Source: an uncultured Candidatus Saccharibacteria bacterium
GTDB taxonomy: Bacteria > Patescibacteriota > Minisyncoccia > Minisyncoccales > GWA2-46-15
Direction: 5' to 3'
DNA length: 64,000 bases
Assembly: GCA_964437545.1 (NCBI GenBank)
Contig: CAYTHH010000001.1
Span: 14,381-78,380, forward strand
The notes beneath the pieces are model-generated. The model saw only the letters and a list, made by a program, of their open reading frames with translations. It was not told the origin of the DNA and made no database searches. The translations under genes were made by a program, and so were the position numbers. Below are positions 1-64,000 of this stretch, piece after piece (within the stretch, counting starts at the first letter, position 1; the number at the start of each line of letters is the position of its first letter).

Positions 1-650
1 TATTATCTCGTGCCACCAAAGATCTTTATCTTCTTTCCAGGCAATATTATTGCCAGCTCTTTTAACTACAACTACCTTTTCGATTTTAGTATCTGTAATC
101 CCCTGGTCAGCAGCGTTCTTAAGATCAATAACCTGACCTGCTCGATAATAGCCGTCAGTAGTAATCAAAACCTTAGCTTTAGTATCTTGAAGTCTGGCTT
201 TTAAAGCGTGGGGAGAAAAAGCTGAGAAAACAACGCTGTGAACTGCGCCGATTCTAGCGCAAGCAAGCATAGCGATAGCGCTTTCTGGGATCATGGGCAT
301 GTAAACAGCTACCCGATCCCCTTTCTTAACCCCTAATTTTTTAAGCGCATTACCAAAACGACAAACTTCAGTAAATAGTTCTTCGTAAGTAATCTTTTTT
401 GCTTTTTCTCCAACTGGTTCTGGCTCCCAGATTAATGCTATTTTGTTCTTGTCTGAAGCTAAGCTTCGCACAAAGATAGTTTCAGTAATATTTAGCTTTC
501 CATTAACAAACCATTGGAAATAAGGAGGATTATGGAGAAAGGCCTTGTCCCATTTTTTATCCCATGAAATGTCTTCAGCTAATTCTTCCCAAAACTTGAT
601 TGGATCTTGAGATGCTTTCTCGTATATTGATTTGTCTTTTTTTATATTCA
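1..650 (-). CDS. acs: acetyl-CoA synthetase, N-terminal part (C-terminus runs off the window start)
   Basis: Reverse-strand translation from the ATG at 650 reads MNIKKDKSIYEKASQDPIKFWEEL...YMPMIPESAIAMLACARIGAVHSVVF. This is the typical Acs N-terminus through the adenylate-forming core, and the frame stays open to position 1. It is absent from the ORF track because it is partial. Confidence 0.8.
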
Positions 651-699
651 TGTCCTTATTATACCTTAAAAAAAAGAAATTCCAAATCTAATCTATAAT

Positions 700-725
700 A
701 AAAAACCTACTTTTCAAGGTAGGGT
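700..725 (-). terminator. putative intrinsic terminator after gap
   Basis: Minus-strand RNA forms a 5-bp stem (ccuac/guagg) followed by UUUUUUAUU, directly downstream of the gap stop. Confidence 0.35.
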
Positions 726-740
726 TTTTAGTATTAGAGA

Positions 741-1781
741 TTAAGGCTTTCTTCCAATAAATTCCGCTAATTCAGCTAGCCGGCAAGCATAGCCATACTC
801 ATTATCATACCAGGCCACGACTTTAATCAGGTTTTTATCTTTAATATCGGGAACATTCATCACTTCGGTTAAGGGCATATCAACAATGGCTGAAAAGCTG
901 TTGCCAATAATATCAGAAGAGACTAATGGTTCCTGAGAAACACTCATAATTCCCTTCAAACTTCTTTTTGAAGCTTTTTCTAAGGCCTTGTTTACCTCCT
1001 GAACACTGGTCTCTCTTTTAATTTGGGCAACAATTTCTAAAACTGAACCAGACAGAACCGGAACCCTGAAAGCTGATCCGGAAATCTTTTTTGCAAGATT
1101 TGGCAAGACCCTTTCTACGGCCTTGGCAGCTCCAGTTGAGGTGGGAATGATATTTGAAAAAGCAGCCCTCCCCTCTCTTAAATCTTTTTTAGGAGAGTCA
1201 ATTAGGCTTTGTGTTCCGGTAACAGCATGAACGGTGACAAGCTGGACTTTTTCAATCCCAAAATCTTTATCCAGAATTTTTATTACTGGAGCGGCGCAGT
1301 TGGTGGTGCAGGAGCAATTGGCAATGATCCGATGCTTCTTTTGATCATAATCTTTCTCATTAACTCCAAGTACGACCGATAAGTCAGCATCTTTAGAATT
1401 AGCAGAAATGACGACTCTTTTGGCGCCAGCTTCAAGATGCTTGCTAGCCTCTTTATGGCTGGTAAATCTGCCCGTTGCTTCAAGAACAATCTCAACGCCC
1501 AATTCTTCCCAAGGCAGGTTTAAAGGGTCTGATTCAGCAAAAACCAAGATAAGGCTTTCTCCAACCTTAATTGAACCAATAGCTCCCTTGGCCCCTGATC
1601 TTAAGGAGATTTCTTTTCCAAAATCCTTATAAATAGAGTCGTGCTTTAAGAGGTAGGCAATAGTTTCCAGATCAGCCAAATCATTAATCGCCACTACCTG
1701 AAGATCTGGAATGTATTCAAGAATTCTTCTCAGGGTTAGCCGGCCGATTCGGCCGAAACCATTGATAGCTATTCTTGTCAT
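741..1781 (-). CDS. gap: glyceraldehyde-3-phosphate dehydrogenase (type I)
   Basis: N-terminus INGFGRIGR (NAD Rossmann motif) and a catalytic-region motif SCTTNC, 346 aa. Confidence 0.9.
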   Translation of the reverse strand: MTRIAINGFGRIGRLTLRRILEYIPDLQVVAINDLADLETIAYLLKHDSIYKDFGKEISLRSGAKGAIGSIKVGESLILVFAESDPLNLPWEELGVEIVLEATGRFTSHKEASKHLEAGAKRVVISANSKDADLSVVLGVNEKDYDQKKHRIIANCSCTTNCAAPVIKILDKDFGIEKVQLVTVHAVTGTQSLIDSPKKDLREGRAAFSNIIPTSTGAAKAVERVLPNLAKKISGSAFRVPVLSGSVLEIVAQIKRETSVQEVNKALEKASKRSLKGIMSVSQEPLVSSDIIGNSFSAIVDMPLTEVMNVPDIKDKNLIKVVAWYDNEYGYACRLAELAEFIGRKP

Positions 1782-1847
1782 GGATTTTAAGTTAATTGCT
1801 TATCTTGGATCAATAAAAGGAAAAATACATTGGTAGAGAAAAAAACT

Positions 1848-2105
1848 TCATTCTTTGATGTCGAGAAGTTGACAGATTTTTTCTCTGTCAAAACCGACCA
1901 CCCATTGGTCATCAACATTAAAAACCGGAACGCCAAATTGCTCAGTTTTTTTAACCATTTCCTCAAGAGCTTTTTCATCCTTGGAAACGTCAATGTCTTC
2001 AAACTCAAAGCCTTTTTCTTTTAGAAACTCTTTTAGAGTAACGCAGTAGGGGCAAGTTGGAGTGCTGAAAATGCGAATTTTAAAGTTTTTTAATTCTTCT
2101 GTCAT
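1848..2105 (-). CDS. glutaredoxin-like small redox protein
   Basis: 85 aa with a CPYC active-site motif and thioredoxin-fold spacing (TCPYCVTLKEFL...GVPVFNVDDQWVVGFD). Confidence 0.7.
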   Translation of the reverse strand: MTEELKNFKIRIFSTPTCPYCVTLKEFLKEKGFEFEDIDVSKDEKALEEMVKKTEQFGVPVFNVDDQWVVGFDREKICQLLDIKE

Positions 2106-2221
2106 TGGTTTTTATTTTTTTATAACAGTTAGTAAACTGATATATCATACTCGCTATAGCAGGTATATCTATTCGCTGTTAGATTATTAAATACATTGAC
2201 TGAGAAAACAGCTAGAGGATG

Positions 2222-3217
2222 TTATTGTTCACAGCTAGCATCTCCGGTGCCGGTGGTAATTCCAGCTCCAATCCCGGCCTCAGGGATATCAGTTGAAAGA
2301 ACTTGGGAGCATTCTGCCGGTGGATTATTAAAGGCTTTACAGATTAGGTTTTTGAAGGCTTCTGGCGAACGTTCATTGGCGGCCACTTCCTGATCATTAA
2401 TAATTGTTGTTGGCGATCCCTGGATACTATACTGTTCATTTAATGGCTGGTGAATACCAAACTTAGGATATTGCCCGTTCATCCAGGTGCTTTGATCGTT
2501 ATACTGCTCGGTAATATTGAATTGGTTGTCAGTTGAAGCAATGCATTCAGAAAGTTCATTTTGATTAATATTGGTCTGACTCAGACAAGAATCAACCTCT
2601 CCGGTTTTACTAAAGCAATCTAAATATTCGGCAAACTCTTCTTTGCTTTGATTTTGGATGCAGTATTGTCTTAAATTTTCATCTATTTCCGGTTTGTCAT
2701 GCATAATATAGTCAACAAAATAAATTCCAAAGTCAGCCTTGTCTTTTAAAAGCTGGTAAACCGGTAAGTAAACTTTTTCCATTTGCAATCCATAAGAACA
2801 ATAACTCATGACAAAAAGCTTGATATCTGGTCTGTCTGCTTTTGGCGGTTCTTGTTCTTGAATTTGGCTTTCAGGGGTTTCAACTGGGGTCATTTCAAAG
2901 GCAGCAGTAAACAGAAACTGGCCGTCTTTAGAAACATAAACATCTGGTTCATCGGCGCCGATTTTAATTTTGACCTTATAGACCGTGCCCTCATTAGTAA
3001 CTTCCACTAAGCTGGCAGTAGTTCCCGGCGGCAATAAATTAGCGTTAATATAATCAATCGCTGCTTTTCCTAACTTATCTGCCTTAGAAGTGATTGATAG
3101 AATTGGCAGATTAATGTTTCCCTGGCGAGCTTGCCAAAAAACAAAAAGGCCTCCAGCCACGACGATAACTAAGGCGACAGCAATAATGTATTTTATTTTC
3201 TTATTCATTTTATACAT
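2222..3217 (-). CDS. membrane-anchored, Cys-rich secreted protein of unknown function (possibly a degenerate thioredoxin/DsbA-like fold)
   Basis: N-terminal TM helix, 331 aa, multiple Cys. The segment IKLFVMSYCSYG sits where DsbA/BdbD proteins carry CxxC, but the second Cys is missing. Confidence 0.4.
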   Translation of the reverse strand: MYKMNKKIKYIIAVALVIVVAGGLFVFWQARQGNINLPILSITSKADKLGKAAIDYINANLLPPGTTASLVEVTNEGTVYKVKIKIGADEPDVYVSKDGQFLFTAAFEMTPVETPESQIQEQEPPKADRPDIKLFVMSYCSYGLQMEKVYLPVYQLLKDKADFGIYFVDYIMHDKPEIDENLRQYCIQNQSKEEFAEYLDCFSKTGEVDSCLSQTNINQNELSECIASTDNQFNITEQYNDQSTWMNGQYPKFGIHQPLNEQYSIQGSPTTIINDQEVAANERSPEAFKNLICKAFNNPPAECSQVLSTDIPEAGIGAGITTGTGDASCEQ

Positions 3218-3355
3218 TTTAATCCTGTTAAATAATTAATTCCGGGCAATCAGACTCAGGATTGACGCCATGACACCCAAGCTTTTTATTTCTCTATTCG
3301 ACTATATAAATAAATACTATTTTTTTGTTCTTTTATCAAGTCTTAAAATACAGAA

Positions 3356-4033
3356 CTAGAGGATTTTTTTAGTTTTCATTGCTAAAACATTATCAAATTC
3401 ATATTCTATTAAGCCGGCATAAGGAATTTCTAGATCAACAATATTATTATTAGAGATCTTTTCAAGATATTTTACAATTGATCTTAAAGAATTATGGCTG
3501 GCTACGATTAAAACATTTTCACCTTGGCTTAAATCTTTTTCAACGTATTTGCGGTAAAAAGGAATAACTCTTTTATAGACGCCAGCCAGGCTTTCACCGC
3601 CTGGCGGAGCAATATTATAACTTCTTCGCCAAAGTTGGACCTTTTCTTTCCCGTATTTTTTCATCATTTTGACCTTGTTTTCTCCCTGAAGTTTTCCGTA
3701 ATATCTCTCGTTTAGATTTTCAGTGACAAAAACAGGAATGTCATCGGTTGAAATGTCAGTGAAATTCCCCCACTCTCTCATTTTTCCCTTGTCCAAATGA
3801 ACAAAAATAGGATATTTTTTATTATTGCTCTCAAGAATTCTAGCAACTGTATCTTTATTTCTAAATAAAGGCGAAGAGTAGATTTTATTAATTTTAAATA
3901 AAGGAATTCTTTTGGCCAGTTCTTTGGCTTTTTGGACTTCTTTTCTGTCTAAAGGAACATCTATCCATCCCGTAAACCTGTTTTCTTTGTTCCATTGAGA
4001 TTTAATATGCCTTAATAAAAATAATTTTGCCAT
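3356..4033 (-). CDS. gpmA: histidine phosphatase superfamily protein, 2,3-bisphosphoglycerate-dependent phosphoglycerate mutase-like
   Basis: N-terminal LFLLRHIKSQWN matches the dPGM catalytic His motif (LxRHGxSxWN), 225 aa. Confidence 0.6.
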   Translation of the reverse strand: MAKLFLLRHIKSQWNKENRFTGWIDVPLDRKEVQKAKELAKRIPLFKINKIYSSPLFRNKDTVARILESNNKKYPIFVHLDKGKMREWGNFTDISTDDIPVFVTENLNERYYGKLQGENKVKMMKKYGKEKVQLWRRSYNIAPPGGESLAGVYKRVIPFYRKYVEKDLSQGENVLIVASHNSLRSIVKYLEKISNNNIVDLEIPYAGLIEYEFDNVLAMKTKKIL

Positions 4034-4138
4034 TTGATTTTATACTTTATATTTTATTGTACCGCATTGAGGGAAAAGAACAAGAAAGGCCATCGACAAA
4101 ACAAAAAGGAGCTAAGATCCTTAAGGTTATAGAAATCA

Positions 4139-4167
4139 TTGACAAAATGAAAGTATTATGTTAGAAT
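4139..4167 (+). promoter_or_regulatory. putative sigma-70 promoter for the 4237 ORF
   Basis: TTGACA (4139-4144), 17-nt spacer, TAGAAT (4162-4167), about 70 nt upstream of the ATG. Confidence 0.4.
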
Positions 4168-4236
4168 AAACACATTAAGTTCATTTTATCGTCCCCTGAC
4201 TCGAATAGAGCCGGAGGACAAAAAAGGAGAAATATC

Positions 4237-4869
4237 ATGTTTGATGTTAAAGAGCCCGGGTGGATTATGATACCAGTATTATTGGTTCTACTGGGCTGCT
4301 GCTGTTGCTCTACATTCTTTATGGCAGTAGTGGCACAAAAAAACTTGTCAAGCCGCGTAAATGCTGTAATAAGCTCGATTGCCGAGTCTGAGCCGGCTCC
4401 GGCCGAGCCAGCTGTGACAGAAGAGCCGACTAGCCCAATTGATCCTTTGCCATTAGCAGCGGCAACGGGTCAGTACGAAATTGTCGATGCCAAAGGAAAA
4501 AATCCCGTTGGCACGATCGACTATTCCACCGCCTACACTTGTGTGGGTGGATGCGGATCTTATTCAGCGAAAATCACGCTAAAAAATATCCGTATAGTTG
4601 ATGACAGTTCTTTCGTCCTTGATCTCGAGGTAGAGGTGTTAGAGGTCAAGGGAGATCCATGGCTCTTGTCGCCGAAACTTGAAGAGGTTTCGGTCATAAT
4701 AAACGACCAGAACTTTAAGGCGACTGGATCCAGTTTTTCCGCAATTGCCATTGCGGGGACGCAAATTGGATTCTTGACAATAGCGGGAGCAATTCCCGCG
4801 GACGCAAATTATTTGCGTCTTCAGATTCTTTATCATCTCAGTGAGCCGCTTGAGGGGCGGCTTAAATGA
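4237..4869 (+). CDS. hypothetical membrane-anchored protein
   Basis: 210 aa, N-terminal TM with a CCCC run, Pro/Glu/Ala-rich linker, no recognisable domain. Confidence 0.4.
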   Translation: MFDVKEPGWIMIPVLLVLLGCCCCSTFFMAVVAQKNLSSRVNAVISSIAESEPAPAEPAVTEEPTSPIDPLPLAAATGQYEIVDAKGKNPVGTIDYSTAYTCVGGCGSYSAKITLKNIRIVDDSSFVLDLEVEVLEVKGDPWLLSPKLEEVSVIINDQNFKATGSSFSAIAIAGTQIGFLTIAGAIPADANYLRLQILYHLSEPLEGRLK

Positions 4870-4905
4870 GAAAAAAGGCACCTTTGGAAACTTGGGTGCC
4901 TTTTA

Positions 4906-5280
4906 TTATTCTACTGGCAGATTCCCGGGAGGCTCTGGCTCTTTTGGAGATAGCATTATCGGTTCTGGCTCTAAGGGCAGAGAAACGGGTTCTGGTTTTA
5001 ATAATGGTGGTTCGACGACTATTGGTTCTGGAGCTGGAATTGGAATATCTGGCTCAGGGCTAGGTTTAGGAACAGGCGGTATTATCGGTTCTTTTGGTTG
5101 GGCTATTATTGGTTCTGGAGCTGATTGGGTAGGGGTTACCGGTAAAATCTGTTCTAGCTGATCTTCTTCAATCTTAGGCAAAGAGGGTTTAATGGTTAGT
5201 TTTCTTTGCTTTCTTCGAAAGCGCTGAAAACCAAAAACTGCCAGAGAAACAGTTAATAATATTAAGAAAAAAAGTGTCAT
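4906..5280 (-). CDS. proline-rich membrane-anchored protein
   Basis: 124 aa, N-terminal TM then PEP/PKP-type proline repeats. The opposite-strand glycine-rich ORF 4841..5161 is its antisense artefact. Confidence 0.4.
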   Translation of the reverse strand: MTLFFLILLTVSLAVFGFQRFRRKQRKLTIKPSLPKIEEDQLEQILPVTPTQSAPEPIIAQPKEPIIPPVPKPSPEPDIPIPAPEPIVVEPPLLKPEPVSLPLEPEPIMLSPKEPEPPGNLPVE

Positions 5281-5295
5281 TATTTTATCTTTTGT

Positions 5296-5318
5296 CTAAA
5301 GGAGCTTAGCTCCTTTAG
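5296..5318. repeat. palindromic hairpin CTAAAGGAGCTTAGCTCCTTTAG (member of a dispersed family)
   Basis: Perfect inverted repeat with a TTA loop. The same core AAAGGAGCTTAGCTCCTTT recurs at 35390-35409 and 35558-35576, and in a related form at 51438-51458. Confidence 0.6.
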
Positions 5319-5335
5319 ATTTGAAAATTACTATC

Positions 5336-6760
5336 TTATTTAATTTTCGCTTTTCTTTGCTTTTCTGTCAATAATTCTTCTAAATTATAAACATTCCCAG
5401 CCCCCATTATTATTAGAATTTCATTGCTTTTTAGATTTTTTTTCAGGTATTGCGTTGTTTCTTTGAGTGTCGGGATATACAGTGTTTTTGTATTTTGTAT
5501 CTTGTATTTAGTATTCTGTTTTTTTGAGATGGCCGAAACCAGTTTTTTAGAGCTAACTTTCTTTTTTAATTCAGCGCTTTCCCGGCCTGAAACGCTATAA
5601 ATATCAGTTAAAATAAGCTGGTCAATTTGAGCTTTAGCTAAAACTTTGACAAAATCTTTGAATAAGTAAAAGGTTCTTTGGTATTGGTGAGGCTGGTAAA
5701 CACAAGTGATCTTTTGTTTGGGGTATTTTTGCCTGGCAGCTTTTAAAGTAACTTCAATCTCGGTTGGGTGATGGGCATAGTCATTGATGAGATTAATTGT
5801 TTTCCCATTCGCTCCGCTTATTTTAATCTTTTTCTGCTCAAATCTTCGCCAAGCTCCCTGATATTCAGATAAAGCTTTAAAAGAAACTTTGTCTTTTATC
5901 TTTAGAATTCTAGCTAAAGTTAAAGCCGCTAAGGCATCGGCTAGGATGTGGTTACCGGGCAGTTTTAGGATTTGTTTCAGCTCGATAATGTCTTTTTGCG
6001 CGGTTGGGTAAAATTTAGTCTGGTATTTTGTTTCTGGTATTTTGTATTTATCATTTAATGTTTTCTTTGTGTTAACATCCTTTTTATTTGCGATCAAGGT
6101 GCCATTTTTCGGCAAGTGGTTAATGAATTTTCTAAATGTTTTAATGATATTTGTAAGGTTTTTAAAATAGTCTAAGTGGTCTTTATCAATGCAGGTTAAG
6201 ACAATGATTGTTGGGCAGTAATTTAAAAAAGAACTTTTGTATTCGTCAGCTTCAATAACGAGTATCTTGTATTTAGTATTTTGTATCTTGTATCCGAATT
6301 TTTTACCAAGGCGGAAATTACTATTACCGAATTCTTTTAATTTAGTGCCGATGATCACGGTTGGATCCAGTTTGGCTTTGATTAAGATTAAAGAGATCAT
6401 TGCTGTAGTTGTTCCTTTGCCATGAGTGCCGGCAACGGCAATAGTAAAATGGTCTTTAGTCAGCTGGCCTAAGTTCTCTGGATAGCTTTGACAGGGAATA
6501 TTTTCTTTAAAGGCCATTACAAGCTCAGGGTTATCATTAGTGATGGCTGGGCTATAAACGACTAAATTGGTATCTTTGGGAAGATTTTGTGATTGATGTT
6601 TGCCAATATTAATTTTAGTCCCTAATTTTTCTAAGGATTTAGTGATTTCAGATTCAGTTAAATCTGATCCAGAGACTTGATGGCTTTCTGCCTGTGAAAG
6701 ATAATATCTGGCCAGAGCCGAAACCCCGATCCCGCCAATGCCGATAAAATGTATTTTCAT
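5336..6760 (-). CDS. murC: UDP-N-acetylmuramate--L-alanine ligase
   Basis: MKIHFIGIGGIGVSALARYY N-terminus, Mur-ligase central and C-terminal domains, 474 aa. Contains three in-frame YKIQNTKYKI-type low-complexity inserts. Confidence 0.85.
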   Translation of the reverse strand: MKIHFIGIGGIGVSALARYYLSQAESHQVSGSDLTESEITKSLEKLGTKINIGKHQSQNLPKDTNLVVYSPAITNDNPELVMAFKENIPCQSYPENLGQLTKDHFTIAVAGTHGKGTTTAMISLILIKAKLDPTVIIGTKLKEFGNSNFRLGKKFGYKIQNTKYKILVIEADEYKSSFLNYCPTIIVLTCIDKDHLDYFKNLTNIIKTFRKFINHLPKNGTLIANKKDVNTKKTLNDKYKIPETKYQTKFYPTAQKDIIELKQILKLPGNHILADALAALTLARILKIKDKVSFKALSEYQGAWRRFEQKKIKISGANGKTINLINDYAHHPTEIEVTLKAARQKYPKQKITCVYQPHQYQRTFYLFKDFVKVLAKAQIDQLILTDIYSVSGRESAELKKKVSSKKLVSAISKKQNTKYKIQNTKTLYIPTLKETTQYLKKNLKSNEILIIMGAGNVYNLEELLTEKQRKAKIK

Positions 6761-8337
6761 CTTATGGGAAGTTCAATGAAAAAGGTTGAACCCTTGTTCG
6801 TACCTCTTGATTCAAACCAAACTTTGCCTTGGTGCATTTCAATAAACTTTTTAGCTACACAAAGTCCCAATCCTACCCCTTCGGTCCATAAAAGAGAACC
6901 CTTTTTACCTCGGGAAAAACTCTTGATTTGCTCCAAATCTTCTTCTTCCAAGCCAATTCCCGTATCTTTAACCTTAATAATTATATTTTTTTGGCTTTTT
7001 TCTATGCTAATGACAATACCGCCGTCTTTAGTGTAGTGGATAGCATTATCAACCAAATTCAAGATAGTTTGGCTAATTTTTTCCTTATCAACAATTATTT
7101 CCGGAATTATTTCTTTTGGTTTTTTAAACTTTAAGTAAAGGTTTTTTTCTTTAGCCCTTATCTTCATTGTTGTAACAATATTCACGATAATTTTTTCAAT
7201 CGAGGATTTTTCTAAATCAAGTTTGATTTTATTACTCTCAATCCTAGAGACATTAAGAAGGTGGTTGACCATGGTGATTAGTCTTTCATTTGCCTGGTAA
7301 ATATTTTTTAGAGGGGCTTTGGCCTTATCTTCAATATTGCCGTAAGTATTCTCCAATAAAAGAGATATATAACCTTTAATGGCTGATAAGGGGGTTCTTA
7401 ATTGATGAGAAGCAATGGAAATGAATTCGGACTTTGATTCATCAAGCTTTTTTAATTCTTCATATGCCAACTCAAGTTTTTTCCGATAGTCAATTTCGTT
7501 AATGACACTTCTGATTAAAAAATACCCAAAAAGTAGAAATAATAAAAAGGCAAACAAACTAACTACTCTCAGAGCAGAAAAAGAAAGAATTACTTCGGTG
7601 AGAAGAATAATTCCCATAATTCCGACGAAAAACTCAGATGCCAAAACCTTTATATCGAAAAGATAGTATTTTGAAATTGAATAAGCAGTAATTCCGCTGA
7701 AAATTATTGTTGCCAGCGGTCCGTAATAAGCAGTCTGCTGAACCCCAAAAAGCGGTAAGAGAATATTACTTAAAAAACCAAGAAAAAGAGCAGAAGAGAT
7801 TCCTCCTATAAAATAAATCAATTGGTATTTTTCCAATTTATTCGTAATTCTTTTGAGTTTTTTTGAAATTAAATAAATTCCTCCTCCAGCGAAAACAAGA
7901 TAATGAAGAATATAAAGAGAATAAAATGTTCCATAGATAGTTTCTCTTTCAGCCGGTCCAGTGATAATTTCCGCTTTATCTACTAGGGGCGTAAAAAGAG
8001 TTAATGCAAAAAAGACTATCATCCACAAAGAAATAGCCCAAAGTAACTTTTTAGATACTTTAAATGTTTCACTTGGAAAAATTAGAGAAAATTTTAAAAG
8101 ATAAAAAAGCATTACTAAAACGATTGCAAAATTGAATCTTCCTATCCAAAGAATTATTATCGGAGACTCAATGATATAAAAAAACAATAAAGAGACTTGC
8201 CATCCGATTACCGACAAAATGAGAGCAAAGAAGGTAGAGTTTATTTTTTCTTTAGTGTTTCTGAGTAAAACAAAAAACCCGAGTAAAAAATTGCCAGCAA
8301 TTGAAATTAAATAAAAAGCTAAAGTTAATTCGGACAT
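6757..8337 (-). CDS. sensor histidine kinase (multi-TM sensor, HisKA + HATPase_c)
   Basis: About 7 N-terminal TM helices, H-box ASHQLRTPLSAIKGY, and N/G boxes (LVDNAIHYT, DTGIGL, GVGLGL). Confidence 0.85.
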   Translation of the reverse strand: MSELTLAFYLISIAGNFLLGFFVLLRNTKEKINSTFFALILSVIGWQVSLLFFYIIESPIIILWIGRFNFAIVLVMLFYLLKFSLIFPSETFKVSKKLLWAISLWMIVFFALTLFTPLVDKAEIITGPAERETIYGTFYSLYILHYLVFAGGGIYLISKKLKRITNKLEKYQLIYFIGGISSALFLGFLSNILLPLFGVQQTAYYGPLATIIFSGITAYSISKYYLFDIKVLASEFFVGIMGIILLTEVILSFSALRVVSLFAFLLFLLFGYFLIRSVINEIDYRKKLELAYEELKKLDESKSEFISIASHQLRTPLSAIKGYISLLLENTYGNIEDKAKAPLKNIYQANERLITMVNHLLNVSRIESNKIKLDLEKSSIEKIIVNIVTTMKIRAKEKNLYLKFKKPKEIIPEIIVDKEKISQTILNLVDNAIHYTKDGGIVISIEKSQKNIIIKVKDTGIGLEEEDLEQIKSFSRGKKGSLLWTEGVGLGLCVAKKFIEMHQGKVWFESRGTNKGSTFFIELPIR

Positions 8338-8340
8338 TAA

Positions 8341-9180
8341 TTAAGCCTTAAAATATTTTGCCTTTAAGGAAACCCATTCTTTCAAGTTTAGATTGGGTAG
8401 ATTTTCAGCGTAAGCGTTTTTGGCTAAGTGAAAATATGGCATGGCTACTAAAGCGCAGCCAATATCTCCTGCTTTTATTTCTTCGGCAATTAAATCAATA
8501 AAGATCTCTTTAAATTTTACATTCTGGTTTTTAGAAATTTCTAAAACGCTATGTAAAGAATTTAAACTTATCTTTTGTCTGGCTGAGGTGCTGATACCCT
8601 CTAAACTTAGAATTTGACCGACATCTTCCATTAAAAGACAGGCATATTTACTGCGATCTTCAGGAATACCAATAGCCAGAGTAGTGTAGAGTGCGGTTGG
8701 GCCAGGGGCGAATTGGAATCTGCCGGCGCAAGGTACGTGCGAACCAGGCAACAAGGGAAAATGCTTCTCGTCTCTGGTTCCGAAAAGGGCTAATGATGCT
8801 TTTCTTAGGTTTTCACCGTTTCTAATGGTTATGCCATCAAAATCTTTGCCTAAAGATTTTGGTGAAAGATACTGGGGGAGCTCAATTTCATCAGTTCTGG
8901 CCAAGTCATAACCCCAAATCAAGCCACGGGAGCCGATAAAAGAAGAAACAATTATCATATTAATCTGACCGATAAAAGTTCCGTTGATTTCGGCGCGGTC
9001 ATAAGCGATAATTGAATCCAGCACTTTTGAGCCAACATGACTGAAGGTTTCCCTTGAGATGCCAATACTTAAAACTGGAGCGGTGATGTAACCGTTTTCA
9101 TAGGGATAGCCAATACAGTGATTATCATATGGGCTAAGAGAGGAACTGAGTATTTTATCCTTTAAAAATAGTGGTTCCAT
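8341..9180 (-). CDS. pyruvoyl-dependent histidine decarboxylase family proenzyme (HdcA-like)
   Basis: Motifs ISPY, AYDRAE, FIGQINMIIVSSFIGS (compare Lactobacillus 30a HdcA YIGQINMTTAS-SFTG, Ser-Ser self-cleavage site), GYDL, HFPLLPGSHVPCA (compare HYPAPGSFIVCA), LLMEDVG (compare MFVEDAG). 279 aa matches the roughly 310-aa proenzyme size. Confidence 0.7.
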   Translation of the reverse strand: MEPLFLKDKILSSSLSPYDNHCIGYPYENGYITAPVLSIGISRETFSHVGSKVLDSIIAYDRAEINGTFIGQINMIIVSSFIGSRGLIWGYDLARTDEIELPQYLSPKSLGKDFDGITIRNGENLRKASLALFGTRDEKHFPLLPGSHVPCAGRFQFAPGPTALYTTLAIGIPEDRSKYACLLMEDVGQILSLEGISTSARQKISLNSLHSVLEISKNQNVKFKEIFIDLIAEEIKAGDIGCALVAMPYFHLAKNAYAENLPNLNLKEWVSLKAKYFKA

Positions 9181-9250
9181 ATTCCATTATTTTACAACAC
9201 TTATTATCAAAATGCAAAGACTCCACCTTGTTTGGCGGAGCCCTTATGTT

Positions 9251-10018
9251 TTACTCTTTCCCCCTCTTTTTTTTGTGGCCGAGAATTTTTTCGACGACAA
9301 TGATCAACCTAATACCTCTTCTTGTGTCCAGATTTTGACAGATTTTTAGAAGCGGCCTGAAATCCTTGTTGAAGATAAAAACGATGTCTTTTTCTTCAAC
9401 TTGGGTTCGGAAGATTGGTTCAAAACCCATATATAAGCCAAGCTTGTAAATGGGTGAAGCAGGTGTTGTCCAGAAAAGGCAAGAAATAACTTGTCTCTCG
9501 AGCCATGCCCACTCCAGCCATGGCTGCAACAGCCCCCTTATAGGTTCGATGCCGTTTCGGAACCCGGCGACAATAGCAAACTCGTCTGCGTAAACGAATC
9601 TATTGACGTTTCGTCGCAAGAGCTGATTTGTGAGTTGATTAAAGTCAGTTGGCGACTTTCCTAATGATTTTGAGATTCTATTTTCAAGTTGATATGGATT
9701 CAGAATCTCACCCCAAGCAAAACCGACCACCGGCATTTTCTCGTTTCCTGCCATAGTGACTAGAAAGGAGGTTTTACGCCCTACTTCCATTTCTAGTTTT
9801 TGCTGGACAGTTTCTTGGCTCCAGTCTTCGACCCAGTAAGAAGCTTCTTTAAAGACCTTTTGATAGGCCTTTATCAAAGCTTGAAGGATTGCCCCGACAG
9901 GTGGTTGATGAGCTAGTATAAATCTTTCTGGAACCTTGATTGGCGCCATATTAGGTTTGTAAATTTTCATCAGCCTGGTCGCCAACTCCAAAATCCAACG
10001 AACAATCTTGTACTTCAT
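9251..10018 (-). CDS. hypothetical protein (possibly acyltransferase-fold); candidate accessory partner of the HdcA-like gene
   Basis: 255 aa. No motif confidently recognised. An acyl-CoA N-acyltransferase-like strand-helix pattern is only a guess. Confidence 0.3.
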   Translation of the reverse strand: MKYKIVRWILELATRLMKIYKPNMAPIKVPERFILAHQPPVGAILQALIKAYQKVFKEASYWVEDWSQETVQQKLEMEVGRKTSFLVTMAGNEKMPVVGFAWGEILNPYQLENRISKSLGKSPTDFNQLTNQLLRRNVNRFVYADEFAIVAGFRNGIEPIRGLLQPWLEWAWLERQVISCLFWTTPASPIYKLGLYMGFEPIFRTQVEEKDIVFIFNKDFRPLLKICQNLDTRRGIRLIIVVEKILGHKKKRGKE

Positions 10019-10144
10019 CTTAACCTCCTTTATAAAATAGTTTTGAATTTACTGGTTTTATTATAACACAAATATAAAAAAAGAAAAGATCCGATTTAAT
10101 TTAAACCAGGAAATTTTAAATCTTAAGCAAGAGAAAGACCAATG

Positions 10145-10195
10145 CTGGCCAGAGCCGAAACCCCGATCCCGCCAATGCCGATAAAATGTATTTTC
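10145..10195 (-). pseudogene. murC 5' remnant (MKIHFIGIGGIGVSALA...) created by the duplication
   Basis: Reverse translation gives the exact murC N-terminus, followed by unrelated sequence and an early stop. Confidence 0.7.
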
Positions 10196-10232
10196 ATCTT
10201 ATGGGAAGTTCAATGAAAAAGGTTGAACCCTT
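10145..10232. repeat. 88-bp perfect direct repeat, second copy (first copy 6708-6795)
   Basis: Identical 88-mer ctggccagagccgaaaccccgatcccgccaatgccgataaaatgtattttcatcttatgggaagttcaatgaaaaaggttgaaccctt. It spans the HK 3' end, the intergenic region and the first 17 codons of murC. Confidence 0.9.
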
Positions 10233-11798
10233 ATCAATGCCGTCTGATTCTGCCCAAATTCTACCCGAATGCATTTCAACAAAGTGTTTAGCAATATATA
10301 ACCCAAGACCAGCTCCTTCGGGATGAGATTGAGATCCGATCACTCCCCGAGAAAAACTTCCAAATAGCTTAGCTAAATCTTTTTTACTCATTCCACCTCC
10401 AGTATCTTTTATTGTAATTTGAAATTTGGAATCTATAGTTTTAATATTAACCATTATCCCTCCTTTTTGTGTGTATTTTATGGCATTATCCACTAAGTTT
10501 AAAATAACCTGTCGTATTTTATTTTTATCTAACGTGGTTTTAGGAAGAGACTCAGTTGGTTTTTCAAGTTTTAAATAAAGTTTTTTCTTTTCTGCTGTAA
10601 TCTTTAAATCATTAATCACTCTCATGACTATTTCTTCTATTAAACATTCCTCTAGCTCAAGCTCTACTTTTCCTGATTCAATCCGAGAAATGCTTAAAAG
10701 ATCATTCACTAATTTAATTAATTTTTCATTGGAATTATATACATTTTCCAATGGCGTTTTAACTTTATCGACTAATTTTCCATAATAACCTTCAAGGATC
10801 ATTGAAATGTATCCCTTGATCGCAGTCAACGGTGTTCTGATTTGGTGAGAAGCGATGGAAATGAATTCCGATTTTGCACTGCTTAATTTTTCAACCTCTT
10901 TATAAGCGATTTGAAGTTTTTCGTTTAATATTGCTAATGTTTTGCGTTGTTCTATTTCGCTAAGAACACTTTTAATGAGTAGATAACCGAAAATGCAAAA
11001 GAGAGCTAAAATAATACCATATGATATTCTCCATAATAAAGTTTGAGCAGTAAGTATTTGAGAGAATAAAATTACTAAAATTATTCCTATTAATGTTTCT
11101 GTCAAAATAATTTTAATTCCAAATAACTGTTTAGCTATTATCGCATAAGCAGTGTAGCCTAAGAAAAAAATAATGGAAAAATTTCCAAATTGATAAAACT
11201 CATAACTGCCCCGGATGGCAGGAAAAACTACGTTAAAAACAATATTCATTATGAAGAATATTGAAAAGCCAAAGAAAAAATATTGTGTCTGAATTTTTTC
11301 TTTTGACGATAGCTTTAGAAATCTTATGAAGAGAATTATTAAAGATAATAACCAGATTATTCCCAGCATGGCAAAAGTCGGGAAAAAATTACCCAAAATA
11401 AGGTTTGTTCCCCAATCTTTCGATTCTATATCTTTAATAACCAAGGGCGTGAAAAGCGAGACAAGGGCGATGGTAACCGAAATAAAAAATATTATTTTTT
11501 CAAGAACAAGATATCTTTTTTGTTCTTTTGGGAATAAAAACGAAAAAAGAAATGTTGTGAAAAAGAATAAGGATAAAATAAAATATACAAGCCTATTCCA
11601 GATTAAAGAATTTGGTAACTGAGATGGAATGTCTGAAATAAATGCAAAAGTAATCCAAAGTAATGCTAAAAAGGTCATTACACAGAAAAGTTGATTTAAT
11701 TGGCTTTTTTTATTCGAAAAATAAACCAACAGGATTAATAAAATCCCTATGAAATCAATTAAAATTATGAGTATTGTTGAGATAAAAAGAATATCCAT
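10194..11798 (-). CDS. sensor histidine kinase, paralog of 6757..8337
   Basis: Same architecture. H-box ASHQIRTPLTAIKGY. C-terminus identical to the first kinase (KGSTFFIELPIR). Confidence 0.85.
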   Translation of the reverse strand: MDILFISTILIILIDFIGILLILLVYFSNKKSQLNQLFCVMTFLALLWITFAFISDIPSQLPNSLIWNRLVYFILSLFFFTTFLFSFLFPKEQKRYLVLEKIIFFISVTIALVSLFTPLVIKDIESKDWGTNLILGNFFPTFAMLGIIWLLSLIILFIRFLKLSSKEKIQTQYFFFGFSIFFIMNIVFNVVFPAIRGSYEFYQFGNFSIIFFLGYTAYAIIAKQLFGIKIILTETLIGIILVILFSQILTAQTLLWRISYGIILALFCIFGYLLIKSVLSEIEQRKTLAILNEKLQIAYKEVEKLSSAKSEFISIASHQIRTPLTAIKGYISMILEGYYGKLVDKVKTPLENVYNSNEKLIKLVNDLLSISRIESGKVELELEECLIEEIVMRVINDLKITAEKKKLYLKLEKPTESLPKTTLDKNKIRQVILNLVDNAIKYTQKGGIMVNIKTIDSKFQITIKDTGGGMSKKDLAKLFGSFSRGVIGSQSHPEGAGLGLYIAKHFVEMHSGRIWAESDGIDKGSTFFIELPIR

Positions 11799-11806
11799 TA
11801 AATATC

Positions 11807-13336
11807 TTATATAATGAATTTCATCTTACCACTTTTTGATAACTTAAACTCATTCTGCCCAAATTTTCGAATTTCAATCCTTGGGATACAAAGTTCAGAA
11901 TTATCTTCATAAGACCGTTTAAAATCATGGTTCCGTGTTAAAAGCGTATTCAAAATTAGGTGCTTATAATCTTCTTTTAACTTAATTTCTTCTTCTTGGG
12001 TTATGTTTTTATCTTTTTTTAACTCTAAGTAGATATAAAATCGCCAATCGCCATTCTCATCAGTTTTTTTAGATAACTTAAAGTTAGTAAAATTTGAGCT
12101 TTTATCAATTATATCTTGGATTGTCATGGGAAAAACATTTGCTCCGTCTAAAGAAATACAGCTTTCTCTCCCTTCTACAAATAAGAATGGCTGCGCATAT
12201 GGTTTAAAATAGGGAGCTTTTTCTTTAAGCTCACCCAGAAGGTCTATGCCCTCTTCCTTAAAAATTTCTAAAACCTTTTTGAATGAGATCATGCCGCCAA
12301 TATCTCGAATATTGTATCTTATTAACGGTATTGATCCTCTGAAAGTAATAATTAAATTCTCATCTTCTTCTTCGACAAAATAAGCAGAAGTATTCAACTG
12401 TGTTAAGCTTACAACATTTCTTTTTTTCCCCAAAATTTTTGCTTGAATGTTTTTATTACTGACAATAAAATCTTGTATTAAAGCTGTCAGGCAATTACCA
12501 TAACTTATTCCTCCTGCATCCGCTGTTCCGTAAACATCAACAATATTATTCAATTCTTTTGGTTCTTTGGCAAATTTATTTATTAGATTTTGTCGAAAAT
12601 CATAGGACATTCCCTCGCCGCCATAGTAAAATTTAATATTATGTTTTTTCCAATCTATCCCATCTTTTTCTCCAGTATCTAAAAATAATTTGAAAAAATA
12701 AGGATATCCGCCAAAAATTATTTGATCATACTTATTAATGAACTTTTTGATAATTGCTAATGTTCCTTCCAAATCAGACCCGGGAGTTGCTATAGTTAAT
12801 AAGCCTTTATTGCGTAATGCAATATCTTTCCAGAACCAAGTATTTAGTTCTCCTGCTATATAGTTGCCCAAAGAGAAACAAACAATGATAAGAGTGGATT
12901 TTTTTTGGGTTTGCCAAATGTTTCTTGCCATCATTTCAAAATAAAGAGAAATCATTTTGTCTTGAAATGAGTTCCTTGGCCAAAATACCGGTTCTCCAGT
13001 TGTGCCAGAAGTAGTTGCTAGCGTAAAGAGATCTGAATATGGTTCAAGAAGCCGTTCATCCAAATCATAATGAAAGATATAATTTTCTTTAGTTGTAACT
13101 GGCACATACTTTTTAAAATCTTCAATCGTTTGTATTTTTTCATGATTTTCAACCCCATTTTTCTTTAAAAAATCCTTATAAGCCGAAACTTTTTCTGCTA
13201 CTTCGTGAAAAGTGTTTAATGCCTTTTTTTCTCCTTGTTTTTCCCACCACTCTGCTGGTCTCGATGCAAAAAACTTATTCGCCCTATCAGGGTTAGATGT
13301 TATAAATTTTCGCATTATATTTCCTATTTTTGACAT
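11807..13336 (-). CDS. adenylate-forming enzyme of the PaaK / coenzyme F390 synthetase / CapK family
   Basis: LATTSGTTGEPVFWPR AMP-binding motif, 509 aa. Confidence 0.6.
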   Translation of the reverse strand: MSKIGNIMRKFITSNPDRANKFFASRPAEWWEKQGEKKALNTFHEVAEKVSAYKDFLKKNGVENHEKIQTIEDFKKYVPVTTKENYIFHYDLDERLLEPYSDLFTLATTSGTTGEPVFWPRNSFQDKMISLYFEMMARNIWQTQKKSTLIIVCFSLGNYIAGELNTWFWKDIALRNKGLLTIATPGSDLEGTLAIIKKFINKYDQIIFGGYPYFFKLFLDTGEKDGIDWKKHNIKFYYGGEGMSYDFRQNLINKFAKEPKELNNIVDVYGTADAGGISYGNCLTALIQDFIVSNKNIQAKILGKKRNVVSLTQLNTSAYFVEEEDENLIITFRGSIPLIRYNIRDIGGMISFKKVLEIFKEEGIDLLGELKEKAPYFKPYAQPFLFVEGRESCISLDGANVFPMTIQDIIDKSSNFTNFKLSKKTDENGDWRFYIYLELKKDKNITQEEEIKLKEDYKHLILNTLLTRNHDFKRSYEDNSELCIPRIEIRKFGQNEFKLSKSGKMKFII

Positions 13337-13365
13337 AGTTTTATTTTTCTATTAATAAAAAACTC

Positions 13366-13395
13366 CATTTTTAATGGAGTTCTGCAAATTTTAAG
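13366..13395 (-). terminator. intrinsic terminator
   Basis: Minus-strand RNA aacuccauu-aaaa-auggaguu followed by UUUUUUA. Confidence 0.5.
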
Positions 13396-13530
13396 ACATC
13401 AATTTTTACTTGAAGAAAAAATATTAGTATTTTTCTCATATGATATAGAGGATTCATATATTATTTTATCTTAAAATATTAGAAGTTGTCAACAAATCGC
13501 ATGGATCTATAATATATTGTAAAAAAACAG

Positions 13531-13560
13531 GGTAGCACCTAAGTGCTACCCCTTTCGACT
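13531..13560 (-). terminator. intrinsic terminator overlapping the stop codon of the ThiF-like gene
   Basis: Minus-strand RNA gggguagcac-uuag-gugcuaccc followed by UGUUUUUUU. Confidence 0.55.
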
Positions 13561-14315
13561 GGATCAAACTGCGTGACGAGCTGTGGAGTTTCATTTTTCA
13601 CCATTTTTATAATGGCGGAAACTCCCAGCATTGCTGCTGTGAAGGCGGCAATGATTGGTTGTGGATAGTGCCTTAATTCTCCCGTTTCCATCTGCTTCAA
13701 GATGGGGTAGAGATAAGGAGGGATATTGACACTTTCCATGATGTGATTCAGTGGTTCCATTGCAGGAATCTTTTCGAATTCCTTTAGGGTCATAGTGACT
13801 GGAATTCCCAAAAGGTTTTCAAAGACATTTTCTTTCTTAGGATCAAAAGAGAAAATGGCAGCCCCCCATCCTATATCAATAGGATAAAGGAACCACTTTC
13901 TTTGCTCTCGGCAAACCCTTGCCAGAGCAAGTGAAACTACGATTCCGGGCATTGGATCGATACAATCGATTACCACATTAACTAGAGAAGCGAAATCAAG
14001 GGCATTATTCTGGGTTACAAAATCTGCCCATGTCTCGATTACTGCTTCTGGATTGATGTTCAAAATGTGGTTTGACAAAGCAACAGCTTTGTTTTCACCG
14101 ACATCCTTAACACCATATGCCTGATGGTTGAGGTTTGCTACTTCAACTAAATCAGGATCAGCGAACAGGAATCGTTCAACTCCGACGCGGCATAATACTT
14201 CGGCGATGAAAGATCCCATTCCACAGCCGGCGATTCCGACACGGATTCGCCGTAGGTTTTCCTGCTCTTCTTTCGAGAGAAGCGGGAAATTCCTGGATAC
14301 CAATTCTTCGTACAT
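13539..14315 (-). CDS. ThiF/MoeB/HesA family E1-like adenylyltransferase
   Basis: Rossmann motif VGIAGCGMGSFIAEVL...FLFADPDLVEVANLNHQ, 258 aa. Confidence 0.7.
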   Translation of the reverse strand: MYEELVSRNFPLLSKEEQENLRRIRVGIAGCGMGSFIAEVLCRVGVERFLFADPDLVEVANLNHQAYGVKDVGENKAVALSNHILNINPEAVIETWADFVTQNNALDFASLVNVVIDCIDPMPGIVVSLALARVCREQRKWFLYPIDIGWGAAIFSFDPKKENVFENLLGIPVTMTLKEFEKIPAMEPLNHIMESVNIPPYLYPILKQMETGELRHYPQPIIAAFTAAMLGVSAIIKMVKNETPQLVTQFDPVERGST

Positions 14316-14568
14316 TTTGACTCCTTCCTTTTTAGATTGACAAGATACTATTTTAGTATTTCTATTATAATATTAAATTCTATAAATGTCAAATGGAGAT
14401 ATAAGACTACATGGCTTAATTACAGGGTTTGTTAAAACTAAAAAAAAGAAAACCCAATGTATTCTCATAATATCAAGTTTTTCTTTTCACAAGGGTTAAA
14501 ACCAAAATACTAACAGGTATCGTAATTTATAGACTGTCTATAATAACCTTTAAAATACGAAAAGAGGT

Positions 14569-15141
14569 TTAAGTGAACGAAAGACCGACGCTTGCCAAAA
14601 CAGTATATTCAGGACCTTCTTTCTTTAACTCGCTAGCCATTACCTCAATTGATGAGACTGGGATTTTTAAATCAATATTTTTATCTACTAATGGCACTTC
14701 TTCTATTTCCATTTGCCTGAGCTGCCATTCTTTTATCCTGGCCAAAGTGACATGGGGAGAAAAAGGATGATTTTCTTCATTCATCTCTGCCGGCACTTTT
14801 TCGTACAAAGAGTTTTCCAGATCATTTTTTAAGGATGTTAACTCTTTTGAGGGCAAGCCATTGGCCCAAACCATTCTTGGCGGTATTTTCTTTGGCGGCC
14901 CAAAAGAAATATTATTCAGTTCTAAAGTAAACGGAGAATGTTTTTGGCCGATTTCTTCAACTGCCCGACAAGTGGTTAAAACCTCTTCATCATTCAAATT
15001 TCCCAAGAAAAAAAGCGTCAGATGAAGATTGTCCCTTCTAGTCCATTTGCAAGGCAGATCCAAGTATTCATCTTTTGTCCGGTATAGCTTTTCTCTGATG
15101 TTTTTAGGAAAGTTTATGGCAATAAAAATTCTATTTCTCAC
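14569..15141 (-). CDS. thpR: RNA 2',3'-cyclic phosphodiesterase (2H phosphoesterase, LigT/ThpR family)
   Basis: Two H-x-T-x motifs (HLTLFFLG and HVTLARI), 190 aa. Confidence 0.75.
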   Translation of the reverse strand: MRNRIFIAINFPKNIREKLYRTKDEYLDLPCKWTRRDNLHLTLFFLGNLNDEEVLTTCRAVEEIGQKHSPFTLELNNISFGPPKKIPPRMVWANGLPSKELTSLKNDLENSLYEKVPAEMNEENHPFSPHVTLARIKEWQLRQMEIEEVPLVDKNIDLKIPVSSIEVMASELKKEGPEYTVLASVGLSFT

Positions 15142-15203
15142 GTTACCTATTAGATTAATTATAGGGTTATGTTGTATATTGAATTAATTGCAGGATCATA
15201 TGA

Positions 15204-15491
15204 TTGAATTGTAGCAGAAATCAGAATATAATTAAACAAATGGATAAAAAATCAGAGACAAGGCCATTCACCAAATCCCCAGAAAGGAAAATAAGTATTA
15301 GAAAGTCAGAACCGGAATTAAAAAGATTCAAGCTTTCTTTTAAAGAGATTGTAATTAGTATTGGTGTTGTTTTGGGCGGCATTTTAGGAATATTGATGGT
15401 AATAGCTCTTTTAATCAGTATTGTTGTTGTAATTGTTTCTAATATAAAAGCTATTATTTATATGTTGAACTCATATATGAACGATGTTTAA
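15204..15491 (+). CDS. hypothetical small protein with C-terminal TM helix
   Basis: 95 aa with a hydrophobic C-terminal stretch. Confidence 0.35.
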   Translation: MNCSRNQNIIKQMDKKSETRPFTKSPERKISIRKSEPELKRFKLSFKEIVISIGVVLGGILGILMVIALLISIVVVIVSNIKAIIYMLNSYMNDV

Positions 15492-15571
15492 AAAATCAGA
15501 AAAATAGCTTTAAGAATTTCCCAAAGCAAGGCGACTACTCATGACGTATTGCTGATTCTTAATAAACGAAT

Positions 15572-15722
15572 GCTTCGCGGAAACGTAAAATGAAGATTCT
15601 TTCAGAATCTACAGACATATTTACGAGCAATGTATAAGCAAAGCTTAGCCTTTCCGCTTCGCGGAAACGTAAAATGAAGATTCTTTCAGAATCTACAGAT
15701 ATATTTCATAATTAATGTATAA
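15572..15722 (+). repeat. tandem repeat of about 85 bp (1.8 copies); a third partial copy lies at 16167-16206
   Basis: The unit gcaaagcttagcctttccgcttcgcggaaacgtaaaatgaagattctttcagaatctacagayatattt...aatgtataa contains two small hairpins (ttccgc-ttc-gcggaa and gattc-tttca-gaatc). Confidence 0.8.
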
Positions 15723-16166
15723 ATGAAAAAAATATCTAAAAAGAAGAAAAAAGAAGAAACAGATATCCAAAAAATCGTTAACTACTACTTTTGCAGCAAG
15801 GGATTGTCTTTAGATCAGATCAAAAAAGACGCTAAAAAGAAAAAAATCATTTATTCAAGGTTTACCAGGCCAGCTAAACAACTTTTGGTTTTGGCAGGAT
15901 CGTCTAAAAAAGCTACGGCGGCTATTGATAAAGTGGCTAAATGGGCTAATTCAAGAAAACTGGATTATGCTATTGAAACTGTTTTTAAGAAGTGGTTGGA
16001 ATTAGACAGATTAAAACCCAAAGAAATAGTTAAAAAGCCTTATTTTCAGGGAGATCCTTTGATCTGGTCAGAGTCTAAGAAAAAATGGTATGTAGTTACT
16101 AAATATGGCGACTGGCTGGAATTTGTCGGCAAAGAAGAAGAAGTTGAGTGGCGAATTTCAAAGTAA
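15723..16166 (+). CDS. hypothetical lysine-rich protein
   Basis: 147 aa, bracketed exactly by repeat copies. Confidence 0.45.
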   Translation: MKKISKKKKKEETDIQKIVNYYFCSKGLSLDQIKKDAKKKKIIYSRFTRPAKQLLVLAGSSKKATAAIDKVAKWANSRKLDYAIETVFKKWLELDRLKPKEIVKKPYFQGDPLIWSESKKKWYVVTKYGDWLEFVGKEEEVEWRISK

Positions 16167-16201
16167 GCAAAGCTTAGCCTTTCCCTTCGCGGAAACGTAA
16201 A

Positions 16202-17125
16202 ATGAAAATAGTTTTTTTCGGTACTCCAAAATTTTCAACTATAATTCTTGAAGCATTAATTGTTAGCGGTTATGCTCCGGTTTTAGTAGTGACGGCCGGT
16301 AACAAGCCAGTGGGCAGAAATAAAGTCATTACTCCCCCACCCGTAAAGGTTTTGGCCCTAGAGCATCAGATAAGAATATTGCAACCCCAAGATCTTGAAA
16401 GCATTGAACCAGATCTTAAAGCTCTTAATCCCGATCTGGTTATTGTCGCTGCCTACGGCCCGCCTTTTCTAACTCAGAATATCCTTCAATACAATTGTTT
16501 AAATGTTCATCCCTCTTTGCTGCCAAAATACCGAGGAGCATCGCCAATTCCAGGCGCTATTCTTAGCGGTGAAGGACAGACAGGAGTAACGATTATTAAA
16601 ATGACGGACAAAATAGATCATGGCGATATTGTTGCTCAAGAAAAACTGGCTATTGAATCTCAAGATACTGCCATATCTCTAACAGAAAAACTAGCTCAGC
16701 TTGCAGCCCAACTTTTAGTTAAAACTATTCCCTTATGGATTAAGGAAGAAATTGTGTCCCGATCCCAGGGTCAATCGCCAACGCCCTACTGCCCTCAATT
16801 GAAAAAACAAGATGGCCGAATAAATTGGCAAAACAACTCAGAATATATTGAAAGGCAAATTCGCGCTTATCATCCTTGGCCAGGCACTTTTACTCTTTTT
16901 AAGGGTCAGATCTTGAAAATTTTAAAGGGTTATGTTACAGAAAAAGAAGAAACCAAACTGAATCCAGGTTTTGTTTTTTTAACCAAGGCCGAGAAAAAGC
17001 TGGCTGTTCAAACTAAAAAGGGCGTTTTAGTGATTGAGATGCTACAGCTTGAAGGCGGTAAACCGCTTTCAGCTGAAGATTTTTTTAGAGGTCATCGGGA
17101 AATCATCGGCGCAATTCTTCAATAA
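16202..17125 (+). CDS. fmt: methionyl-tRNA formyltransferase
   Basis: MKIVFFGTPKFS N-terminus, formyltransferase core, C-terminal domain, 307 aa. Confidence 0.9.
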   Translation: MKIVFFGTPKFSTIILEALIVSGYAPVLVVTAGNKPVGRNKVITPPPVKVLALEHQIRILQPQDLESIEPDLKALNPDLVIVAAYGPPFLTQNILQYNCLNVHPSLLPKYRGASPIPGAILSGEGQTGVTIIKMTDKIDHGDIVAQEKLAIESQDTAISLTEKLAQLAAQLLVKTIPLWIKEEIVSRSQGQSPTPYCPQLKKQDGRINWQNNSEYIERQIRAYHPWPGTFTLFKGQILKILKGYVTEKEETKLNPGFVFLTKAEKKLAVQTKKGVLVIEMLQLEGGKPLSAEDFFRGHREIIGAILQ

Positions 17126-17163
17126 TTTTTATACTAAATACAAGATACTATATACTATAATTT

Positions 17164-17727
17164 ATGTTGGGTTATTTTGATTTAAGAAGAGGCGTTAGAT
17201 TTATTTACGACGGTCAGCCCTGGGAGGTTTTAGATTTTAACCACATGAAGAAAGCTCAGCGAGAAGGCATCGCCCAAATTAAAATGAAGAATTTGATTAC
17301 CGGCAAAGTTATAGAACAAAGTTTTCATTCCAGCGATAACTTTGAAGATGCTGATATTAAAAAACTGCCTTCTAAATTTCTTTACAACCACAAGGATAAA
17401 TTTTTCTTTTGCGAGGCAGATGATGCTTCAAAAAGATTTGATTTAACTCAAAAGCAAATTGGTTCCGGATTCCAATTTCTAAAAGCTGGAGAAATAATCG
17501 ATGCTTTTCTATTTGAAGACAAGATTATTAGTGTTGGCTTGCCAATCAAAATTAAATTAAAAGTTACTGAAGCTCCTCCTGGAATCAAAGGAGATCGGGC
17601 CCAGGGTGGCATGAAAACAGTGGTTTTAGAAACAGGAGCTATTATTAACGCTCCCCTATTTATCAACGAGGGTGATATTATTGAGATCAATACTGAGACA
17701 GGAGAATATGTTAGAAGGGCTGAGTAA
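17164..17727 (+). CDS. efp: elongation factor P
   Basis: 187 aa with an EF-P KOW/OB pattern (RRGVRFIYDGQPWEV...). Confidence 0.9.
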   Translation: MLGYFDLRRGVRFIYDGQPWEVLDFNHMKKAQREGIAQIKMKNLITGKVIEQSFHSSDNFEDADIKKLPSKFLYNHKDKFFFCEADDASKRFDLTQKQIGSGFQFLKAGEIIDAFLFEDKIISVGLPIKIKLKVTEAPPGIKGDRAQGGMKTVVLETGAIINAPLFINEGDIIEINTETGEYVRRAE

Positions 17728-17740
17728 TAAATAAATCAAA

Positions 17741-17772
17741 AAACCGCTAGAATTTCAGCGGCTTTTTTATTA
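17741..17772 (+). terminator. intrinsic terminator after efp
   Basis: ccgcuagaauuucagcgg stem followed by CUUUUUUAUU. Confidence 0.6.
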
Positions 17773-17827
17773 CAAGATAAGGATTAATTCCTTCTGAAAA
17801 GTCGTTTCGCTCTAAGCGGAACGAAGC

Positions 17828-17868
17828 GTAAAATAGTCCCACGGGCTTGCCCGTGGGACTCTATTTTT
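17828..17868. terminator. bidirectional hairpin between convergent efp and the GT2 gene
   Basis: agtcccacgggc-ttgc-ccgtgggact with T/A-rich flanks on both strands. Confidence 0.5.
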
Positions 17869-18562
17869 CTCTTATATTGTCAAATTCGTAGAATAAAACC
17901 TTTTTAAACAAGATTAAGCATAGATTATTAATGAGGCCTTTTAATATATAACTTATACTAGCTAGGTTACTAAAACGTCGGCTTGAAGTAATCACAAAAT
18001 TATCTTTTAAGAAAACAGTTTTCCCAAGTTCTTTAGCTTTTATTTGTAAATAAGAGTCGACGTTAAGGTTTATATTTTGATCAAATCCACCAAAGGCAAA
18101 ATATGTTTTTTTTCTGATTGAGAAATTAAAACCACAAACTAGACCAGTAGTTAACCCGGCAAGGTATAAAAATGGTTCGACCAACAGAGTTGTTTGCCAA
18201 ATGGTTGGCCTGAATTTTCCCGGTCCCCCAACCCCGACAACTTTTTCATTCTGATAAGCTTGCCAATAATTTTCAAGCCAATTTTTAGGAACAATAGTAT
18301 CCCCATCTGTAAAAACAAAGATTTTTCCTTGAGCTTCTTTGCAACCGCGGATTAAAGCATGACCATAACCCTGTTTTGGCTCGTCAATAATCTTTATTTG
18401 CTTAAAGCCCAAAGCGATTTCCTTGGTTTTATCAGTAGAGTTATTATTAACCAGAATAATCTCATATTCTTTCTTGTCAAAATCTTGATTAACCAAAGAT
18501 TCAAGGCATTGTTTAATGTTCTTTTCCTCGTTATAGGCCGGAACAATTACAGATATTTTCAT
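17861..18562 (-). CDS. glycosyltransferase family 2
   Basis: ISVIVPAYNEE...DGD pattern, 233 aa. Confidence 0.8.
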   Translation of the reverse strand: MKISVIVPAYNEEKNIKQCLESLVNQDFDKKEYEIILVNNNSTDKTKEIALGFKQIKIIDEPKQGYGHALIRGCKEAQGKIFVFTDGDTIVPKNWLENYWQAYQNEKVVGVGGPGKFRPTIWQTTLLVEPFLYLAGLTTGLVCGFNFSIRKKTYFAFGGFDQNINLNVDSYLQIKAKELGKTVFLKDNFVITSSRRFSNLASISYILKGLINNLCLILFKKVLFYEFDNIREK

Positions 18563-19836
18563 ATTCTACGAAATAGAACATTTTTAGCAGCGCTTTCTCC
18601 GGCCAGATAGCCCGTACTCCAGCAATTCTGCAAATTAAATCCTCCGGTTGGGCCATCAATGTCAATGATTTCTCCGGCAAAATATAAATTGTTAATTAGT
18701 TTTGATTTCATGGTTTTATGATCAATCTCTTCTAAAGAGATTCCCCCGCTAGTGACAATGGCTATCCCAAACCCTAAAAGTTCTTTAACAGTCATTTTTA
18801 ATCCTTTTAATAGTTTTGCTAAATCCTGCCTTTCTTTTTTGGTGATGCTGTTTGTTTTTTTCTCAGGATCAATTTGAGACAGATCAATAATGACTGGAAT
18901 CAGCTTTTGAGGCAAAAGATCATTCAAGCTATTTTTGAACAACTTTCTCTGGTATTTAATAAAATCTCTTTGCAATCTTTGATCTAGTTTGGCAAAGTTT
19001 AGGGCTGGTTTTAAATCAAGGAATAGATCGACTCCTCCTTTCTTTAAAAGTTTGCCAACGACCTTACTAATATCTAAAATAATCGGGCCAGTGATGCCAA
19101 AATGGGCGAATAAACATTCTCCGAATTTACTATATTCTTTTTTGTTTTTTTGGATAACGCTTATCTCAACATTTTTTAAACTCAAGCCCTGGAGCTCTTT
19201 AATCCAGCTTTCTTTTAAGGCAATTGGCACTAGAGCAGGGTCTAGCTCTTTTATTTTATGGCCGAGCTTTTTAGCCCATTCAAAGCCATCTCCGGTTGAG
19301 CCTGTTGTGGCGTAAGATTTGCCGCCAGTGCAAAAGATATAGTTTTTGGCAATAATTTCTTTCTTTTTCAAGATTAACTTTTCAATTCTACTACCTTGGC
19401 GCTTAATTTTAAGAACCTTGGCGTCATAGGTGATATTAGCCTTACTTTTATCCAGATACTTTACCAGAGATCTTAAAACATCAATTGAGCCGTCGCTAAT
19501 CGGGAAGACTCTCTGTCCCCTCTCAATTTTGATTTCTAATCCTAACTGATTAAAAAAATCAATAACTTGTTCTGGTCCGAACATAGAAAAAGCATGGAAA
19601 AGAAACTTGCCGTTCTGACCGTAGTTTTTTACCAGCTTTTTCAAATTAAACTCAGCATTAGTGATATTGCACCTGCCCTTTCCTGTTAAAAGCAATTTTT
19701 TGCCTAAAGTGTCATTCTTTTCTAAAAGAATCGTTCTAGCACCAAGCTCAGCAGCCCGGCCTGCGGCTATCATACCAGCCGGTCCACCGCCAATAACAGC
19801 CACGTCAAAAATGTCTTCTTCTCTTATATTTGTCAT
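18559..19836 (-). CDS. NAD(P)/FAD-dependent oxidoreductase, HI0933/aminoacetone-oxidase family
   Basis: DVAVIGGGPAGMIAAGRAAE dinucleotide-binding motif plus family-typical TGKGRCNITN, 425 aa. Confidence 0.8.
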   Translation of the reverse strand: MTNIREEDIFDVAVIGGGPAGMIAAGRAAELGARTILLEKNDTLGKKLLLTGKGRCNITNAEFNLKKLVKNYGQNGKFLFHAFSMFGPEQVIDFFNQLGLEIKIERGQRVFPISDGSIDVLRSLVKYLDKSKANITYDAKVLKIKRQGSRIEKLILKKKEIIAKNYIFCTGGKSYATTGSTGDGFEWAKKLGHKIKELDPALVPIALKESWIKELQGLSLKNVEISVIQKNKKEYSKFGECLFAHFGITGPIILDISKVVGKLLKKGGVDLFLDLKPALNFAKLDQRLQRDFIKYQRKLFKNSLNDLLPQKLIPVIIDLSQIDPEKKTNSITKKERQDLAKLLKGLKMTVKELLGFGIAIVTSGGISLEEIDHKTMKSKLINNLYFAGEIIDIDGPTGGFNLQNCWSTGYLAGESAAKNVLFRRI

Positions 19837-19942
19837 TTTTTAATCTTAGCAAAAAATCGCTAATTTAGCATTAACTATTCAAAAACTGGAGTTAGCAATA
19901 ACTCTTTAATTATTGATTAGTAGATAGATTTGAACCAATTTA

Positions 19943-20374
19943 TTATCTTGAAGGTATATTCATTCCCGCTGACCTGATTTGAATTGATGTGGCGGTTAGG
20001 CTGCCATCTTGGTTTGCTGTCCCATTTACGGTTACGCTTTTACCGGTTTCTAAATCAGCCAAAGAGCCGCTAGTGAATGCATCAATAGTTGTTGTTTCGG
20101 AGAGAAAAATAATCTTTGAACCACCATCCTGGCTTTTTATAGTAATGCTTTTATCGTCTTGCGAAAGAATTTCTCCGGAAACAAAATTAACACCCGCAGC
20201 TCCATTTCTAAATCCTCCAGTTACATTAGCTTGGGGCACAGATCCATTCATTTGAGCTAGTCTTTGACTGAAACCAGCCGGCAGTTTGCTTTGCTCGTAT
20301 TTAATGCCGCCATAAAAGGCTCCGCCGCCGATTAAAACTATTGCTAGAGAAAATATCAATAATGTTTTTTTCAT
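19943..20374 (-). CDS. secreted hypothetical protein
   Basis: Signal peptide/TM at the N-terminus, 143 aa, no domain call. Confidence 0.4.
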   Translation of the reverse strand: MKKTLLIFSLAIVLIGGGAFYGGIKYEQSKLPAGFSQRLAQMNGSVPQANVTGGFRNGAAGVNFVSGEILSQDDKSITIKSQDGGSKIIFLSETTTIDAFTSGSLADLETGKSVTVNGTANQDGSLTATSIQIRSAGMNIPSR

Positions 20375-20407
20375 AATTTATTTATTATTTATTTTATGTT
20401 TTTATAG

Positions 20408-21634
20408 TTACTCATATCTTAGAGCTTCTATTGGTTTCAGCGAGGCAGCTCTTTTGGCTGGATAATAACCAAAGATAATACCGATAGCAGCTGAAAATAC
20501 GAAAGCTAAAAGAATCGAACCAGAAGAAATTTTAGTGGTAATAGATCCGAAATGAGAAACTAGGATTGATGCCAGCCAGCCCAGCAAGATTCCGAATATC
20601 CCGCCGATAAAAGTTAAAAGAACTGCTTCAGCCAAAAACTGCATATTAACATCTTTTTTTTGGGCGCCAAGAGCTTTTCTTAAGCCGATTTCTCTGGTTC
20701 TTTCTGTGACCGTTGTTAGCATCATATTCATAATGCCAATACCCCCGACCAATAAAGAAATACCTGCTATTGAACCAAGTAAGATTGTCAGAGTTTGAGT
20801 AATTGATGAAGCGCTGGCAACTATGTCAGCCTGATTCATAATGCTGAAATCAGCCAAGGTCGGATCAGTGATATGATGTCGTTCCAAAAGCAAGAAAGTG
20901 ATTTCTTCTTGGACTGCGGTCATGGATTCTTGACTAGCTGCTTCGATATAAGCGCTAGTTAAATAATCTTTGCCCGCTAAAAAGCGTTGAGCGGTAGAAA
21001 GAGGGATAAAGATAATATCGTCTTGGTTACTAAAACCAGAACCGCCCTTTGATTCGGTTATACCGACAACCTTAAATTCTATGCCCTTAATGCGAATTTT
21101 ATTTCCTACAGCATTAGTAGTATTTTCTCCGAATAAGTCGTCGCGCGTTGAAGGTCCTAAAACTGCTATCTTGGATAAGTTTTGCAGGCTTTGCTCGGTG
21201 ATAAAACTGCCTTCAGCAATTTGAATATTCCTTACTTCTGTATAATCCGAAGTTGTGCCGACAATTTGAGTATTGGTGTTAGTTCCTTTAGCTGTTACTT
21301 GGTAGCGGCCAGCTAGTTCCGGAGCGACTGCTTTAACTAGACTAATTTCGTTTGCAATGGCAATAGCGTCAGCTGAAGTCATTGTTTGGGCCGAGCCCCG
21401 TCCACTACTAGCCTGATAACCAATCCCCCTTTGGGCTCCAGGAGAGACTATAAGCAAATTAGATCCTAATGACTGAATATTAGCTTGGATTGAACCAGTG
21501 GCGCCTTGACCAATGGAAACCATAGCAATAACTGATCCGATACCAATAACAATTCCAAGAACCGTCAAACCCGAACGAGTTTTATTTAAAAGCAGAGCAG
21601 AATATGTTTCTTCAAATAAATCTCCAATAGTCAT
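20408..21634 (-). CDS. ABC transporter permease (MacB/FtsX-like)
   Basis: N-terminal TM, large periplasmic domain, 3 C-terminal TM helices, 408 aa. Confidence 0.8.
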   Translation of the reverse strand: MTIGDLFEETYSALLLNKTRSGLTVLGIVIGIGSVIAMVSIGQGATGSIQANIQSLGSNLLIVSPGAQRGIGYQASSGRGSAQTMTSADAIAIANEISLVKAVAPELAGRYQVTAKGTNTNTQIVGTTSDYTEVRNIQIAEGSFITEQSLQNLSKIAVLGPSTRDDLFGENTTNAVGNKIRIKGIEFKVVGITESKGGSGFSNQDDIIFIPLSTAQRFLAGKDYLTSAYIEAASQESMTAVQEEITFLLLERHHITDPTLADFSIMNQADIVASASSITQTLTILLGSIAGISLLVGGIGIMNMMLTTVTERTREIGLRKALGAQKKDVNMQFLAEAVLLTFIGGIFGILLGWLASILVSHFGSITTKISSGSILLAFVFSAAIGIIFGYYPAKRAASLKPIEALRYE

Positions 21635-21636
21635 GG

Positions 21637-22353
21637 CTATTCTTTAATTTCCCGAGTTATTTTTTCTTTAGTCCAATTACCAATACTGTCTTCAATAATC
21701 TGGCCATCTTTGATAGCAATGACTCTTTTAGCGTGGTTAGCAATGTATTTTTCATGAGTGATTAGAATAATGGTTCTGCCTTGCTCGTGTAGTTTTTGGA
21801 AAGTTTGCAGAACAACTTCTCCGGTTTTACTATCTAAATTTCCAGTCGGCTCATCAGCTAGTATTAAAGCTGGATCATTAACTAGGGCTCTAGCTATGGC
21901 TACTCTTTGCATTTGTCCGCCTGACAATTGATTGGAAAGATGATGGAATAGCTCATCTTCCAAGCCAGCATTTTGAAGAGAGGCACGCGCTAAATTTTCT
22001 CTTTTATCTTTAGGAAAGCCGGCATAGACTAAGGGTAAAATTACGTTCTTCAAGACTGTGGTTCGAGGCAAAAGATTATAGGATTGGAAAACAAAACCAA
22101 TTTTGTCTCGACGGACATTAGCTAATTGATCGTCGGAAAGCTTGGCCACATCCCGACCATTTAAAAAATAATCACCGCTGCTAGGCGTATCTAAGCAGCC
22201 TAAAATATGCATTAAAGTTGACTTGCCCGAACCAGACGGCCCAATAATAGCTACAAATTCTCCGTCTTTAATGGCAAAAGAAATGTTTTTTAAGGCCTGG
22301 GTTTCTCCAGCTTCGGTTTTATAAATTTTACTGATATTTTTACATTCAATCAT
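21637..22353 (-). CDS. ABC transporter ATP-binding protein (MacB/LolD-type)
   Basis: Walker [10 protein letters not shown], signature [15 protein letters not shown], Walker [12 protein letters not shown]. Confidence 0.9.
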
Positions 22354-22366
22354 TTCTGTCTAAGAT

Positions 22367-24145
22367 TTAAAATCCCGGCATTCTAAAACCGCCATCCGTT
22401 TGAACCCTATTAGAGGTAGTAGGCGCAGAGCTAGTTGTACCCGAAGCGATTTTGCCGGTGATAATAATATCTCCTTCTTGCAGGCCAGAAATTATCTGGG
22501 TGTAGTCGTCGTTGGCTGAGCCAATCTCTATTGGTTGGTTTTTGGGCGTTTCTGATAGAATTATGCCTACTGAAGCAGTTGATAGACTTTTTGCGGTTTG
22601 ATCTGTTGGCATCTGAACATAATATGAATCATCTTGGTATTTGACGCCAGCATTGGGCACCATTAAAACGTCTGTTTTAACATCAATAATAATATTAACC
22701 GAAGCGCTCATTCCCGGTTTAATCCTTTCATCTTGAGTGTCAAAGCTAATTTTAACGTTATAGGCAACAATTCCTTGATTGACGGTGCCGATGGCATCAA
22801 CTTCAATAACTTTACCGCTAAGGCTTAAATCTTCAATAGCGTCAAAAGTCAAGCTGGCTTTTTGACCGGTTTTGATTTTAGCAACATCAATTTCATTGAA
22901 CGAAACTTCAGCAATTCTTTGTTTAGTGACAATAGTTGCCAAAGAGTTTCCGGACGAGGCAGAATCCCCTTTTTTGGCTAAAACCGCGGCGATAACACCG
23001 TTAAAAGGAACGCGGACATAATGATTATTAAAAGTTTCGTTGGCCGCAGTTAAGGCGTCTTCTTTTTGCTGAATAGAGATTTTCTTTGCCCTGACATCAA
23101 GATCGTCCGGTCCCTCTTTCATCTTCTCTAGAGACAAAGTTTTTTCTTTAATAGATTGTTCGGCGTTTAAGATGGCATTTTTAGAATCTTCAATAACTCT
23201 TTGAGTCGACAATAAGCTTAAAAGATTGCTATTAGTTGTACTAGTATAGCTGTTTAAGCTTGAAAGGTGGGTGTTGGAAAGCGAGGCAGGTCTTAAGCCA
23301 TGCTCGATGAGTTTGTCCTGATAGAATTGAACCAGATTATTGGTATCCTTGACGGCCTGGGAGATATCTTTCACAGTATTATAAGTTTGATTGGTTAGAG
23401 ATTCAATGGTCGCCTTGTCAGAAAACCGGCTGACAGACTTGTAATCAGCGAAATTCTTATCATAAGCAGTTCGAGCGGCTCGATAACTGTCATAAGCGTC
23501 TTGTTTATATGCAATTACTTTTTCGTCATAGTTTTTAGTGGAATCTGCATAAAAATCAATGTTCCATTGGCCAACATTTAAACTGGTGCTAAAAATCATG
23601 TCATCTAAGCCCGCCATTAAGGCCGGGAGTTGAAGAAAAGTATTGGCGACTGTGTTAAGGCCGTCTTCGTAATCTTTTTCCAGAGAGTCTTCAGAATTTT
23701 TCTTTGATTGATAGGCCTGATTTAAAGAATTTTCAGCCTGGAGAAGAGATAATTCATCTACTGGGTCATAAAGCTTGTCCAGTTCAAGTTTTGCTGTTTC
23801 CAGATTTGTTCGGGCATCATAGAGATTCCGTTCTGCTTCGCTGGTATCTATTTTAGCGATCAGGGCTCCGGAAGCAACTTCTTGCCCTTGAGTTATATAG
23901 ATAGCGGTAATTTCTCCGCTTACTTTAGGTTTGACATCTAACTGATTTAGGGCAGAAACTTGGCCGGTTCCGGAAACCGAAGTAATAATAGTTCCTTTTT
24001 CTACTTGAGCTAAGGCATAACGAGTTGAGTCTCCGGACGACGTTATTGATCTTATTCCGAAATAACTGATAATAATGATTGCAGCAAAAATAAAACCAGA
24101 GATGGCTTTGTGCCCTAATGCGAAGATCTTTATTTTTTGAAACAT
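22367..24145 (-). CDS. periplasmic adaptor (membrane fusion, HlyD/MacA-like) subunit
   Basis: N-terminal TM, long coiled coil, lipoyl/beta-barrel segments, 592 aa. Adjacent to the ABC pair. Confidence 0.75.
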   Translation of the reverse strand: MFQKIKIFALGHKAISGFIFAAIIIISYFGIRSITSSGDSTRYALAQVEKGTIITSVSGTGQVSALNQLDVKPKVSGEITAIYITQGQEVASGALIAKIDTSEAERNLYDARTNLETAKLELDKLYDPVDELSLLQAENSLNQAYQSKKNSEDSLEKDYEDGLNTVANTFLQLPALMAGLDDMIFSTSLNVGQWNIDFYADSTKNYDEKVIAYKQDAYDSYRAARTAYDKNFADYKSVSRFSDKATIESLTNQTYNTVKDISQAVKDTNNLVQFYQDKLIEHGLRPASLSNTHLSSLNSYTSTTNSNLLSLLSTQRVIEDSKNAILNAEQSIKEKTLSLEKMKEGPDDLDVRAKKISIQQKEDALTAANETFNNHYVRVPFNGVIAAVLAKKGDSASSGNSLATIVTKQRIAEVSFNEIDVAKIKTGQKASLTFDAIEDLSLSGKVIEVDAIGTVNQGIVAYNVKISFDTQDERIKPGMSASVNIIIDVKTDVLMVPNAGVKYQDDSYYVQMPTDQTAKSLSTASVGIILSETPKNQPIEIGSANDDYTQIISGLQEGDIIITGKIASGTTSSAPTTSNRVQTDGGFRMPGF

Positions 24146-24251
24146 ATTTCTACTTTTATTTTTAAATTAAAGAAAGGCTCAGGCCTCTATTCCTTTTTTA
24201 GAAATAGAGAGTCTGAAACCTCCTTTTAAGATCTGGAAGATATCATTTTTC

Positions 24252-24758
24252 TTATTGTTTTGGCCAAAAACCTTTATTGCCTGGACCTTTAAATCCTAGA
24301 TGTGACATATCACCTATGAATCCCCTTCCCATAAATCCAAAGTTAATATTATTGTCTTGTCTCCATATTTTCATGTCATCCATAATCTTTTCCATTTCAG
24401 CCTGTTTTTCTTCTCGAGAAAGGTCTTTTAAGGAATCCATTTTTTGTTTCAGTTCTTCTTGTTTTGCCAAAATTAAGATTTTTTGGTCTTCAGTGATTTT
24501 TCCTTCTGCAATGGCTTTATCCAGTATTTCATTATACCTGACTTGATTTTGAGCTTGTTTCTCCTGTCTATTTTCATCTAGAACTTGCTGAACTTGGACA
24601 GTATCAAGGTTAAATTTTTCTACCAGTTTTTGGATAACGGGTGGAAAATTACCATTGGTTGACTGAGCCTTGACGATACCAATGCTGGAAATTCCAGCCA
24701 TGGCTAGAGCGCCAACTATTGCCGTTAAAGCCATCAGGGCTTTTGTTTTATTTTTCAT
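24252..24758 (-). CDS. secreted coiled-coil hypothetical protein
   Basis: Signal peptide, 168 aa. Confidence 0.4.
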   Translation of the reverse strand: MKNKTKALMALTAIVGALAMAGISSIGIVKAQSTNGNFPPVIQKLVEKFNLDTVQVQQVLDENRQEKQAQNQVRYNEILDKAIAEGKITEDQKILILAKQEELKQKMDSLKDLSREEKQAEMEKIMDDMKIWRQDNNINFGFMGRGFIGDMSHLGFKGPGNKGFWPKQ

Positions 24759-24825
24759 ATGTTATTTTATATTTTAATTTTTACCGACCTTTCACTAATT
24801 ACTACAACTAGGAAAGGTTTTTGTT

Positions 24826-25593
24826 TCATTTTTTTAAAAACATTATTGGTTTTGGAGAGAAATTAGGCCTATATTCAAAATCTTTAGGGAAATTTTCAGG
24901 CAATTTTTTAATGCCGTCAGCCTTAATAATACCATCTTTTATTTTTCCAATAACCATAATATAATCTCCTTTTTCGATTTCCCTTTGTCTTGGGGAAATA
25001 GTTCCGGGAACTATGTTCACGGTCAGGATTTTTCCTTCAGGAGTTTCAAAAGTGAAATTATTTTCAGAAGTTTCCAGAACAATTCCGTATAGTACATTTT
25101 CAGGCCTGCCAAAATCAAGATCTCTGTAAAGGGGTCTAGCAAAGGGCATGCGTCCTGCCTGGACTTGTTGGAACATTCTTTTATGCAAAGGTGTTTGACC
25201 AACAATAAAACTTATAGTTATGACTAATCCGATAATGGCTAAAGCTGAATATAGGAGAGGATTTCGATAGGCAAAGGAATATCTCTTTACTAGTGTTTCT
25301 AAAATAGCGATGAAAACAATGGCAATTATAATTAGGGTCCACGGAAAAGCTCCGAAAAGCATTCTTAATCCTCCAAAACCGAATTCAGGCAAAAATTGCA
25401 GAGGAGATTTTCTAAAAGCAAAAAGCATAAAGCTTATAATATATAAAGTTGCCCCAAAAGTAATGATTATTCCCGTAATTATTAAAATTGCTTTCAAGAC
25501 AAAGTGAGATCTGGGGAGTATCTTAATTTCTCCCCTTTTTATCTTATCCAGTAAGTTTTGCTTTATTGATTCTTTATTTTGTTCTTGGTTCAT
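24826..25593 (-). CDS. membrane protein; anti-sigma-factor role guessed from position
   Basis: Immediately downstream of the ECF sigma gene. 255 aa with TM helices. No sequence motif supports the anti-sigma role. Confidence 0.35.
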   Translation of the reverse strand: MNQEQNKESIKQNLLDKIKRGEIKILPRSHFVLKAILIITGIIITFGATLYIISFMLFAFRKSPLQFLPEFGFGGLRMLFGAFPWTLIIIAIVFIAILETLVKRYSFAYRNPLLYSALAIIGLVITISFIVGQTPLHKRMFQQVQAGRMPFARPLYRDLDFGRPENVLYGIVLETSENNFTFETPEGKILTVNIVPGTISPRQREIEKGDYIMVIGKIKDGIIKADGIKKLPENFPKDFEYRPNFSPKPIMFLKK

Positions 25594-25633
25594 AGCAGTT
25601 AATATAGAACTGATATATCGGGCATCCTGCCCG

Positions 25634-26200
25634 TTATAGGCTATAGTTTGACTTTTTAAAGACTTCCGCCATTAATTTCTTTCCTCTTTTTAGTCTGATG
25701 CCTACGGTTGAAACTGGGATTTGCATAATATCAGCAATTTCTTCATAGCTGAGTTCTTCAAGATAGAAAAGGATTAATGGTTCTTTATATTTTAGATCAA
25801 GCTTATTTAAACAAGCTTCAATCATGGTTTTTATGTCTTTTTTGTCTATTTCTTCTTTTAAAGTATTGTCTGAAAAACTATGGGGGAAAAGCGCATCAAG
25901 GCCAAAAAGAAACAAAGGTTTTTTCTTTTTTAAGGCGTTGATCAGTTCATTGTGAGCGATTCGGTAAAGCCAGGAAGAGAATTTTCTTTTTGAATCAAAA
26001 CTTTGGATATTAACGTAGGTTTTAATAAAGATGTTTTGAACTACGTCATTAATATCTTCTTGATCTGATAAGAATTTTCTGGAGTACCTTTTAATTTTTT
26101 CTTCGTATCTTTCAATTAAAATGCCGAAAAGCTCAATTTTTCCAGATTGGATTAATTTTGCAATTTCTTCATCTTTTTGAATAAACACAATCTGCCTCAT
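25634..26200 (-). CDS. RNA polymerase sigma factor, ECF (sigma-70 group 4) family
   Basis: Region 2 (VVQNIFIKTY...WLYRIAHNELINALK) and region 4 HTH (LSYEEIADIMQIPVSTVGIRLKRG). Confidence 0.85.
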   Translation of the reverse strand: MRQIVFIQKDEEIAKLIQSGKIELFGILIERYEEKIKRYSRKFLSDQEDINDVVQNIFIKTYVNIQSFDSKRKFSSWLYRIAHNELINALKKKKPLFLFGLDALFPHSFSDNTLKEEIDKKDIKTMIEACLNKLDLKYKEPLILFYLEELSYEEIADIMQIPVSTVGIRLKRGKKLMAEVFKKSNYSL

Positions 26201-26226
26201 AGTATTAATACAAGCGAAGAGCTCTT

Positions 26227-26373
26227 TTTATTTCATTAGAATCGAGCTTGCTCATTTCGAGTAAAGCGAGAATCAAACTTGTTTATTTCATTAGAATCGA
26301 GCTTGTTCATTTCGAGTAAAGCGAGAATCAAACTTGTTTATTTCGTTAGAATCGAGCTTACTCATTTCATTTG
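26227..26373. repeat. 56-bp tandem repeat, about 2.6 copies
   Basis: tttatttcattagaatcgagcttgCtcatttcgagtaaagcgagaatcaaacttg appears as copies 1 and 2, with a partial copy 3. No spacers, so not CRISPR. Confidence 0.85.
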
Positions 26374-26382
26374 CAAGGTTGC

Positions 26383-26457
26383 AAGGTGACTGTCACCTTT
26401 TCTCCCCCGAACAAACTTAGGAACAAATTTGACAAATGGCGTGATTTTGAAAGATTT
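26383..26457 (-). promoter_or_regulatory. conserved ~75-nt leader/promoter element upstream of the ECF sigma gene; paralogous copy upstream of dnaB
   Basis: About 85% identical to 35477-35550 in the same orientation relative to the downstream gene. Contains the perfect palindrome AAGGTGACAGTCACCTT and repeated ATTTGTTCG motifs. Confidence 0.6.
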
Positions 26458-26493
26458 CATTCAAAGCTTTTTCAGCAAACAATCTCAACGTCT

Positions 26494-28935
26494 TTATCGA
26501 TACTTTTTTCTTCTTAAATTTGTCTTAGTGAGTTCAATGATAATAATGGCAATAGCCGCTGAAGCCAAGAGTAAAGCCCAGTGATCTAAGTGCAAAGGAA
26601 CAATCCCCAACAGCTTTTGGGTTATGGGAATATAGGTAATGGTAATTTGCAAGACTAAACTAGAAATCACGGCCAAAAACAGCCATTTATTCTTCCAGAA
26701 GTTTTCATATCTCCAAAAAGGTTTTCTAAAAGTCCGACAGGAAAAGATGTATAAGACCGAATCAAAAGAAATAGCCATGAAGGCCATGGTTCTTCCCAGA
26801 TTAAGCATATTGAGATGAAGGCCAAAATACCAAAATAATCCTAAAGCAAAACCTCCGGAAAGGAAAGATATTAGGAATATAAGAGAAATTCCGAATCTAT
26901 TTAAAATCGGTTCGTTAACGCTTTTAGGGCCCTCGGCCATGACTTCTTTTTCCATGGGCTCAAAACCAAGGACAATGTCTTCCGGGCCGTCGCATAATAA
27001 ATGGATCCAAAGAATTTGAACAATAGTTAAAGGCATTGGCCAGCCCATAATAATTGATCCTAAGATCAGGAATATTTCAGCAAAAGAATCAGACAACATG
27101 AAAAAAATGACCTTTTTTAGATTTTCAAAAACAACTCTTCCCTCCTCAATAGCCGAGACAATGGTTTTAAAGTTGCTGTCTAAAAGAATTAAATCAGCTG
27201 TTTCTTTGGCAACTTCGGAAGCTTCGTTAACGACAATGCCGATATTTGATTTTTTCAAGGCAAGAGCATCATTAACGCCATCGCCAGTCATGGCCACGAC
27301 TTCCCCTTGTTCTTGGAGAATTCTGACGATTCTTAATTTTTGGTCTGGGGTTACTCGAGAAAATAAAAGTATGTTACCAATCACGGCTTTAAGTTGGTCG
27401 TCATTAAGCTCTTTAAGTTGTTTGCCTTCCAGGGCTTGGTCTGAAAAGATTTTCATTCCTAAATGTTCCATAATTTTTTCGGCCGTGCCACGATAATCTC
27501 CAGTAACTACTTTTACTGTGATGCCAGCCTGCCTGGCAATTAAAAGAGCTTCTTTAACCTCCTGGCGAGGCGGATCCCAAAGCCCGATCATACCGCCCCA
27601 TTTAAGTTGAGGCATTTTTTTAATACTAATCTTATCAATATTAACTTTTTTAAAACCTAAACCTAATATTTTTAAGCCTTGGCTAGCCCATTCATCCATT
27701 CTTGCTAGAATTTCTTGACGCTGGTTATCGGGTAAGTCGGTCATGTTCATAATGGTTTCCGGGGCGCCCTTAACCAAAAGTAAATTCCCAACCGGCAGAG
27801 GATTAACGGCATTAATCGTTGCCATAAATTTATAATTGCTGCTGAAAGTAATTTCAGCTAACCGTTGGTATTTATCAACAGCTTCCTGGGGGTCAAAATC
27901 TTTTTGATCTCTTAAATATTGCCAAAGGGCAGTTTCAGTCGGGTCAGAAAAGTTATTACATAGAGACATTACTAAAAAGCCATTTTCCTTGTTTTGAAAA
28001 TCTGTTTTATCAACCCTCATTTCTCCATGAGTCAGGGTGCCAGTTTTATCAGTGCAGATGACAGTCACTGATCCCAAAGTTTCTACCGCCAAAAGCTTTC
28101 TGATTAAAGCTTTTTTCTTTAGGGTTTTTTGCATGGCAATCACTAAAATTATTGTAGTGACAATAATTAAAGCCTCAGGGATAATAGCTACCATAATTAC
28201 TGACGAAGTCTGAAGCATTTGCCAAAAATCTTTGCCAACGATTACTCCAGAAATTAGAATCAGCAAAGAAAGGGCTATAGAAAGATAAGTGATTCCTTTG
28301 GTAAACTTTTTTAGCCTTAATTGCAAAGTAGTTAAGGGCTGGGAAGTTTCCTTTAAAGATAGGGCGATTTTCCCCATTTTTGTATTCAGTCCCGTACTAG
28401 TTACTTTAATAACAGCCCGACCGCCAGCTACGATTGTGCCCATGAAGACATCTTGATCTGAGTTTTTTTCCAAAGGCTCGCTTTCACCAGTTAAAACAGC
28501 TTCATTAATAAAGAAAGAAACAGCTTCTAAAACAATGCCGTCAGCTGGGACCTTATCTCCAGTAGCAAGAAAAACAATATCGCCAGGAACCAGTTCTGAA
28601 ACTGGTATTTCTTGGCGCTGACTATCTCGTTCTACCCGAATAAAAGGCTTAATAAGCTTTTTTAAAGCTAACAGAGTTTTTTGGGCCTTATATTCTTGGA
28701 AAAAACCAAATAAAGAGTTCAAAAGTAGAACTGAGAAAATGAAAATTATTTCAAAATATTCTCTAGAGAATACAGAAATTAAGCCGGCAAACAAGAGCAG
28801 AAAGATCAAGGGATTAGAAAACTGGGCCAGAAAAATCTTTAAGGCCGTAGCTTTTTTTTCTTCGGGTAAAACATTCCTGCCGTATTGAATTCGAAGTTCT
28901 TTTGTTTGTTCTAGGGTTAATCCAGTATATTTCAT
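26494..28935 (-). CDS. cation-transporting P-type ATPase (P2-type, Ca2+/Mg2+ family)
   Basis: DKTGTLT phosphorylation motif (ICTDKTGTLT), hinge MTGDGVNDALAL, TM4 PEAL, 813 aa. Confidence 0.85.
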   Translation of the reverse strand: MKYTGLTLEQTKELRIQYGRNVLPEEKKATALKIFLAQFSNPLIFLLLFAGLISVFSREYFEIIFIFSVLLLNSLFGFFQEYKAQKTLLALKKLIKPFIRVERDSQRQEIPVSELVPGDIVFLATGDKVPADGIVLEAVSFFINEAVLTGESEPLEKNSDQDVFMGTIVAGGRAVIKVTSTGLNTKMGKIALSLKETSQPLTTLQLRLKKFTKGITYLSIALSLLILISGVIVGKDFWQMLQTSSVIMVAIIPEALIIVTTIILVIAMQKTLKKKALIRKLLAVETLGSVTVICTDKTGTLTHGEMRVDKTDFQNKENGFLVMSLCNNFSDPTETALWQYLRDQKDFDPQEAVDKYQRLAEITFSSNYKFMATINAVNPLPVGNLLLVKGAPETIMNMTDLPDNQRQEILARMDEWASQGLKILGLGFKKVNIDKISIKKMPQLKWGGMIGLWDPPRQEVKEALLIARQAGITVKVVTGDYRGTAEKIMEHLGMKIFSDQALEGKQLKELNDDQLKAVIGNILLFSRVTPDQKLRIVRILQEQGEVVAMTGDGVNDALALKKSNIGIVVNEASEVAKETADLILLDSNFKTIVSAIEEGRVVFENLKKVIFFMLSDSFAEIFLILGSIIMGWPMPLTIVQILWIHLLCDGPEDIVLGFEPMEKEVMAEGPKSVNEPILNRFGISLIFLISFLSGGFALGLFWYFGLHLNMLNLGRTMAFMAISFDSVLYIFSCRTFRKPFWRYENFWKNKWLFLAVISSLVLQITITYIPITQKLLGIVPLHLDHWALLLASAAIAIIIIELTKTNLRRKKYR

Positions 28936-29354
28936 AGATTTTTTTCATTATATTGATATACCAGCTTGTTAGCTATTATAGCATAAATGATATTCTGGCA
29001 CCTCGGGAACAACTTACTAGCTGCTATATTAATTTACTTGATTCAAAAACAAAACTCGGATATTTTTTCCGAGTCTTGGAATTATCTTGAGCAGTCCCAA
29101 GTAAATATTAGGGACTGCTCAGGGTCTAGGAAGTTTCAGCACCATTTGCACCGGGTCATCAGGGTGATACGGCCATGCCCGTCCTGGGCTGAAACTTCTT
29201 GAGCTAGGATTGGCAATCAGCATGACATCCTCCTTTGCCCTTGAAGTTTCTAATTTGAATGTTAGAACAAAATTAAAAATTAGTCAATAGTTATAGCTGG
29301 GGGTTTAGTTATGAGGTAATATTGAATCTATTTAATATAGATTATTTAGGATTA

Positions 29355-29400
29355 TTAAAAACTGGCGGCTGAAGATGTTAATCATCTGTCGAGCCGCCAG
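29355..29400 (-). terminator. intrinsic terminator after the island membrane-protein gene
   Basis: 9-bp stem ctggcggct/agccgccag followed on the minus strand by UUUUUAAUAAUC. Confidence 0.55.
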
Positions 29401-29416
29401 TCAGGTTGAGGCGTTA

Positions 29417-30286
29417 TTACGCCATAGTGCCGTTAACCGACACATGAAAAATTCTTTTGGAAACGATCTCCCAGTTCACCACGCCAATTGCGGCACCGAG
29501 AAATCCGCCAAATATTACGAGCAATGCTTGCTGAACGAAAGATGTGGATGTCTGGACAAGCCAGATGTAGCATATTGTGCCGCCAAGCGTTCCGTCAATC
29601 GCACAGAGTATTCGCTTATGTGAATGAATTAGCCTGAATAGGTGCCAGGCGAATTGGACTGAAAAACGGAGTATCTCCCCTACAATAATAGCAAGATACA
29701 TCCACAAATCCCACAGAAGGAATTTTATTACTCTGAAAGTTCCTTGCAGAATCCATTTTGCGGCATTGACATAGGTAAGGGGAACTTCTTCGCAGTCGTG
29801 GAGCTGTCCCAAATAATCCCAACAACGATGGTCTACAAGCATTGCGCCAATACAAGCAAGAAGAACAAAAAGGCCACTAAAAGCTATGACTGTTAAACAA
29901 TAGCACAAGATGAGCAGTAAGGTTTCTGTGATTATTATTCTCATCTCTCCCATACTTGTTGGTAATGCCGATACGTCTATAGCAATTGCAATGATAAGGG
30001 GCAGAGCACAAAGCATACCGAAGTATAAAAATGGATGTGGCCTGGGAAACCATTCCCTTACTAAAACGATCATGTTCTTCCACATATCTGCACTCTTTCT
30101 CCCGAGAGTGCGCAGAAAAGCAATGGGAATCGCCCAGCAAATTTCGCGGAACTCATAACTAACATATCCGCCAGCGAGTCCAGCGATGAAGCCAAGCCAC
30201 CAATAGCTTGGCGTGAATATGAGCGCCATTATGCAAAAGCTGGCGCCACCGATAAAACAAGCAACCGCAATTTTTCTTGTTTCCAT
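29417..30286 (-). CDS. hypothetical multi-TM membrane protein in a higher-GC island
   Basis: 289 aa, at least 7 hydrophobic segments. Local GC is clearly above the flanking sequence. Confidence 0.5.
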   Translation of the reverse strand: METRKIAVACFIGGASFCIMALIFTPSYWWLGFIAGLAGGYVSYEFREICWAIPIAFLRTLGRKSADMWKNMIVLVREWFPRPHPFLYFGMLCALPLIIAIAIDVSALPTSMGEMRIIITETLLLILCYCLTVIAFSGLFVLLACIGAMLVDHRCWDYLGQLHDCEEVPLTYVNAAKWILQGTFRVIKFLLWDLWMYLAIIVGEILRFSVQFAWHLFRLIHSHKRILCAIDGTLGGTICYIWLVQTSTSFVQQALLVIFGGFLGAAIGVVNWEIVSKRIFHVSVNGTMA

Positions 30287-30581
30287 GAGAAACTCCTTTC
30301 AAGTTTCAAGGTACAACTTTCCCGCGAAACTCCGCGGAGAGACTATCGAGCATAATCCCGATATTATTAATATTAATACACATTATAATACAGTAGTCAA
30401 GATTCGCGATACAAGGCAATACTTCAATAATTTAGCAACGCTGATTAAAAACCGCCTTAATAAAAAGGCGATATTTCTTTGCAGTGTTCCTTGGTCTAGA
30501 ACCAATGTTTCAAAGGAAGATTTGGGTTTTTTGCTAACCCATCTCGGCCTGATCTAACATTGGTTGCTGGAGACGACTTAC

Positions 30582-30809
30582 TTAAACTATTTGATAACTC
30601 TCTCCTTTCCCAACTGCATATCTGACAAATTTCAGAGAGTGAGCAAAAACTTCAGGATTAGCAGGTTGATTCACAGAGATAGAAATATCCAGACGTTCTT
30701 GCCAGCAAAAGTTTATTAACGATATCCATTGAGGGTCGAGATTGGATTTCGCCCACTCAATTCCTGCGAGTTTAGAGTTGACTTCTCCTTTATGTAAACC
30801 GTAAAGCAT
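30582..30809 (-). pseudogene. C-terminal fragment of an ANT(3'')/AadA-like aminoglycoside nucleotidyltransferase
   Basis: YGLHKGEVNSKLAGIEWAKSNLDPQWISLINFCWQ...FVRYAVGKGE aligns with AadA YSAVTGKIAPKDVAADWAMERLPAQYQPVILEARQ...FVHYVKGEITK. The N-terminal nucleotidyltransferase domain is absent. Confidence 0.5.
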
Positions 30810-30924
30810 ACGGCTTTACAGCTATTCCGAAGTTTTGGCGAATGATAGTCCATTTGCCTAGGCTCATTTTTAGTATAACAAAAGAAAGTTTGGTTTGAAA
30901 TATATATCATTTTAAAAAAGAAGA

Positions 30925-30962
30925 AGGGGTTATCCGCGAGATGCGAATAACCCCTTTTTTGT
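30925..30962 (+). terminator. intrinsic terminator
   Basis: ggggttat-ccgcgagatgcga-ataacccc followed by TTTTTTGTGG. Confidence 0.5.
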
Positions 30963-31265
30963 GGCGGACGCAAGACTTTAAAATATTAAAAAGTTTAAGT
31001 GTCCAAGTTTTCAAGGCTCTACTTATTACTGCGGGAGAAACCCAGACGCCGAGCCACAGTGCGAATTCTTATCGCCAAACCAGCCCGTTTCAAACTCGAT
31101 GTAGCCAGAGTCAAAGGAGAAAAAGAGCACGCCCGAGAAAAAGCAGTCAGCATTAAAAGAATATTCGTTGCCCGCGCAGTCAATCCACAGGTCATAGTAG
31201 TTCTGCAGTCGTCGGGGATGCGTCAGTAACACCAACCCTTAATATCAAGGCAGTTATTTGACAGA

Positions 31266-31953
31266 GTGCAGGAAGTTTTTAAGGGCTACGATAAAAAGCC
31301 GTTTAGATACGCCTGTAAACCTTTCGCCTTCAGGGGTTTAATAAAGTGTGCCGATTGCGGTTGCACCATTACGGCGGAAACATCAAAACATAAATATAAT
31401 TATTACAGTTGCACCAATTTCAAAAAAGCACATACCAAAAGGCTCTATATCAACGAAGAAAGGCTATTAGAGCCAGTCTATAGCGTTTTGAGGCATATAA
31501 GGCTCACAGACGGGCAAATGCCGTTTAATAGCGGGTTTGAAGCAGACTGACGAAGCGAAAGATAAGTTCTTTGAGGCTTCAATGGAAAGCCTACGGGGAG
31601 ATTATGATAAATATGAAAAGAGAAAAAGCAACTTACTTGATAGATTGGCTGACGAAGAAATAACCAAAGAAGATTATGATAAAAAATTAAATGAATATCA
31701 GATAAAACAATCTCTGATAAATACCGAGATGGCAAAGCACCACAAGGCTGATAATGAGTATTACATTACGGTTGCTATGATTTTAAGCCTTGCTAAAAGG
31801 GCTTATAAGATATTCAAAAGTTCTGAACCAATGGAGAAAAGGGCGTTTCTTAATTTCTTACTTCAGAACTCCAAATTACAGGGCAGAAAGTTCACTTTTG
31901 AACTTAAAAAGCCGTTCAATGCGGCTCTTGTTGCTCACGAGCGTTCAAACTTG
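31266..31953 (+). pseudogene. large serine recombinase, C-terminal remnant (frameshifted; catalytic resolvase domain missing)
   Basis: Zinc-ribbon recombinase motif LIKCADCGCTITAETSKHKYNYYSC, then a coiled-coil segment in a second frame (31537 onward). Ends against tRNA-Gln. Confidence 0.65.
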
Positions 31954-32024
31954 CTGCGGGGCTTGGATTCGAACCAAGATAGTCACCTTCAAAGGGTGAT
32001 GTCCTACCATTAGACGACCCCGCA
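31954..32024 (-). tRNA. tRNA-Gln (anticodon TTG)
   Basis: Cloverleaf: acceptor TGCGGGG/CCCCGCA, anticodon loop CTTTGAA, T-loop TTCGAAT, discriminator G. Confidence 0.8.
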
Positions 32025-32028
32025 ATAT

Positions 32029-33129
32029 TTAAATTCCACAGTACTCAGCAATAGCCAATTCCAAAGGAAGCTGCAAGATGGGCGAAGATTTCATTCTGTT
32101 CTGGGCATCAAGGAAAAGATCCAAAAGCTTTCTTAAATCCTCTTCCTGAAACTTATCAGTCTGGTTTTTTAATTTTCCAAACTCTTCGTCAGATAAGCCG
32201 TCGGTCAAAGGATTGTGCAAGTCTTTGCCGCCAATCTTAAACATTAAGCTGGCATGAAGATAATTAATAACTTCAGACACAAACTGGATCAGGTCATTGC
32301 CTTCTTCGAAAATCTGTCCTAAAAGACTAATAGCAGCTTTGGCATCTTTAGCCAATAAAGCATCAACCAGTTCAGCTGCTTTTTGCAGCCCTACAATTCC
32401 CAGCAGTTCTCTCAAGTCTTTTAAAGTGATCTTGTCTTTTGAGCAAAAGGTAGCTGATTGGTCAAGAATGGTTTCTGCATCTCTTAAAGATCCTCCGGAA
32501 CTCAGAGCAATCAGTTCCAAGGCTGGCTTTTCTATCTGAAGCTTTTCTTTTTTGGCTACAATTTCCAGCCTCTTGATGACTTCGGCCATTTTCAGCCTTT
32601 TAAAGTCAAATCTTTGACATCTAGAAATAATGGTCGGGATCATTTTGTGAATTTCAGTTGTTGCCAGGATAAAGATGGCGTGGTCGGGCGGCTCTTCAAG
32701 AGTTTTTAAAAGCGCATTTGAAGCTTCTTTGGTAAGCTGGTGACTTTCATCAATAATAAAGACTTTGTATTTTGACTTAGCTGGGGCAAATTTAATTCCT
32801 TCTTTTAGCTCTCTAATTTCATCAATGCCTCGATGGGAAGCAGCGTCAATTTCAATCAAATCAATACTCCTGCTGTCGTTAATTTCCAAACAGCTCGAGC
32901 ATTTATTACAGGGCTCAAATTCCTCCTTTTTCCTGCCGGTACAGTTTAAGGATTTGGCAAAAAGTCTGGCAATAGTGGTTTTACCGCTACCTCTGGGGCC
33001 GGAAAATAAATAGCCCTGAGAAAGAATGTCTAAACTCAAAGCATTAGTCAGAGTTTTGACAATGTGCTCTTGGGCAATGATTTCAGCAAAAAGCTTGGGT
33101 CGATATTTCCTGTAAAAGACTTTAGACAT
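32029..33129 (-). CDS. dnaX: DNA polymerase III subunit gamma/tau (short form)
   Basis: Walker A GPRGSGKTT, Zn-module CNKCSSC, clamp-loader domains, 366 aa. Confidence 0.85.
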   Translation of the reverse strand: MSKVFYRKYRPKLFAEIIAQEHIVKTLTNALSLDILSQGYLFSGPRGSGKTTIARLFAKSLNCTGRKKEEFEPCNKCSSCLEINDSRSIDLIEIDAASHRGIDEIRELKEGIKFAPAKSKYKVFIIDESHQLTKEASNALLKTLEEPPDHAIFILATTEIHKMIPTIISRCQRFDFKRLKMAEVIKRLEIVAKKEKLQIEKPALELIALSSGGSLRDAETILDQSATFCSKDKITLKDLRELLGIVGLQKAAELVDALLAKDAKAAISLLGQIFEEGNDLIQFVSEVINYLHASLMFKIGGKDLHNPLTDGLSDEEFGKLKNQTDKFQEEDLRKLLDLFLDAQNRMKSSPILQLPLELAIAEYCGI

Positions 33130-33535
33130 TTTCTTTAAAAACTATAAGTTTATAACCAAGAAAGTTCCAAAAGAGTCCGATAAAACTTCCCTTTATAGCT
33201 CCGATAATAGCCCAAGTTTTAGAGCTAAGTCCGAGCCAGGGGCTGATAGAATTAACTACTAAGGATGCAACTCCGACATTAATAAAAAATCCAATAATAC
33301 TTATTAATAGAAACAAACTAAACTTTCTTTTTTTCGATTCAAAAGTCCAAGCTTTATTCAGGAAGTAGGAATTTACAGTGGCAATAAAGAAAGAAAATCC
33401 CTTAAAAACAGAATATTGCCATCCTTTATCTATTCCGGAAGCAGAGATCAGTAAAAAGAGAATACCCAAGTCAATTAAAAAGTTTAAGCTGCCGACTAAA
33501 AAGAACTTTGCAAACTGCAATAAGTTTTCTTTCAT
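33122..33535 (-). CDS. GtrA-family membrane protein
   Basis: 137 aa, 4 TM helices, GtrA-like FLVGSLNFLIDL N-terminus. Confidence 0.65.
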   Translation of the reverse strand: MKENLLQFAKFFLVGSLNFLIDLGILFLLISASGIDKGWQYSVFKGFSFFIATVNSYFLNKAWTFESKKRKFSLFLLISIIGFFINVGVASLVVNSISPWLGLSSKTWAIIGAIKGSFIGLFWNFLGYKLIVFKENV

Positions 33536-33635
33536 TCATTTAATTTAACATGGAGTGATTAAAAGAGCAAAGTCGTTTAGTTGAAACAAAAAAGAGCTCC
33601 GTTTGCACGGGCTCTTTTCGTTGGGTGGGAAGTTT

Positions 33636-33863
33636 TCAAGGGCTGGCTTCCAGTATTGCTTCAGTAGTTTTTCTCAGTAACGGATATAACCACATCCGCC
33701 ACTTGTCCCTTATCAGTGCGATAATAAGGGCAATTAAAACCTCTGGGAGATACAATACAGCGATGATTGCCCAGAGCAGGATTACCGCGATGAAGGCACC
33801 GATAAGTTGGATGCCCAGCCAAAGCCCGTTTACAAACTTGATCCGAAAACCTTCTTGTTTCAT
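33636..33863 (-). CDS. small two-TM membrane protein, hypothetical
   Basis: 75 aa with elevated GC. The overlapping plus-strand ORF was judged less likely. Confidence 0.35.
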   Translation of the reverse strand: MKQEGFRIKFVNGLWLGIQLIGAFIAVILLWAIIAVLYLPEVLIALIIALIRDKWRMWLYPLLRKTTEAILEASP

Positions 33864-33972
33864 TTTCTGCCTCCTTGCAGTAAATTTTGAACTATAAATA
33901 TTATAATAAGGATTATTGTGAATGTCAAGACGAGAGGATTTTATTTAAACTAATTTGTGCTAAAATAAATAA

Positions 33973-35352
33973 ATGATTAAATTTTATAATACCCTTACTA
34001 GAAAAATACAGGACTTCAAGCCCATTAAAAAAGGCTTAGTTGGTATTTATTCCTGCGGTCCAACTGTTTACTGGAATCAGCACATTGGTCATATGTATTG
34101 CTATGTTCAATGGGATGTTTTAGTCAGGTTTTTAAAATATTCTGGCTATAAAACAAAGTGGGTAATGAACATTACTGATGTTGGCCATATGACTTCTGAC
34201 CAGGACTTCGGGGAAGACAAAATGGAAAAAGGAGCTAAAAGAGAAGGTCTGACGGTCTGGCAGATAGCTGAAAAATATACCCAGCAGTTTTTAAATAGCC
34301 TGGATTTGCTTAATATTAACCGACCCAATATTCTTTGCCGAGCTACCGATCATATTCAAGAGCAAATTGATTTAGCTAAAAAGATAGAAAAGAATAGTTT
34401 TGCTTATTTGACCAAAACAGGCTTGGTTTTTGATACTTCAAAGTTTCCTGGTTACGCTAGCTTTGCCAAGCTTAACTTAAAAAAACAGGTTTCGGGCTCT
34501 AGAGTTGAAATAGACCCTGAGAAAAAAAAGCCCTGGGATTTTCTTTTATGGGTGACTAATCAGCCGGACCATATTATGCTTTGGGATAGTCCTTGGGGCA
34601 AAGGCTATCCAGGTTGGCATATTGAATGCACAGCCATGTCTGTTAAATATCTGGGTAAGAGATTTGATATTCATACTGGCGGCAAAGAGCATATTCCGGT
34701 TCATCATACTAATGAAATTGCTCAAAGTTATGGCGCTTTCGGCAAGCAAACTGCCAATTACTGGCTTCATAACGAATGGCTGACCTTAGAGGGAGAAAAG
34801 ATGTCAAAGAGTTTGGGTAATAATGTTTTAATCACTGATTTAGTCTCTAAGGGCTTTAACCCCCTTTCTTTAAGATATTTAATCCTGACCTCCAATTACC
34901 GCCAGGGCATAAATTTTACCTGGAAAGGGCTAGAAGCTTCTGAAACAGCTCTTAAAAATCTTTACGGTAAAGCCCTAGAATTAAAGAACGCAAAAGGAAA
35001 ATTAAGAAAAGCAGTTATTGATAAATATCGCCAAAGTTTTAAAAAAGCTGTTGGTAATGACCTAAATATTTCTCAAGCTTTAGGGTTAACCTGGAAAATG
35101 CTCAAGAACAAGGAGCTCTCCGATAAAGAAAAATATCGTCTGCTAGCTGATTTTGACAAGGTTTTCGGTTTTAATTTAAAAGAGGTAAGGGCAGAAACAG
35201 CTTCAAAACAGGTTTTAGATTTAATTGAAAAAAGAGAAGCTTTGAGAAAAGGAAGACAATGGCAGTCAGCAGACCGTATTAGAAAGAAGATAGAAAACCT
35301 TGGCTGGCAGGTGGAAGATACTGAGATCGGACCAAAGCATAAAAAGATTTAA
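33973..35352 (+). CDS. cysS: cysteine--tRNA ligase
   Basis: HIGH-type motif NQHIGHM, KMSKS motif, Cys-binding GWHIEC. Confidence 0.9.
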   Translation: MIKFYNTLTRKIQDFKPIKKGLVGIYSCGPTVYWNQHIGHMYCYVQWDVLVRFLKYSGYKTKWVMNITDVGHMTSDQDFGEDKMEKGAKREGLTVWQIAEKYTQQFLNSLDLLNINRPNILCRATDHIQEQIDLAKKIEKNSFAYLTKTGLVFDTSKFPGYASFAKLNLKKQVSGSRVEIDPEKKKPWDFLLWVTNQPDHIMLWDSPWGKGYPGWHIECTAMSVKYLGKRFDIHTGGKEHIPVHHTNEIAQSYGAFGKQTANYWLHNEWLTLEGEKMSKSLGNNVLITDLVSKGFNPLSLRYLILTSNYRQGINFTWKGLEASETALKNLYGKALELKNAKGKLRKAVIDKYRQSFKKAVGNDLNISQALGLTWKMLKNKELSDKEKYRLLADFDKVFGFNLKEVRAETASKQVLDLIEKREALRKGRQWQSADRIRKKIENLGWQVEDTEIGPKHKKI

Positions 35353-35476
35353 AGAATACAAAACCCTGTCATGATTCAATTAAAAATCGAAAAGGAGCTA
35401 AGCTCCTTTACATAAATTAAGAAGAAAGTTGGATATCGCATGTCTAATTGAATTGGGGCTAAGCATATTTTTTCAA

Positions 35477-35550
35477 AAATCTGCAAAATTACGCCATTTG
35501 TCAGATTTGTTCGTAAATTTGTTCGGGTTATGAAAGGTGACAGTCACCTT
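35477..35550 (+). promoter_or_regulatory. conserved ~75-nt leader/promoter element upstream of dnaB (paralog of 26383-26457)
   Basis: See the 26383 entry. Followed by the AAAGGAGCTTAGCTCCTTT hairpin at 35558-35576. Confidence 0.6.
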
Positions 35551-35667
35551 TCAAAAAAAGGAGCTTAGCTCCTTTTCGGTATTTGATCTTGTTATTAAAC
35601 TCTTAATATCTCTTAAAGTTAAGGGATTGCTCCCCCCTTTGGTTTTTGTTAGAGTAAAGGAAATAAC

Positions 35668-37029
35668 ATGGCAGAAACAATTCCTGAAAAACTTCCTCCG
35701 CAGAATATAGAGGCCGAACAATCAGCTCTAGGCTGTCTTTTAATTGATAAGAACGCCATTCTCAAGGTGGTTGATTTTTTAAAACCTAAAGATTTTTATA
35801 AGCCTGATCATCAGCAAATTTATCAGGCAATGATGGATCTTTTTGAGAAGAACGATCCCATTGATATGCTGTCTATCTCTAGCCGCTTGAAAGAAAAGGA
35901 TCAGTTTGAGAAAATTGGCAGCAATGCTTACTTGACCCAGCTGGTTAATTCAGTAGCAACAGCAGCTCACGTAGCCAGTTATGCCAAAATTATTCAAAGA
36001 AAAAGAATTTTAAGGGATTTGATTGATGCCAGTCATGACATTAGTCGGATGGGATATAACGAATCTGAAGATACCGAGATCCTTCTTGATCAGGCCGAGA
36101 GAACAATCTTTAGCATTACCCAGAAATCTTTAACTCAGAAATTCCTTTCTATTAAAGGGAGCTTAGAAGAAGCCTTTGAAAGGATTGATAGACTGTCCAA
36201 GCACGAAGGCGGTCCTAGGGGAGTTCCAACTGGCTTTATTGACTTGGATAGCATGCTCTCTGGACTTCAAAAAACAGACTTAGTGATTCTGGCTGCCCGT
36301 CCCTCAATGGGAAAATCAGCTCTGGCTCTAGACTTTGCCAGAAATGTGGCCGTTAATCAAAAGTTACCAGTTGGCATTTTTTCTCTTGAAATGTCAATGG
36401 ATCAGGTAGTTGATAGGTTAATTTCATCTCAGTCTGGAGTTGATCTTTGGAAAATCAGAACAGGAAAACTTTCTTCCAAAGGAGAAGACAATGATTTTTC
36501 CAATATTCAGGAAGCTTTGGGGGTTTTAGCTGAGACTCCGATTTTTATTGATGACGCGGCTACTTCAAACATTTTACAGATGAGAGCTATGGCCAGGAGA
36601 CTTCAAGCAGATCAGGGGTTAGGATTATTGATAATTGACTATTTGCAATTGGTTGAACCAAGGACTACCTCAGAAAGTCTTGTTCAGCAGATTACCGAGA
36701 TTTCCAGGTCTTTAAAAGGTTTGGGTCGAGAATTAAATGTTCCCATTTTAGCCGTATCTCAGTTATCTAGAGCCGTTGAACAAAGGTCTCCGCAAATACC
36801 AAGATTGTCTGACTTGAGAGATTCGGGCTCACTTGAACAAGATGCTGACGTGGTTTTATTCATTTATCGGGAAGACCGATATCGCCAGGATATTGAAAGG
36901 AAAAACATTGCTGATATTATTGTCGCCAAACACAGAAACGGGCCGGTTGGCAAGGTCAGCCTTTACTTTAACGAGCAAGTTGTCAGTTTTAGGAACTTAG
37001 CCAAAGAAGAAAGAGAGTATTTGACATAA
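35668..37029 (+). CDS. dnaB: replicative DNA helicase
   Basis: N-terminal domain PPQNIEAEQSALG, Walker A ARPSMGKSA, RecA-like core, 453 aa. Confidence 0.9.
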   Translation: MAETIPEKLPPQNIEAEQSALGCLLIDKNAILKVVDFLKPKDFYKPDHQQIYQAMMDLFEKNDPIDMLSISSRLKEKDQFEKIGSNAYLTQLVNSVATAAHVASYAKIIQRKRILRDLIDASHDISRMGYNESEDTEILLDQAERTIFSITQKSLTQKFLSIKGSLEEAFERIDRLSKHEGGPRGVPTGFIDLDSMLSGLQKTDLVILAARPSMGKSALALDFARNVAVNQKLPVGIFSLEMSMDQVVDRLISSQSGVDLWKIRTGKLSSKGEDNDFSNIQEALGVLAETPIFIDDAATSNILQMRAMARRLQADQGLGLLIIDYLQLVEPRTTSESLVQQITEISRSLKGLGRELNVPILAVSQLSRAVEQRSPQIPRLSDLRDSGSLEQDADVVLFIYREDRYRQDIERKNIADIIVAKHRNGPVGKVSLYFNEQVVSFRNLAKEEREYLT

Positions 37030-37044
37030 TGAGATAACAAAGTA

Positions 37045-37674
37045 ATGAGATATCCGCCGCGAATCCAAAAATTAATTGATCTTTTTTCAAAATTTCCGGG
37101 GGTTGGTCCAAAAACCGCTTCCCGGTTTGTTTTTTATCTTTTAAGAAAACAAGATTCTCAAATCAATGAGTTTTTAGAAGTTGTTGCCGATTTAAAAAAA
37201 TTTACCAGTCTTTGCAAATTTTGCCGCAATCCTTTTGAATCAAATACTAAGCAACCTCTTTGTTCTATTTGCAGCAATCCTTTAAGAGATAAAGCCATAC
37301 TTTGTTTAGTTGAGAAAGAAACTGACTTAATGCAACTGGAAAAAACTAACAAATACTCCGGCATTTACTTTATTCTTGGCAGTCTCTTAACCCCCTTAAA
37401 AAAGAAAGAGACCGAAACAATAATTATTAGCAATTTATTAAAAAGGGTTAATAATCCTTTAAGCTTTGGCCTTCAGGCTGACTTTAAAGAAGTCATTATT
37501 GCCATTAGCGATACCACTGAGGGTCAGGCTACGGCTCTTTATCTTGAGAGAGCATTGTCTTCCTTAAAATTAAAAATCAGCCGCTTAGGACGAGGTTTAC
37601 CTCTAGGGGCAGAGATAGAATATGCTGATGAAGAAACTTTATCTTCAGCTTTAGAATCTAGAAAAGAAGTTTAG
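37045..37674 (+). CDS. recR: recombination protein RecR
   Basis: HhH FPGVGPKTASR, C4 zinc finger CKFC...CSIC, Toprim domain, 209 aa. Confidence 0.85.
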   Translation: MRYPPRIQKLIDLFSKFPGVGPKTASRFVFYLLRKQDSQINEFLEVVADLKKFTSLCKFCRNPFESNTKQPLCSICSNPLRDKAILCLVEKETDLMQLEKTNKYSGIYFILGSLLTPLKKKETETIIISNLLKRVNNPLSFGLQADFKEVIIAISDTTEGQATALYLERALSSLKLKISRLGRGLPLGAEIEYADEETLSSALESRKEV

Positions 37675-37982
37675 CTAATACTTTTAATCTCAATTTCAGT
37701 ATAAGGTTGGCGGTGGCCAATCTTTTTTCTATATCTGATTCTCGGCTTAAACTTGATAGTGGTCACCTTTTTAGCTCTGTCTTGAGAAATAACTTTGGCT
37801 TTGACAACTGCTTTGGCTAGATAAGGGCTGCCAAGTTCTGTTTTTTTGTTTTGGTTAACTAAAAGTACTTCGTCAAAAACGATTTCTTCTCCAACCTTTT
37901 TCTCTATTTTCTCTATTTTTAGTTTTTGTCCGGGCGAAACGACATATTGTTTACCTCCGGTTTTAATAACTGCAATGTCCAT
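37671..37982 (-). CDS. rplU: 50S ribosomal protein L21
   Basis: MDIAVIKTGGKQYVVSPGQKLKIEKI, 103 aa. Confidence 0.85.
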   Translation of the reverse strand: MDIAVIKTGGKQYVVSPGQKLKIEKIEKKVGEEIVFDEVLLVNQNKKTELGSPYLAKAVVKAKVISQDRAKKVTTIKFKPRIRYRKKIGHRQPYTEIEIKSIS

Positions 37983-38042
37983 ATTGTTAAAGAGATGATA
38001 TATTAGTTAATCAAATACATTGATTAAGACAGATGGAATCTG

Positions 38043-39053
38043 TCATTTTCCTGATTCTAATTTTTTAGTTTTAGCTTCGTCGATTTCAATGAGTTTTTCG
38101 ACTTTTTCTTCAAATAAAGTTAATCTTTTTTCTGAATCCTGATATGCTGAACTGGCATTTTTAAGGTGACCTCCCAGTTTTCTAAAATCATTCATTAGTT
38201 TTTCAGCATCTTGATAGATTTTACCTAATTTTTTGAGGATATTCTGAGTTTGCTTTGAAATCTGGGTATCCCTAAACCAATGTTCAATGGTTCTTAGGGT
38301 TAGGTAAATAGTGTTTGGCGAGGTAATGATGATTTTCTTTGTTTCGGCAAAAGCAAAGATATCAACTTCCTTGGCAATATTATTAATGATTTCGTAATAA
38401 ATAGCTTCAGCGGGAATAAACATTAAAGCGAAGTCAGTTGTTCCCTCCCCTGGTATAATATACTTTTGGGAAATAGACAAGACCTGGGCCTTAATGTCTT
38501 CTAAAAAAGATTTCTTAAAAAACTCTTTTTCTGTTTCAGTACTGGCAGTTACCATTTTCTGGAAGTTCTCAGCTGAAAATTTAGAATCAATTGGAACTAC
38601 TTTACCATTCGGTAGTTTGAGGATAAAATCAACTGCTTCTCCTGAAGCAAAAAAGTATTGGCTTTGGTAAAGTTCTTTGGGAAAATGCTGCGCCAGAATG
38701 TGTTCCAGTTGGGCTTCTCCCCAGGCGCCTCTTAATTTCGGAGACTTGAAAATGTCCTGAAAATTAGAAACGTCAGAAACTTTAGTATGAATTTGCTTGA
38801 TGTTTTCCCTGATTTCTGTAGCTTCTTTTGTAAAGGACCTGATCTGGTTATTCATTTCCTTGGAAGTGTTGTCAACACTGCCCCGGATTTCTTTTAACTG
38901 TTGACTCATCAAATCAGTTAATCTTCTTTCAAGGTTTAAAATTGATTCAGACTGATTTTTGTCAGTTTGAGAATTCTTAATAAAAAGAAAAACCACACTA
39001 AAAATGGCAATGGCTACTAAGGCTATATATAAGGCTAAATAAGGGGCTGTCAT
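38043..39053 (-). CDS. rmuC: DNA recombination protein RmuC
   Basis: N-terminal TM, long coiled coil, C-terminal RmuC nuclease-like region (RGAWGEAQLEHIL, MFIPAEAIYYEI). Confidence 0.7.
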   Translation of the reverse strand: MTAPYLALYIALVAIAIFSVVFLFIKNSQTDKNQSESILNLERRLTDLMSQQLKEIRGSVDNTSKEMNNQIRSFTKEATEIRENIKQIHTKVSDVSNFQDIFKSPKLRGAWGEAQLEHILAQHFPKELYQSQYFFASGEAVDFILKLPNGKVVPIDSKFSAENFQKMVTASTETEKEFFKKSFLEDIKAQVLSISQKYIIPGEGTTDFALMFIPAEAIYYEIINNIAKEVDIFAFAETKKIIITSPNTIYLTLRTIEHWFRDTQISKQTQNILKKLGKIYQDAEKLMNDFRKLGGHLKNASSAYQDSEKRLTLFEEKVEKLIEIDEAKTKKLESGK

Positions 39054-39141
39054 GGACTTATTTTAGCAGAGTTTACTCTAGATTTCAAGAAAGAGTATGA
39101 CAATCTAAAATGCTCAACCATTTAGCTGAGCATTTTATCTT

Positions 39142-39819
39142 TTATCTGATGATTTGCATTTTAATAAACCTCCTTATGTCTTGCGGTAAATCATCGATGT
39201 TTTTTATCTTGGAATCAATTATTCTTTCGAGCGCCAAGCGCCTCAAGAATGCGTCAATACTTTCGGTTAAACTGATTTCAACTATGCATTGTGTTTCCTC
39301 ACTGTCGCTTTCTAAAAGCTCTGTCAGAATGTCTTTTCTTTGTTCTTTCCATTTTCTGAGGCTGTTTTTGACAGCTTCAATAGCTTCTTCAAGGGCTTGA
39401 GCCAGATCTTTAATCGAAGCGCTTGCTTCAGCCTCGATTATATCTGAGTTAGCTTGGGAAAAAACTCGTTCTAGCGCGTCAATTATCTCTTGATCAGCGC
39501 CAATAGTTTTAGAGAATTGAAGCGCAGCTGTTTTAGCCTTAAGCATAGAAACATTTGATATTTCTTTTGGAGGTTGGCTTATTCCAATGAAAAGAGTCAA
39601 TGCTTCAAACCTTGCCAAAGATACTTCAAGGCGATCTTTAAATACAGCTTCGACCTCTTCAAAGAGACATCCGACTTCTCCAAAGACTTCATCAATGGCC
39701 TTTGAATTATTTTCTAGTGTTTCGATAGCGTCTTTTAAAAACCTGGGAGCTAGTAATTCTATTAAAAGCTTCTCAATACAACTCAGCGGAACATACCGAT
39801 CCAGTTTTTTGGTTTTCAT
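39142..39819 (-). CDS. hypothetical acidic helical protein
   Basis: 225 aa, no motif. Confidence 0.4.
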   Translation of the reverse strand: MKTKKLDRYVPLSCIEKLLIELLAPRFLKDAIETLENNSKAIDEVFGEVGCLFEEVEAVFKDRLEVSLARFEALTLFIGISQPPKEISNVSMLKAKTAALQFSKTIGADQEIIDALERVFSQANSDIIEAEASASIKDLAQALEEAIEAVKNSLRKWKEQRKDILTELLESDSEETQCIVEISLTESIDAFLRRLALERIIDSKIKNIDDLPQDIRRFIKMQIIR

Positions 39820-39906
39820 CTTAGCCTCCTTTGGCTTATTTTGTGTAAGAAAATTGGGAAAGTCCTAACTCGATACTAGTACAGGAGACTGAAACTGTCA
39901 AAGAGA

Positions 39907-40854
39907 TTATTTTAAGCGTCTTAAAAAAATCTCAGAAATTAAAAAGGTAATGTAAATGCCAAGGAGGAAAAAAGCTTCCTTTTTGGTTATTTTCTTGTCT
40001 GACTTTATAAATATTAAAAAGAAAATAGCTGAAATAATCAGGAATATTCGCGCCATTAAATAGGGAGAAAAGTCAGTGATGGTAATCGGACAAATCAGAA
40101 CAACTATTCCTAATACCAAGGTAGCGGAATTGATAACACTACCCATTAGATCTCCCAAAACTAACCATGACTCCCCCTTTTTAGTAGAAACAATCCCAAA
40201 ATATATTTCCGGTAAAGCATTTCCCAAACCGACAATTAAAATACCAATCATGCCTATGGGTAACCCTAGAGTTTTGGCAAAGAAGAAAGATGAGCTGACA
40301 ACTCCCTGAGATCCAGCTATTAACAAAATAATGCTTAAAACTAGCAAGGAAAGGCTTTTCCATAATTTTATTGGTCTTTGTTTTTCTCTATAGGTTTTAT
40401 GGAACCTATCTTCAGTAGCAAATAACCAAACCGCATAGATTAAAAAAGCTAGGATTAAAACCAAGCCATCAGCTTGTCCCAGTTTTCCATCCAAAGAAAG
40501 CAGGATCGGTAAAATTGCAATTAATAAAGTAAACCAAGAGCTTGATTGAACCATTTTACTATCAGCTTTAATGCCGTTTCCTATCAAAGCAGCCAGGGCA
40601 ATGGCTAAAGTTAAATCAACAACGTTGCCTCCGACCACGTCGCCAAAAGAAAGTTCAGGAATTCCTCTTAAAGCAGCGTTAATGCCGACAAAAAGGTTTG
40701 GAGCTGAGGTGGCCACGGCCATGATGAAAAAACCAACTACGAATTCTCGCCACTTTAATTTTTTAGCAATACTAATCAGACTATCAACAACCATGGTACC
40801 AGAAAAGGCCAGCAAGCAGGAAGAAGCAATAAAAAGAAAGATATAGAAAGGCAT
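39907..40854 (-). CDS. Ca2+/cation antiporter (CaCA family, YrbG-like)
   Basis: Two alpha-repeat signatures (GDVVGGNVVDLTLAIA and GLGNALPEIYFGIVS), about 10 TM helices. Confidence 0.75.
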   Translation of the reverse strand: MPFYIFLFIASSCLLAFSGTMVVDSLISIAKKLKWREFVVGFFIMAVATSAPNLFVGINAALRGIPELSFGDVVGGNVVDLTLAIALAALIGNGIKADSKMVQSSSWFTLLIAILPILLSLDGKLGQADGLVLILAFLIYAVWLFATEDRFHKTYREKQRPIKLWKSLSLLVLSIILLIAGSQGVVSSSFFFAKTLGLPIGMIGILIVGLGNALPEIYFGIVSTKKGESWLVLGDLMGSVINSATLVLGIVVLICPITITDFSPYLMARIFLIISAIFFLIFIKSDKKITKKEAFFLLGIYITFLISEIFLRRLK

Positions 40855-41969
40855 TATCTTAAAAAGCTGGTTATTTCATATAAGATTCCTCCCAAAAATA
40901 CCAGAATCAAGGGATAGATTAGGATTCTTTTTTCAGGTTTAACTTTTTTATACATTAGCAGAATCAAGGTGCCTTCAACTCCGAGCATGACGCCGCCAAC
41001 CAAGCTGATGGTTTTGAGAAAGTCCTGAAAGCCAAGTAAAAAAAGAATTAGCGGAATACTAACGCTCAAAATAAAAGCCATAAAAGGCTTAATTTTAAAG
41101 TCATAAGCAAAGACTTTCTTTATTGTCAGACCCAAAGCAATGAAAGAAGTAAAAGTGGTCACAATCCCCAAAAACAAGCCCAGACTGAGGATTTTATCAC
41201 TAATAAAGCCTTTGAGGCCGGAAATGGCATCCTCTGATGTCTGGGAGCCGGAAATACCAACAACTAAGAGCATGAAAACAAGGTAAATTACAGCCGTAAA
41301 CAACAACGAAGCAATAATTACTTTTTTAAGAGCTTTTTTATTTTTGCCAAGCATTTCTTCAATTTCTGGAATCATTGACACTCCCCATAAAGAAAACAAG
41401 ATCGGGCCGTAGGGCAAAAAGATTTTGCTAAAATTAGCAGTTAAAGAAAGATTTTCTATTTTAAAGCTTGGTGCTCCGCTGATTAGAATAATTACAAAAA
41501 CCAAAATCATTAAGATTAATGACCAAAAATCAATCTTGGCAATGGGATTAATACCGAAATAGATTAAAACTGTTCCTAGAGCAAAATATAATAAAGTAGC
41601 TAAGAATTCATTATTATTGATTAAAGGTAAATTAAGTCCGGCAATGAATTTGCCGCCAATAATAAGATAAGCCAGAAGCGATCCGTAAGTTCCCAAAATC
41701 ATGGTAGCTAGCGCAACCTTTTTGCCCTTTTCGCCAAGATGAACTTTAGCGTATCCCGGCAGTCTGAGAAAATCCGGAGTTGCCAGAGCGACTTCTCCGA
41801 ATAGAAGATGAATTAATAGAGTCAAACCGCCAAGAATGATAAAATAGCCGATTATGATTCCCCATCCCACCATATTAGTCACCTGGGGTAATGAAAAAAA
41901 ACCGACGCCGATAATGGTGCCAGCTAAAATCGAAACGGTTAGAATGAATTTTTTAAAATCTTCTTTCAT
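40854..41969 (-). CDS. amino acid permease (aromatic/hydroxy amino acid transporter-like)
   Basis: 371 aa, about 11 TM helices, N-terminal GVGFFSLPQV motif typical of the Trp/Tyr-permease/SdaC family. Confidence 0.5.
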   Translation of the reverse strand: MKEDFKKFILTVSILAGTIIGVGFFSLPQVTNMVGWGIIIGYFIILGGLTLLIHLLFGEVALATPDFLRLPGYAKVHLGEKGKKVALATMILGTYGSLLAYLIIGGKFIAGLNLPLINNNEFLATLLYFALGTVLIYFGINPIAKIDFWSLILMILVFVIILISGAPSFKIENLSLTANFSKIFLPYGPILFSLWGVSMIPEIEEMLGKNKKALKKVIIASLLFTAVIYLVFMLLVVGISGSQTSEDAISGLKGFISDKILSLGLFLGIVTTFTSFIALGLTIKKVFAYDFKIKPFMAFILSVSIPLILFLLGFQDFLKTISLVGGVMLGVEGTLILLMYKKVKPEKRILIYPLILVFLGGILYEITSFLR

Positions 41970-42062
41970 GAATTAATTAACTATCCTAAAAGAGTAATTA
42001 ATTACATTAATTGTACCATGTAATGGTATATCGAGCATCTTGCCCGCCATAGCATAGATAAA

Positions 42063-42872
42063 TTATTTCTGGCACTTTGGACAAAAGAAAGTTCCTCGGC
42101 CACTCAAGTTGATTCTTTTGATAACAGTTTTGCACTTCTGGCATTTTTGGCCATCTTTCTGATAAACTCTAAAATATTGCTGGTAAGAACCAGAACTGGA
42201 ATCTGGTCTAAGATATAATTGATCAGCAGCTGAAGAACCGTTGTATTTAATCCCCTCTTTTAAAACCAACTGAATTGCTTCTCTTAGTTTTTTAATCTCT
42301 TGAGTTTTCAATTGATTAGCAGGTTTTTGAGGATTAATTTGGGCCTTAGCCAAGATTTCATTAGCATAAATATTACCAATACCAGCTATTTTGGTTTGGT
42401 CAAGCAAAATAATTTTAATAGCTCGTCTAGTTTGTTTTAGGGTTTTCCCTAAATAATTATCAGAAAAGTTTTTAGTTAATGGCTCTGGACCGAATCTTGC
42501 CAGCGCTAAATCAAGTTGATCTTTATTTAAAACCTTGATCCAGCCAAATTTTCTCATGTCGTTGAAGAATAATTGATTTTTGACAAAAGAAATGATTACG
42601 CGAGTTGACTTTGTCGGAGTTTTTAAAATCCCAGGCTGCCATAGCAGCTGGCCAGACATTTTCAAATGAACTAATAGAGCTTGGCCATTCGAAAGCTTAA
42701 AGATTAAGTTTTTAGCCCGTCTTTCAACAGATAAAATCTTTTTGCCGATTACTTTCTTGGATTGACCAGCAAATTGTTTTTTGGAAAGGATCTTAATGCC
42801 AATAATCTTTTTACCGGAAACAGTTTTATCTAGATATTTTTTAATTGTCTCAACTTCGGGTAATTCTGGCAT
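42063..42872 (-). CDS. mutM: formamidopyrimidine-DNA glycosylase
   Basis: MPELPEVE N-terminus (catalytic Pro2/Glu3), C-terminal zinc finger CQKCKT...CPKCQ. Confidence 0.9.
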   Translation of the reverse strand: MPELPEVETIKKYLDKTVSGKKIIGIKILSKKQFAGQSKKVIGKKILSVERRAKNLIFKLSNGQALLVHLKMSGQLLWQPGILKTPTKSTRVIISFVKNQLFFNDMRKFGWIKVLNKDQLDLALARFGPEPLTKNFSDNYLGKTLKQTRRAIKIILLDQTKIAGIGNIYANEILAKAQINPQKPANQLKTQEIKKLREAIQLVLKEGIKYNGSSAADQLYLRPDSSSGSYQQYFRVYQKDGQKCQKCKTVIKRINLSGRGTFFCPKCQK

Positions 42873-43494
42873 GAATAAAATAAGAATAAATGAATAAGAA
42901 TAAAGATATGGATACAGTTGGAATAATGATAAGTAAAAAACCGTAATCTGGCATAAAAAATCCTATTAATCCAATAACCCCAGCTATTTTAAATAGCTTT
43001 GATCCTAATTCATGGGTTTTGTCCCAAACCAAGTCGTTATTTAATGTCCAGGGAGTTCTGATGCCGCAAAACCAATTTTTTTTGAGGTTTTTGAGAAGAA
43101 CGCCAATATAAAAGAATAATATACTCATGGCTGGCATTATCATTTTCCCCATATTAAATCTGAATCCATAATTCCAAAGAATAGTTAAAGAATAAATATA
43201 AAAGAAAAAAGTAATGATAACGAGTATAAAGCCATCATAGTATTTTTTAAACCCCAGGTAGTTTTCTTTTAAAGGATCTATCTTGGGTAAAAAGATAAAA
43301 AGTAAAAATAAAAACACTGAAACAATTGGCATTAAAAACACTCCCAAGAATTTTGGCATATAATTATCAACTTGGCCCTGAAGATTCCAATGAGAAGCAA
43401 ATTTATCTGGTAGGTAAGGACTAGCATAAAGAGAAAAAGCGATGATAAAGAATAATCCGATTATTCCCAAAATAACAGCTTGAGTTTTATTCAT
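42850..43494 (-). CDS. hypothetical polytopic membrane protein
   Basis: 214 aa, 6 TM helices. Confidence 0.4.
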   Translation of the reverse strand: MNKTQAVILGIIGLFFIIAFSLYASPYLPDKFASHWNLQGQVDNYMPKFLGVFLMPIVSVFLFLLFIFLPKIDPLKENYLGFKKYYDGFILVIITFFFYIYSLTILWNYGFRFNMGKMIMPAMSILFFYIGVLLKNLKKNWFCGIRTPWTLNNDLVWDKTHELGSKLFKIAGVIGLIGFFMPDYGFLLIIIPTVSISLFLFIYSYFIHARITRS

Positions 43495-43685
43495 AGAATG
43501 TTAATTAATTTTTCAAAAACCAAATAATATTCTTTTTTACTAATATATTCTTTAGCTTGTCGTTTAATTCGGATATTTTCTAAAAAAATAGCGAAGATAA
43601 TTAAAAGAACCAAGATAATAATTGGGATTAACAGGCGTTTTAGAAGCTTCATAACGATTTGGATTTTATTAAAGCTTGTTGGCAA
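43491..43685 (-). CDS. small membrane protein
   Basis: 64 aa with a single TM. Confidence 0.3.
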   Translation of the reverse strand: MPTSFNKIQIVMKLLKRLLIPIIILVLLIIFAIFLENIRIKRQAKEYISKKEYYLVFEKLINIL

Positions 43686-45199
43686 AATTCTTTATGCCCG
43701 GGAAAAATCTTTTTATCAGCCATATCTGCTAGTTTTAAGAATTTTATTCTTTGGCCCTCAAGGCAAGTAAGTTCTTGATTTTCATCATATTCAGTCCAAA
43801 AAATGTGGCGGGTTATTTTTTGGCCGCTTGGTAAAGAATAAGTTTCTTCTGCTAAAAGATTTAAAGATTGAGCCCGATAACCCGTTTCTTCGGTTAATTC
43901 GCGGTGAGCAGCAGTTTGCGGGGTTTCTCCAATTTCAACTTTTCCCCCAGGCATACACCAATGATTGGGGAAAGAAATGTCTTTTTTGCTATCTCTAAGA
44001 ATCATTAAAGTTGAGCCGTCTTTTCTAATTAAAACTACGCCGGCAGACTTCATCCCCTCTTCTTTAGCAAAGCCTAGTTGTAAAATGAATAAAAGACTTA
44101 AAGCGCTTAAGGTAAAAGCCATGGGCCAATTTAAACCAAAAAGTCCAAGGCTAAAGATTAATATCATCGTAGCGACAAATGAGCCAAAATGAATTGCCAG
44201 TTCTCGGCTCAGAAAATATTCTAGTTTTTTAGTTTGAACAGCAGTTTGGTAAGCCAACCGATCAAATGGTACCCAGATAAAAATAGATACTAGTTGATAA
44301 GCCAAATCAACTAAAAATAAGGAAAGCTGACCACTAATGATAAAGATTCTAGAGAGCCAGTTTAGGATATTAATAGGGACACTGATTTTTAGAATTTTAC
44401 CGCCGAATCTATTGGCTAAGTTCCTGACAATAACCAGAAGAATAAAAGAAGCCAGCAAGCTGATTGAGGTAATGGTGCCCAGGAATTGATACGAGCTGGC
44501 TAGCAAGAAAACATAAATCGGCCAAACTATACTTTGGAATCGGTCAATTAAACCAACGCCAAAAAATCCCAAGAATAATCTCGGCATTTGCTTAATGGGC
44601 AAATTATTTCCCAGGGTTTTTAGGGTAATTTCTGGAAATTTGAATTCATAACGATCAAAAAAAAGTGGTAAGCCGGAGATAATAACAAAAGCAAGGCTGA
44701 CTACATAAAGACTATTAAAGCTAAGGGTCTGAATAATGATTCCACCCAGGATTGGACCGGCAATCGAGCCAACTTTGCCAGTAAAACTGATTTTGGCAAC
44801 ATCTTTGCCAAAGGATAGAGTGTGATCAGTTCCAACAACGCTTAAATGGAAGGGCAACCAGCAAAATGGCACAGCTAAGCCCCAAAAAAAGACAGCCGGG
44901 ATTAGAAAAAAAAGTTCTCGGCCAGCCAGAATTAATAGGACTAAGAAAATAGATCTTAAAATTGCTCCAGTAAAATATATTTTATCCGAACCAAATTTAG
45001 CTATTAATCTGGCTGTTGGTAAAGTGAAAATAATAATAATTAAATCTAGCAAGAGAAAAAAACCAAGGATCCAAAAAAAGCTATGGGTGATCTTATAGAT
45101 GTAAAGAGGAACAAAAATTCCAACCATAGAAAAACCAAACTGGAGTAAAAAATTACTCAAAAGAAGGCCGTTGATTCCAAATAATGAAGGTTTTTTCAT
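43649..45199 (-). CDS. MFS transporter fused to a C-terminal NUDIX hydrolase domain
   Basis: About 12 TM helices, then a Nudix box GGKVEIGETPQTAAHRELTEETGY (Gx5Ex7REUxEExGU). Confidence 0.7.
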   Translation of the reverse strand: MKKPSLFGINGLLLSNFLLQFGFSMVGIFVPLYIYKITHSFFWILGFFLLLDLIIIIFTLPTARLIAKFGSDKIYFTGAILRSIFLVLLILAGRELFFLIPAVFFWGLAVPFCWLPFHLSVVGTDHTLSFGKDVAKISFTGKVGSIAGPILGGIIIQTLSFNSLYVVSLAFVIISGLPLFFDRYEFKFPEITLKTLGNNLPIKQMPRLFLGFFGVGLIDRFQSIVWPIYVFLLASSYQFLGTITSISLLASFILLVIVRNLANRFGGKILKISVPINILNWLSRIFIISGQLSLFLVDLAYQLVSIFIWVPFDRLAYQTAVQTKKLEYFLSRELAIHFGSFVATMILIFSLGLFGLNWPMAFTLSALSLLFILQLGFAKEEGMKSAGVVLIRKDGSTLMILRDSKKDISFPNHWCMPGGKVEIGETPQTAAHRELTEETGYRAQSLNLLAEETYSLPSGQKITRHIFWTEYDENQELTCLEGQRIKFLKLADMADKKIFPGHKEFCQQALIKSKSL

Positions 45200-45208
45200 A
45201 TTTTATTT

Positions 45209-45296
45209 TAGCATAAAACCGAAGGATTTTAGCATAAAACTGAAAGATTTTAGCATAAAACTGAAGGATTTTAGCATAAAACTGAAGGATTTTACT
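45209..45296. repeat. 22-bp tandem repeat x4 (tagcataaaacYgaaRgatttt) in the promoter region of the MFS-NUDIX gene
   Basis: Four head-to-tail copies with 1-2 substitutions, directly upstream of the 45199 start. Confidence 0.85.
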
Positions 45297-45312
45297 ACAA
45301 AAAACTAGGAAA

Positions 45313-45837
45313 TTATTTATTAATCCTGGAATTTTTATAGTTTATTCCTAGTATTAACAGAGCCGCGCCAAAGAGAATGATTTCCAATAAAACATTGGCC
45401 CAGGCGTTATTCAGGTAGAGCCAAATAAAAGAGCCGATTGAACAAAAAGACGAGGGAACAGATCGGTTAAAAAGAGGTTTTAAGGGATAAAGCCAGCTGA
45501 TTTGTGGCTGGTTGACGATAGTTTGGAACTTTAAAACATAAAACCAATATCCGATCTCATCAAGAATAAGGTGTAAGATTAGAGAGGTCAGCGTTAAAAG
45601 TTTTGCAAAAGAGGATATGTTTTTAAAGATAAGAACCAGGATAAGCCAAACAATAATAGCTCCAAAAGGAGTATGGGTTATTAAATCATGATGTGATTTG
45701 TCAAGAGCAACGCCAATGAAAATATCAAAATCCAGAACAAAACCAGCAAAGACAATTAGCAAAATTTCTTTTAAAGAAAGTTTCTTAGAAAGCTTTGTTA
45801 AAAGATAACTGGCACTTAAATGTCCAAGTGGCAACAT
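45313..45837 (-). CDS. membrane-bound metal-dependent hydrolase, DUF457/YdjM-like
   Basis: MLPLGHLSASYLL start and HDLITHTPFG motif resemble YdjM, 174 aa. Confidence 0.5.
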   Translation of the reverse strand: MLPLGHLSASYLLTKLSKKLSLKEILLIVFAGFVLDFDIFIGVALDKSHHDLITHTPFGAIIVWLILVLIFKNISSFAKLLTLTSLILHLILDEIGYWFYVLKFQTIVNQPQISWLYPLKPLFNRSVPSSFCSIGSFIWLYLNNAWANVLLEIILFGAALLILGINYKNSRINK

Positions 45838-45838
45838 A

Positions 45839-46675
45839 TTATTTTTTAGCTGCGTGTCCCCTATTAAAATAAATAGTGGTCGGCAAGTGATATTTTTTTG
45901 ATAATTTTTCTATTTTTTGTTTTTCCAGATTATAAAATTCAAGAAACTTTTTCGAATCAAAAAGAATTTCTTTCATTGGCAAAAGCAACTTTGGATATTT
46001 TTCTTTTAAAATATTTTCAACTCCAATCCAATTGCCGCCAATTGTATTTAAGCTTTCGGTAAAAACCTGTTTTATTCCAGCTTGCTTAAACTCCTTAAAA
46101 AGAACTTCAGGATCTGTGAAGAATGGCCAGTAGGGGCCCATCATGGCAAAAACAACAATTTTTTCTTGGCTAAGCTTTTTAGCCGTTATTAGTCTTTGAT
46201 CGAGAGTTGAAGAACCGGGTTCGGTTAATTTTTTCCACACCTCATTATTAGTGGCAATGGTAAAATTAACATCAACCTTTTTCATTTTTTTAAGCAGATC
46301 AAGGTCTCTTAAAACTAAAGAAGATTTAGTTAGAATACTGACTGGATTATTATAATTTACCAATACCTCAAGAATTTTTCTGGTTAATTTATACTTTCCC
46401 TCAATTGGTTGATATGGATCAGTGACCGTGCCAATATAGATTTGTTCATTAGGTTTTACAGATTTCATTTGTTTTTGCAGGACTTCGGCAATATTAATTC
46501 TGGCATCAACAAAACTACCCCATTCTTCAGTATGTCCCGTGAATCTTTTCATAAAACGGGCATAACAATAAACACAGGCGTGCGAGCAACCAACATAGGA
46601 ATTAATGGCCAAGCCACCGCCGGGAAAACCGCATTTGCCAATTGCTGATTTACAGATGATTTCTTTTATTCTCAT
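45839..46675 (-). CDS. radical SAM protein, spore-photoproduct-lyase/SplB-like (COG1533)
   Basis: CSHACVYC (CxxxCxxC) cluster near the N-terminus, 278 aa. Confidence 0.7.
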   Translation of the reverse strand: MRIKEIICKSAIGKCGFPGGGLAINSYVGCSHACVYCYARFMKRFTGHTEEWGSFVDARINIAEVLQKQMKSVKPNEQIYIGTVTDPYQPIEGKYKLTRKILEVLVNYNNPVSILTKSSLVLRDLDLLKKMKKVDVNFTIATNNEVWKKLTEPGSSTLDQRLITAKKLSQEKIVVFAMMGPYWPFFTDPEVLFKEFKQAGIKQVFTESLNTIGGNWIGVENILKEKYPKLLLPMKEILFDSKKFLEFYNLEKQKIEKLSKKYHLPTTIYFNRGHAAKK

Positions 46676-46678
46676 AAG

Positions 46679-47422
46679 CTAGCCGATTAAGGTTAGGGCG
46701 GCCATAATGGCAATTCCCAAGATCATTAACAGCATTTGCCAGAAAGAAGTACTGAGTTTTATTTCGTGATGAAGTTCGGGCAAGAGATCTGAGCCAGCAA
46801 TATATAGAAAGCCACCAGCAGTGATTGGCAGTAAAAACAGAGAAAAATCATTGATCTTGGAACCGATGACCAAAACAATAATAGTCCCCAAAATTGCAGT
46901 TAAGCCGCTTAAAAAATTATATAAAAGAGCTTTTTTAATAGTGAAGCCTGAGTGGATTAGGACGCCAAATTCTCCTATTTCATTTGGAATTTCATGAAAG
47001 ACAACGGCAATGGTGGTGGCCAGGCCCAAAGGAATACTGACCATGAAGCTGCCAGCAATGATCATACCATCAATTAAGTTATGGGCGGCATCACCAATTA
47101 AGATCATACTGGCAACAGTTTTTCTATGATCTAAACAATCAATATCGTGGCAATGACGCCATCTTAAAAATCTTTCTAAAGAAAAGAATAGTAAGATACC
47201 GACAATAACTAGGAATGACGGTAGTAGTCCAAAGCCAAGATTTTCAAAGGTTTCGGGTAAAAGATGGATGACAGCATCACCAAACAAGGCGCCGACCGCA
47301 AAACTGACAAAAAATAACGAAGCTTTTTTTACTTTATCTATTCCAAACGATAAGCTAAAAACTCCAACTAAAGAAATTAAGCTGATAATAACAACACTGA
47401 TTAAAGAGTAAACCCAAATCAT
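46679..47422 (-). CDS. ZIP family metal transporter (ZupT-like)
   Basis: 8 TM helices, HEIPNEIGEF metal-binding motif, His-rich loop. Confidence 0.7.
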   Translation of the reverse strand: MIWVYSLISVVIISLISLVGVFSLSFGIDKVKKASLFFVSFAVGALFGDAVIHLLPETFENLGFGLLPSFLVIVGILLFFSLERFLRWRHCHDIDCLDHRKTVASMILIGDAAHNLIDGMIIAGSFMVSIPLGLATTIAVVFHEIPNEIGEFGVLIHSGFTIKKALLYNFLSGLTAILGTIIVLVIGSKINDFSLFLLPITAGGFLYIAGSDLLPELHHEIKLSTSFWQMLLMILGIAIMAALTLIG

Positions 47423-47542
47423 AATAATTATATTTTAACAGGTTTTCTTTACTAATGCACCTTTTATAACGGCTAGTAAGCCGATATATCATTCTGCTAT
47501 GAAAGAAAAGAGGGGGCGGATTTATTTCCGTCCCCTGCTTTT

Positions 47543-47803
47543 TTATTCAATAGATCCTTTGGGGATTTTTTCCCCACAGTTCGGGCAATTAATTACTATC
47601 CCCCTTATTTTTCTTCCACAATTCGGACATTTAGTACTACTTCCTTTTTTAGAAGAATGCCTGATCTTTACGGTTCCCTGGACAGTTTCTACGGGCGGAG
47701 TACTAATACAATTCTCACATCCGCTGGGTGCGAGATTACATCCGATACAGATATTAGTGAAAAACATTGTTGTTCCTCCAATTGGTCTATGTCCTTCCAA
47801 CAT
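47543..47803 (-). CDS. double zinc-ribbon protein
   Basis: CPNCGRKIRGIVINCPNCGEKI and CIGCNLAPSGCENC, 86 aa. Confidence 0.5.
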   Translation of the reverse strand: MLEGHRPIGGTTMFFTNICIGCNLAPSGCENCISTPPVETVQGTVKIRHSSKKGSSTKCPNCGRKIRGIVINCPNCGEKIPKGSIE

Positions 47804-47867
47804 AATGGAAGGTTAATGAAAGAGCTGAAAGGTTTAGAGCGTTCCCTACCGGAGTCGAACCAGCTTG

Positions 47868-47939
47868 CGGCCTTGACGGGAGTCGAACCCGTGTGCCATG
47901 GTTGAGAACCATGTATCCTAACCACTAGATGACAAGGCC
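47868..47939 (-). tRNA. tRNA-Glu (anticodon CTC)
   Basis: Acceptor GGCCTTG/CAAGGCC, D-loop AGTGGTTAG, anticodon loop TTCTCAA, T-loop TTCGACT. Confidence 0.7.
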
Positions 47940-47944
47940 TTTAT

Positions 47945-47985
47945 TGCCGCAAGCCTGATGTCCTAACCACTAGACGATGGGGGCA
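47945..47985 (-). other. tRNA-Glu-like 5' half (positions 1 to about 34), no matching 3' half adjacent
   Basis: GCCCCCATCGTCTAGTGGTTAGGACATCAGGCTT closely matches a tRNA-Glu 5' half. A T-arm/acceptor-like fragment lies on the other side of tRNA-Glu at 47841-47867. Confidence 0.5.
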
Positions 47986-48073
47986 CTTTTTGGATGCCAA
48001 GTAAACTGTTATAGTTTGCATTTTTAGCTCTCCTTTCTACCCCTTTTTTAACACTAACTGTTGATAAAGTCAA

Positions 48074-49768
48074 TTATTCGGTTTGGTAGTCAGGCGGAAT
48101 TTGCCAGAGATCAATAATGTATTTGGCTAAGTCATGAAAAATAGGCATAGCAGAGTATTCGGCAGTATTAGTTTCGGGATTATCAAGCTTGACCAGGATC
48201 AGGAACTCAGGATTAAAAGCCGGAGCAAAGCCGGCGAAAGACTGAATAGTTTTGTCAGAATAACCAGACTTGTTAATTCCTAGCGCTGGCCAGGAAACCT
48301 GAGCAGTGCCGGTTTTACCGGCAATCAAATATCCTGGGATCTTGGCTTTTTTGCTATAACCATTTTCGATAACACTAATCATCATTGAAGTTACTTCAGC
48401 GCTTGTTTTAGAAGAAATAATGTTTTGAGATAGCTCGGGTTGGATTTCTTGAACCAAACGATTGCCGTTAATTTCATTAACTATTTCTTTAATTAAATGG
48501 GGTTTTGGCATTTTGCCATTATTAGCAATGGCGCAATATGCTTGGATCAACTGGATAGGAGTGATCTCAATGCCTTGACCAAAGCTGGCAGTGGCAAAGT
48601 TGATTTCATAACCTTTTTTAAATTCCTGGTTTTTAGAATAAACCTCTCCTCCGGTATCAATATTGGTTTTTTCAAAGAAGCCGAACTTATCCAGGTATTC
48701 CAAGAAAAGACTGGAGCCCAGTTGTTGCTCAGCAAAAACAGCTCCGGTATTGATTGATTTCTCCAAAACCTGGGTCATGGTTTGCTCGCCATGAGTTCTT
48801 TTTGAATAGTTATAGATTGGGATTTCACCGATTCTGACAATGCCTTCGTCAATATAAGTGGTTTCCGGAGTTATTTTCCCTTCTTCAAGGGCAGCGGCCA
48901 TGGTAAATGGTTTAAAAACAGATCCTGGTTCAAAAATGCTTTGAATGGCTTGGTTTTGGAAAACAGCCATATCTTTTTCTTGTTCGTAATTGTTAGGATT
49001 AAAATTAGGAAAGCTGGCTAAAGCGATGATTTCTCCAGAACTAGGCTTAATAACAATAATTGTGCCCGACTCAATATTTAAATTTTCCTTAGCTTGTATT
49101 AATAGTTTTTCAGCTTCGAATTGAACCTGATGATCAAGTGTTAGGATAAGGGTGCTACCTCTCTTTATCTCTTCCATAGGGTCAGAAGAGATCAATAAGC
49201 CGCTCAAACCTTTTTCTCCCCTAACAATGCCTTGATCTCCCTTTAAAATTTCTTGGTAATAGCTTTCAAGACCATATTGACCCTGCTCTTCAGAGTCGAC
49301 AAAACCAACTAGACTTGAAGCCATTGTTCCTTGGGGGAAAATTCTGGAATCTTCCTGACCGATATGAATTCCGGGAAAATTGATTCTCTGCAGTTTATCA
49401 ACCTGATCTACACTTGCTTTGGTTTCTAATAATTCATAAAAGCTGTCATTATTAACTTTTTCTTCAATAAAACCTTCTTCCAGATCTAGAATCTGTTTTA
49501 AGGCTTCTTTAGTTTTTTCTTTATCTTCAATTTCCCCTGGCGAGATGTAAACAAAATATCGGATTTTGTTAGTAGCCAATTTTTCTCCGTTGGCAAAAAG
49601 AATTTCTCCTCTGGCGCCGGTAACATTCTCAAAAAATCTTTGTTGGCCTTGAGCCATAGCTTTGTAAAACTTGCCATTTAGTACTTGAATCCAAAACAAG
49701 CGGCCAATAATGGCCGCTCCGATTAAGAATAACAGAAAAATGATCAGGTTTAATCTTTTATTATTCAT
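48074..49768 (-). CDS. ftsI: peptidoglycan D,D-transpeptidase (class B PBP) FtsI
   Basis: SVFKPF (SxxK), SIN (SxN), KTGTAQ (KTG) motifs, N-terminal TM. Sits in the dcw cluster. Confidence 0.85.
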   Translation of the reverse strand: MNNKRLNLIIFLLFLIGAAIIGRLFWIQVLNGKFYKAMAQGQQRFFENVTGARGEILFANGEKLATNKIRYFVYISPGEIEDKEKTKEALKQILDLEEGFIEEKVNNDSFYELLETKASVDQVDKLQRINFPGIHIGQEDSRIFPQGTMASSLVGFVDSEEQGQYGLESYYQEILKGDQGIVRGEKGLSGLLISSDPMEEIKRGSTLILTLDHQVQFEAEKLLIQAKENLNIESGTIIVIKPSSGEIIALASFPNFNPNNYEQEKDMAVFQNQAIQSIFEPGSVFKPFTMAAALEEGKITPETTYIDEGIVRIGEIPIYNYSKRTHGEQTMTQVLEKSINTGAVFAEQQLGSSLFLEYLDKFGFFEKTNIDTGGEVYSKNQEFKKGYEINFATASFGQGIEITPIQLIQAYCAIANNGKMPKPHLIKEIVNEINGNRLVQEIQPELSQNIISSKTSAEVTSMMISVIENGYSKKAKIPGYLIAGKTGTAQVSWPALGINKSGYSDKTIQSFAGFAPAFNPEFLILVKLDNPETNTAEYSAMPIFHDLAKYIIDLWQIPPDYQTE

Positions 49769-49787
49769 CTCCCCCTACCTATGCTTT

Positions 49788-50108
49788 TTACCTGGCAACA
49801 ACACTTTTTTCCATAGCTTGGATAAAGCTGACACTTTGGGCCTTTTCCAGTCCTAGGTTACTGATTAGCTCTTCAAGATTAGAGAGAGAATTTTCTTGGG
49901 TTGCGCTGGCTTCTAAAAACTGGTTTTCTTCTTTCAAGTTAGTTAATTTTTCCTGGAGATGTTGTAATTGGTAGGTTCTGGCAATGATTTGATTATTTTG
50001 CCAGAAAAAAATTGAAGCTAAGGTTATTAAGAGAGCAATGCTAGTTAAGCTAGCTAGCAACCAGAATTTCTGGTTTGTTTTCGTCGGAGCGTAAACTAAA
50101 ACATTCAT
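49788..50108 (-). CDS. ftsL: cell division protein FtsL-like
   Basis: 106 aa, TM then coiled coil, located between rsmH and ftsI. Confidence 0.6.
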   Translation of the reverse strand: MNVLVYAPTKTNQKFWLLASLTSIALLITLASIFFWQNNQIIARTYQLQHLQEKLTNLKEENQFLEASATQENSLSNLEELISNLGLEKAQSVSFIQAMEKSVVAR

Positions 50109-50986
50109 ATTATTTTTTGCACCACTCTTAATTTTGCTGATCTTGATCGTTGGTTAGTTTGTAATTCTTGGGCACTGGCCACGATTGGTTTTTTGGTCAG
50201 GACCTTAACCCTTTCTTCTGTTTTAAAAAAATGTTTGACTATTCTATCTTCTAAAGAATGGAAAGAGATAACAGCTAGCTTGCCTCCTTTATCCATAATG
50301 TCAATCGCTTGAGGCAGAGCAATCTGCAGGTTTTCCAGTTCGTTGTTGACGGCAATTCTCAAGGCCATAAAAGTTCTGGTGGCTGGATTTATTCTCCCCT
50401 TTTCGTAGTTTGCCGGCACTGATTTTTTAATGATCTCAACCAGCTCTAGGGTTGTCTTGATTTGTTTAGTTTTTCTTCTCAAGACAATGTTTTCAGCAAT
50501 CTTTTTAGCGAATCTTTCCTGACCGAACTCTTTAAAAATTCTTTCCAGTTCCGGTTTGCTCCAGTAATTAACGATTTTATCTGCGGTTAAGCCTTCTTTT
50601 CCCGCTAAGGACATAATCAAGGGTTCGTCTCTTAAAAAGCTGAAACCCCGACCCGATTCCTGTAACTGCCAGCTGGAAATACCCAGATCCATAACAATTC
50701 CTTTTATTTTTGAAAAATTCCTATTGGCAACAATCCTTTTTAAATTTACAAAGTTATCATTAACCAGAATTATTCTCTTGTCATATTTGAAGTCCTTTAA
50801 GATCTTGGCTGTCGTTGCTAGAATTTCTTGGTCTTGCTCAATACCCAAGACTTTTCCTTTGGGGCCGTTTCTCTTTAATATTTCCAGGCTGTGACCGGCT
50901 TGTCCCAGAGTGGCATCAACAAAGTTTTCGTTTTCTTTTGGATTTAGCCAGTCAGCTACTTCTTTTAAAAGGACGGGAATGTGCAT
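50105..50986 (-). CDS. rsmH: 16S rRNA (cytosine1402-N4)-methyltransferase
   Basis: MHIPVLLKEV start, SAM motif DATLGQAGHS. Confidence 0.9.
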   Translation of the reverse strand: MHIPVLLKEVADWLNPKENENFVDATLGQAGHSLEILKRNGPKGKVLGIEQDQEILATTAKILKDFKYDKRIILVNDNFVNLKRIVANRNFSKIKGIVMDLGISSWQLQESGRGFSFLRDEPLIMSLAGKEGLTADKIVNYWSKPELERIFKEFGQERFAKKIAENIVLRRKTKQIKTTLELVEIIKKSVPANYEKGRINPATRTFMALRIAVNNELENLQIALPQAIDIMDKGGKLAVISFHSLEDRIVKHFFKTEERVKVLTKKPIVASAQELQTNQRSRSAKLRVVQKII

Positions 50987-50987
50987 C

Positions 50988-51419
50988 TTAAATTCCTAAT
51001 TCTTTCAGTCTTTCGGCAATGTCGCCGCCAGCGCTTTCAGTTTTTCTTTTGTATTCTTGCCATTTAGTTTCATCCCAAATTTCAAGACGATTACTGACGC
51101 CGGCAATAACTACCTTCTTTTTCAAACTGGCATATTCTTTAAGAAAGTCAGGAACCAGAATTCTGCCTAAGTTATCAAGATTAACTTCCATGGCTCCAGT
51201 TAACATCAACCTTGAGAATCCCCTAGCATCAGCTCCAGATAAAGGAAGATTGTTTATCTTTTCTGCAAGTTTGACCCATTCTTTCATTGGATATAGAGAT
51301 AAACAATTATCTAATCCCCTGGTAATAACAGCTTTTTTTCCTAGTAATTGACGAAGCTTGGCTGGAATGGCCAATCTTTTCTTGTCGTCTATTGAATATG
51401 AGTATTCTCCTATGAACAT
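50988..51419 (-). CDS. mraZ: transcriptional regulator MraZ
   Basis: MFIGEYSYSIDDKKRLAIPAKLR N-terminus and duplicated MraZ domains. Confidence 0.9.
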   Translation of the reverse strand: MFIGEYSYSIDDKKRLAIPAKLRQLLGKKAVITRGLDNCLSLYPMKEWVKLAEKINNLPLSGADARGFSRLMLTGAMEVNLDNLGRILVPDFLKEYASLKKKVVIAGVSNRLEIWDETKWQEYKRKTESAGGDIAERLKELGI

Positions 51420-51471
51420 GTCCCTATGTATGTTCGAGAGTAAAGCTTAGCTTTACTCATAAACATGTTAG

Positions 51472-51595
51472 TTATCCCCAGTTTGGGGTGTTTTTCCCAT
51501 TGTTATCCACAATTATCCACTGTTCTCCTCGCTAATTCCACTATATCCCACTAAGAACCCTTAGTCAATCACTCAAAACCACTGTCTTTTCCACA
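51472..51595. promoter_or_regulatory. cluster of DnaA-box-like 9-mers upstream of mraZ
   Basis: TTATCCACA (51503-51511, perfect consensus), TTATCCACT (51513-51521), TTTTCCACA (51587-51595), TTATCCCCA (51472-51480). Confidence 0.5.
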
Positions 51596-51728
51596 GTTTG
51601 TACACGATTCTTGGGGGAAATGAAAAAACCGCTTTTAGGCGGATTTTGGCATGATTAACGTTTATGTTAGGGTTTAGGTTTCAATGAAGATGAGTCGGAT
51701 ATGATGGTTACGATCAGAATGAATTAGT

Positions 51729-52319
51729 TTAAATCCTAATCGAATGATTTTTAAGTTCTTTTTTGAGCTGATCGATCTCTTTGAAAACAATCGATTTTAT
51801 ACCTAATTTTTCAGCTGCTTTTATATTTCTCTCCATATTATCAACAAAGAGAGTATTTTCAGGTTTTGATTTTATTCTATCCAGAATCAATTCATAGGAT
51901 TTTGGATCAGGCTTTGCGGTTTTTAGGTCTGCTGAAGAATAAACAACGTCAAATATTTTGCCGAGATTCCCCTTATTGCGCTTAATGTCCATCCATTCGA
52001 GAGATTCATTGGCGAGAATTCCTAACTTATAATTATTATTTTTTAACTTTCTACAAAGATCCAAAATATTTTCGTCAACAGCAATAGCATCATTATATTC
52101 GTTAATTATTTTAGAAATACTTACTTCTGTTTTCTCTGCAACTGTTTTCCAAAAAGTATCAATTTTTTCTAAGCCTACTTTTAGATTTGGCCAATGGAGT
52201 CTCCAGATTTCTTTAGCTTTTTCTATAGTAAAACCATTATTTTTAAGAGTTTCGATGAAAATTGTGTCCGAGTCTGTTCCAATAACTCCTCCAAAGTCAA
52301 TAATTATTGTATCTATCAT
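51729..52319 (-). CDS. HAD-superfamily hydrolase
   Basis: Motif I IIDFGGVI at the N-terminus, 196 aa. Confidence 0.7.
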   Translation of the reverse strand: MIDTIIIDFGGVIGTDSDTIFIETLKNNGFTIEKAKEIWRLHWPNLKVGLEKIDTFWKTVAEKTEVSISKIINEYNDAIAVDENILDLCRKLKNNNYKLGILANESLEWMDIKRNKGNLGKIFDVVYSSADLKTAKPDPKSYELILDRIKSKPENTLFVDNMERNIKAAEKLGIKSIVFKEIDQLKKELKNHSIRI

Positions 52320-52360
52320 GTTTTTAGAAAAAGAATTGAAGTCTAAATAACTATATTTTT

Positions 52361-54895
52361 CTAATTAATTTTCATCCTAAAATCAGGCACTTCGATTTCA
52401 ACCCTGGCGCCTCTTTTGAGTTCTCCGGATAACAAGCCTGAGGCCAGGATATTTTCTACTTTATTCTGGATGACTCTTCTCATCTGTCTGGCTCCGAAAA
52501 TAGGATCATATCCCAACTCAACAATCTTTTCTTTTAATGGTTCGGTAATTACTAATTCAACTCCTTTTTCAATCAGATTCTTTTTTAGCTTTTGTAAAAG
52601 CAGATTAGCAATTCCCAAAAGATTTTCTTTGGTTAAAGATTTGAAGACAACCACGGCGTCAAATCTGTTAATAAATTCCGGTCTGAAAGTTCCGGTTTCA
52701 AAAACATTATTTAAAAGTTTTTCTTTTATTTTTGGCATGGCCAGATTTTCGGCAATCGCTTCAAGAATGATCTGGTAGCCGGCGTTAGAAGTGGCAATAA
52801 TAACCGTGTTTAAAAAATTAATTTTGCGGCCTAAGCCGTCAGTCATAAAACCCTCGTCTAAAATTCTCAAGAACAAATTTAAGACATTGGGATTAGCTTT
52901 TTCAATTTCATCCAAGAGTACCAGGGAAAAAGGAGTTTCTCTGACCTGGTTAACAAAAAAGCTTTGTTCCTGATTAGTTCCGATTAACCTATCCAGATCC
53001 TTAGGATTTTGGTATTCAGAAAGATCCAATCTAACAATTCTTTTTTCATCGCCAAAGTAAGTAGCCGCCAAGGCCTTGGCGGTTTCTGTTTTACCTACAC
53101 CCGTTGGTCCTAAGAATAAAAAAGTGCCCATAGGTCCTTTTCTAACCGAAATGTCAGACCTAGCTCTTCTTAATGATGAAGCCACTTCCTTAACAGCTTC
53201 TTCCTGGTTAATGATTCTTTGGTGTAAAAGGCTTTCAAGATTTAAGAGAACTTCTTTTTCTTGGCCAGATAACTGTCCGACAGGGACTTCTGTTTTCTCG
53301 GAAATGATTTCAGCGACATGCCTGGGCAATAAAACCTCTTCTTTGCTTCGAGAAACTGAAATCAAGACCTCTTCCATTAAATCAGTAGCTTTTTTAGGAA
53401 AAGGCAGAGCCGGCATATAGCGATCAGCTTTAGAAACCAGCTCTTTAATAGCCGGATAACTAATGAATTTCTTGTACTTTGCTTCCCAGTCGGGGACAAA
53501 AAGTTCCAAGAGCATAATAGTCTCATTTTGGGATATCTGGGAGATTTCCACTTTTTCAAAAAAAGGCGCTACCGGGCTATTATCAACAATCCGATGAAAG
53601 TCGGCGAAGCTAGTAATGGCCAGTATCTTAAATGTCGGGGTTTGGAGATAATTAGTAATGATACCAGAGATATCAATGGTGCCAGGGCCAGTGTGGCCGC
53701 CACCAACAAAATTATGGAGATCTTGGATTATTAAAATAATATTACTAGCAGAAAAGGCTTCATGAAATACCGCTTCTAAAACTCGGCCAGCATCATCTCT
53801 GCCTTGACAGCGGCTAATAAGTACCGGTAAATCCAGCTCAACCACTCTTTTATAGTTTAACTCCGGAACGCTTTCACCAAATAAGATTCTTTGTGTTAAG
53901 GCTTGGATAATAGCGCCTCGGCCTGATCCCGGATCTCCAACCATGAGGACATTACTGTATTCGCCTCGTGCCAAGGATCTTTCAATCTGGTCAATTTCTT
54001 TTTTGTGGCCGATAATTTCTTTAAAACCTCTTTGTGCGACAATATCAGTCCAGTCAATTGAATATTTATCAAGGTTAATAGTATAGCCGGCCGACCACTC
54101 TTTAGCCATAGATCCCATTCTGACCAAGTTTTTATATTCCCAGAATTTTTTCCTTTCCTCAATCTTTCTTTCATGGTTCTCCCACCACCAGGTTAGATTT
54201 TCAACATCTTCGGTTTTTAAGTCAGCTTCAATCAGAACCCTTTTAAATAAAGGATCGTTCTTTGACAAAGAAGTCAGGAGATTACCAGGACTGACAACTT
54301 CATATCCTCTTTCATCTGCTTTCTTTAGAGAATCAATATAAAAATCATTAAGATTTTCGTCTTTATCTCGGGGGGGGGTTTCTAATTTTTCTTGGAGAAA
54401 TTGTTTAAGGTCGCCTCGGTTAAGTAGAAGTCTTGAAAAGACAAAAGAAACCAAGGGAGAATCTTCGTAAAGCAGAGAGTAGAAAAAAATAGCCGTGTTG
54501 GGCGGAGCTTTTCTTTTCCGACAAAAGTCTTCAGTTCTTTTGACTGCTATTGAGGCCCTAAAGTCTAAGAAGCTGGCAAAATTAAAGTTTTTCGGAGCCT
54601 GCAAAACCTCTTTAATGGAAACTAAGGGTTTTGGTTTTTTGAGCTTTGAGTTAAAGAAAAGATCAAGTTCCCCAAAAATAGCAGCCAGAGATAATGATAT
54701 TATAAAAACGCCAAAAAGTTTGGCCAAAGAAGAATTGTTAAGAACGTTTGTAAAGAAGCCAAAACCAAAAGTAGCTAGCAACAAAAAAGCTAAGACAAAA
54801 AAGATTATTTTAAAAACCCCAGCGTTTTTTAAAAATGGCCATTTAGAAAAACTAATCGCTTTAGATATTTTTGATTGAGAAACATTTAATAACAT
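52361..54895 (-). CDS. Clp/Hsp100-type AAA+ ATPase (ClpC/ClpB-like) with N-terminal TM segment
   Basis: NBD2 Walker A GPTGVGKTETAKALA and Walker B LLDEIEKA. NBD1 P-loop is degenerate (GDPGSGRGAI). Two hydrophobic helices at the N-terminus. Confidence 0.75.
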   Translation of the reverse strand: MLLNVSQSKISKAISFSKWPFLKNAGVFKIIFFVLAFLLLATFGFGFFTNVLNNSSLAKLFGVFIISLSLAAIFGELDLFFNSKLKKPKPLVSIKEVLQAPKNFNFASFLDFRASIAVKRTEDFCRKRKAPPNTAIFFYSLLYEDSPLVSFVFSRLLLNRGDLKQFLQEKLETPPRDKDENLNDFYIDSLKKADERGYEVVSPGNLLTSLSKNDPLFKRVLIEADLKTEDVENLTWWWENHERKIEERKKFWEYKNLVRMGSMAKEWSAGYTINLDKYSIDWTDIVAQRGFKEIIGHKKEIDQIERSLARGEYSNVLMVGDPGSGRGAIIQALTQRILFGESVPELNYKRVVELDLPVLISRCQGRDDAGRVLEAVFHEAFSASNIILIIQDLHNFVGGGHTGPGTIDISGIITNYLQTPTFKILAITSFADFHRIVDNSPVAPFFEKVEISQISQNETIMLLELFVPDWEAKYKKFISYPAIKELVSKADRYMPALPFPKKATDLMEEVLISVSRSKEEVLLPRHVAEIISEKTEVPVGQLSGQEKEVLLNLESLLHQRIINQEEAVKEVASSLRRARSDISVRKGPMGTFLFLGPTGVGKTETAKALAATYFGDEKRIVRLDLSEYQNPKDLDRLIGTNQEQSFFVNQVRETPFSLVLLDEIEKANPNVLNLFLRILDEGFMTDGLGRKINFLNTVIIATSNAGYQIILEAIAENLAMPKIKEKLLNNVFETGTFRPEFINRFDAVVVFKSLTKENLLGIANLLLQKLKKNLIEKGVELVITEPLKEKIVELGYDPIFGARQMRRVIQNKVENILASGLLSGELKRGARVEIEVPDFRMKIN

Positions 54896-54924
54896 GGGTT
54901 TAAAATCAGGTGTTTTTTTGATGG

Positions 54925-55320
54925 CTAAAATAGCAGGCTAATACTCTTAAGAATGCTCAGGACAATTAGTAATGGCATGGCTAGCCAGATAACAATAGTG
55001 AATAGCCCGACAACAAAAATGCCAAGTTGGACAATAATGCCAAAAGAGATCATAAAAATTCTCATGATTGCTCCCAGAATTCGGGAAATCATATTTGAAA
55101 AGAAAACTTCAAAGTATTTGCCAATATCAAAACCCCGAGGATAATTCCAACGATATTGGTGCCAATAAGCAAAAAGAGTTTTAAAAAGTAAAGTGACTGA
55201 AAAATAGTTCCAGCTAAAAGCTAAAATATTCTTCCAACTCCTGAAAATTTGTTTTGGCGCCTCGATAAAGTGCCAATAAAGCCATAATAGAATAATGTTT
55301 TGGTTCAAAGTGTTTCCCAT
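54925..55320 (-). CDS. hypothetical membrane protein
   Basis: 131 aa, 3-4 TM helices. Confidence 0.35.
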   Translation of the reverse strand: MGNTLNQNIILLWLYWHFIEAPKQIFRSWKNILAFSWNYFSVTLLFKTLFAYWHQYRWNYPRGFDIGKYFEVFFSNMISRILGAIMRIFMISFGIIVQLGIFVVGLFTIVIWLAMPLLIVLSILKSISLLF

Positions 55321-55431
55321 AACTTTATTTTAGCACATTAAAATATGGGGTGGTATATATTAGGCAGCCAAGAAAAGTTGAAACTAGCTTGGGAAAAATG
55401 CAGCGCAAACAAATTAACAAACTGCGAAAGA

Positions 55432-55716
55432 TTAAATTTTTTTTAGATATACTATTTTATAAAAATCTTTATAAGTTAGGCCTTGAAAAATTAACCCGAT
55501 AAGAATGCCATAAATTAAATCATTGTAAAATTTTAAAATAACAAAAGAAATAAAGATTACAGACGAGAGAAACCAATGATGCAGGTGAATAGTGTATTTT
55601 TTAACATTAAATTTTAATGATTTTATTTTTCCCGGTCTATCATTCCTTTTTCCTGAAAGGAAAACTCCAATGCAAAAACTAATCACTACTCCGAATATAA
55701 CGATATAAATATTCAT
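55432..55716 (-). CDS. hypothetical small membrane protein
   Basis: 94 aa, 3 TM helices. Confidence 0.35.
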   Translation of the reverse strand: MNIYIVIFGVVISFCIGVFLSGKRNDRPGKIKSLKFNVKKYTIHLHHWFLSSVIFISFVILKFYNDLIYGILIGLIFQGLTYKDFYKIVYLKKI

Positions 55717-55790
55717 AAATAACTTTTTATTTAGTATGTGGGCGGTATAGGGTTCGAATCAGGGGTTAGCGTTGAATTTGAGATAAAATG

Positions 55791-55862
55791 TGGGTATTGC
55801 TGGATTCGAACCAGCGACCTTCCCGATGTGAACGGGATGCTCTACCACTGAGCTAAACACCC
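55791..55862 (-). tRNA. tRNA-Val (anticodon CAC)
   Basis: Acceptor GGGTGTT/AATACCC (one GU pair), D-arm GCTCAGTGGTAGAGC, anticodon loop TTCACAT, T-loop TTCGAAT. Confidence 0.75.
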
Positions 55863-56119
55863 AATTCTGTTAAAAGCATTATTCTTTTAACCCGCCCTTA
55901 TTATTAGTTTTTACCTTTTCAGAATACAAATGTCTAGCTTTTATCAAAAGCTAAAATCATTTATAGCAATCGAAGATTCGATATATCGGGTATTTTACCC
56001 GTTATAGCTGCTGGTATACCAGACCTCCAGTCTGTTATAATTAATTTAAGAATTAAATTAATTTCCTATTGGATATAATTAACAAAGTTAATTACTCTTT
56101 CCAGAGAGTTAATTAACCA

Positions 56120-58090
56120 ATGAAAATATTTGAGTTTCATTTTAACCCTAACCACCAAGAAGATCATATTTTTGACAGCTTTTGCTATGAGCCAAGCAGT
56201 TATAAGGAAAAGAAGCTTGGCAGTCTTTATGTTATCGGTGAGCTTAAAAACGCCATTCCCCAGAATTCAAAATTGATTAGCAACGTCGCTTTGTTATTAA
56301 AAAGAGAGTATTATTCAGCCTCTTCTCCAGAGCAAGGAATTAAAAAGGCTCTTAAAAAGGCTAATGACTTCTTTTCTGATCGGACCAAGACCGGCAATGT
56401 CAGTTGGTTGGGCAATCTATCTCTAACCGTTATAAGCTTGCACGACTTTGATTTGAATTTCAGTAAAGATGGCAAGATAAAAATGTTACTCTTAAGGCCG
56501 GGTCAGGTGACTGATATTGGCAGGAATTTTGAGATCGAAGAGTTTGAGCCTTACCCGTTAAAGATCTTTACTAATATTGTTAATGGCAGATTTTTAGAAA
56601 ATGACAAGGTTCTTGTTTTAACTGATCGGGTTTTTGAGATTTTTTCTAAGAACGACCTTTTAGAAAAGCTTTCCTTGATTCAAGATCAAAAGAGTTTGAA
56701 AGAGTTTTTCCGATCCAGAGAAAAAGATTTTGTTGAAATTTCCGGAATTTGTTTTCTTCTCTTTTTAAGCAAAGAAAATCTGCCTAAAAGCGCTTTGACC
56801 TTTAAAAAAGTAGTTCCCCCCATTTCTTTAAAAGAGATTATTGCTCCCCTAGTTAAAGTTTTCTCAATTAGGTTCAAAAGGAAGCCTCGGCCAAAATTAA
56901 ATCTCAAAATGCCAAAGATTTCTTTACCCAAGAAAGCCAAACAGAAGATGGCTTTAGATTTCTCCAGTTTTGGTAAGCAGATTTCAAAACTGAAAATTCT
57001 CTTTAATTTTAAAGACAAAAAAGTAAGAAAGAATTCGTTGTTAATCTTTTTTCTGCTTTTACTGATGATGATTGGATTTCTTTTTTCAAAAAGAGAGACA
57101 GAAACCAGATTGGCTGTTTCTCGCAACCAGTTAATTTCTGTCCAGGAAAAAATAGTCAGGGCTCAGGGCTATTTATCTTTAAACCAAAGCACCCGAGCCA
57201 ATTCTCTTTTTAGAGAAGTCCTTAAAGATGTTTTGCCTTTAATTAAAAATAATAGCCCTGTTCAGAAGGAGGCTGATATTCTGAAGGACTTGATTGAAAG
57301 AAATTTGACTCAATTAAATAAGGTTGAAGAAATTGCTGAGCCAAATCTGATTTTTAATTTTGCCGACAAAGGTTTTGCTCCACAAAGAGTGGCTCTTTAC
57401 AATGACTCTTTGTATTTTTTTACTCCGTTTCAGAAAGGAATTGTCAAACTGTCCGGTCAAGATTTAGAAAAAATTGATATTGATAAAAGTTTTAGTCTGG
57501 TCGCTCTTCTTGGTAACGATTTAGCTCTTTTTACCAAGCCCGATCAAATCTCTATTTTCGACGGCGTTCAAATTAAAGAAACCGTTACTTTAGAGCTTTT
57601 AAGCCCAAATGGTTTTGTTTCAATGGCCTCTTTTAACGATAATCTTTATTTTCTAGAAAAAGACAGTGGCCGAGTGGTAAAATATGCTCAACCTTTCTTA
57701 AAAAATGCCGATAGACCTAGTTATTGGATCAAGGCAAGAGAAAACAAAGCCCTAGAAGCTGAATCAATCAAGGTAACTGGCTTGGTCTATATCTTGGCTA
57801 AAGATAATACTATCTGGCGCTATCAAGACGGATCTTTTGACAAATCAATCGAATTATCATTTTTCCCTTTTGTTAATAACTTAATGAAATTAGTTTATTC
57901 CCCATCATTCCCTGGTTTTGCGATCTTGGAGCCTGTTGAGAAAAGAATCGTCTTAATTGATAACCAAGGACTTTTAATCAAACAGTTCCGAAGTGATAAA
58001 TTTATTAATCTCAAAGACGCAGTTTTCTCTTCAGATGGAAAATTCCTTTATGTTCTTAGTGGTTCTGAGGTTTACGAAATTAGTATTTAA
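56120..58090 (+). CDS. large hypothetical bitopic membrane protein
   Basis: 656 aa. About 300 cytoplasmic residues, a TM helix (LLIFFLLLLMMIGFLF), then an extracytoplasmic beta-rich domain of about 330 aa. Confidence 0.5.
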   Translation: MKIFEFHFNPNHQEDHIFDSFCYEPSSYKEKKLGSLYVIGELKNAIPQNSKLISNVALLLKREYYSASSPEQGIKKALKKANDFFSDRTKTGNVSWLGNLSLTVISLHDFDLNFSKDGKIKMLLLRPGQVTDIGRNFEIEEFEPYPLKIFTNIVNGRFLENDKVLVLTDRVFEIFSKNDLLEKLSLIQDQKSLKEFFRSREKDFVEISGICFLLFLSKENLPKSALTFKKVVPPISLKEIIAPLVKVFSIRFKRKPRPKLNLKMPKISLPKKAKQKMALDFSSFGKQISKLKILFNFKDKKVRKNSLLIFFLLLLMMIGFLFSKRETETRLAVSRNQLISVQEKIVRAQGYLSLNQSTRANSLFREVLKDVLPLIKNNSPVQKEADILKDLIERNLTQLNKVEEIAEPNLIFNFADKGFAPQRVALYNDSLYFFTPFQKGIVKLSGQDLEKIDIDKSFSLVALLGNDLALFTKPDQISIFDGVQIKETVTLELLSPNGFVSMASFNDNLYFLEKDSGRVVKYAQPFLKNADRPSYWIKARENKALEAESIKVTGLVYILAKDNTIWRYQDGSFDKSIELSFFPFVNNLMKLVYSPSFPGFAILEPVEKRIVLIDNQGLLIKQFRSDKFINLKDAVFSSDGKFLYVLSGSEVYEISI

Positions 58091-58166
58091 CTAAAAAACG
58101 CTCTTTTTAAAAAAGAGCGTTTTCTCAGCAGATTTAATTTCGAGTAAAACGAGAAATTTAAGCCTA

Positions 58167-58598
58167 TTACTTTAACTCAATTTTAGCACCTGCCAATTCG
58201 AATTTCTTCTGGATTTCCTGAGCTTCTTCTTTCTTAACATTTTCCTTGATCATTTGCGGGGCCGAAACAGCAGCGTCAACCAAATCTTTGGCCTCTTTTA
58301 AGCCTTTTTGAGTCACATCTCTAACTGTTTTAATGACTTCAATTTTTTTGTCGCCGATTGTTTTTAACTCAATATTAAAGATACTCTTCTCTTCGGCTGG
58401 CTCAGCGCCAACTGTTGCTTCAGCCGTTGAAGCAGCCATAACTTGAGCTTGAGCCGAGACACCGAACTTTTTCTCTAACAATTTGACTAATTCAGCCAGA
58501 TCCAGTACCGACATGCCCTCTATTGCCTTGACCAAGTCTTTAAATTTTGCCGGTATGCTAACTTTCTCGGTTTCAGGAGTGTTTTTTTCTTCTGCCAT
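58167..58598 (-). CDS. rplL: 50S ribosomal protein L7/L12
   Basis: Ala-rich hinge plus C-terminal domain KIEVIKTVRDVTQKGLKEAKDLVD. Confidence 0.9.
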   Translation of the reverse strand: MAEEKNTPETEKVSIPAKFKDLVKAIEGMSVLDLAELVKLLEKKFGVSAQAQVMAASTAEATVGAEPAEEKSIFNIELKTIGDKKIEVIKTVRDVTQKGLKEAKDLVDAAVSAPQMIKENVKKEEAQEIQKKFELAGAKIELK

Positions 58599-58645
58599 GT
58601 TATTTAAATTATTTGATTAATTTATATTTATAAATCGACGGAACA

Positions 58646-59167
58646 TCATTTTTTAATGTTTACTAAGACATAAACCAGACCTTTAATATTTCCCCGCAGA
58701 ACATTAGCAAAACCTGAAATCGGGCTTTTAAAAGTGGAAAACAGCTGGCTCAGCAATTCTTGTTTTGAAGGCAATTGAGCCACTGCCATGACTTCTTCTC
58801 TATTAAGAAGATTATCATCCAGGATTCCAGCGATAAACCTTAGGTTTTCGTTTGTTTTGGCAAAATCATAAAAAGATTTCAAGGGCTTGATCGGATCTTC
58901 AAAACCGAACAAAACAGCTATTTCTCCAGACATAGTTTTGGCATTAATCTTGTCGCCGATCTCTTTCTTGCTTTTTATAGCCAGATCAATCAAGGTTTTT
59001 TTGGCAACCTTAAGATTACCCATGGCTTGCTTAGCTTTTTTTCTTAAGCTGACAATTTCTTTGACTTTTAAGCCTTGAATATCAACAAAGACAATCGATT
59101 TTGCCTTAGCTAGGCTCTCGCTTAGTTCTTGAACTGTTTTTGTTTTTTGTTCTTTTGTTTTTGGCAT
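58646..59167 (-). CDS. rplJ: 50S ribosomal protein L10
   Basis: 173 aa, directly upstream of rplL. Confidence 0.85.
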   Translation of the reverse strand: MPKTKEQKTKTVQELSESLAKAKSIVFVDIQGLKVKEIVSLRKKAKQAMGNLKVAKKTLIDLAIKSKKEIGDKINAKTMSGEIAVLFGFEDPIKPLKSFYDFAKTNENLRFIAGILDDNLLNREEVMAVAQLPSKQELLSQLFSTFKSPISGFANVLRGNIKGLVYVLVNIKK

Positions 59168-59340
59168 GTTTTTGGATTAAAAAACTGCGGTTTTGCCGCA
59201 GAGAGGCTCCCAATCATTTAAAATTTTGGGTTTTGCCTCGGCAGGTTTTATTTGTCCGCTATAGTTTTAACGAAGGCGGATACTACTTTATGCCAATACC
59301 TGCTGTCTGCAGCTTTAATGATTATATCCTATCAAGGCCT
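59168..59340 (-). promoter_or_regulatory. possible L10 (rplJ) leader
   Basis: 170-nt untranslated region upstream of rplJ with several GC-rich stems (gcggttttgccgc, gcctcggcagg). The assignment is positional only. Confidence 0.25.
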
Positions 59341-59868
59341 TTAGAGCTTGTCAATGATTTCAGCAGCAAAAAGTTTGGCAGTAATCGGACTTGAGGCAGT
59401 AATAATTTTATTGTCAGTCACGACAGGTTTGGCAAAATACTCTGCCCCTTCTTTTTTTAAAACATTAACAAAGCTTTTATCAAGATTTGAAGACCAGACC
59501 GTAGCTTTTCTGTTTTTAAGGACGCCGGCTTTAGCTAAGATGGCTGGGGCAATGCAGATAGCTGCAAGAAGTTTTTTATTTAGGACTGCTTCCAGGGCAA
59601 GACGATGGGCGCTCGGGTCTTCAAGATATTGGGATGATCCTGAACCGCCGATGAAAATAATGGCGTCAAAATTCTTGACTTTCAGGTCTTGCATTAACAG
59701 CTCTACCTCGGCTTCATTTCCATAAGCTCCAACAGCTTTTCCCAGTCTATTGCTAACAGTGGTTGTTTTGAACCCAGCTTTTTCAAAGGCTTGTTTTGGA
59801 ACCAGATATTCTTCATCGTTAAAATCTCGGAAAGCAATCACTAGGGCGATTTTCTTTTCAGACGGCAT
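59341..59868 (-). CDS. DJ-1/PfpI family protein
   Basis: Nucleophile-elbow Cys in AICIAPAILA, 175 aa. Confidence 0.75.
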   Translation of the reverse strand: MPSEKKIALVIAFRDFNDEEYLVPKQAFEKAGFKTTTVSNRLGKAVGAYGNEAEVELLMQDLKVKNFDAIIFIGGSGSSQYLEDPSAHRLALEAVLNKKLLAAICIAPAILAKAGVLKNRKATVWSSNLDKSFVNVLKKEGAEYFAKPVVTDNKIITASSPITAKLFAAEIIDKL

Positions 59869-59872
59869 CTTA

Positions 59873-60856
59873 TTACTTTAGATATTTAATAACAGCACGG
59901 TTATGTTCTTCAAGAGTTTTACTGAAAATGGTTTCATTGTTCGGAGCTGACAAATAGTACAGGTATGGGCTTGTTTCAGGATAAATAGCAGCTAAAATGC
60001 TATCTAGGCCTGGATTTGAGATAGGTCCAGGAGGCAACCCCTTGTGCTTGTAAGTATTGTAGGGAAAATCTATTTTTGTGTCTGCTCCTGATATTTTTTT
60101 GTCCAAACCGTAAACCAGAGAGGCGTCGATATTAAGCAACATGTCGAGCTCTATCCTTTTCCACAGAATACCAGCAACAATCTTTTTGTCTGCGGTGCTT
60201 AACACCTCTTTTTCCAATAAAGAAGCCATATTAATAATTTCAAAAATGGTCTTGTTTTGTCTATTGATTTCTGATCTTAAGTCAGGATTTAATTTTTGAT
60301 CAAGGTTGCCAAGCATTTTTCTGATCAGAACTTCTGAACCGTCGGTTATCTTTAAATAATAGGTGTCGGGAAAAAGATAGCCTTCAAGATTAAGACCATC
60401 GGGTTTATCCTTTAAAAAAGAAAAATCAATTGAATAATCTTTAGATAAAGCATCAAAAAATTCATTATCTTTAATCAGATTCTCGGCTTTCAGATAATCA
60501 TTAATATCTTTAATGGTCCAGCCTTCGGGAATGATCAAAGTTTTTTTGGCAACATCACCATTCATGATTTTAGCGGCAATTACTAACGGGGACATAGTCT
60601 GAGATAAGTAATAATTTCCGGTCTGAAGCCGGTTAAGCCCTCCTTTTAGAGTTACGGCTATTTCAAAGAATAAATGATTTTTAATTAATTCTTGCTGTTC
60701 AAGATTTTTAGCAATGACAAAAACATCTTCTCCGTTTGAAACCGAAAAAAGTTTTTCATTTCCCGGAACTTGGCAATAAGAGCTGCAAATACTGACAAAG
60801 ATAATAACAGAGATAACCAGAATAATTGTCAGCCCGCCGATTAAAATTTTTTTCAT
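59873..60856 (-). CDS. mltG: endolytic murein transglycosylase MltG (YceG family)
   Basis: N-terminal TM plus YceG-like domain, 327 aa. Confidence 0.7.
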   Translation of the reverse strand: MKKILIGGLTIILVISVIIFVSICSSYCQVPGNEKLFSVSNGEDVFVIAKNLEQQELIKNHLFFEIAVTLKGGLNRLQTGNYYLSQTMSPLVIAAKIMNGDVAKKTLIIPEGWTIKDINDYLKAENLIKDNEFFDALSKDYSIDFSFLKDKPDGLNLEGYLFPDTYYLKITDGSEVLIRKMLGNLDQKLNPDLRSEINRQNKTIFEIINMASLLEKEVLSTADKKIVAGILWKRIELDMLLNIDASLVYGLDKKISGADTKIDFPYNTYKHKGLPPGPISNPGLDSILAAIYPETSPYLYYLSAPNNETIFSKTLEEHNRAVIKYLK

Positions 60857-60865
60857 ATTTTGTTT

Positions 60866-61498
60866 CTATATAAAAGGCACGAAGATAAATCCTGGATATT
60901 CTTTTTCTTCAAATTCTCCATTGACTAATTTTTTAAAAGTCCAAATAGAGTTTTTTATGGGAGTGACAATAACGCCGTTGGTTGCAAGTTGCTCTTTCCA
61001 TGCCAAAGGCAGATCTTTTTCCTGCAAGCTGGCTGAGGCCATGATCCGATCAAAAGGAGCTTCTTTGGGGTAGCCTTTTGATCCGTCAGTACAAACAAAC
61101 TTTATATTACCTTGGTATTTGATGGCATTGTTTTTTCCGAATTCCTTGAGCTCAGGAATAATTTCTATAGCAATAACTTTGCCTTGCTTGCCGACAATAT
61201 CAGCCAAAAGCGCGCTAGTCCAGCCAGATCCGGAACCGATATCTAAGATTTTGTGTCCTGGCTGAGGGCAAAGTAACTCTAGCATAAAAGCAACTACCAG
61301 GGGTTGGGAGATTGTCTGGCCAAGGCCGATTGGTAAAGCTTCGTCCAGTTCGGCCAGATTTTTAATATCCTCAGGCAAACTCGCCTTCGCTAAGGCTTCG
61401 GCGGGTAAGAAATCAACCCTCTTTATCTTTTTAAAAGCCTCAATAATTTGCGGTGTCTTTAACCAATTTTCAGCAATAAGAAAATCAATTAGATTCAT
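60866..61498 (-). CDS. pcm: protein-L-isoaspartate O-methyltransferase
   Basis: ISQPLVVAFMLELL and SAM motif ILDIGSGSGWTSALLA. Confidence 0.8.
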   Translation of the reverse strand: MNLIDFLIAENWLKTPQIIEAFKKIKRVDFLPAEALAKASLPEDIKNLAELDEALPIGLGQTISQPLVVAFMLELLCPQPGHKILDIGSGSGWTSALLADIVGKQGKVIAIEIIPELKEFGKNNAIKYQGNIKFVCTDGSKGYPKEAPFDRIMASASLQEKDLPLAWKEQLATNGVIVTPIKNSIWTFKKLVNGEFEEKEYPGFIFVPFI

Positions 61499-61974
61499 GA
61501 TTTATTCAGATCTTGTTTTACCTTTATTTTTTGAAAGAACCCCAATCTTTCAATGAACAAAATACCATTAAGATGATCGATTTCGTGTTGAAAAACCCGA
61601 GCTGAAAAATCCTTAGCTTTTAATGAAATTTCCTTGCCATTTTCGTTTAAGGCCTTAACCTTAATTTCTTTAGATCTTTTTATATCAAGCCAAAGTCCCG
61701 GGAAGCTCAGGCAACCTTCTTTGTCCTTAGTTTTTTTAAGGCTTTTTGATGTGATTTGAGGATTAATAAAAGCAGTTTGACCGTGTTGGGTATTAATAAT
61801 AATAACTTTTTTGGAAACGTTAACCTGGGGAGCAGCCAGGCCTGCGCCTTGCTCTGCCGTCAAGGTCTCTTTCATATTAAAAATCAACTCTTTAATTTCA
61901 GAAGTTATTTCCTTTACTTTTTCAGTTCTTTTCTTAAGAACTGGATCTGGATATTTTTTGATTTCAAGAATCAT
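61495..61974 (-). CDS. def: peptide deformylase
   Basis: GxGxAAxQ (GAGLAAPQV), EGCLSFPG and HEIDHLNG motifs. Start placed at MILEIKK because the longer ORF would overlap tRNA-Trp. Confidence 0.85.
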   Translation of the reverse strand: MILEIKKYPDPVLKKRTEKVKEITSEIKELIFNMKETLTAEQGAGLAAPQVNVSKKVIIINTQHGQTAFINPQITSKSLKKTKDKEGCLSFPGLWLDIKRSKEIKVKALNENGKEISLKAKDFSARVFQHEIDHLNGILFIERLGFFQKIKVKQDLNKS

Positions 61975-62015
61975 ATTTGTGCGGGGATGCCTGGATTCGC
62001 CCCCCACCAATTTAG

Positions 62016-62086
62016 CGGGGACACTCCGACTTGAACGGAGATCAGCGGTTTTGGAGACCGCCATTCTGCCATTGAACTATGTCCCC
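62016..62086 (-). tRNA. tRNA-Trp (anticodon CCA)
   Basis: Acceptor GGGGACA/TGTCCCC, anticodon loop CTCCAAA, T-loop TTCAAGT. Confidence 0.75.
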
Positions 62087-62093
62087 ATATTTT

Positions 62094-62137
62094 GGCGGGG
62101 GGTTAGAGACGCCATTTTACCATTGAACCACCTCCCC
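62094..62137 (-). other. tRNA-Trp-like 5' fragment with an aberrant 12-nt anticodon loop
   Basis: GGGGAGGTGGTTCAATGGTAAAATGGCGTCTCTAACCCCCCGCC parallels the tRNA-Trp 5' half. A G-rich complement lies on the other side of tRNA-Trp at 61981-62015. Confidence 0.45.
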
Positions 62138-62170
62138 TCTTTAATAATTATAATACACTAAAAAAGTTTT

Positions 62171-63136
62171 TCAATGTTTTTCTTCTATTAGCTGATTCAG
62201 AACTTTTTTTACTAAACCAAGGCTTTCTTCATCAATAACCGAGATAGCCATTACTTGCTTATTGGCTTTTTTCAATTGTTTTAACTTTTCGTTTACCTCT
62301 TTGGGCTTCAGCAAATCAGCTTTGGCTAAAAGAACATATTCAGGCTTTGATAATAGCTTGGGATTGTAGGCAGCCAGCTCATCCCTAATTACTTGATAGT
62401 CTTTGGCTAAATCTAAAGACTCAGCTGAAACCAAATGAAAAAGGGTTTTGGTCCTTTCGATATGGCGCAAGAACTTAATTCCCAACCCCTTGCCGCCTGA
62501 AGCTCCTTCAATCAAACCAGGAATATCAGCCAGGATTAATTCATAATAGGTTCCTAGATTTGGATCAAGAGTGGTAAAAGGATAATTAGCCACTTTGCTT
62601 TTAGCATTAGTTAATTCGTTGAGCAAGCTTGATTTGCCGGCATTAGGTAGGCCAATCAGACCAACGTCAGCGATTAGCTTTAATTCAAGCCTTAATTCAA
62701 ATTCCTGGCCCATTGTGCCTTCCTGGAATTGTTTCGGAGTAGTATTAGTTGAAGATCTGAATTTAAAGTTGCCCTTGCCACCCCGTCCCCCTTTAGCTAT
62801 TAAAAGGCGCTGGCCAAGACTGATAATTTCTTGTCCTTCATTGGTAGTTAGATTGTATATAACGGTTCCGACTGGCACTCTGAGGGTTAAGTCATCAGCA
62901 TCTTGGCCGTCGTTAAATTGGGCTTTGCCGTTTTTACCATCTTCAGCTGTGACTACTTTTTTATAACGGAATTGATTAAGACTGCTTAAATTAGAAATTC
63001 CTTCAAGGTAAATACTGCCACCCTTGCCGCCATCTGCTCCGGTTGGTCCCAAAGACATTTGATTCTTATTAAAAGCCACGGCGCCATCCCCACCTTTACC
63101 AGCTTTAACTGTAATTTTAATGTTGTCAATTAGCAT
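62171..63136 (-). CDS. obg: GTPase Obg
   Basis: Obg fold N-terminus (KAGKGGDGAVAF), G1 GLPNAGKSSL, G3 DIPG. Short form of 321 aa. Confidence 0.85.
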   Translation of the reverse strand: MLIDNIKITVKAGKGGDGAVAFNKNQMSLGPTGADGGKGGSIYLEGISNLSSLNQFRYKKVVTAEDGKNGKAQFNDGQDADDLTLRVPVGTVIYNLTTNEGQEIISLGQRLLIAKGGRGGKGNFKFRSSTNTTPKQFQEGTMGQEFELRLELKLIADVGLIGLPNAGKSSLLNELTNAKSKVANYPFTTLDPNLGTYYELILADIPGLIEGASGGKGLGIKFLRHIERTKTLFHLVSAESLDLAKDYQVIRDELAAYNPKLLSKPEYVLLAKADLLKPKEVNEKLKQLKKANKQVMAISVIDEESLGLVKKVLNQLIEEKH

Positions 63137-63282
63137 TGATTTACTCTAGCAGAGAATTGCCTTTCTGGCGATAAACTAAAAAGCAGTTCGAGGTCAGACC
63201 TCGGGACACTTTTCTATTGTTTTGACGATAAAATAAAGGCAGGCTCCAAAAGGAGTCTGCTGGGAATAACCAAAAACTTGGT

Positions 63283-63444
63283 TTAACGTTTTACTTCTTT
63301 GTGAAGGGTATGGGCTTTACACCACTTGCAATACTTTTTCATTTCCAGCTTTTTTTCAGCTGCGCCTTTTGACTTTTTGGTAAAATAGTTTACCCGTTTG
63401 CACTCTGAACACTGAATTTTGAGGTGAGGTTTTTTAACTGCCAT
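63283..63444 (-). CDS. rpmG: 50S ribosomal protein L33
   Basis: Translates to MAVKKPHLKIQCSECKRVNYFTKKSKGAAEKKLEMKKYCKWCKAHTLHKEVKR. L33 Cys4 ribbon and KKYC...HTLHKE signature. Missed by the ORF track because it is under 60 aa. Confidence 0.8.
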   Translation of the reverse strand: MAVKKPHLKIQCSECKRVNYFTKKSKGAAEKKLEMKKYCKWCKAHTLHKEVKR

Positions 63445-63488
63445 AAAATTTCCTACGAATTACGAATAATTACGAATATACGAATTTG

Positions 63489-63561
63489 AGCCCGAGCGCA
63501 GATTTGCACTGCGGACCTCATTCTTACCAAGAATGTGCTCTGCTACCTGAGCTACTCGGGC
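63489..63561 (-). tRNA. tRNA-Thr (anticodon GGT)
   Basis: Acceptor GCCCGAG/CTCGGGC, anticodon loop TTGGTAA, T-arm CGCAGTGCAAATCTGCG. Confidence 0.75.
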
Positions 63562-63602
63562 GATGTTTTATTCTAAGTCATGGCAGTGATAAAATCAAGC
63601 CC

Positions 63603-63659
63603 TTGACATGGTTTTAATTATTAATTAAACTGTTTAAATCAGACCTTATTAGTCTGATT
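63603..63659 (+). promoter_or_regulatory. putative promoter (TTGACA...TAAACT) and perfect 8-7-8 palindrome AATCAGAC-N7-GTCTGATT upstream of the Rrf2 gene
   Basis: Palindrome at 63637-63659, about 30 nt before the GTG start. Rrf2 regulators typically autoregulate through such inverted repeats. Confidence 0.4.
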
Positions 63660-63689
63660 AGTTATAAATCCATTAATAAAAATATAGTC

Positions 63690-64000
63690 GTGAAACTATC
63701 AACAAAAACATATTATGGCTTAAGGGCAATCATTTGTCTTGCCGAAGAGGAAAAACCTTGCTCGGTAAGGGAAATAAGTGCCAAAGAAAAGATTCCAAGA
63801 AAGTACTTGGAAAAGATTTTTCAAGAACTTAGAAGTGACGGTTTTTTAATTTCCCACAAAGGCAGCAGCGGTGGTTATTCTTTAGCCAGACCATCTACAA
63901 AGATTAAAGCTGGTGATATTATCATGGCGCTTGAAAAAGAAGCATTTTTAACTAAATGCCAAACAAGTTGTCCCATGGCTGGTCAGTGTACCGCTAAAAC
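63690..64000 (+). CDS. Rrf2 family transcriptional regulator (N-terminal part, continues past window end)
   Basis: GTG start, VKLSTKTYYGLRAIICLA wHTH N-terminus, C-terminal Cys residues begin to appear (CQTSCPMAGQC). Confidence 0.75.
   Translation, partial: MKLSTKTYYGLRAIICLAEEEKPCSVREISAKEKIPRKYLEKIFQELRSDGFLISHKGSSGGYSLARPSTKIKAGDIIMALEKEAFLTKCQTSCPMAGQCTAK

Follow-up and report, generated by a model that had tools for sequence, protein, structure and literature searches.

The perfect 88-nt direct repeat of a Parcubacteria genome: a genuine but unremarkable recombination scar

The perfect 88-nt direct repeat in this Parcubacteria genome, found within the 64,000-nt stretch of DNA analyzed here (the window), is real yet an ordinary recombination scar. 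It was probably left by illegitimate recombination that placed two operons, each ending in a kinase gene, head to tail between ligT and murC. The joined operons both have three genes of the "enzymes plus sensor kinase" kind but are unrelated to each other, the first being ThiF-ligase-HK-B and the second GNAT-decarboxylase-HK-A, which runs on into murC (Table 1), and all genes of the locus lie on the minus strand. A new result is a 3' remnant of ligT that is fused to murC codon 17 and directly follows the second copy of the repeat.

Table 1. Coordinates of the features of the ligT-murC locus in the window
Feature	Position	Strand	Description
murC	5336..6760	-	Intact, 474 aa, three Mur ligase domains
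Repeat copy 1 (R)	6708..6795	-	Last 12 codons + TGA of HK-A, overlapped (ATGA) by first 17 codons + 2 nt of intact murC
HK-A	6757..8337	-	HisKA_7TM sensor kinase (Pfam); module 2; resident kinase beside murC
Pyruvoyl-type histidine-decarboxylase-like protein (HDC)	8341..9180	-	279 aa; module 2; PF02329, E 2e-40
255-aa protein	9251..10018	-	Predicted GNAT (amine N-acyltransferase) fold; module 2, first gene
Leader + promoter of 255-aa gene (ig2)	10019..10109	-	Contains TGTGTTATAAT
ligT 3' remnant	10110..10144	-	22 nt (10144-10123, TAA included) + 13 nt of downstream sequence
Stub ORF	10123..10197	-	MKIHFIGIGGIGVSALASIGLSLA*; 24 aa, murC codons 1-17 in frame with last 7 ligT codons
Repeat copy 2 (R')	10145..10232	-	Last 12 codons + stop of HK-B, first 17 codons of dead murC stub
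HK-B	10194..11798	-	HisKA_7TM sensor kinase; module 1; chimeric C-terminus
PaaK/ANL-like acyl-adenylate ligase	11807..13336	-	509 aa; module 1
ThiF-family adenylyltransferase	13539..14315	-	Module 1; PF00899, E 2e-29
ligT-ThiF spacer (ig1)	14316..14568	-	Leader motif AAATAGTATCTTGTCAATCT at 14334-14353
ligT (2'-5' RNA ligase/LigT-like phosphoesterase)	14569..15141	-	Intact ORF; upstream slot boundary; PF02834 on identical gene in L001

Self-comparison of the window showed a perfect match of exactly 88 nt between 6708-6795 and 10145-10232, which ends sharply, with no one-base extension possible on either side. The repeat has only these two copies, 3437 nt apart, and its sub-25-mers had no further occurrence on either strand. 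This agrees with the preliminary description, which had reported a perfect repeat at these positions. That description had let the kinase contribute its last 26 nt and had placed an intergenic region after it. The kinase part is actually 39 nt long (12 codons and the stop), and the two genes have nothing between them, the TGA of the kinase and the ATG of murC overlapping as ATGA. Its 17 codons of murC hold, but the murC part runs 2 nt further (53 nt), with 4 nt common to both parts. On the kinase side of the repeat, identity drops immediately to ~57-61% at the nucleotide level, and the flanks compared on the murC side have zero similarity; the repeat is therefore not a chance match. The HK-A and HK-B proteins are 42% identical, in agreement with the earlier statement that the kinases are only moderately similar elsewhere. 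The earlier view that the identical flank is recent was also supported: the divergence of the two kinases is very much older.

Copy 1 is the native junction between the HK-A stop and the murC start. It is contiguous with full-length murC, and two relatives, L100 and L101, carry an orthologous HK-A/murC ATGA junction with a kinase part 82% identical to that of the repeat (32/39 nt matched to HK-A of L100, including ...CTTCCCATAA(G/A)ATGA). Copy 2 is a secondary copy of this junction, joined to the body of HK-B, since HK-B orthologs elsewhere end otherwise and never precede murC. These orthologs have other terminal nucleotides (the 3' end in L096 reads ...CTACCAATTTAA, unlike the repeat) and have HisPhos or a response regulator downstream; murC was never found after them in the relatives' loci examined. 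HK-B shares 80-90% nucleotide identity with its L096 ortholog but only 63-69% over the last ~40 codons, and the upstream edge of copy 2 (10232|10233) falls within the conserved C-terminal kinase motif KGSTFFIELP. HK-B is thus chimeric: its body is its own, whereas its last 12 codons derive from HK-A.

The second murC start had been described as a dead stub, and translation recovered it as a 24-aa open reading frame (ATG at 10197, stop at 10125-10123) with the sequence MKIHFIGIGGIGVSALA-SIGLSLA* (asterisk, stop), the ATG of which shares an ATGA with the stop of HK-B. That this stub runs into a 3' remnant of ligT had been overlooked. The tail that follows murC codon 17 in frame, SIGLSLA*, resembles the SIGLSFT* of the L100 LigT; the full-length LigT tails read ...VLASIGLSFT* in L100 and ...VLASVGLSFT* in the window. 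The remnant aligns exactly at the L100 LigT stop with 29/35 identities and one gap (local score, 38 versus 18.6 +/- 2.6 for shuffles; z ~7.5; 0/300 shuffles as high). At this junction, termed J (10145|10144), murC codon 17/18 is joined in frame to ligT codon -8/-7, with a microhomology of 2 nt exact or 6/7 imperfect (murC CTGGCCAG versus ligT TTGGCAAG). The intact ligT of the window is 80-95% identical to that of L100 at the nucleotide level up to about the last 8 codons, and the similarity falls at ~codon -8, about the same codon as J. A murC start joined back to a ligT end is a signature of LigT-murC head-to-tail duplication or unequal crossover. The stub running into the remnant therefore points to a head-to-tail join of LigT-to-murC units and not to a simple insertion. 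Junctions of this type are produced by tandem duplication of the interval [ligT 3' end ... murC 5' start], unequal crossover, or integration of a circularized unit. The footprint of recombination or duplication seen in the preliminary description stands, but its polarity and extent do not: copy 1 is native, copy 2 is secondary, and a ligT remnant is attached.

The nearest related genomes have about 80% nucleotide identity to the window. L100 and L101 are syntenic with the window (efp-fmt-...-LigT, then 255-HDC-HK-A-murC at 78 to 82% nucleotide identity), and L100, the closest backbone relative, has the order LigT-255-HDC-HK-A-murC with a similar junction. They are the only relatives with a kinase-murC junction (HK-A, 83% identical to the L100 ortholog at the same position). 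HK-B is absent from both, and the whole ThiF-ligase-HK-B module is missing from their slot. The preliminary description held that an ancestral kinase-murC junction had received a kinase copy together with the 255-aa ORF and the HdcA-like gene; since L100 and L101 have these genes next to murC without HK-B, the supposed "insert" is the older resident. HK-B-murC, the kinase-murC junction expected without the 3.4-kb insert, was found in no relative, and 0/80 related murC loci had a kinase directly upstream. LigT-murC is the common adjacency (L016, L096/L107, L115, and L116). ThiF-ligase-HK-B is a conserved module elsewhere, never with murC after it, and is 80% identical to that of a lineage with a different backbone. 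The HK-B unit may have been gained in the window or lost from L100. The predicted intermediates, LigT-ThiF-ligase-HK-B-murC and a pure HK-A-unit tandem, were not found among the genomes compared.

The stacking would be explained by a microhomology-mediated template switch. A DNA end carrying ThiF-ligase-HK-B would pair with the homeologous 3' end of the resident HK-A, be extended by 88 nt past the HK-A stop and the murC start, and then switch template backwards, by microhomology, onto the ligT 3' end. Equivalently, the event may be viewed as an unequal or illegitimate crossover between an HK-B-module chromosome and an HK-A-module chromosome, both modules being in the slot. The ligT ends (remnant versus intact) differ at 6/24 positions and the repeat copies at 0/88 (Fisher p = 5.6e-5), so that one recent duplication is insufficient for both; what is needed is two parental lineages, or else an older duplication in which the 88 nt were recently homogenized. 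It counts against the proposed stacking that the units are not collinear copies, their common parts being the 88 nt, the 24-nt ligT end (18/24), and the kinase paralogy. The event would have left the consensus C-terminus of HK-B intact, with the murC-LigT fusion peptide as a by-product translationally coupled to HK-B, and the 255-HDC-HK-A-murC operon would have retained its own promoter. Homologous recombination between the repeats could delete the 3.35-kb segment.

Several known systems resemble the locus in part. In a classification for bacterial genomes, tandem duplications whose junctions have little or no homology are ascribed to RecA-independent illegitimate joins, microhomology-mediated end joining, and replication template switching (bioRxiv 10.64898/2026.05.22.727201). 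Like these, the window has a novel inner junction from the downstream end of the interval to its upstream start, very short microhomology, and outer boundaries without an extended repeat; the junction lies inside coding sequence and yields a fusion stub. Unlike a tandem duplication, its units are unrelated gene pairs plus diverged kinases and not mutual copies, the recognizable duplication amounting to only 88 nt (100%) plus 24 nt (75%). At least one further event is therefore required, be it the exchange of a module, ancestry in two parental lineages, or gene conversion. Homology-facilitated illegitimate recombination in natural transformation (de Vries & Wackernagel 2002; Prudhomme 2002; Meier & Wackernagel 2003; summarized in PMC6382021) likewise combines one homologous or homeologous anchor (here the body of ligT or the 3' end of the kinase) with one illegitimate join at a few bases of microhomology, and brings in a foreign-looking gene block (ThiF-ligase-HK-B). 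In its classical form, resident DNA is replaced or deleted; in the window, part of the resident junction was instead duplicated, and the donor arrangement was not found among the relatives compared. Campbell-type integration of a circle by single crossover also leaves identical direct repeats, the common homology, around the insert, and if its ends were joined at J, a circle of [ligT 3' end...murC codon 17] would yield precisely the product seen in the window. It differs in that plasmid or phage functions, a recombinase, and evidence of a circle are all absent here, and the predicted empty site (HK-B-murC) occurs in no relative.

Such an integration is one form of the model first proposed, in which 255-HDC-HK-A entered a resident HK-B-murC locus by homologous recombination through the 88 nt. 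The 3.35-kb segment is indeed bracketed by identical direct repeats, a circle of [ligT 3' end-255-HDC-HK-A-R] with its ends joined at J would enter the locus in just this way, and the ligT remnant and 255 leader are unlike the ligT end and spacer of the window itself, as expected if the left part of unit 2 came from another lineage. We nevertheless regard this model as improbable: the relative that has the window's backbone carries HK-A beside murC and lacks HK-B, the repeat has a kinase part of HK-A type, so that a resident HK-B-murC would itself have to derive from an HK-A-murC junction, and the leader before ThiF (motif AAATAGTATCTTGTCAATCT) is the one that in L100 and L101 lies upstream of the 255-aa homolog and not of ThiF. 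A variant in which the HK-A unit was reinserted into a short-lived LigT-ThiF-ligase-HK-B*-murC intermediate may also be considered. That the repeats serve as attachment sites of an integrative element, or that regulated excision toggles the 255-HDC-HK-A operon, is scarcely credible, even with a self-contained operon with its own promoter between direct repeats and with 88 nt of perfect identity being long enough for RecA-dependent pop-out. Among the main ORFs between ~2.2 and 14.3 kb, Pfam and NCBIfam matched no integrase, transposase, invertase, or other recombinase, and none appeared at 14.3-16 kb, judged by precomputed Pfam calls for identical L001 genes only; the repeats are made of host coding sequence, none of the population's contigs carries an excised or empty state, and the RNA fold at the junction was insignificant (z = -1.4). 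An equally minute chance attaches to an assembly artefact in which two strain variants, or a chromosome and a 3.4-kb circle, were merged through a collapsed repeat. For k below 88, the graph A-R-X-R-C formally equals A-R-C plus a circle R-X, and the same population has three contigs that are broken at copy 2 or no more than ~120 nt from it (L006 stops inside the copy at 10167, L013 begins at 10095, and L008 ends at 10026). Both copies are nonetheless present in 10 loci on at least 9 separate contigs, 99.97 to 100% identical to the window and independently assembled from JGI and ENA samples by two pipelines, so that the repeat is genuine. The ENA contigs have names of the k141_* type, presumably MEGAHIT with a final k of 141, and k-mers of that length would bridge the repeat. 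L008 itself covers HK-B-R'-J as far as the 255 start, and J would be expected in neither hypothetical strain.

A further possibility shares the architecture of stacked operons and differs only in the cause of the tract identity: the two-unit arrangement and a diverged murC stub would be old, and recent gene conversion would have copied the HK-A/murC junction onto the remnant at the HK-B end. The diverged ligT ends beside an undiverged repeat favor this, as do the spacers ig1 and ig2, which can no longer be aligned. The HK-A-type tract gives a clear donor polarity, and it fills exactly the sole stretch of expected retained homology, from the HK-B body to J. As in direct-orientation conversion between paralogs, a short perfect tract lies in strongly diverged genes, with HK-A as donor and HK-B as recipient; unlike it, the tract extends 53 nt past the paralogous gene into murC and ends at a nonhomologous junction, and conversion alone cannot have made the stub. 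Conversion tracts usually require homology outside both ends, whereas here there is none past J and identity on the opposite side falls straight to about 57%. The pre-event 88 nt, perhaps 75-85% identical, would have been a poor recombination substrate, and the tract edges have no residual mismatches. We therefore consider recent conversion rather unlikely.

The two units carry different modules. No Rfam element was found within ~2.2 to 14.3 kb. In module 1, the 509-aa ligase had weak AMP-binding, GH3, and PaaK matches, each under the family cutoff, and its L096 ortholog is 88% identical. In module 2, the 279-aa decarboxylase-like protein scored 118.8 against TIGR00541, under the cutoff of 346.65. 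The 255-aa protein had zero Pfam or NCBIfam matches; its AlphaFold2 model (pLDDT, 96.2; 45-sequence alignment) has a predicted GNAT fold, the top Foldseek PDB matches being NatD, Naa60, SpeG, and arylalkylamine N-acetyltransferases (E ~1e-7). Identity to L100 is ~65% for the 255 gene together with its leader, anomalously low versus ~85%, which shows further recombination at the same place and counts against the proposed stacking. The small membrane ORF that L100 and L102 have at the position of ig2 is missing in the window, and a 30-nt stretch of ig2 (10045-10074) is 28/30 identical to L102. One homolog of the 255-aa protein is fused to an HDC domain.

The exact 88-bp direct repeat of the preliminary description was confirmed: 6708 to 6795 (copy R) and 10145 to 10232 (copy R') are identical at 88/88 positions, lie 3437 nt apart, and cannot be extended by 1 base on either side. 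No further copy, longer repeat or part of the 88-mer was found elsewhere in the whole window. In gene direction, the repeat opens with the 3' end of a sensor kinase gene (12 codons and TGA) and goes on into murC as far as codon 17 plus 2 bases. The kinase TGA overlaps the murC ATG as ATGA; the kinase portion (39 nt) and the murC portion (53 nt) have 4 nt in common, and the intergenic region once placed inside the repeat does not exist. The kinases ending in R (HK-A) and R' (HK-B) share a HisKA_7TM-HisKA-HATPase architecture; they are 42% identical as proteins and 57 to 61% identical in nucleotides directly upstream of the repeat, and on the murC side the copies have no similarity past the repeat end. 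Neither chance nor purifying selection can account for 88/88 identity.

Genes of the repeat region, listed in gene direction
Feature	Position	Strand	Remarks
ligT	14569-15141	-	upstream of module 1
ThiF-family adenylyltransferase	13539-14315	-	module 1
509-aa PaaK/ANL-like ligase	11807-13336	-	module 1
HK-B	10194-11798	-	module 1; then R' with murC stub
255-aa protein	9251-10018	-	module 2
279-aa pyruvoyl histidine-decarboxylase-like protein (HDC)	8341-9180	-	module 2
HK-A	6757-8337	-	module 2; then R
murC	5336-6760	-	then two small membrane proteins
Histidine phosphatase (HisPhos)	3356-4033	-	past the two small membrane proteins

Exact-protein look-ups recovered the arrangement in 10 loci, which lie on at least 9 separate JGI and ENA metagenome contigs; these are 99.97 to 100% identical to the window, and each locus carries both copies 3437 nt apart. 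The ENA k141 contigs, presumably MEGAHIT products to judge from their names, imply k-mers exceeding the length of the repeat. A collapsed-repeat assembly artifact, which had been named as a possible refutation, is not borne out, since the k141 contigs span the repeat and the separate contigs agree. Because the population contigs are essentially clonal, they include no haplotype lacking either copy or unit. Homologous recombination between the two copies could remove the 3.35 kb that separates them; this deletion was seen in none of the available contigs.

An integrative mobile element with duplicated att sites was considered and rejected, as no integrase, transposase or other recombinase was matched (Pfam/NCBIfam, main ORFs at ~2.2 to 14.3 kb) and the repeat is host coding sequence. 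An Rfam scan of the whole window returned four tRNAs only, far from the repeat region. GC content does not separate "insert" from "resident," being 0.40 to 0.45 in the 255-aa gene, HDC, and the ThiF gene and about 0.30 in the kinases. A hairpin at 10137 to 10150 is weak and unconvincing, and the junction RNA fold showed no significant structure (z = -1.4). The operon running from the 255-aa gene through HDC and HK-A to murC has its own predicted extended -10 promoter, TGTGTTATAAT, at about 10060; counts in the promoter and terminator scan equaled the shuffle expectation.

The organism belongs to the Parcubacteria/Patescibacteria; among species representatives, the closest match to its murC reaches 68%. 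The usual adjacency in relatives is ligT-murC (loci L016, L096/L107, L115, and L116). A kinase directly upstream of murC was seen in 0 of 80 related murC loci, and murC followed HK-B within the locus in none of the six loci reaching past the kinase 3' end (L024, L096, L099, L108, L110, and L114); the empty kinase-murC site that the preliminary description proposed to look for was not recovered in either set. HK-B has its closest orthologue (79%) in L096, within the order LigT-murC-...-ThiF-ligase-HK-B-HisPhos, where the kinase stop is 8 nt ahead of the HisPhos start. A second (65%, L099) has a response regulator downstream, and the ThiF-ligase-HK-B module occurs in at least 10 further loci. 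A metagenome scan with the 509-aa ligase gave 8 loci only, none with a LigT-ThiF or HK-B-murC adjacency.

The closest HK-A orthologue (83%) is found in two NCBI Parcubacteria assemblies (L100/L101; GCA_022012875.1 and GCA_018895125.1) that share a syntenic backbone with the window (about 80 to 82% nucleotide identity). Their order is efp, fmt, two small ORFs, ligT, spacer, 255 homologue, HDC, HK-A, and murC, with the same HK-A/murC ATGA overlap as in the window and without ThiF-ligase-HK-B. The single-unit state that a tandem duplication presupposes, LigT-255-HDC-HK-A-murC, is thus present in relatives. In more distant HK-A orthologues, 255-HDC-HK-A is followed by HisPhos (L102 and L105), a response regulator (L117) or hicBA (L118). 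The slot directly before HisPhos-331-glutaredoxin is occupied by module 1 in L096 and by module 2 in L102/L105, and between ligT and murC, L100 has module 2 and the window has both. Breakpoints recur at the kinase 3' end across these loci, with HisPhos, murC, a response regulator or hicBA downstream. No kinase remnant, the expected scar of the HK-HisPhos adjacency of L096, L102, and L105, was found upstream of the window's HisPhos gene. The kinase 3' end of L105 is HK-B-like (80% versus 67% over 84 nt), which is too weak for a mosaic call.

In its kinase part, the repeat agrees with the end of the L100 HK-A gene at 32/39 nt, including ...CTTCCCATAA(G/A)ATGA. HK-B orthologues have an identical conserved peptide there but other codons and another stop context, and HK-B itself has 80 to 90% nucleotide identity to its orthologue in L096 over most of its length, with only the last windows dropping to 63 to 69%. 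The HK-A-type kinase end of the repeat and the drop at the end of HK-B identify R as the native HK-A/murC junction, which predates the split from the L100 lineage, and R' as a secondary copy grafted onto the HK-B body.

The 35 nt past R' (10144 to 10110), CATTGGTCTTTCTCTTGCTTAA GATTTAAAATTTC, match the last codons of L100 ligT and the sequence downstream of them, TATTGGCCTTTCTTTTACTTAA AATCTTATAATTTC, at 29/35 positions with a single gap, exactly at the LigT stop. This alignment has a local score of 38; shuffles score 18.6 +/- 2.6, and 0/300 of them reach 38. This ligT remnant is a new finding. It makes the stub ORF read MKIHFIGIGGIGVSALA-SIGLSLA and then stop, i.e., murC residues 1 to 17 fused in frame to a LigT tail; the tail is SIGLSFT plus stop in L100 and SVGLSFT plus stop in the window's own ligT. 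The novel distal-to-proximal junction (J, 10145/10144) joins murC codon 17/18 to ligT codon -8/-7. At the breakpoint, murC CTGGCCAG faces ligT TTGGCAAG, with 2 nt of exact and 6/7 of imperfect identity; microhomology is present there (murC GCTCTGGCCAG/A versus ligT TTTTGGCAAG/C), although the ligT compared may differ from the parental one. J would reflect an interval from the ligT 3' end to the murC 5' start joined head to tail, and this junction implies that the window holds two ligT-to-murC units. Unit 1 is ligT end-spacer-ThiF-ligase-HK-B-R', and unit 2 is ligT remnant-spacer-255-HDC-HK-A-R, continuing into murC. Such a join could be the product of a tandem duplication, of unequal crossover involving two chromosomes, or of a circularized unit that integrated.

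The two units are not collinear copies. They correspond only at the repeat (88/88), at the ligT end (18/24) and in the kinases (42% amino acid identity); ThiF-ligase and GNAT-HDC are unrelated gene pairs, and the two spacers do not align. Between the window ligT end and the remnant, 6/24 positions differ; between the two repeat copies, 0/88 do (Fisher p = 5.6e-5). These ligT ends and unalignable spacers are at odds with one recent duplication. The window ligT is 80 to 95% identical to that of L100 up to about codon -8 and then falls, and J is an illegitimate join. Unit 1 is bounded by at least three novel junctions: leader/ThiF, HK-B body/repeat, and repeat/ligT remnant. The region saw further exchange besides these. 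A 20-nt motif in the ThiF leader (14334 to 14353) occurs elsewhere only before the 255 homologue of L100/L101, and the leader of the window's 255-aa gene (10045 to 10074) is 28/30 identical to that of L102. The 255-aa gene has ~65% nucleotide identity to L100 and HDC plus HK-A ~85%, with a break near 9290; positions 9251 to 10109 (gene and leader) would thus represent a separate recombination patch, as the identity profile indicates. A hairpin lies at 9215 to 9246, near the identity switch. A single-pass membrane peptide ORF (...YFFWMIYQLK...) lies upstream of the GNAT gene in L100 (8040 to 8160) and L102 (140 to 280), with a putative 49-aa counterpart at that position in L117, and is deleted in the window's spacer.

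The preliminary description read the locus as a recombination footprint in which a 255-HDC-kinase segment had been delivered into an ancestral kinase-murC junction. The scar itself stands, and R and R' do flank the segment as perfect direct repeats, as that model expects. Its polarity does not: L100/L101, the closest relatives, carry the supposedly inserted 255-HDC-HK-A beside murC and lack HK-B. Its extent was also too small, as the stub runs on into the ligT 3' remnant and two units are stacked. We slightly prefer an origin of the units from different lineages, in which the event itself would have copied the 88 nt from the junction then resident; a template switch would give all features at once. 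A slightly less favored alternative is that the stacking is older and that recent gene conversion re-homogenized only the stretch still common to the units. Gene conversion would call for homology on both sides, but the kinase side is paralogous (57 to 61%) and the murC side ends at J, with nothing homologous beyond. Whether unit 1 was lost in L100 or gained in the window is a matter of parsimony alone. No intermediate genome was found among the relatives searched, and each scenario requires either two or more events or an intermediate not seen so far.

In homology-facilitated illegitimate recombination, as described in PMC6382021 (which cites de Vries & Wackernagel 2002, Prudhomme 2002, and Meier & Wackernagel 2003), joins form at 3- to 10-bp microhomologies beside a homologous anchor. 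That process, gene conversion between paralogues, Campbell-type integration, and tandem duplication with short or no junction homology (bioRxiv 10.64898/2026.05.22.727201) are the closest known categories. All four fit partly, and none of them, taken as the whole explanation, shows every one of its defining features here. The event class is well known, and this is a new, well-resolved case in a candidate-phyla-radiation genome; the repeat is an ordinary though instructive rearrangement scar and reveals no new kind of genetic element. It provides a clean example, with breakpoints to the nucleotide, of gene-order change in small, streamlined Patescibacteria genomes, where illegitimate microhomology-level joins and homeologous exchange within a conserved kinase motif operate and where 7TM-kinase-terminated operons move among a few backbone positions.

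R' gives HK-B 12 residues, KGSTFFIELPIR, that fit the family consensus; HK-B thus appears to be intact with a chimeric C terminus. The murC-LigT stub is probably translated via the ATGA overlap and is too short for a Mur ligase. Both the 24-aa murC pseudo-start and the chimeric kinase C terminus would escape automatic annotation pipelines.

The family of the 255-aa protein is small, with 102 cluster representatives among 1.8 billion proteins. A single-sequence AlphaFold model was unusable (pLDDT 37), and an AlphaFold2 model with a 45-member alignment (pLDDT 96) was used instead. Foldseek matched it to GNAT N-acyltransferases, the best being NatD, Naa60, SpeG, and arylalkylamine N-acetyltransferases (E about 1e-7). 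The gene always adjoins a pyruvoyl HDC-like gene (window 8341 to 10018; L100, L102, L105, and L117), and a fusion homologue (P0374) joins the two in the same order. Module 2 is a predicted amino acid decarboxylase, amine N-acyltransferase, and 7TM kinase and looks like a maker and sensor of an N-acylated amine. Module 1 is a predicted E1-like adenylyltransferase, acyl-adenylate ligase, and 7TM kinase; this three-gene module is conserved across Parcubacteria (window 10194 to 14315; L024, L096, L099, and L107 to L114). In some lineages a stand-alone receiver lies downstream of either module (module 1 in L099, module 2 in L117). Organisms of this kind are thought to have minimal signaling. It is conceivable, though we consider it improbable, that the cassettes may be units for small-molecule signal synthesis and sensing, with an N-acylated amine as one example, and that the conserved HisKA_7TM kinase 3' end is a recurrent anchor swapping enzymes-plus-kinase cassettes (ThiF, ANL ligase, and kinase; GNAT, pyruvoyl decarboxylase, and kinase) among a few fixed Parcubacteria backbone slots (before HisPhos, between ligT and murC, and before a response regulator), the 88-nt repeat being an intermediate caught in the act with one cassette still reversibly losable.

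Another duplicated gene start lies near the murC region. The fmt leader and start (CTTCGCGGAAACGTAAAATGAA; fmt ATG at 16202) occur on the plus strand at 15572 to 15622, 15656 to 15706, and 16184 to 16234. The two extra copies, upstream of a 147-aa ORF, are 84 nt apart and 98% identical; the palindrome AGATTCTTTCAGAATCT follows each upstream copy, and copies 2 and 3 are preceded by a longer common stretch, AAGCAAAGCTTAGCCTTTCC.... A palindromic hairpin, AAAGGAGCT(A/T)AGCTCCTTT, is intergenic at 4105 to 4125, 5296 to 5316, 35379 to 35409, and 35557 to 35587; it flanks both small membrane-protein genes between murC and HisPhos and may be a terminator or REP-like element. Within murC, a motif of ~25 nt, GTATTTTGTATCTTGTATTTAGTAT, occurs in frame at 5486 to 5524, 6026 to 6064, and 6251 to 6303 and encodes KYKIQNTK-like insertions. 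The L100 and L101 contigs both stop inside murC at about window position 5575, just upstream of the copy at 5486 to 5524. A further, inverted copy of the motif lies between fmt and efp (17131 to 17160).

Follow-up and report, generated by a model that had tools for sequence, protein, structure and literature searches.

The window (the whole 64-kb stretch of DNA analysed) holds two independent cassettes, each made up of two enzymes and a dedicated 7-TM sensor kinase, which stand in tandem by recombination. Cassette B consists of P255, a gene of the histidine decarboxylase family (HDC-like) and the kinase HK1; cassette A consists of a ThiF-like gene, a PaaK-like gene and the kinase HK2. The PaaK-like and ThiF-like proteins and the two sensor kinases, which an earlier note on this DNA had listed as neighbours of the decarboxylase, are present as described. 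The features are as follows.

6708..6795, minus strand: copy 2 of an 88-nt exact repeat, spanning the 3' end of HK1 and the start of an intact murC
6757..8337, minus strand: HK1, HisKA_7TM sensor histidine kinase, third gene of cassette B (Pfam HisKA, HATPase_c, HisKA_7TM)
8341..9180, minus strand: pyruvoyl-dependent decarboxylase proenzyme of the HDC family, 279 aa, second gene of cassette B (PF02329, E 2e-40; model match to 1pya_B)
8941..8946, minus strand: codons of Ser79 (8944-8946) and Ser80 (8941-8943), the predicted serinolysis site
9215..9246, minus strand: terminator-like hairpin (13 bp, T-rich tail) separating P255 from the HDC-like gene, from a consensus scan only
9251..10018, minus strand: P255, GNAT-fold protein of 255 aa and putative N-acyltransferase, first gene of cassette B
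10100..10144, minus strand: remnant of a LigT 3' end with stop codon, directly after the murC fragment; recombination scar
10145..10232, minus strand: copy 1 of the 88-nt exact direct repeat, with the last 37 nt of HK2, the stop/start overlap and the first ~52 nt of a truncated murC
10194..11798, minus strand: HK2, paralogous HisKA_7TM kinase, third gene of cassette A (Pfam HisKA, HATPase_c, HisKA_7TM)
11807..13336, minus strand: PaaK/ANL-like adenylate-forming enzyme, cassette A (weak matches to TIGR02155, PF00501, GH3 and PDB 4r1l)
13539..14315, minus strand: ThiF/E1-like adenylyltransferase, first gene of cassette A (PF00899, E 2e-29; PDB 9egb, E 2e-18)

The decarboxylase and its partner protein

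Judged by sequence and structural model, the product of ORF 8341..9180 is a proenzyme of the pyruvoyl histidine-decarboxylase family with an intact Ser-Ser site, and its self-processing is predicted. The Pfam profile HDC (PF02329) matched it at E 2.1e-40 with 139.1 bits (cut-off 25) over profile positions 7-286 of 294, which upholds the earlier assignment to the pyruvoyl HdcA family. The NCBIfam equivalog TIGR00541 gave 118.8 bits, missing its cut-off of 346.65 by a wide margin; the protein is therefore a family member and not an ortholog-grade HdcA. In the segment of residues 69-84 (FIGQINMIIVSSFIGS), S79-S80-F81 is in register with S81-S82-F83 of the Lactobacillus 30a enzyme (1pya/1hq6/1ibt), and the Tetragenococcus HdcA (28% identity, E 2e-30) gives the same SSF alignment. 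Seven residues are invariant among 35 family members, namely D61, E64, S79, S80, F81, E185 and D186, corresponding to D63, E66, S81, S82, F83, E197 and D198 of the Lactobacillus 30a protein. The catalytic and active-site residues of the latter are Glu197 (the proton donor), Glu66, Asp63 and Lys155, with roles in part after McElroy & Robertus (1989; cited in PMC2720952). The AF2 model of the HDC-like protein (pLDDT 94.5) found 1pya_B as its top PDB match (E 3e-11, TM 0.59 for the query and 0.71 for the target), followed by pyruvoyl arginine decarboxylases, so that the structural check proposed earlier came out in favour of the HdcA alpha/beta sandwich, with the Ser-Ser pair aligned to Ser81-Ser82.

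The resemblance to HdcA of Lactobacillus 30a and Tetragenococcus thus covers the fold, the Ser-Ser-Phe cleavage site and the counterparts of Asp63, Glu66, Glu197 and Asp198, with Arg154 as a conservative replacement of Lys155, but identity is only 22-28% and the Asp53/Asp54 pair of HdcA is absent (S51 and K52 there). In pyruvoyl arginine decarboxylase, guanidinium is bound by the equivalent of the acidic residue that contacts imidazole in HdcA. The pocket residues of the HDC-like protein are conserved, yet non-diagnostic for histidine versus other basic amino acids, in line with the earlier caution that histidine is not necessarily the substrate. NCBI lists a 91%-identical protein as 'histidine decarboxylase, pyruvoyl type', a label that is over-specific for this subfamily. 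The family had also been described as classically limited to a few Firmicutes; this view is outdated, since we found 439 homologous clusters at E<=1e-3 and 73 HDC-like loci at species level, spread over many phyla.

The 255-aa product of ORF 9251..10018 had been regarded as unannotatable, and it gave zero matches in the Pfam/NCBIfam search. No Pfam GNAT family matched the P255 family at E<=10 when 13 members were searched, and a distant relative, P0236, reached Acetyltransf_1 at E 0.005, below the cut-off. Fold searches nevertheless found a GNAT core in P255, and the protein is likely the conjugating partner of the decarboxylase, acyl transfer being predicted from this fold. The loop expected to carry Q/R-x-x-G-x-G/A (beta4-alpha3) reads A-G-F-R-N-G-I-E-P (FRxGxxP), a non-canonical form with a family-invariant G156. 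The best structural neighbours include the protein N-alpha-acetyltransferases Naa40/50/60, and dopamine, agmatine and polyamine N-acetyltransferases (NATs) score equally well. Relative to the arylalkylamine, polyamine and agmatine enzymes (dopamine N-acetyltransferase 3te4 of Drosophila, AgmNAT 7ciu, SpeG), identity is 8-14% with no detectable sequence similarity; unlike them, P255 has a conserved ~40-residue N-terminal extension, a C-terminal helical extension and the non-canonical CoA-loop motif, and lacks a Pfam GNAT match. The AHL synthases of the LuxI family (LasI, TofI, RpaI) and the N-acyl amino acid synthase FeeM rank no higher than ordinary acetyltransferases, with no sequence similarity detected, and they differ in their motifs and in using SAM or amino acids with acyl-ACP.

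The link between P255 and the decarboxylase is also seen within single proteins. P0172 is a natural GNAT-HDC fusion, with a P255-like region at residues 10-178, an HDC domain at 211-460 and the IVSSF motif kept. Such a fusion and the strict adjacency to the decarboxylase gene could also be expected if P255 did not act on amines and were instead an HdcB-like maturation or regulatory factor, or a protein acetyltransferase modifying the decarboxylase or the kinase. The protein acetyltransferase version would suit the Naa40/50/60 neighbours, and the maturation version the fact that classical HdcA needs HdcB, the annotated maturation protein of the classical cluster. P255 has, however, no sequence similarity to HdcB (E 1.0), and the small-molecule amine NATs do as well as the protein-modifying ones in fold searches. 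In one locus (L079) a FadD-type AMP-binding, acyl-CoA-synthetase-like gene stops 6 nt upstream of the P255 homolog, and in other proteins P255-like domains are fused to methyltransferases, which suggests small-molecule tailoring. We consider a role of P255 apart from amines improbable.

Conservation of the gene neighbourhood

The conserved unit comprises three genes, encoding P255 with its GNAT fold, the HDC-like protein and a HisKA_7TM kinase. This trio was seen in ~45 loci of Patescibacteria, Actinomycetota, MAGs labelled Gammaproteobacteria and one Acidobacteriota MAG. In our table of 79 loci, which were retrieved by peptide patterns and are biased to this HDC subfamily, a P255 homolog lies directly upstream in every HDC-like locus at about E<1e-50 with upstream sequence (five of these homologs are divergent ORFs under the score threshold), and a 7TM kinase lies directly downstream where sequence is available, with few exceptions. 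The kinase is on the same strand in 36 loci and convergent in 7; the gap between HDC stop and HK start has a median of ~5 nt and is <=26 nt in 33 of 36. Among 48 non-redundant loci the only recurrent families were HDC (47), the 7TM kinase (46), P255 (36 by BLAST, 43 by HMM) and a response regulator (13); neither transporters nor additional catabolic genes recurred with the trio. Mirror-tree correlations were r 0.63-0.75, calculated without a null model. The Actinomycetota kinase is convergent and hence not co-transcribed with the enzyme pair, and a Cellvibrionaceae chromosome (L045, one genome) carries P255 and HDC without a kinase. The decarboxylases form a distinct subfamily, inherited across phyla with a formerly unrecognised GNAT-fold partner and a 7TM kinase, with few exceptions.

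This context differs from the hdcC(P)-hdcA-hdcB-hisS order of classical HdcA. With Tetragenococcus HdcC, HdcB and HisS as queries, neither the 64-kb window nor any trio locus yielded an HdcC/HdcP-type antiporter, HdcB or HisRS, whereas Bacteroides HDC-likes from the same scan adjoin an HdcC-type antiporter (E~1e-80). Family membership, the conserved catalytic residues and the public annotation might suggest cytoplasmic histidine decarboxylation with histidine/histamine antiport, serving acid resistance and proton-motive force; given the missing partner genes and the TIGR00541 score, we regard this classical role as very unlikely.

Cassette A proved to be a second, separate conserved unit, in the order ThiF, PaaK-like, 7TM kinase. 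The PaaK-like protein matched TIGR02155 at E 9e-12 (below the cut-off) and PDB 4r1l at E 3e-5. In 8 of 8 loci ThiF immediately precedes the PaaK-like gene (in L080-L087 the latter is flanked by ThiF and an HK2-type kinase), and wherever a metagenome locus includes flanking sequence, the gene after the PaaK-like one encodes an HK2-type kinase. No HDC locus (0 of 79) contains PaaK-like or ThiF genes, and no PaaK-like locus (0 of 8) contains HDC or P255. This arrangement of enzyme genes with a kinase recurs as GGR, UbiA and HK (L020) and as a methyltransferase, a 41-aa ORF and HK (L004).

The 88-nt exact repeat together with the murC and LigT remnants shows that recombination joined cassettes A and B in this genome. 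The LigT remnant is about three-quarters identical, as counted on alignments, to the LigT 3' ends of locus L001 and of the window, and the copy-1 junction was independently assembled in JGI 3300028167 (L093), with 99.9% identity over window positions 10972..9215. In the closest relative (91% identical HDC) the gene order is LigT-P255-HDC-HK-MurC, and PaaK-like and ThiF are absent.

The earlier note had read the region 8341-14315 as an amine-forming or amine-conjugating module. A conserved module does exist, and plausibly forms an amine that is then conjugated, but the PaaK-like and ThiF proteins are not members; likewise, the suggested check of neighbourhood conservation holds for the P255-HDC-kinase trio and fails for these two genes. 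A single pathway, with the PaaK-like enzyme and/or the ThiF-like E1 ligating what the decarboxylase makes, could draw on the adjacency of the genes on one strand and on the AMP-binding enzyme ahead of the GNAT-HDC pair in the unrelated locus L079. The lack of co-occurrence, the closest relative, the recombination scar between the units, a terminator-like hairpin and a strong promoter-like site within cassette A make it highly improbable. As a six-gene pathway, 8341-14315 is contradicted by the synteny.

Sensor kinases

HK1 starts 3 nt past the HDC stop and overlaps the start of murC. HK2 is similar to HK1 at E 1e-108, and the HisKA_7TM profile (PF16927; cut-off 28.6) scored 23.3 bits for HK1, just below, and 29.0 bits for HK2. 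In a crude neighbour-joining tree without support values, the sensor domains of HDC-adjacent kinases (from CPR, Gammaproteobacteria-labelled and Acidobacteriota MAGs) separate from those of PaaK-adjacent kinases, and HK1 groups with the former and not with HK2. Class-specific residues occur as well: all 31 HDC-associated kinases carry E123, and the other classes have I or V at that position. Searching the 64-kb window with phmmer and two REC queries revealed no REC-domain ORF, in accordance with the earlier description of two orphan kinases; the 7TM kinase is nonetheless the most constant neighbour of the decarboxylase (46 of 48 loci), and a response regulator, in some cases of ~225 aa, adjoins the kinase elsewhere (L003, L006, L012, L027, L031, L036, L044, L081, L083).

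Proposed function of cassette B

The best explanation of these data, in which we place about as much confidence as doubt, is decarboxylation of an amino acid followed by GNAT-mediated N-acylation, with the N-acylated product read by the adjacent kinase. The conserved residues and the fold suggest that the 279-aa proenzyme would cleave itself between Ser79 and Ser80, with Ser80 converted to the pyruvoyl cofactor. The enzyme would then decarboxylate an L-amino acid in its free form, most probably a basic one, with histidine as the best guess. P255 would move an acyl group from an activated donor to the primary amine so formed, yielding an N-acyl amine; decarboxylation would precede acylation because pyruvoyl catalysis requires a free alpha-amino group on the substrate. 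Finally, the polytopic sensor domain of the kinase would be functionally matched to the enzyme pair and would most likely detect the product, with output through a response regulator that neighbours the kinase in other genomes and is missing from the window.

The enzyme genes of cassette B are adjacent to, and inherited with, a polytopic sensor kinase, as in a synthase-receptor pair. In comQXPA, agrBDCA, cqsA/cqsS and luxM/luxN, genes of signal-making enzymes stand beside a multi-pass histidine kinase, often with a response regulator. Cassette B resembles these systems in this layout and in the pairing of different enzyme sets with paralogous sensors; its enzymes belong to wholly different families with no precursor peptide, and the likeness is one of gene layout. 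The product of cassette B would be linked to the neighbouring kinase, perhaps as a self-made signal.

A kinase beside enzyme genes is equally the pattern of a plain regulator of those genes.

Decarboxylase and GNAT protein might accordingly form a short pathway of catabolism, detoxification or amine scavenging, for example one in which an amine is N-acetylated so as to be neutralised or stored, under a 7TM kinase that controls transcription in response to an external cue (substrate amino acid, pH or membrane state) and not to the product. Two-component genes are often found beside their targets, and the response regulators adjoining the trio in several loci, the convergent kinases in Actinomycetota and the enzyme pair without kinase in L045 would all fit such an operon. 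It accounts less well for the want of a recurrent transporter or further catabolic gene and for the few nucleotides between decarboxylase stop and kinase start in most loci, and ligand-specific pairing is a better fit to unrelated enzyme pairs that each have their own 7TM sensor clade. We regard regulation by an external cue as a serious but rather unlikely alternative to product sensing.

If product sensing holds more widely, HisKA_7TM kinases and their upstream enzyme pairs might constitute a family of self-contained signalling cassettes that make their own membrane-active ligands. The ligand of cassette B would be of the N-acyl-histamine type or another N-acyl amine, and with this cassette Patescibacteria would have their first native quorum-sensing-like system, shared horizontally with Actinomycetota and other phyla. 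We put this forward tentatively, as a possibility that falls short of probable.

In lactic acid bacteria, pyruvoyl histidine decarboxylases are textbook enzymes of food spoilage and acid resistance, and signalling in the ultra-small Patescibacteria is almost unexplored. To our knowledge, no ligand of a HisKA_7TM kinase has been described. On the conservative reading, the analysis still provides a fold and a likely role for the orphan P255 family (~200 representative clusters) and corrects an over-specific public 'histidine decarboxylase' annotation. The unrelated enzyme pairs, each with its own clade of 7TM sensor, suggest a general rule by which HisKA_7TM kinases could be assigned their ligands. 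If the pair of cassette B does make an N-acylated amine that the kinase reads, this would represent new small-molecule signalling chemistry and would offer a testable handle on cell-cell or host-symbiont communication in Patescibacteria.

Two cassettes in one window

The earlier note had listed the neighbours of the decarboxylase gene correctly: a 255-aa protein (P255), a PaaK-like enzyme, a ThiF homolog and two sensor kinases (HK1 and HK2, here assigned to the HisKA_7TM type). Its reading of all these genes as a single amine-forming or amine-conjugating module was not borne out. All ORFs of 79 loci carrying an HDC-like gene (pyruvoyl histidine-decarboxylase family) were translated and searched with profiles, and none of these loci carried a PaaK-like or ThiF homolog. 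Conversely, a metagenome scan with the PaaK-like protein returned eight loci (L080-L087), none with an HDC or P255 gene. The window therefore holds two cassettes, A and B, with the following features.

13539-14315: ThiF (cassette A)
11807-13336: PaaK-like enzyme (cassette A)
10194-11798: HK2 (cassette A)
9251-10018, minus strand: P255, with a GNAT-fold model (cassette B)
8341-9180, minus strand: HDC-like proenzyme, 279 aa (cassette B)
8944-8946, minus strand: Ser79 codon of the HDC-like ORF
8941-8943, minus strand: Ser80 codon of the HDC-like ORF
6757-8337: HK1 (cassette B)

What is conserved of the neighbourhood across phyla is the trio P255, HDC-like gene and 7TM kinase. In the closest relative (L001, HDC 91% identical) the order is LigT, a 249-aa protein, HDC-like, 7TM kinase and MurC, and the second kinase, the PaaK-like gene and ThiF are all absent from the locus. 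The trio is likewise kept in a complete Nealsonbacteria genome, other CPR contigs and one Actinomycetota MAG. In these distant contexts it consists of a ~250-aa protein without a Pfam match, an HDC-like protein and a HisKA_7TM histidine kinase, and the ~250-aa proteins are mutually homologous (E 1e-36 to 1e-129). Of the 79 loci, 43 have a P255 homolog as the gene directly upstream of HDC, and about 45 have a 7TM kinase directly downstream. Five loci gave no significant P255 match, and in these the P255 profile still found its best sub-threshold hit in the ORF immediately 5' of HDC. ORF clustering of 48 non-redundant trio loci gave HDC (47), kinase (46), P255 (36, by BLAST) and response regulator (13) as the only recurrent families, with no recurrent transporter. 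Neither partner accompanies the HDC-like genes that match that of the window more weakly (about E 1e-40), namely those of Bacteroides, most Acidobacteriota and others. As the local GC of trio loci spans 32% (CPR) to 65% (Actinomycetota, Vicinamibacterales), the cassette truly crosses phyla, the “Gammaproteobacteria” labels being dependent on MAG binning.

Exceptions to the trio were seen. On a Cellvibrionaceae chromosome (OZ252214.1; L045 5198-6717) P255 and HDC occur with no kinase and adjoin toxin-antitoxin, NYN and Tae4 genes, and in L038 the kinase precedes HDC, with two unknown and two receiver proteins next in order. In the window a GC-containing hairpin of 13 bp with a T-rich tail (9215-9246, minus strand) separates P255 from the HDC-like gene and could govern how strongly the two are expressed relative to each other.

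Cassette A is a separate conserved cassette, independent of the decarboxylase: ThiF lies immediately upstream of the PaaK-like gene in 8/8 loci, and an HK2-type 7TM kinase immediately downstream in every locus of this set with flanking sequence. L081 and L083 additionally have receiver-only response regulators 3' of the kinase. A defence role was dropped, since PADLOC gave no match for HDC, P255 or the PaaK-like protein and ThiF matched generic E1 domains only. Nor was a convincing precursor peptide for ThiF found, as the short reading frames between it and the PaaK-like gene are no more than loosely conserved. The leader between these two genes (13337-13538, minus strand) is conserved in the intergenic regions of L080, L083 and L087. 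It carries a terminator-like hairpin right 3' of ThiF, a promoter-like site (TTGACA-18-TAAAAT), a short ORF (13371-13457, MNPLYHMRKILIFFLQ...) overlapping a stretch that by eye resembles an inverted repeat, and a second hairpin with a T-run (13359-13383) just 5' of the PaaK-like start; it could be an attenuator. Rfam searches of the window and of this leader gave only sub-threshold sRNA noise and, elsewhere, four tRNAs (31954, 47868, 55791 and 62016, all minus strand).

A recombination scar joins the cassettes

An 88-nt exact direct repeat (10145-10232 and 6708-6795) comprises the last 37 nt of a kinase gene and the first ~52 nt of murC; outside it the HK1 and HK2 genes are clearly diverged. 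The truncated murC copy is followed 3' by a LigT 3'-end remnant with its stop codon and then by the P255 upstream region (10100-10232 overall), so that the window reads LigT-[A]-murC'/'LigT-[B]-murC. Such an order is expected if two versions of a LigT-[cassette]-murC locus were joined illegitimately, and reading of the sequence places a short similar stretch, TGGC(C/A)AG, at the join point. This scar shows that A and B were alternative occupants of the LigT-murC locus, joined by recombination. Other states exist: L001 has B only, and in L080 murC comes straight after LigT and cassette A 2.8 kb later. The repeat is exactly where several short-k public assemblies break, and the tandem arrangement might have been an assembly artefact caused by it. 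This was rejected because an independent JGI assembly bridges the junction: its contig L093 spans HK2-murC'-LigT'-P255 and covers window 10972..9215 at 99.9% identity.

The murC gene itself (5336-6760) contains a ~14-nt-periodic repeated element at 5485-5521, 6018-6068 and 6250-6300. The element encodes recurring K/N/T/Y-rich peptides (e.g. YKIQNTKYKI, KQNTKYKIQNTK), so that the Mur ligase carries such stretches at three points; they may be insertions.

The decarboxylase retains an intact pyruvoyl active site

The assignment of ORF 8341..9180 to the pyruvoyl HDC family, first made from motifs, was upheld by profile and structure. The ORF matched nearly the full profile of Pfam PF02329 (HDC, “histidine carboxylase PI chain”; E 2.1e-40, 139 bits), and the pyruvoyl arginine decarboxylase model only weakly. 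The motif FIGQINMIIVSSFIGS forms residues 69-84. Within it S79-S80-F81 is in register with S81-S82-F83 of the Lactobacillus 30a enzyme (PDB 1pya/1hq6/1ibt) and likewise opposite S81-S82-F83 of Tetragenococcus HdcA (28% identity, E 2e-30). An alignment of 35 homologs (42-91% identity) shows no variation at D61, E64, S79, S80, F81, E185 and D186. These residues correspond to Asp63, Glu66, Ser81, Ser82, Phe83, Glu197 and Asp198 of the Lactobacillus enzyme, which have roles in its active site. The position of Lys155 in that enzyme is taken by Arg154. Mutagenesis of Glu197 and Glu66 is the subject of a paper cited in PMC2720952. The AlphaFold model, for which the 35-homolog alignment was used (pLDDT 94.5), has 1pya_B as its best PDB match (E 3e-11, TM 0.71 on target), and the remaining matches are pyruvoyl arginine decarboxylases only. 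The protein is hence a credible family member, predicted to be catalytically intact, but not an HdcA of ortholog grade, as it scored 118.8 bits against a cut-off of 346.65 for the NCBIfam equivalog TIGR00541. Reading the substrate from pocket residues was dropped: conservation across the family extends to every known catalytic and pocket residue, so that these cannot separate substrates.

The earlier note described such enzymes as classically known from a few Firmicutes; the family proved neither rare nor confined to them. A protein search gave 439 clusters, among them the 91%-identical Parcubacteria protein, already named “histidine decarboxylase, pyruvoyl type” at NCBI. A one-genome-per-species scan gave 73 HDC-like loci in many Patescibacteria lineages, Actinomycetota, MAGs labelled Gammaproteobacteria or Pseudomonadales, Acidobacteriota, Thermodesulfobacteriota, cultured Bacteroides species and one Methanophagales archaeon; its peptide patterns (GQINMxxVSS and GPxG[LV]IWG[YH]D) were drawn from the trio subfamily and under-sample classical HdcA. 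Rhizobium, Salipiger, Methylocystis and Tetragenococcus carry copies on plasmids.

The Tetragenococcus plasmid has the order hdcC (antiporter)-hdcA-hdcB-hisS. The more distant HDC-like proteins of Bacteroides (L066-L075) have no GNAT or kinase partner but an HdcC-type amino-acid/amine antiporter (E~1e-80) some 0.7 kb further 3', which points to classical decarboxylase/antiporter logic in these cultured gut species. When the hdcC, hdcB and hisS products were compared with all ORFs of the loci and the window, no HdcC-type antiporter was found in the window or any trio locus, which places the trio subfamily outside this logic; HdcB was found nowhere.

P255 is a GNAT-fold partner

P255 gave no match in Pfam, NCBIfam or PADLOC, and 13 members of its family gave only noise against Pfam at E<=10. 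Word-indexed searches, even with a profile, recovered only 12-13 relatives; an exhaustive HMM search was required and found 196 representative clusters (E<=1e-3) among 1.84 billion proteins. The AlphaFold model (12 sequences, pLDDT 91) matched, among the PDB matches listed by Foldseek, essentially GNAT acetyltransferases alone, the top ones being Naa40/Naa60, SpeG and insect dopamine/arylalkylamine, agmatine and polyamine N-acetyltransferases (E~1e-7, probability 1.0). As the canonical CoA-loop motif is not recognisable, the use of acyl-CoA by P255 is a presumption.

The partner's link to the decarboxylase is reinforced by P0172, a 483-aa natural fusion of a P255-like domain (10-178) with a complete HDC domain (211-460) retaining IVSSF. 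Furthermore, 6 nt separate the P255 homolog of L079 from the end of a FadD-type AMP-binding enzyme gene 5' of it. P255 may alternatively be a maturation factor or a protein acetyltransferase; the analogy with the maturation factor HdcB was rejected for want of sequence similarity (E 1.0), and the fusion and the FadD-type neighbour favour small-molecule acyl transfer coupled to the decarboxylase. We therefore favour P255 as a putative small-molecule acyltransferase working with the decarboxylase. In P0202, P0219 and P0251 a methyltransferase domain is N-terminal to the P255-like domain.

A dedicated kinase and a possible signal

The kinase is closely juxtaposed to the decarboxylase: a median of ~5 nt separates the HDC stop from the kinase start (<=26 nt in 33/36 same-strand cases), and the kinase is convergent in seven Actinomycetota loci. 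In a neighbour-joining tree of sensor regions, the HDC-adjacent kinases from CPR, Gammaproteobacteria-labelled and Acidobacteriota loci form one clade, and the PaaK-adjacent kinases another, shared with kinases 3' of other enzymes; HK1 and HK2 fall in different clades, and the Actinomycetota kinases (convergent, with GAF domains) form a third group. Sensor residue E123 is present in 31/31 HDC-associated sensors and is I or V elsewhere, and where these sensors have Y54, G66 and N69, the PaaK-associated class has D, N and I. Across HDC, P255 and the sensor domains, pairwise distances correlate with r 0.63-0.75, values with no null model behind them. 7TM kinases immediately preceded by other enzymes, anecdotes among the loci examined rather than a census, were seen in L020 (1369-5027; geranylgeranyl-reductase-like protein and UbiA prenyltransferase), L004 (4564-7069; Methyltransf_20 and a 41-aa ORF) and L081 (1918-4080; small methyltransferase), the units in L004 and L020 being in tandem with the HDC cassette. 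Despite the two kinases, no receiver-domain ORF was detected in the 64-kb window, in agreement with the earlier note.

We propose that the proenzyme would self-cleave at Ser79/Ser80 and decarboxylate a free, probably basic, amino acid, histidine being the most parsimonious guess. P255 would then N-acylate the resulting amine; decarboxylation would come first because pyruvoyl enzymes need a free alpha-amino group. The amide product would be linked to the adjacent kinase. That the kinase simply regulates the operon is a serious rival, yet we favour sensing of the amide product by the kinase, by analogy, because the layout of the trio resembles comQXPA, agr and cqsA/cqsS.

The HDC family assignment is already public annotation. 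Literature searches (pyruvoyl HDC with kinase, acetyltransferase or CPR; HisKA_7TM; N-acyl-histamine) found no description of the cassette, and the searchable literature yielded nothing on the GNAT fold of the partner, the conserved trio, the fusion P0172, the analogous cassette A or the recombination scar. The finding brings together known superfamilies in a conserved arrangement that had not been described and plausibly acts in signalling.

Follow-up and report, generated by a model that had tools for sequence, protein, structure and literature searches.

The 64,000-nucleotide stretch analyzed here (referred to as the window), which derives from an uncultured Candidatus Saccharibacteria bacterium, contains a segment of deviant composition ending at the 3′ end of a tRNA-Gln gene, and this raises the question of whether a mobile element once integrated at that tRNA and what is left of it. 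A sequence-only reading had described higher GC from 29.1 kb to the tRNA-Gln, and the calculation bore this out. GC at 29080 to 31952 is 0.411 versus 0.367 for the whole window, an excess of +4.4 points and above 99.7% of windows of the same length, and 29001 to 32000 is the second most deviant 3-kb window by tetranucleotides (z 2.9). The rise is modest and uneven, with bumps at 29.4 to 30.3 kb (0.445) and at 30.75 to 31.5 kb (0.43 to 0.44) and average GC in between, and other 1-kb windows of the stretch also reach 0.41 to 0.435.

Searches with Pfam and PHROG profiles detected no phage structural or replication genes in 29 to 32 kb. Rfam, run over 28 to 33 kb at E values up to 1, matched the tRNA as its sole hit and gave nothing for the hairpins and the leader described below, and a repeat finder returned short families at chance level. 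The features of the segment, listed from the tRNA leftward, are as follows.

31953..32024, minus strand: tRNA-Gln(UUG), called by ARAGORN and by Rfam (tRNA, 65 bits); appears intact
31949..31962, no strand assigned: presumed recombination core and junction, ACTTGCTGCGGGGC, inferred from L107, L001, L002, and L004
31230..31952, plus strand: serine recombinase pseudogene, from Pfam Zn_ribbon_recom, homologues, and alignments A1 and A5
31026..31229, minus strand: 3′ end of a gene for a protein of ~290 aa, last 67 codons, from homologues P0229 to P0231
30835..31025, minus strand: non-coding tail of the ~290-aa gene, from alignment A2 and terminator and promoter scans
30582..30809, minus strand: probable 3′ fragment of AadA_C/DUF4111 type, from Pfam AadA_C (E 0.013) and tblastn (E 5e-7)
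30278..30472, minus strand: upstream part of a membrane-protein cassette, from flank conservation, alignment A4, and model R1
29417..30286, minus strand: intact gene for a 289-aa multi-pass membrane protein, from 719 representative relatives, alignment A3, and a hydropathy scan
29320..29416, minus strand: conserved 3′ flank of the cassette, 81 to 92% identical at the same position in at least 7 other loci
29050..29200, no strand assigned: three strong consecutive hairpins, from fold z values of -6.2 and -5.6 and a terminator scan

The tRNA-Gln had been named in the earlier reading, and ARAGORN and Rfam agree on its coordinates and strand. The recombinase remnant directly abuts its 3′ end (31953), and this point is where tRNA and former element meet. 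Of a large serine recombinase (LSR) of about 505 residues, the C-terminal 244 survive; the identity given earlier therefore holds, and the extent given with it, the C-terminal two-thirds, shrinks to half. It matches Zn_ribbon_recom (PF13408) with an E value of 1.1e-11 and a score of 45 bits (cut-off 25), and the CxxC…C columns of the zinc ribbon are invariant in alignment A1. Homologues range from 47 to 82% identity, and one of them, the metagenomic recombinase P0001, is 79% identical to the remnant. What survives begins in the final part of the recombinase domain and continues through the zinc ribbon and a C-terminal region with a putative coiled coil. The last ~15 residues (HQPLISRQLFDRVQ) are left of the Recombinase domain (PF07508), which gave no Pfam match in the ORFs of the window, while the putative coiled-coil region aligns over its full length with relatives and has a faint Pfam match (APG6_N, E 0.085). 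The N-terminal resolvase-type catalytic domain with the serine nucleophile is absent from the window, homology beginning at about residue 262 of 505, in agreement with the earlier statement that the zinc ribbon was kept and the catalytic domain lost. The recombinase had also been called frameshifted, and the homologue alignment reconstructed a single 2-nt deletion near 31519, which splits the remnant into ORFs 31266 to 31550 and 31537 to 32013 (products of 94 and 158 aa) and is the one disabling indel in the remaining 720 nt. The left junction lies at ~31228, where the blastn matches from all homologous loci begin; an in-frame stop from the upstream junction stands at 31227, and no start signal is evident. 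At its other end, the frame of the remnant continues into the antisense strand of tRNA-Gln (…NLLRGLDSNQ…). Judged by its domain content, the window copy, which has neither the catalytic domain nor most of the recombinase domain, cannot be active.

The same placement recurs in relatives, whose recombinases are convergent with a tRNA and have their last codons inside its 3′ end. L002 holds a complete 505-aa ORF that terminates within tRNA-Asn and carried a 266-aa annotation; it is the sole sequence-complete ORF of the family that we saw. In L004 the recombinase is frameshifted and borders directly on tRNA-Gln(ctg), where an island 10 kb or more in length ends; this island also carries a tyrosine integrase, another serine recombinase, and a restriction-modification system. 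In L001 the contig stops inside the tRNA and the recombinase is N-terminally short. In all three, the recombinase ORF enters the tRNA at the same point as in the window, and the remnant matches them in register and orientation, with the LLR(G/R) codons over the acceptor stem. Frameshifts are found in the homologues of L004 to L009 themselves. The tRNAs occupied by the family are Gln-UUG, Gln-CUG, and Asn-GUU. A resolvase-type N terminus was found in P0012, P0014, and the L002 ORF (ARVST…), and N-terminally complete homologues consist of Resolvase, Recombinase, and Zn_ribbon_recom and match PHROG 95, "integrase." Taken together, the sequences suggest that a serine-recombinase family of Patescibacteria uses tRNA 3′ ends as its targets, the stop region of the gene lying inside the tRNA. 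We found no account in the literature of this family, nor of serine recombinases at tRNA genes of Patescibacteria.

The DNA behind the tRNA was then compared among related genomes. Of 80 related loci, 71 keep dnaX and tRNA-Gln adjacent and have unrelated DNA beyond the tRNA, and 6 of 41 truncated contigs stop within 5 nt of the tRNA-Gln 3′ end. Distant serine recombinases (27 to 32% identity) follow tRNA-Gln in L025, L063, L068, and L083, on the opposite strand and aimed toward the tRNA. The nearest relative found, L020 (DnaX 94% identical, flanking DNA 83 to 87%), has unrelated sequence after tRNA-Gln, and the remnant is absent from the 560 nt over which this locus extends past the tRNA; comparison with related genomes, as the earlier reading had proposed, thus favors it. 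L022 and L023, whose DnaX is only about 70% identical, have other genes after tRNA-Gln, which are orthologues of window genes at 17.7 to 14.5 kb and 6.8 to 4.2 kb. Ten same-species contigs were retrieved, all 99.97 to 100% identical to the window wherever they cover the region, and no empty tRNA-Gln site was present among them over the parts covered. These data indicated that the DNA following tRNA-Gln varies between related genomes and that this site has been occupied repeatedly.

The identical placement in relatives, the lack of the remnant in L020, and the variability of the site all strengthen the earlier proposal that a recombinase remnant at the tRNA marks a former integration, and we consider it highly probable that a mobile element of LSR type, now decayed, integrated in the past at the 3′ end of tRNA-Gln(UUG). 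An LSR-bearing element would have inserted there, downstream of dnaX, in a Parcubacteria-type (Patescibacteria) host, with its recombinase gene at the extreme edge and directed toward the tRNA, and the antisense of the tRNA acceptor stem would have supplied the final recombinase codons (…LLR-G/R). Because the last codons lie on the tRNA antisense strand, the attachment site would overlap the end of the integrase gene and the tRNA would be restored on insertion. Through later deletions and illegitimate joins, the element would have lost most of its DNA, including the half of the recombinase gene that encodes the catalytic domain, leaving an immobile scar made up of half a recombinase, the end of the ~290-aa gene together with its terminator, and the probable AadA_C-type 3′ end. 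We infer this order of events as well as the original extent of the element. The three pieces of the scar are not expected to work, and the membrane-protein cassette is the sole functional unit within the deviant stretch.

The recombination core presumably lies at 31949..31962, which corresponds to the 3′ acceptor strand of the tRNA plus 2 to 4 nt. In L107, two copies of the 11-nt TTTGCTCCGCA stand 1.3 kb apart, one where the recombinase gene ends and one at the 3′ end of tRNA-Asn. This repeat and the overlap of ORF and tRNA observed in four loci are indirect evidence for recombination between short attP and attB sites with a small central core. An attL/attR-like copy of the tRNA-Gln 3′ end, which the sequence-only reading had envisaged near 29.1 kb, was searched for and is not present. 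Queries with the 25-nt tRNA 3′ end, the 14-nt junction, the 9-nt core, and the inverted P half-site returned nothing beyond chance as a second att site in the window, and a single 9/10 match at 31026 falls within chance expectation. For a serine recombinase whose core measures ~11 nt, a long att copy is not expected. No att copy marks the left boundary, which leaves the element without a defined extent. Mapping of the crossover through the tRNA-Gln sequences of relatives gave no readable hybrid boundary, the differences being spread throughout and compensatory.

Next to the recombinase remnant lies what is left of other genes. The ~290-aa fragment is broken off where the remnant begins; it carries the motifs …LLTHPxRL…DLWIDCAGxE…GSASGFLPQ*, its homologues P0229 to P0231 match at E values of 3e-17 to 7e-10, longer versions exist in L110 and L111, and no Pfam, PHROG, or NCBIfam family was matched. 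Its tail has an intrinsic terminator (30924 to 30956) and a promoter-like site (30872 to 30899), resembles L110 across stop codon and terminator, and is partly kept in L109 (alignment A2). Both this gene end (31026 to 31229) and its conserved non-coding tail (30835 to 31025) had been overlooked in the earlier reading. Rfam found a tRNA and nothing else in L001, L107, L109, and L110.

The fragment at 30582 to 30809, described earlier as a truncated ANT(3″)-like gene, aligned by tblastn with residues ~201 to 268 of a 276-aa Deinococcus protein annotated as [quoted passage not shown] (E 5e-7, 35% identity), which supports that description, while its AadA_C match in Pfam is weak and below the cut-off (E 0.013; 16 bits versus 22). 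NCBIfam and PDB gave no match. The fragment corresponds to some 75 residues at the C-terminal end of a ~276-residue protein, or about 27% of it, and neither an ORF nor a Pfam match for the N-terminal nucleotidyltransferase domain was found upstream of 30809, where the sequence is the non-coding tail of the other gene; a terminator-like hairpin (30523 to 30541) lies beside it. On this similarity, it is probably the 3′ fragment of an AadA_C/DUF4111-type nucleotidyltransferase gene. Compared with AadA/ANT(3″) enzymes, it aligns with the C-terminal domain, the catalytic N terminus is absent, and nothing indicates aminoglycoside specificity.

The membrane-protein gene farther left is of a different kind. 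The earlier reading had pointed to a 7-TM protein with its own terminator, and we indeed found a multi-pass ORF (29417 to 30286) followed by a terminator at 29362 to 29400; the 289-aa product has about 7 to 8 helices by the hydropathy scan, and the gene has a GC of 0.445 and a GC3 of 0.45. The statement that it has no recognizable family had to be abandoned, since there are 719 representative relatives in 85 clusters, all from Patescibacteria where named, and by sequence similarity the ORF belongs to a large uncharacterized Patescibacteria family with conserved ends (alignment A3). The family has no match in Pfam, NCBIfam, or PHROG, and Foldseek of an AF2 model of medium quality (pLDDT 73) against PDB yielded nothing better than E 0.4. 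Upstream, the cassette comprises a terminator (30451 to 30472), a -35-like TTGAC (30396 to 30400), and a structured 5′ leader (30368 to 30278), and this flank is 77 to 89% conserved across unrelated contexts. The leader folds into four hairpins, the last two of which span the Shine-Dalgarno sequence and the start codon. In alignment A4, 91% of cells are paired and nine pairs are changed on both sides, with none of 500 shuffles scoring as high, and leader model R1 matches nowhere except upstream of this gene family. The 3′ flank consists of a stop-codon hairpin, the intrinsic terminator CTGGCGGC…GCCGCCAG with a T-run, and a short AT hairpin.

Whether this cassette belonged to the inserted element is far less certain than the insertion itself. 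Not quite an even chance attaches to the alternative that the scar spans about 30.5 to 31.95 kb only, the cassette and the hairpins (29.05 to 30.48 kb) being independent residents or a separate insertion; similarly, it is nearly as probable as not that the GC rise at 29.4 to 30.3 kb reflects the composition of the membrane gene family. In 25 other loci the gene has a GC of about 40 to 60% (mostly 48 to 60%) and its flanks 36 to 58%, with a mean excess of 8 points. High GC, at about 50%, is a property of the gene family in most hosts examined, which explains part of the compositional deviation and therefore offers no evidence for island membership. Promoter, leader, and terminator all belong to the cassette itself and are conserved between genomes. 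Its neighbors elsewhere are housekeeping or transport genes, and none of the 46 other loci carrying the gene has a serine recombinase, AadA fragment, or ~290-aa family member nearby. In the window, the next gene is that of a P-type ATPase; in L116, a gene for a CorA-type transporter follows immediately downstream, and a TerC-family gene is located about 1.5 kb upstream. Because the gene never adjoins the recombinase elsewhere, its role as the selected payload of the element, suggested in the earlier reading, is no more than possible. Against the restriction of the scar to its right-hand part, the cassette sits inside a single contiguous deviant stretch that abuts the tRNA, and no counterpart of the gene follows tRNA-Gln in L022 or L023. 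A tRNA gene lies at most 200 nt upstream of the membrane-protein gene in 4 of the 25 other loci and 78 nt downstream in one more. For genomes with about one tRNA gene per 20 kb, this proximity is far above expectation, and it fits delivery to tRNA sites. The hairpins do not help to place the edge: they lie at 29050 to 29078 (terminator-like, minus strand), 29086 to 29125, and 29128 to 29200, and are as strong as previously noted (z about -6 on either strand), but nothing ties them to the left boundary of the element, where they had been placed, and no copies were found elsewhere and no match in Rfam.

A bolder view of the same facts, which we regard as rather unlikely, is that the cassette (30472 to 29320) is a self-contained unit that circulates among Patescibacteria and tends toward tRNA genes, its 87-nt leader being a new cis-regulatory RNA that controls a CPR-specific membrane protein. 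If so, the membrane-protein unit would be what matters biologically, with the recombinase stub left behind by one of its vehicles.

It is very improbable that no integration took place here and that the fragments were gathered by rearrangement at a synteny breakpoint, with the recombinase piece placed by chance or recombination. The tRNA does mark a synteny break relative to L022 and L023, and the three unrelated fragments are joined without repeats, but chance fails to explain the register and orientation shared with L001, L002, and L004 down to LLR(G/R). Least probable of all is a recombinase half retained as a truncated protein that binds att-like DNA or blocks incoming recombinases, conferring immunity on the tRNA site: it would fit the one disabling indel in 720 nt, the 79 to 80% protein identity to uninterrupted C-terminal halves, the several C-terminal-only database entries (145 to 270 aa), and the identical arrangement in contigs from many samples, but the 2-nt deletion parts the zinc ribbon from the putative coiled coil, the stop at 31227 precedes a frame with no evident start signal, most C-terminal-only entries come from contigs of 1 to 4 kb or are mis-called like L002, and the same-species contigs, being 99.97 to 100% identical throughout, are uninformative on selection.

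Two further proposals found no support. The element may have been an island or a phage, but a phage origin drew no backing from the searches: a search of viral contigs for the recombinase family gave one match at 24% identity and otherwise nothing, neither the membrane-protein family nor the hairpin pattern was found there, and PHROGs matched the recombinase only. We also rejected as unsupported a single large island at 17.8 to 31.9 kb, the part missing after tRNA-Gln in L022 and L023, which consists of ordinary cell genes of average composition, including those for a GT2 glycosyltransferase, a flavoprotein, a MacB-type efflux system, an ECF sigma factor, and the P-type ATPase.

The decayed LSR-type element resembles several known systems in part. 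Complete relatives have the same three domains as serine integrases of the phiC31, Bxb1, and A118 types, and the remnant keeps the zinc ribbon and the C-terminal region, whereas the window copy differs from them in that its catalytic domain is gone and little is left of its recombinase domain. Characterized serine integrases mostly target protein-coding genes; in contrast, the family described here is found at tRNA 3′ ends, with an ORF that overlaps the tRNA. For the complete L002 protein, the nearest NCBIfam models are CcrB (115 bits) and XisF (92 bits). The cut-offs of these families, 900 and 375 bits, are much higher, so that neither XisF nor the CcrA/CcrB/CcrC recombinases of SCCmec are equivalogs. 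A shared trait is that SCCmec, too, inserts at the extreme 3′ end of a conserved housekeeping gene, rlmH/orfX, which stays functional; the differences are that a tRNA takes the place of the protein gene as target here and that the host belongs to the Patescibacteria. With tRNA islands and prophage remnants (P4-like), the locus has in common tRNA 3′ adjacency, deviant composition, variability, a decayed integrase with cargo fragments, and a reused site. However, P4-like islands have tyrosine integrases, while the type here is serine and the 3′ part of the tRNA is not repeated at length (the one repeat found in a relative, L107, is 11 nt).

The locus is thus an ordinary fossil of a past insertion, and the biology it records is routine. 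It indicates that the small, streamlined genomes of Patescibacteria carry decaying integrative elements and that the site behind dnaX-tRNA-Gln is a recurrent hotspot. Automated annotation under-calls these recombinase genes, as seen with the 505-aa ORF entered as 266 aa. The cassette leader is a regulatory-RNA candidate upstream of a widespread uncharacterized membrane-protein gene, and the tRNA-targeting recombinase family could give new site-specific integrases for organisms that lack genetic tools.

The window belongs to a Parcubacteria-type genome of the Patescibacteria. DnaX, encoded beside the recombinase remnant, shares 94% identity with its counterpart in MAG KR13_S3.mb.140 and 57-75% with those from numerous MAGs carrying the labels Parcubacteria, Nealsonbacteria, Wildermuthbacteria and Paceibacterota. 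In this unusual host group, the stretch beside tRNA-Gln is an ordinary integrative-element fossil, in which the following features were recognized.

29050-29200: three strong hairpins (z about -6)
30582-30809: AadA_C-type nucleotidyltransferase, likely C-terminal fragment (weak Pfam match, tblastn)
31026-31229, minus strand: final 67 codons of a gene from a ~290-aa protein family (homologues)
31230-31952, plus strand: large serine recombinase, C-terminal part (Pfam Zn_ribbon_recom, E 1.1e-11)
31953-32024, minus strand: tRNA-Gln(UUG)

The observation made in the sequence-only reading, a recombinase remnant adjoining tRNA-Gln, was confirmed. The joined translation of the remnant has 19 relatives (identity up to 79-82%), which carry Resolvase, Recombinase and Zn_ribbon_recom domains and match PHROG 95 'integrase'. 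Alignment to these relatives showed that the remnant accounts for 244 C-terminal residues out of about 505, and DNA matches to every homologous locus start at 31228. A 2-nt deletion near 31519 (alignment A5) splits the gene into a zinc ribbon ORF (31266-31550) and a coiled-coil ORF (31537-32013), and the reading frame continues into the antisense of tRNA-Gln (…NLLRGLDSNQ…). The gene had been described as frameshifted, with the zinc ribbon kept and the catalytic domain lost, all of which holds, but half of the protein is left rather than two-thirds.

Genes of this family meet tRNA genes in relatives as well. In locus L002 (GCA_018896765.1), the recombinase ORF at 150-1667 is complete in sequence (505 aa) and terminates within tRNA-Asn (1628-1700), with its last 40 nt overlapping the tRNA gene; the public (NCBI) annotation calls only the C-terminal 266 residues, under the name 'zinc beta ribbon domain-containing protein'. 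The L004 copy is frameshifted and adjoins tRNA-Gln(CUG). It marks the edge of a stretch that carries HTH genes, another serine recombinase, a tyrosine integrase and a restriction-modification system, and the core genes ftsX, ftsE and prfB follow it. Contig L001 stops in a tRNA directly past the recombinase (…LLRG*), and in L107 the recombinase terminus is TTTGCTCCGCA, the identical 11 nt forming the 3' end of tRNA-Asn 1.3 kb further on; L107 probably carries two tandem insertions. From these overlaps, including the L107 repeat, we inferred a recombination core within the final ~11 nt of the tRNA. Judged from these sequences, the attachment (att) site of the family appears to overlap both the recombinase gene's own end and the tRNA 3' end.

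Further observations were made on these loci. L003, like L002, holds an under-annotated full-length 505-aa serine recombinase overlapping tRNA-Asn. In six contigs from different samples (L004-L009), the gene is frameshifted identically by 2 nt inserted after …GLKQT, some 30 nt away from the deletion in the window, which leaves a 368-aa ORF plus a C-terminal one; this represents a pseudogene that is widespread, or else a shift that is tolerated or programmed. L001 holds a second recombinase C-terminal fragment (3-452) besides its main recombinase gene, and a GC-rich ~330-nt stretch between the two (520-880), closed by CCAGGATGCCC…GGGCATCCTGG, looks like a structured RNA and has no Rfam match.

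Most likely, an element with a recombinase of this family recombined the att site at its integrase gene end with the tRNA-Gln 3' end, an insertion that would have restored tRNA-Gln. Subsequent deletions would then have removed the catalytic half together with most cargo and brought remnants of other genes side by side. What the remnant is, where it lies and how it is truncated are established, as is the variability of the site; the sequence of events and the element's original size we infer. The scar cannot move. Searches for a second, attL/attR-like copy of the tRNA-Gln 3' end found no remaining left att site. Former integration, the central interpretation of the sequence-only reading, is therefore supported with corrections, but PHROG and viral-contig searches gave no evidence for the phage origin that it had allowed.

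The ~290-aa family, present in a longer form in L110 and L111, has no match in Pfam, PHROG or NCBIfam models. Similarity to L110 extends beyond its stop codon to about 30835, and this non-coding tail includes a terminator (30924-30956) and a promoter-like site. The segment at 30582-30809 had been taken for a truncated ANT(3'')-like gene; its Pfam match is weak (E 0.013), and tblastn (E 5e-7 against an annotated Deinococcus protein of 276 aa, at residues ~201-268) makes it likely a C-terminal fragment of an AadA_C-type nucleotidyltransferase. The 3' ends of three unrelated genes stand head to tail here, a pattern typical of inserted DNA that has decayed. The hairpins, proposed to mark the left boundary, are real and the first resembles a minus-strand terminator, but no link to an element boundary was found, nor any match in Rfam, the window, the fetched loci or viral contigs. 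The longest is overlapped by a 33-codon ORF (29123-29223, minus strand; MLIANPSSRSFSPGRAWPYHPDDPVQMVLKLPRP) with AAGGAGG upstream at good spacing, which may be the remaining start of a gene or have arisen by chance.

The gene order CysS-GtrA-DnaX-tRNA-Gln is conserved, with the tRNA after dnaX in 71 of 80 related loci, and the DNA beyond it differs. The closest relative, L020, aligns with the window at 83-87% DNA identity across cysS, gtrA and dnaX and has unrelated sequence past the tRNA, matching nothing in the window. In L022 and L023, the genes past tRNA-Gln have their orthologues in the window at 17.7-14.5 kb and 6.8-4.2 kb. Four loci (L025, L063, L068 and L083) carry more distant serine recombinases (27-32% identity) 70-1700 nt past tRNA-Gln, on the opposite strand and oriented toward the tRNA. 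Among 41 contigs terminating inside the fetched flank, 6 end ≤5 nt from the tRNA-Gln 3' end, versus about 0.02 expected for random ends, and 10 within about 50 nt. These data indicated that assemblies break exactly there, as where co-existing strains differ. Within the species no empty site was seen, since all ten contigs retrieved are 99.97-100% identical to the window over whatever part of the region each reaches.

Three same-species Logan contigs (L016, L017 and L019) all end 28 nt into tRNA-Gln (window 31997), consistent with an assembly graph that branches at or within the tRNA in these samples. L020 (9340-10077) and L021 have a ~700-nt insertion between dnaX and tRNA-Gln, whose ORF combines an N-terminal HTH-like part with a LYWGEGSK motif reminiscent of LAGLIDADG homing endonucleases; their tRNA-Gln genes are identical, though their DnaX proteins resemble each other far less (94% and 75% identity to that of the window). 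Pairs of tRNA-Gln genes, further signs of turnover at the site, were seen in L053 (UUG and CUG, 4.4 kb apart at 11110-15555, with no recognisable recombinase of the remnant's family between them) and L064 (two UUG copies about 100 nt apart at 3016-3192, the second with an aberrant 5' part).

The claimed higher-GC stretch up to tRNA-Gln was reproduced by calculation. GC at 29080-31952 is 41.1% versus 36.7% for the window, above 99.7% of equally long windows, and 29001-32000 is the second most deviant 3-kb window by tetranucleotide distance across the 64 kb (z 2.9). The increase is modest and falls into two bumps, one at 29.4-30.3 kb and the other at 30.75-31.5 kb, separated by DNA of average GC. 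The strongest tetranucleotide outlier, 10500-13500 (z 3.7, GC about 0.28-0.32), holds two long ORFs (10194-11798 and 11807-13336), is missing from the syntenic position in L022 and L023, and may be another acquired segment.

The first bump coincides with an intact membrane-protein ORF (29417-30286, minus strand) with about 7-8 hydrophobic helices and the family's invariant residues kept. It had been said to belong to no recognisable family; 719 representative relatives were found at E ≤ 0.001, the named ones all Patescibacteria, though no curated family or fold matched. Elsewhere the gene lies among unrelated genes, mostly housekeeping or transport, never near a remnant-type recombinase or the other fragments in the loci carrying it; a tRNA gene lies ≤200 nt upstream in four. 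Across 25 other loci (L100, L102, L113-L144) its GC is mostly 48-60% (range 40-60%, one at 40%), on average 8 points above its flanks (36-58%), and its GC3 reaches z-scores up to 10 against neighbouring ORFs. Thus, the bump is a trait of the gene family and no proof of island membership; horizontal transfer or nucleotide-level selection are possible causes.

The non-coding flanks of this cassette are also kept between genomes, at 77-89% over 60-170 nt upstream and 81-92% over 60-92 nt downstream. Its 87-nt leader (30278-30368, minus strand) forms four hairpins, the last two covering the Shine-Dalgarno sequence and start codon. Across 11 sequences, 91% of cells are paired, with nine pairs changed on both sides, and none of 500 shuffles scored as high; covariation also links the Glu-2 codon (GAA/GAG) to the upstream bases it pairs with. 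Because this small alignment also served to derive the structure, the covariation is suggestive only. A covariance model matches the leader only before this gene family, including three loci outside model building, and the leader lies just upstream of the homologous gene in L100, L104, L112, L113, L116-L118, L120, L121, L123, L124, L126, L127, L142, L145 and L146. It has no Rfam family and is a candidate cis-regulatory RNA. The main interest of the region lies in the apparent tRNA-targeting habit of the serine-recombinase family and in the conserved, structured, GC-anomalous membrane-protein cassette.
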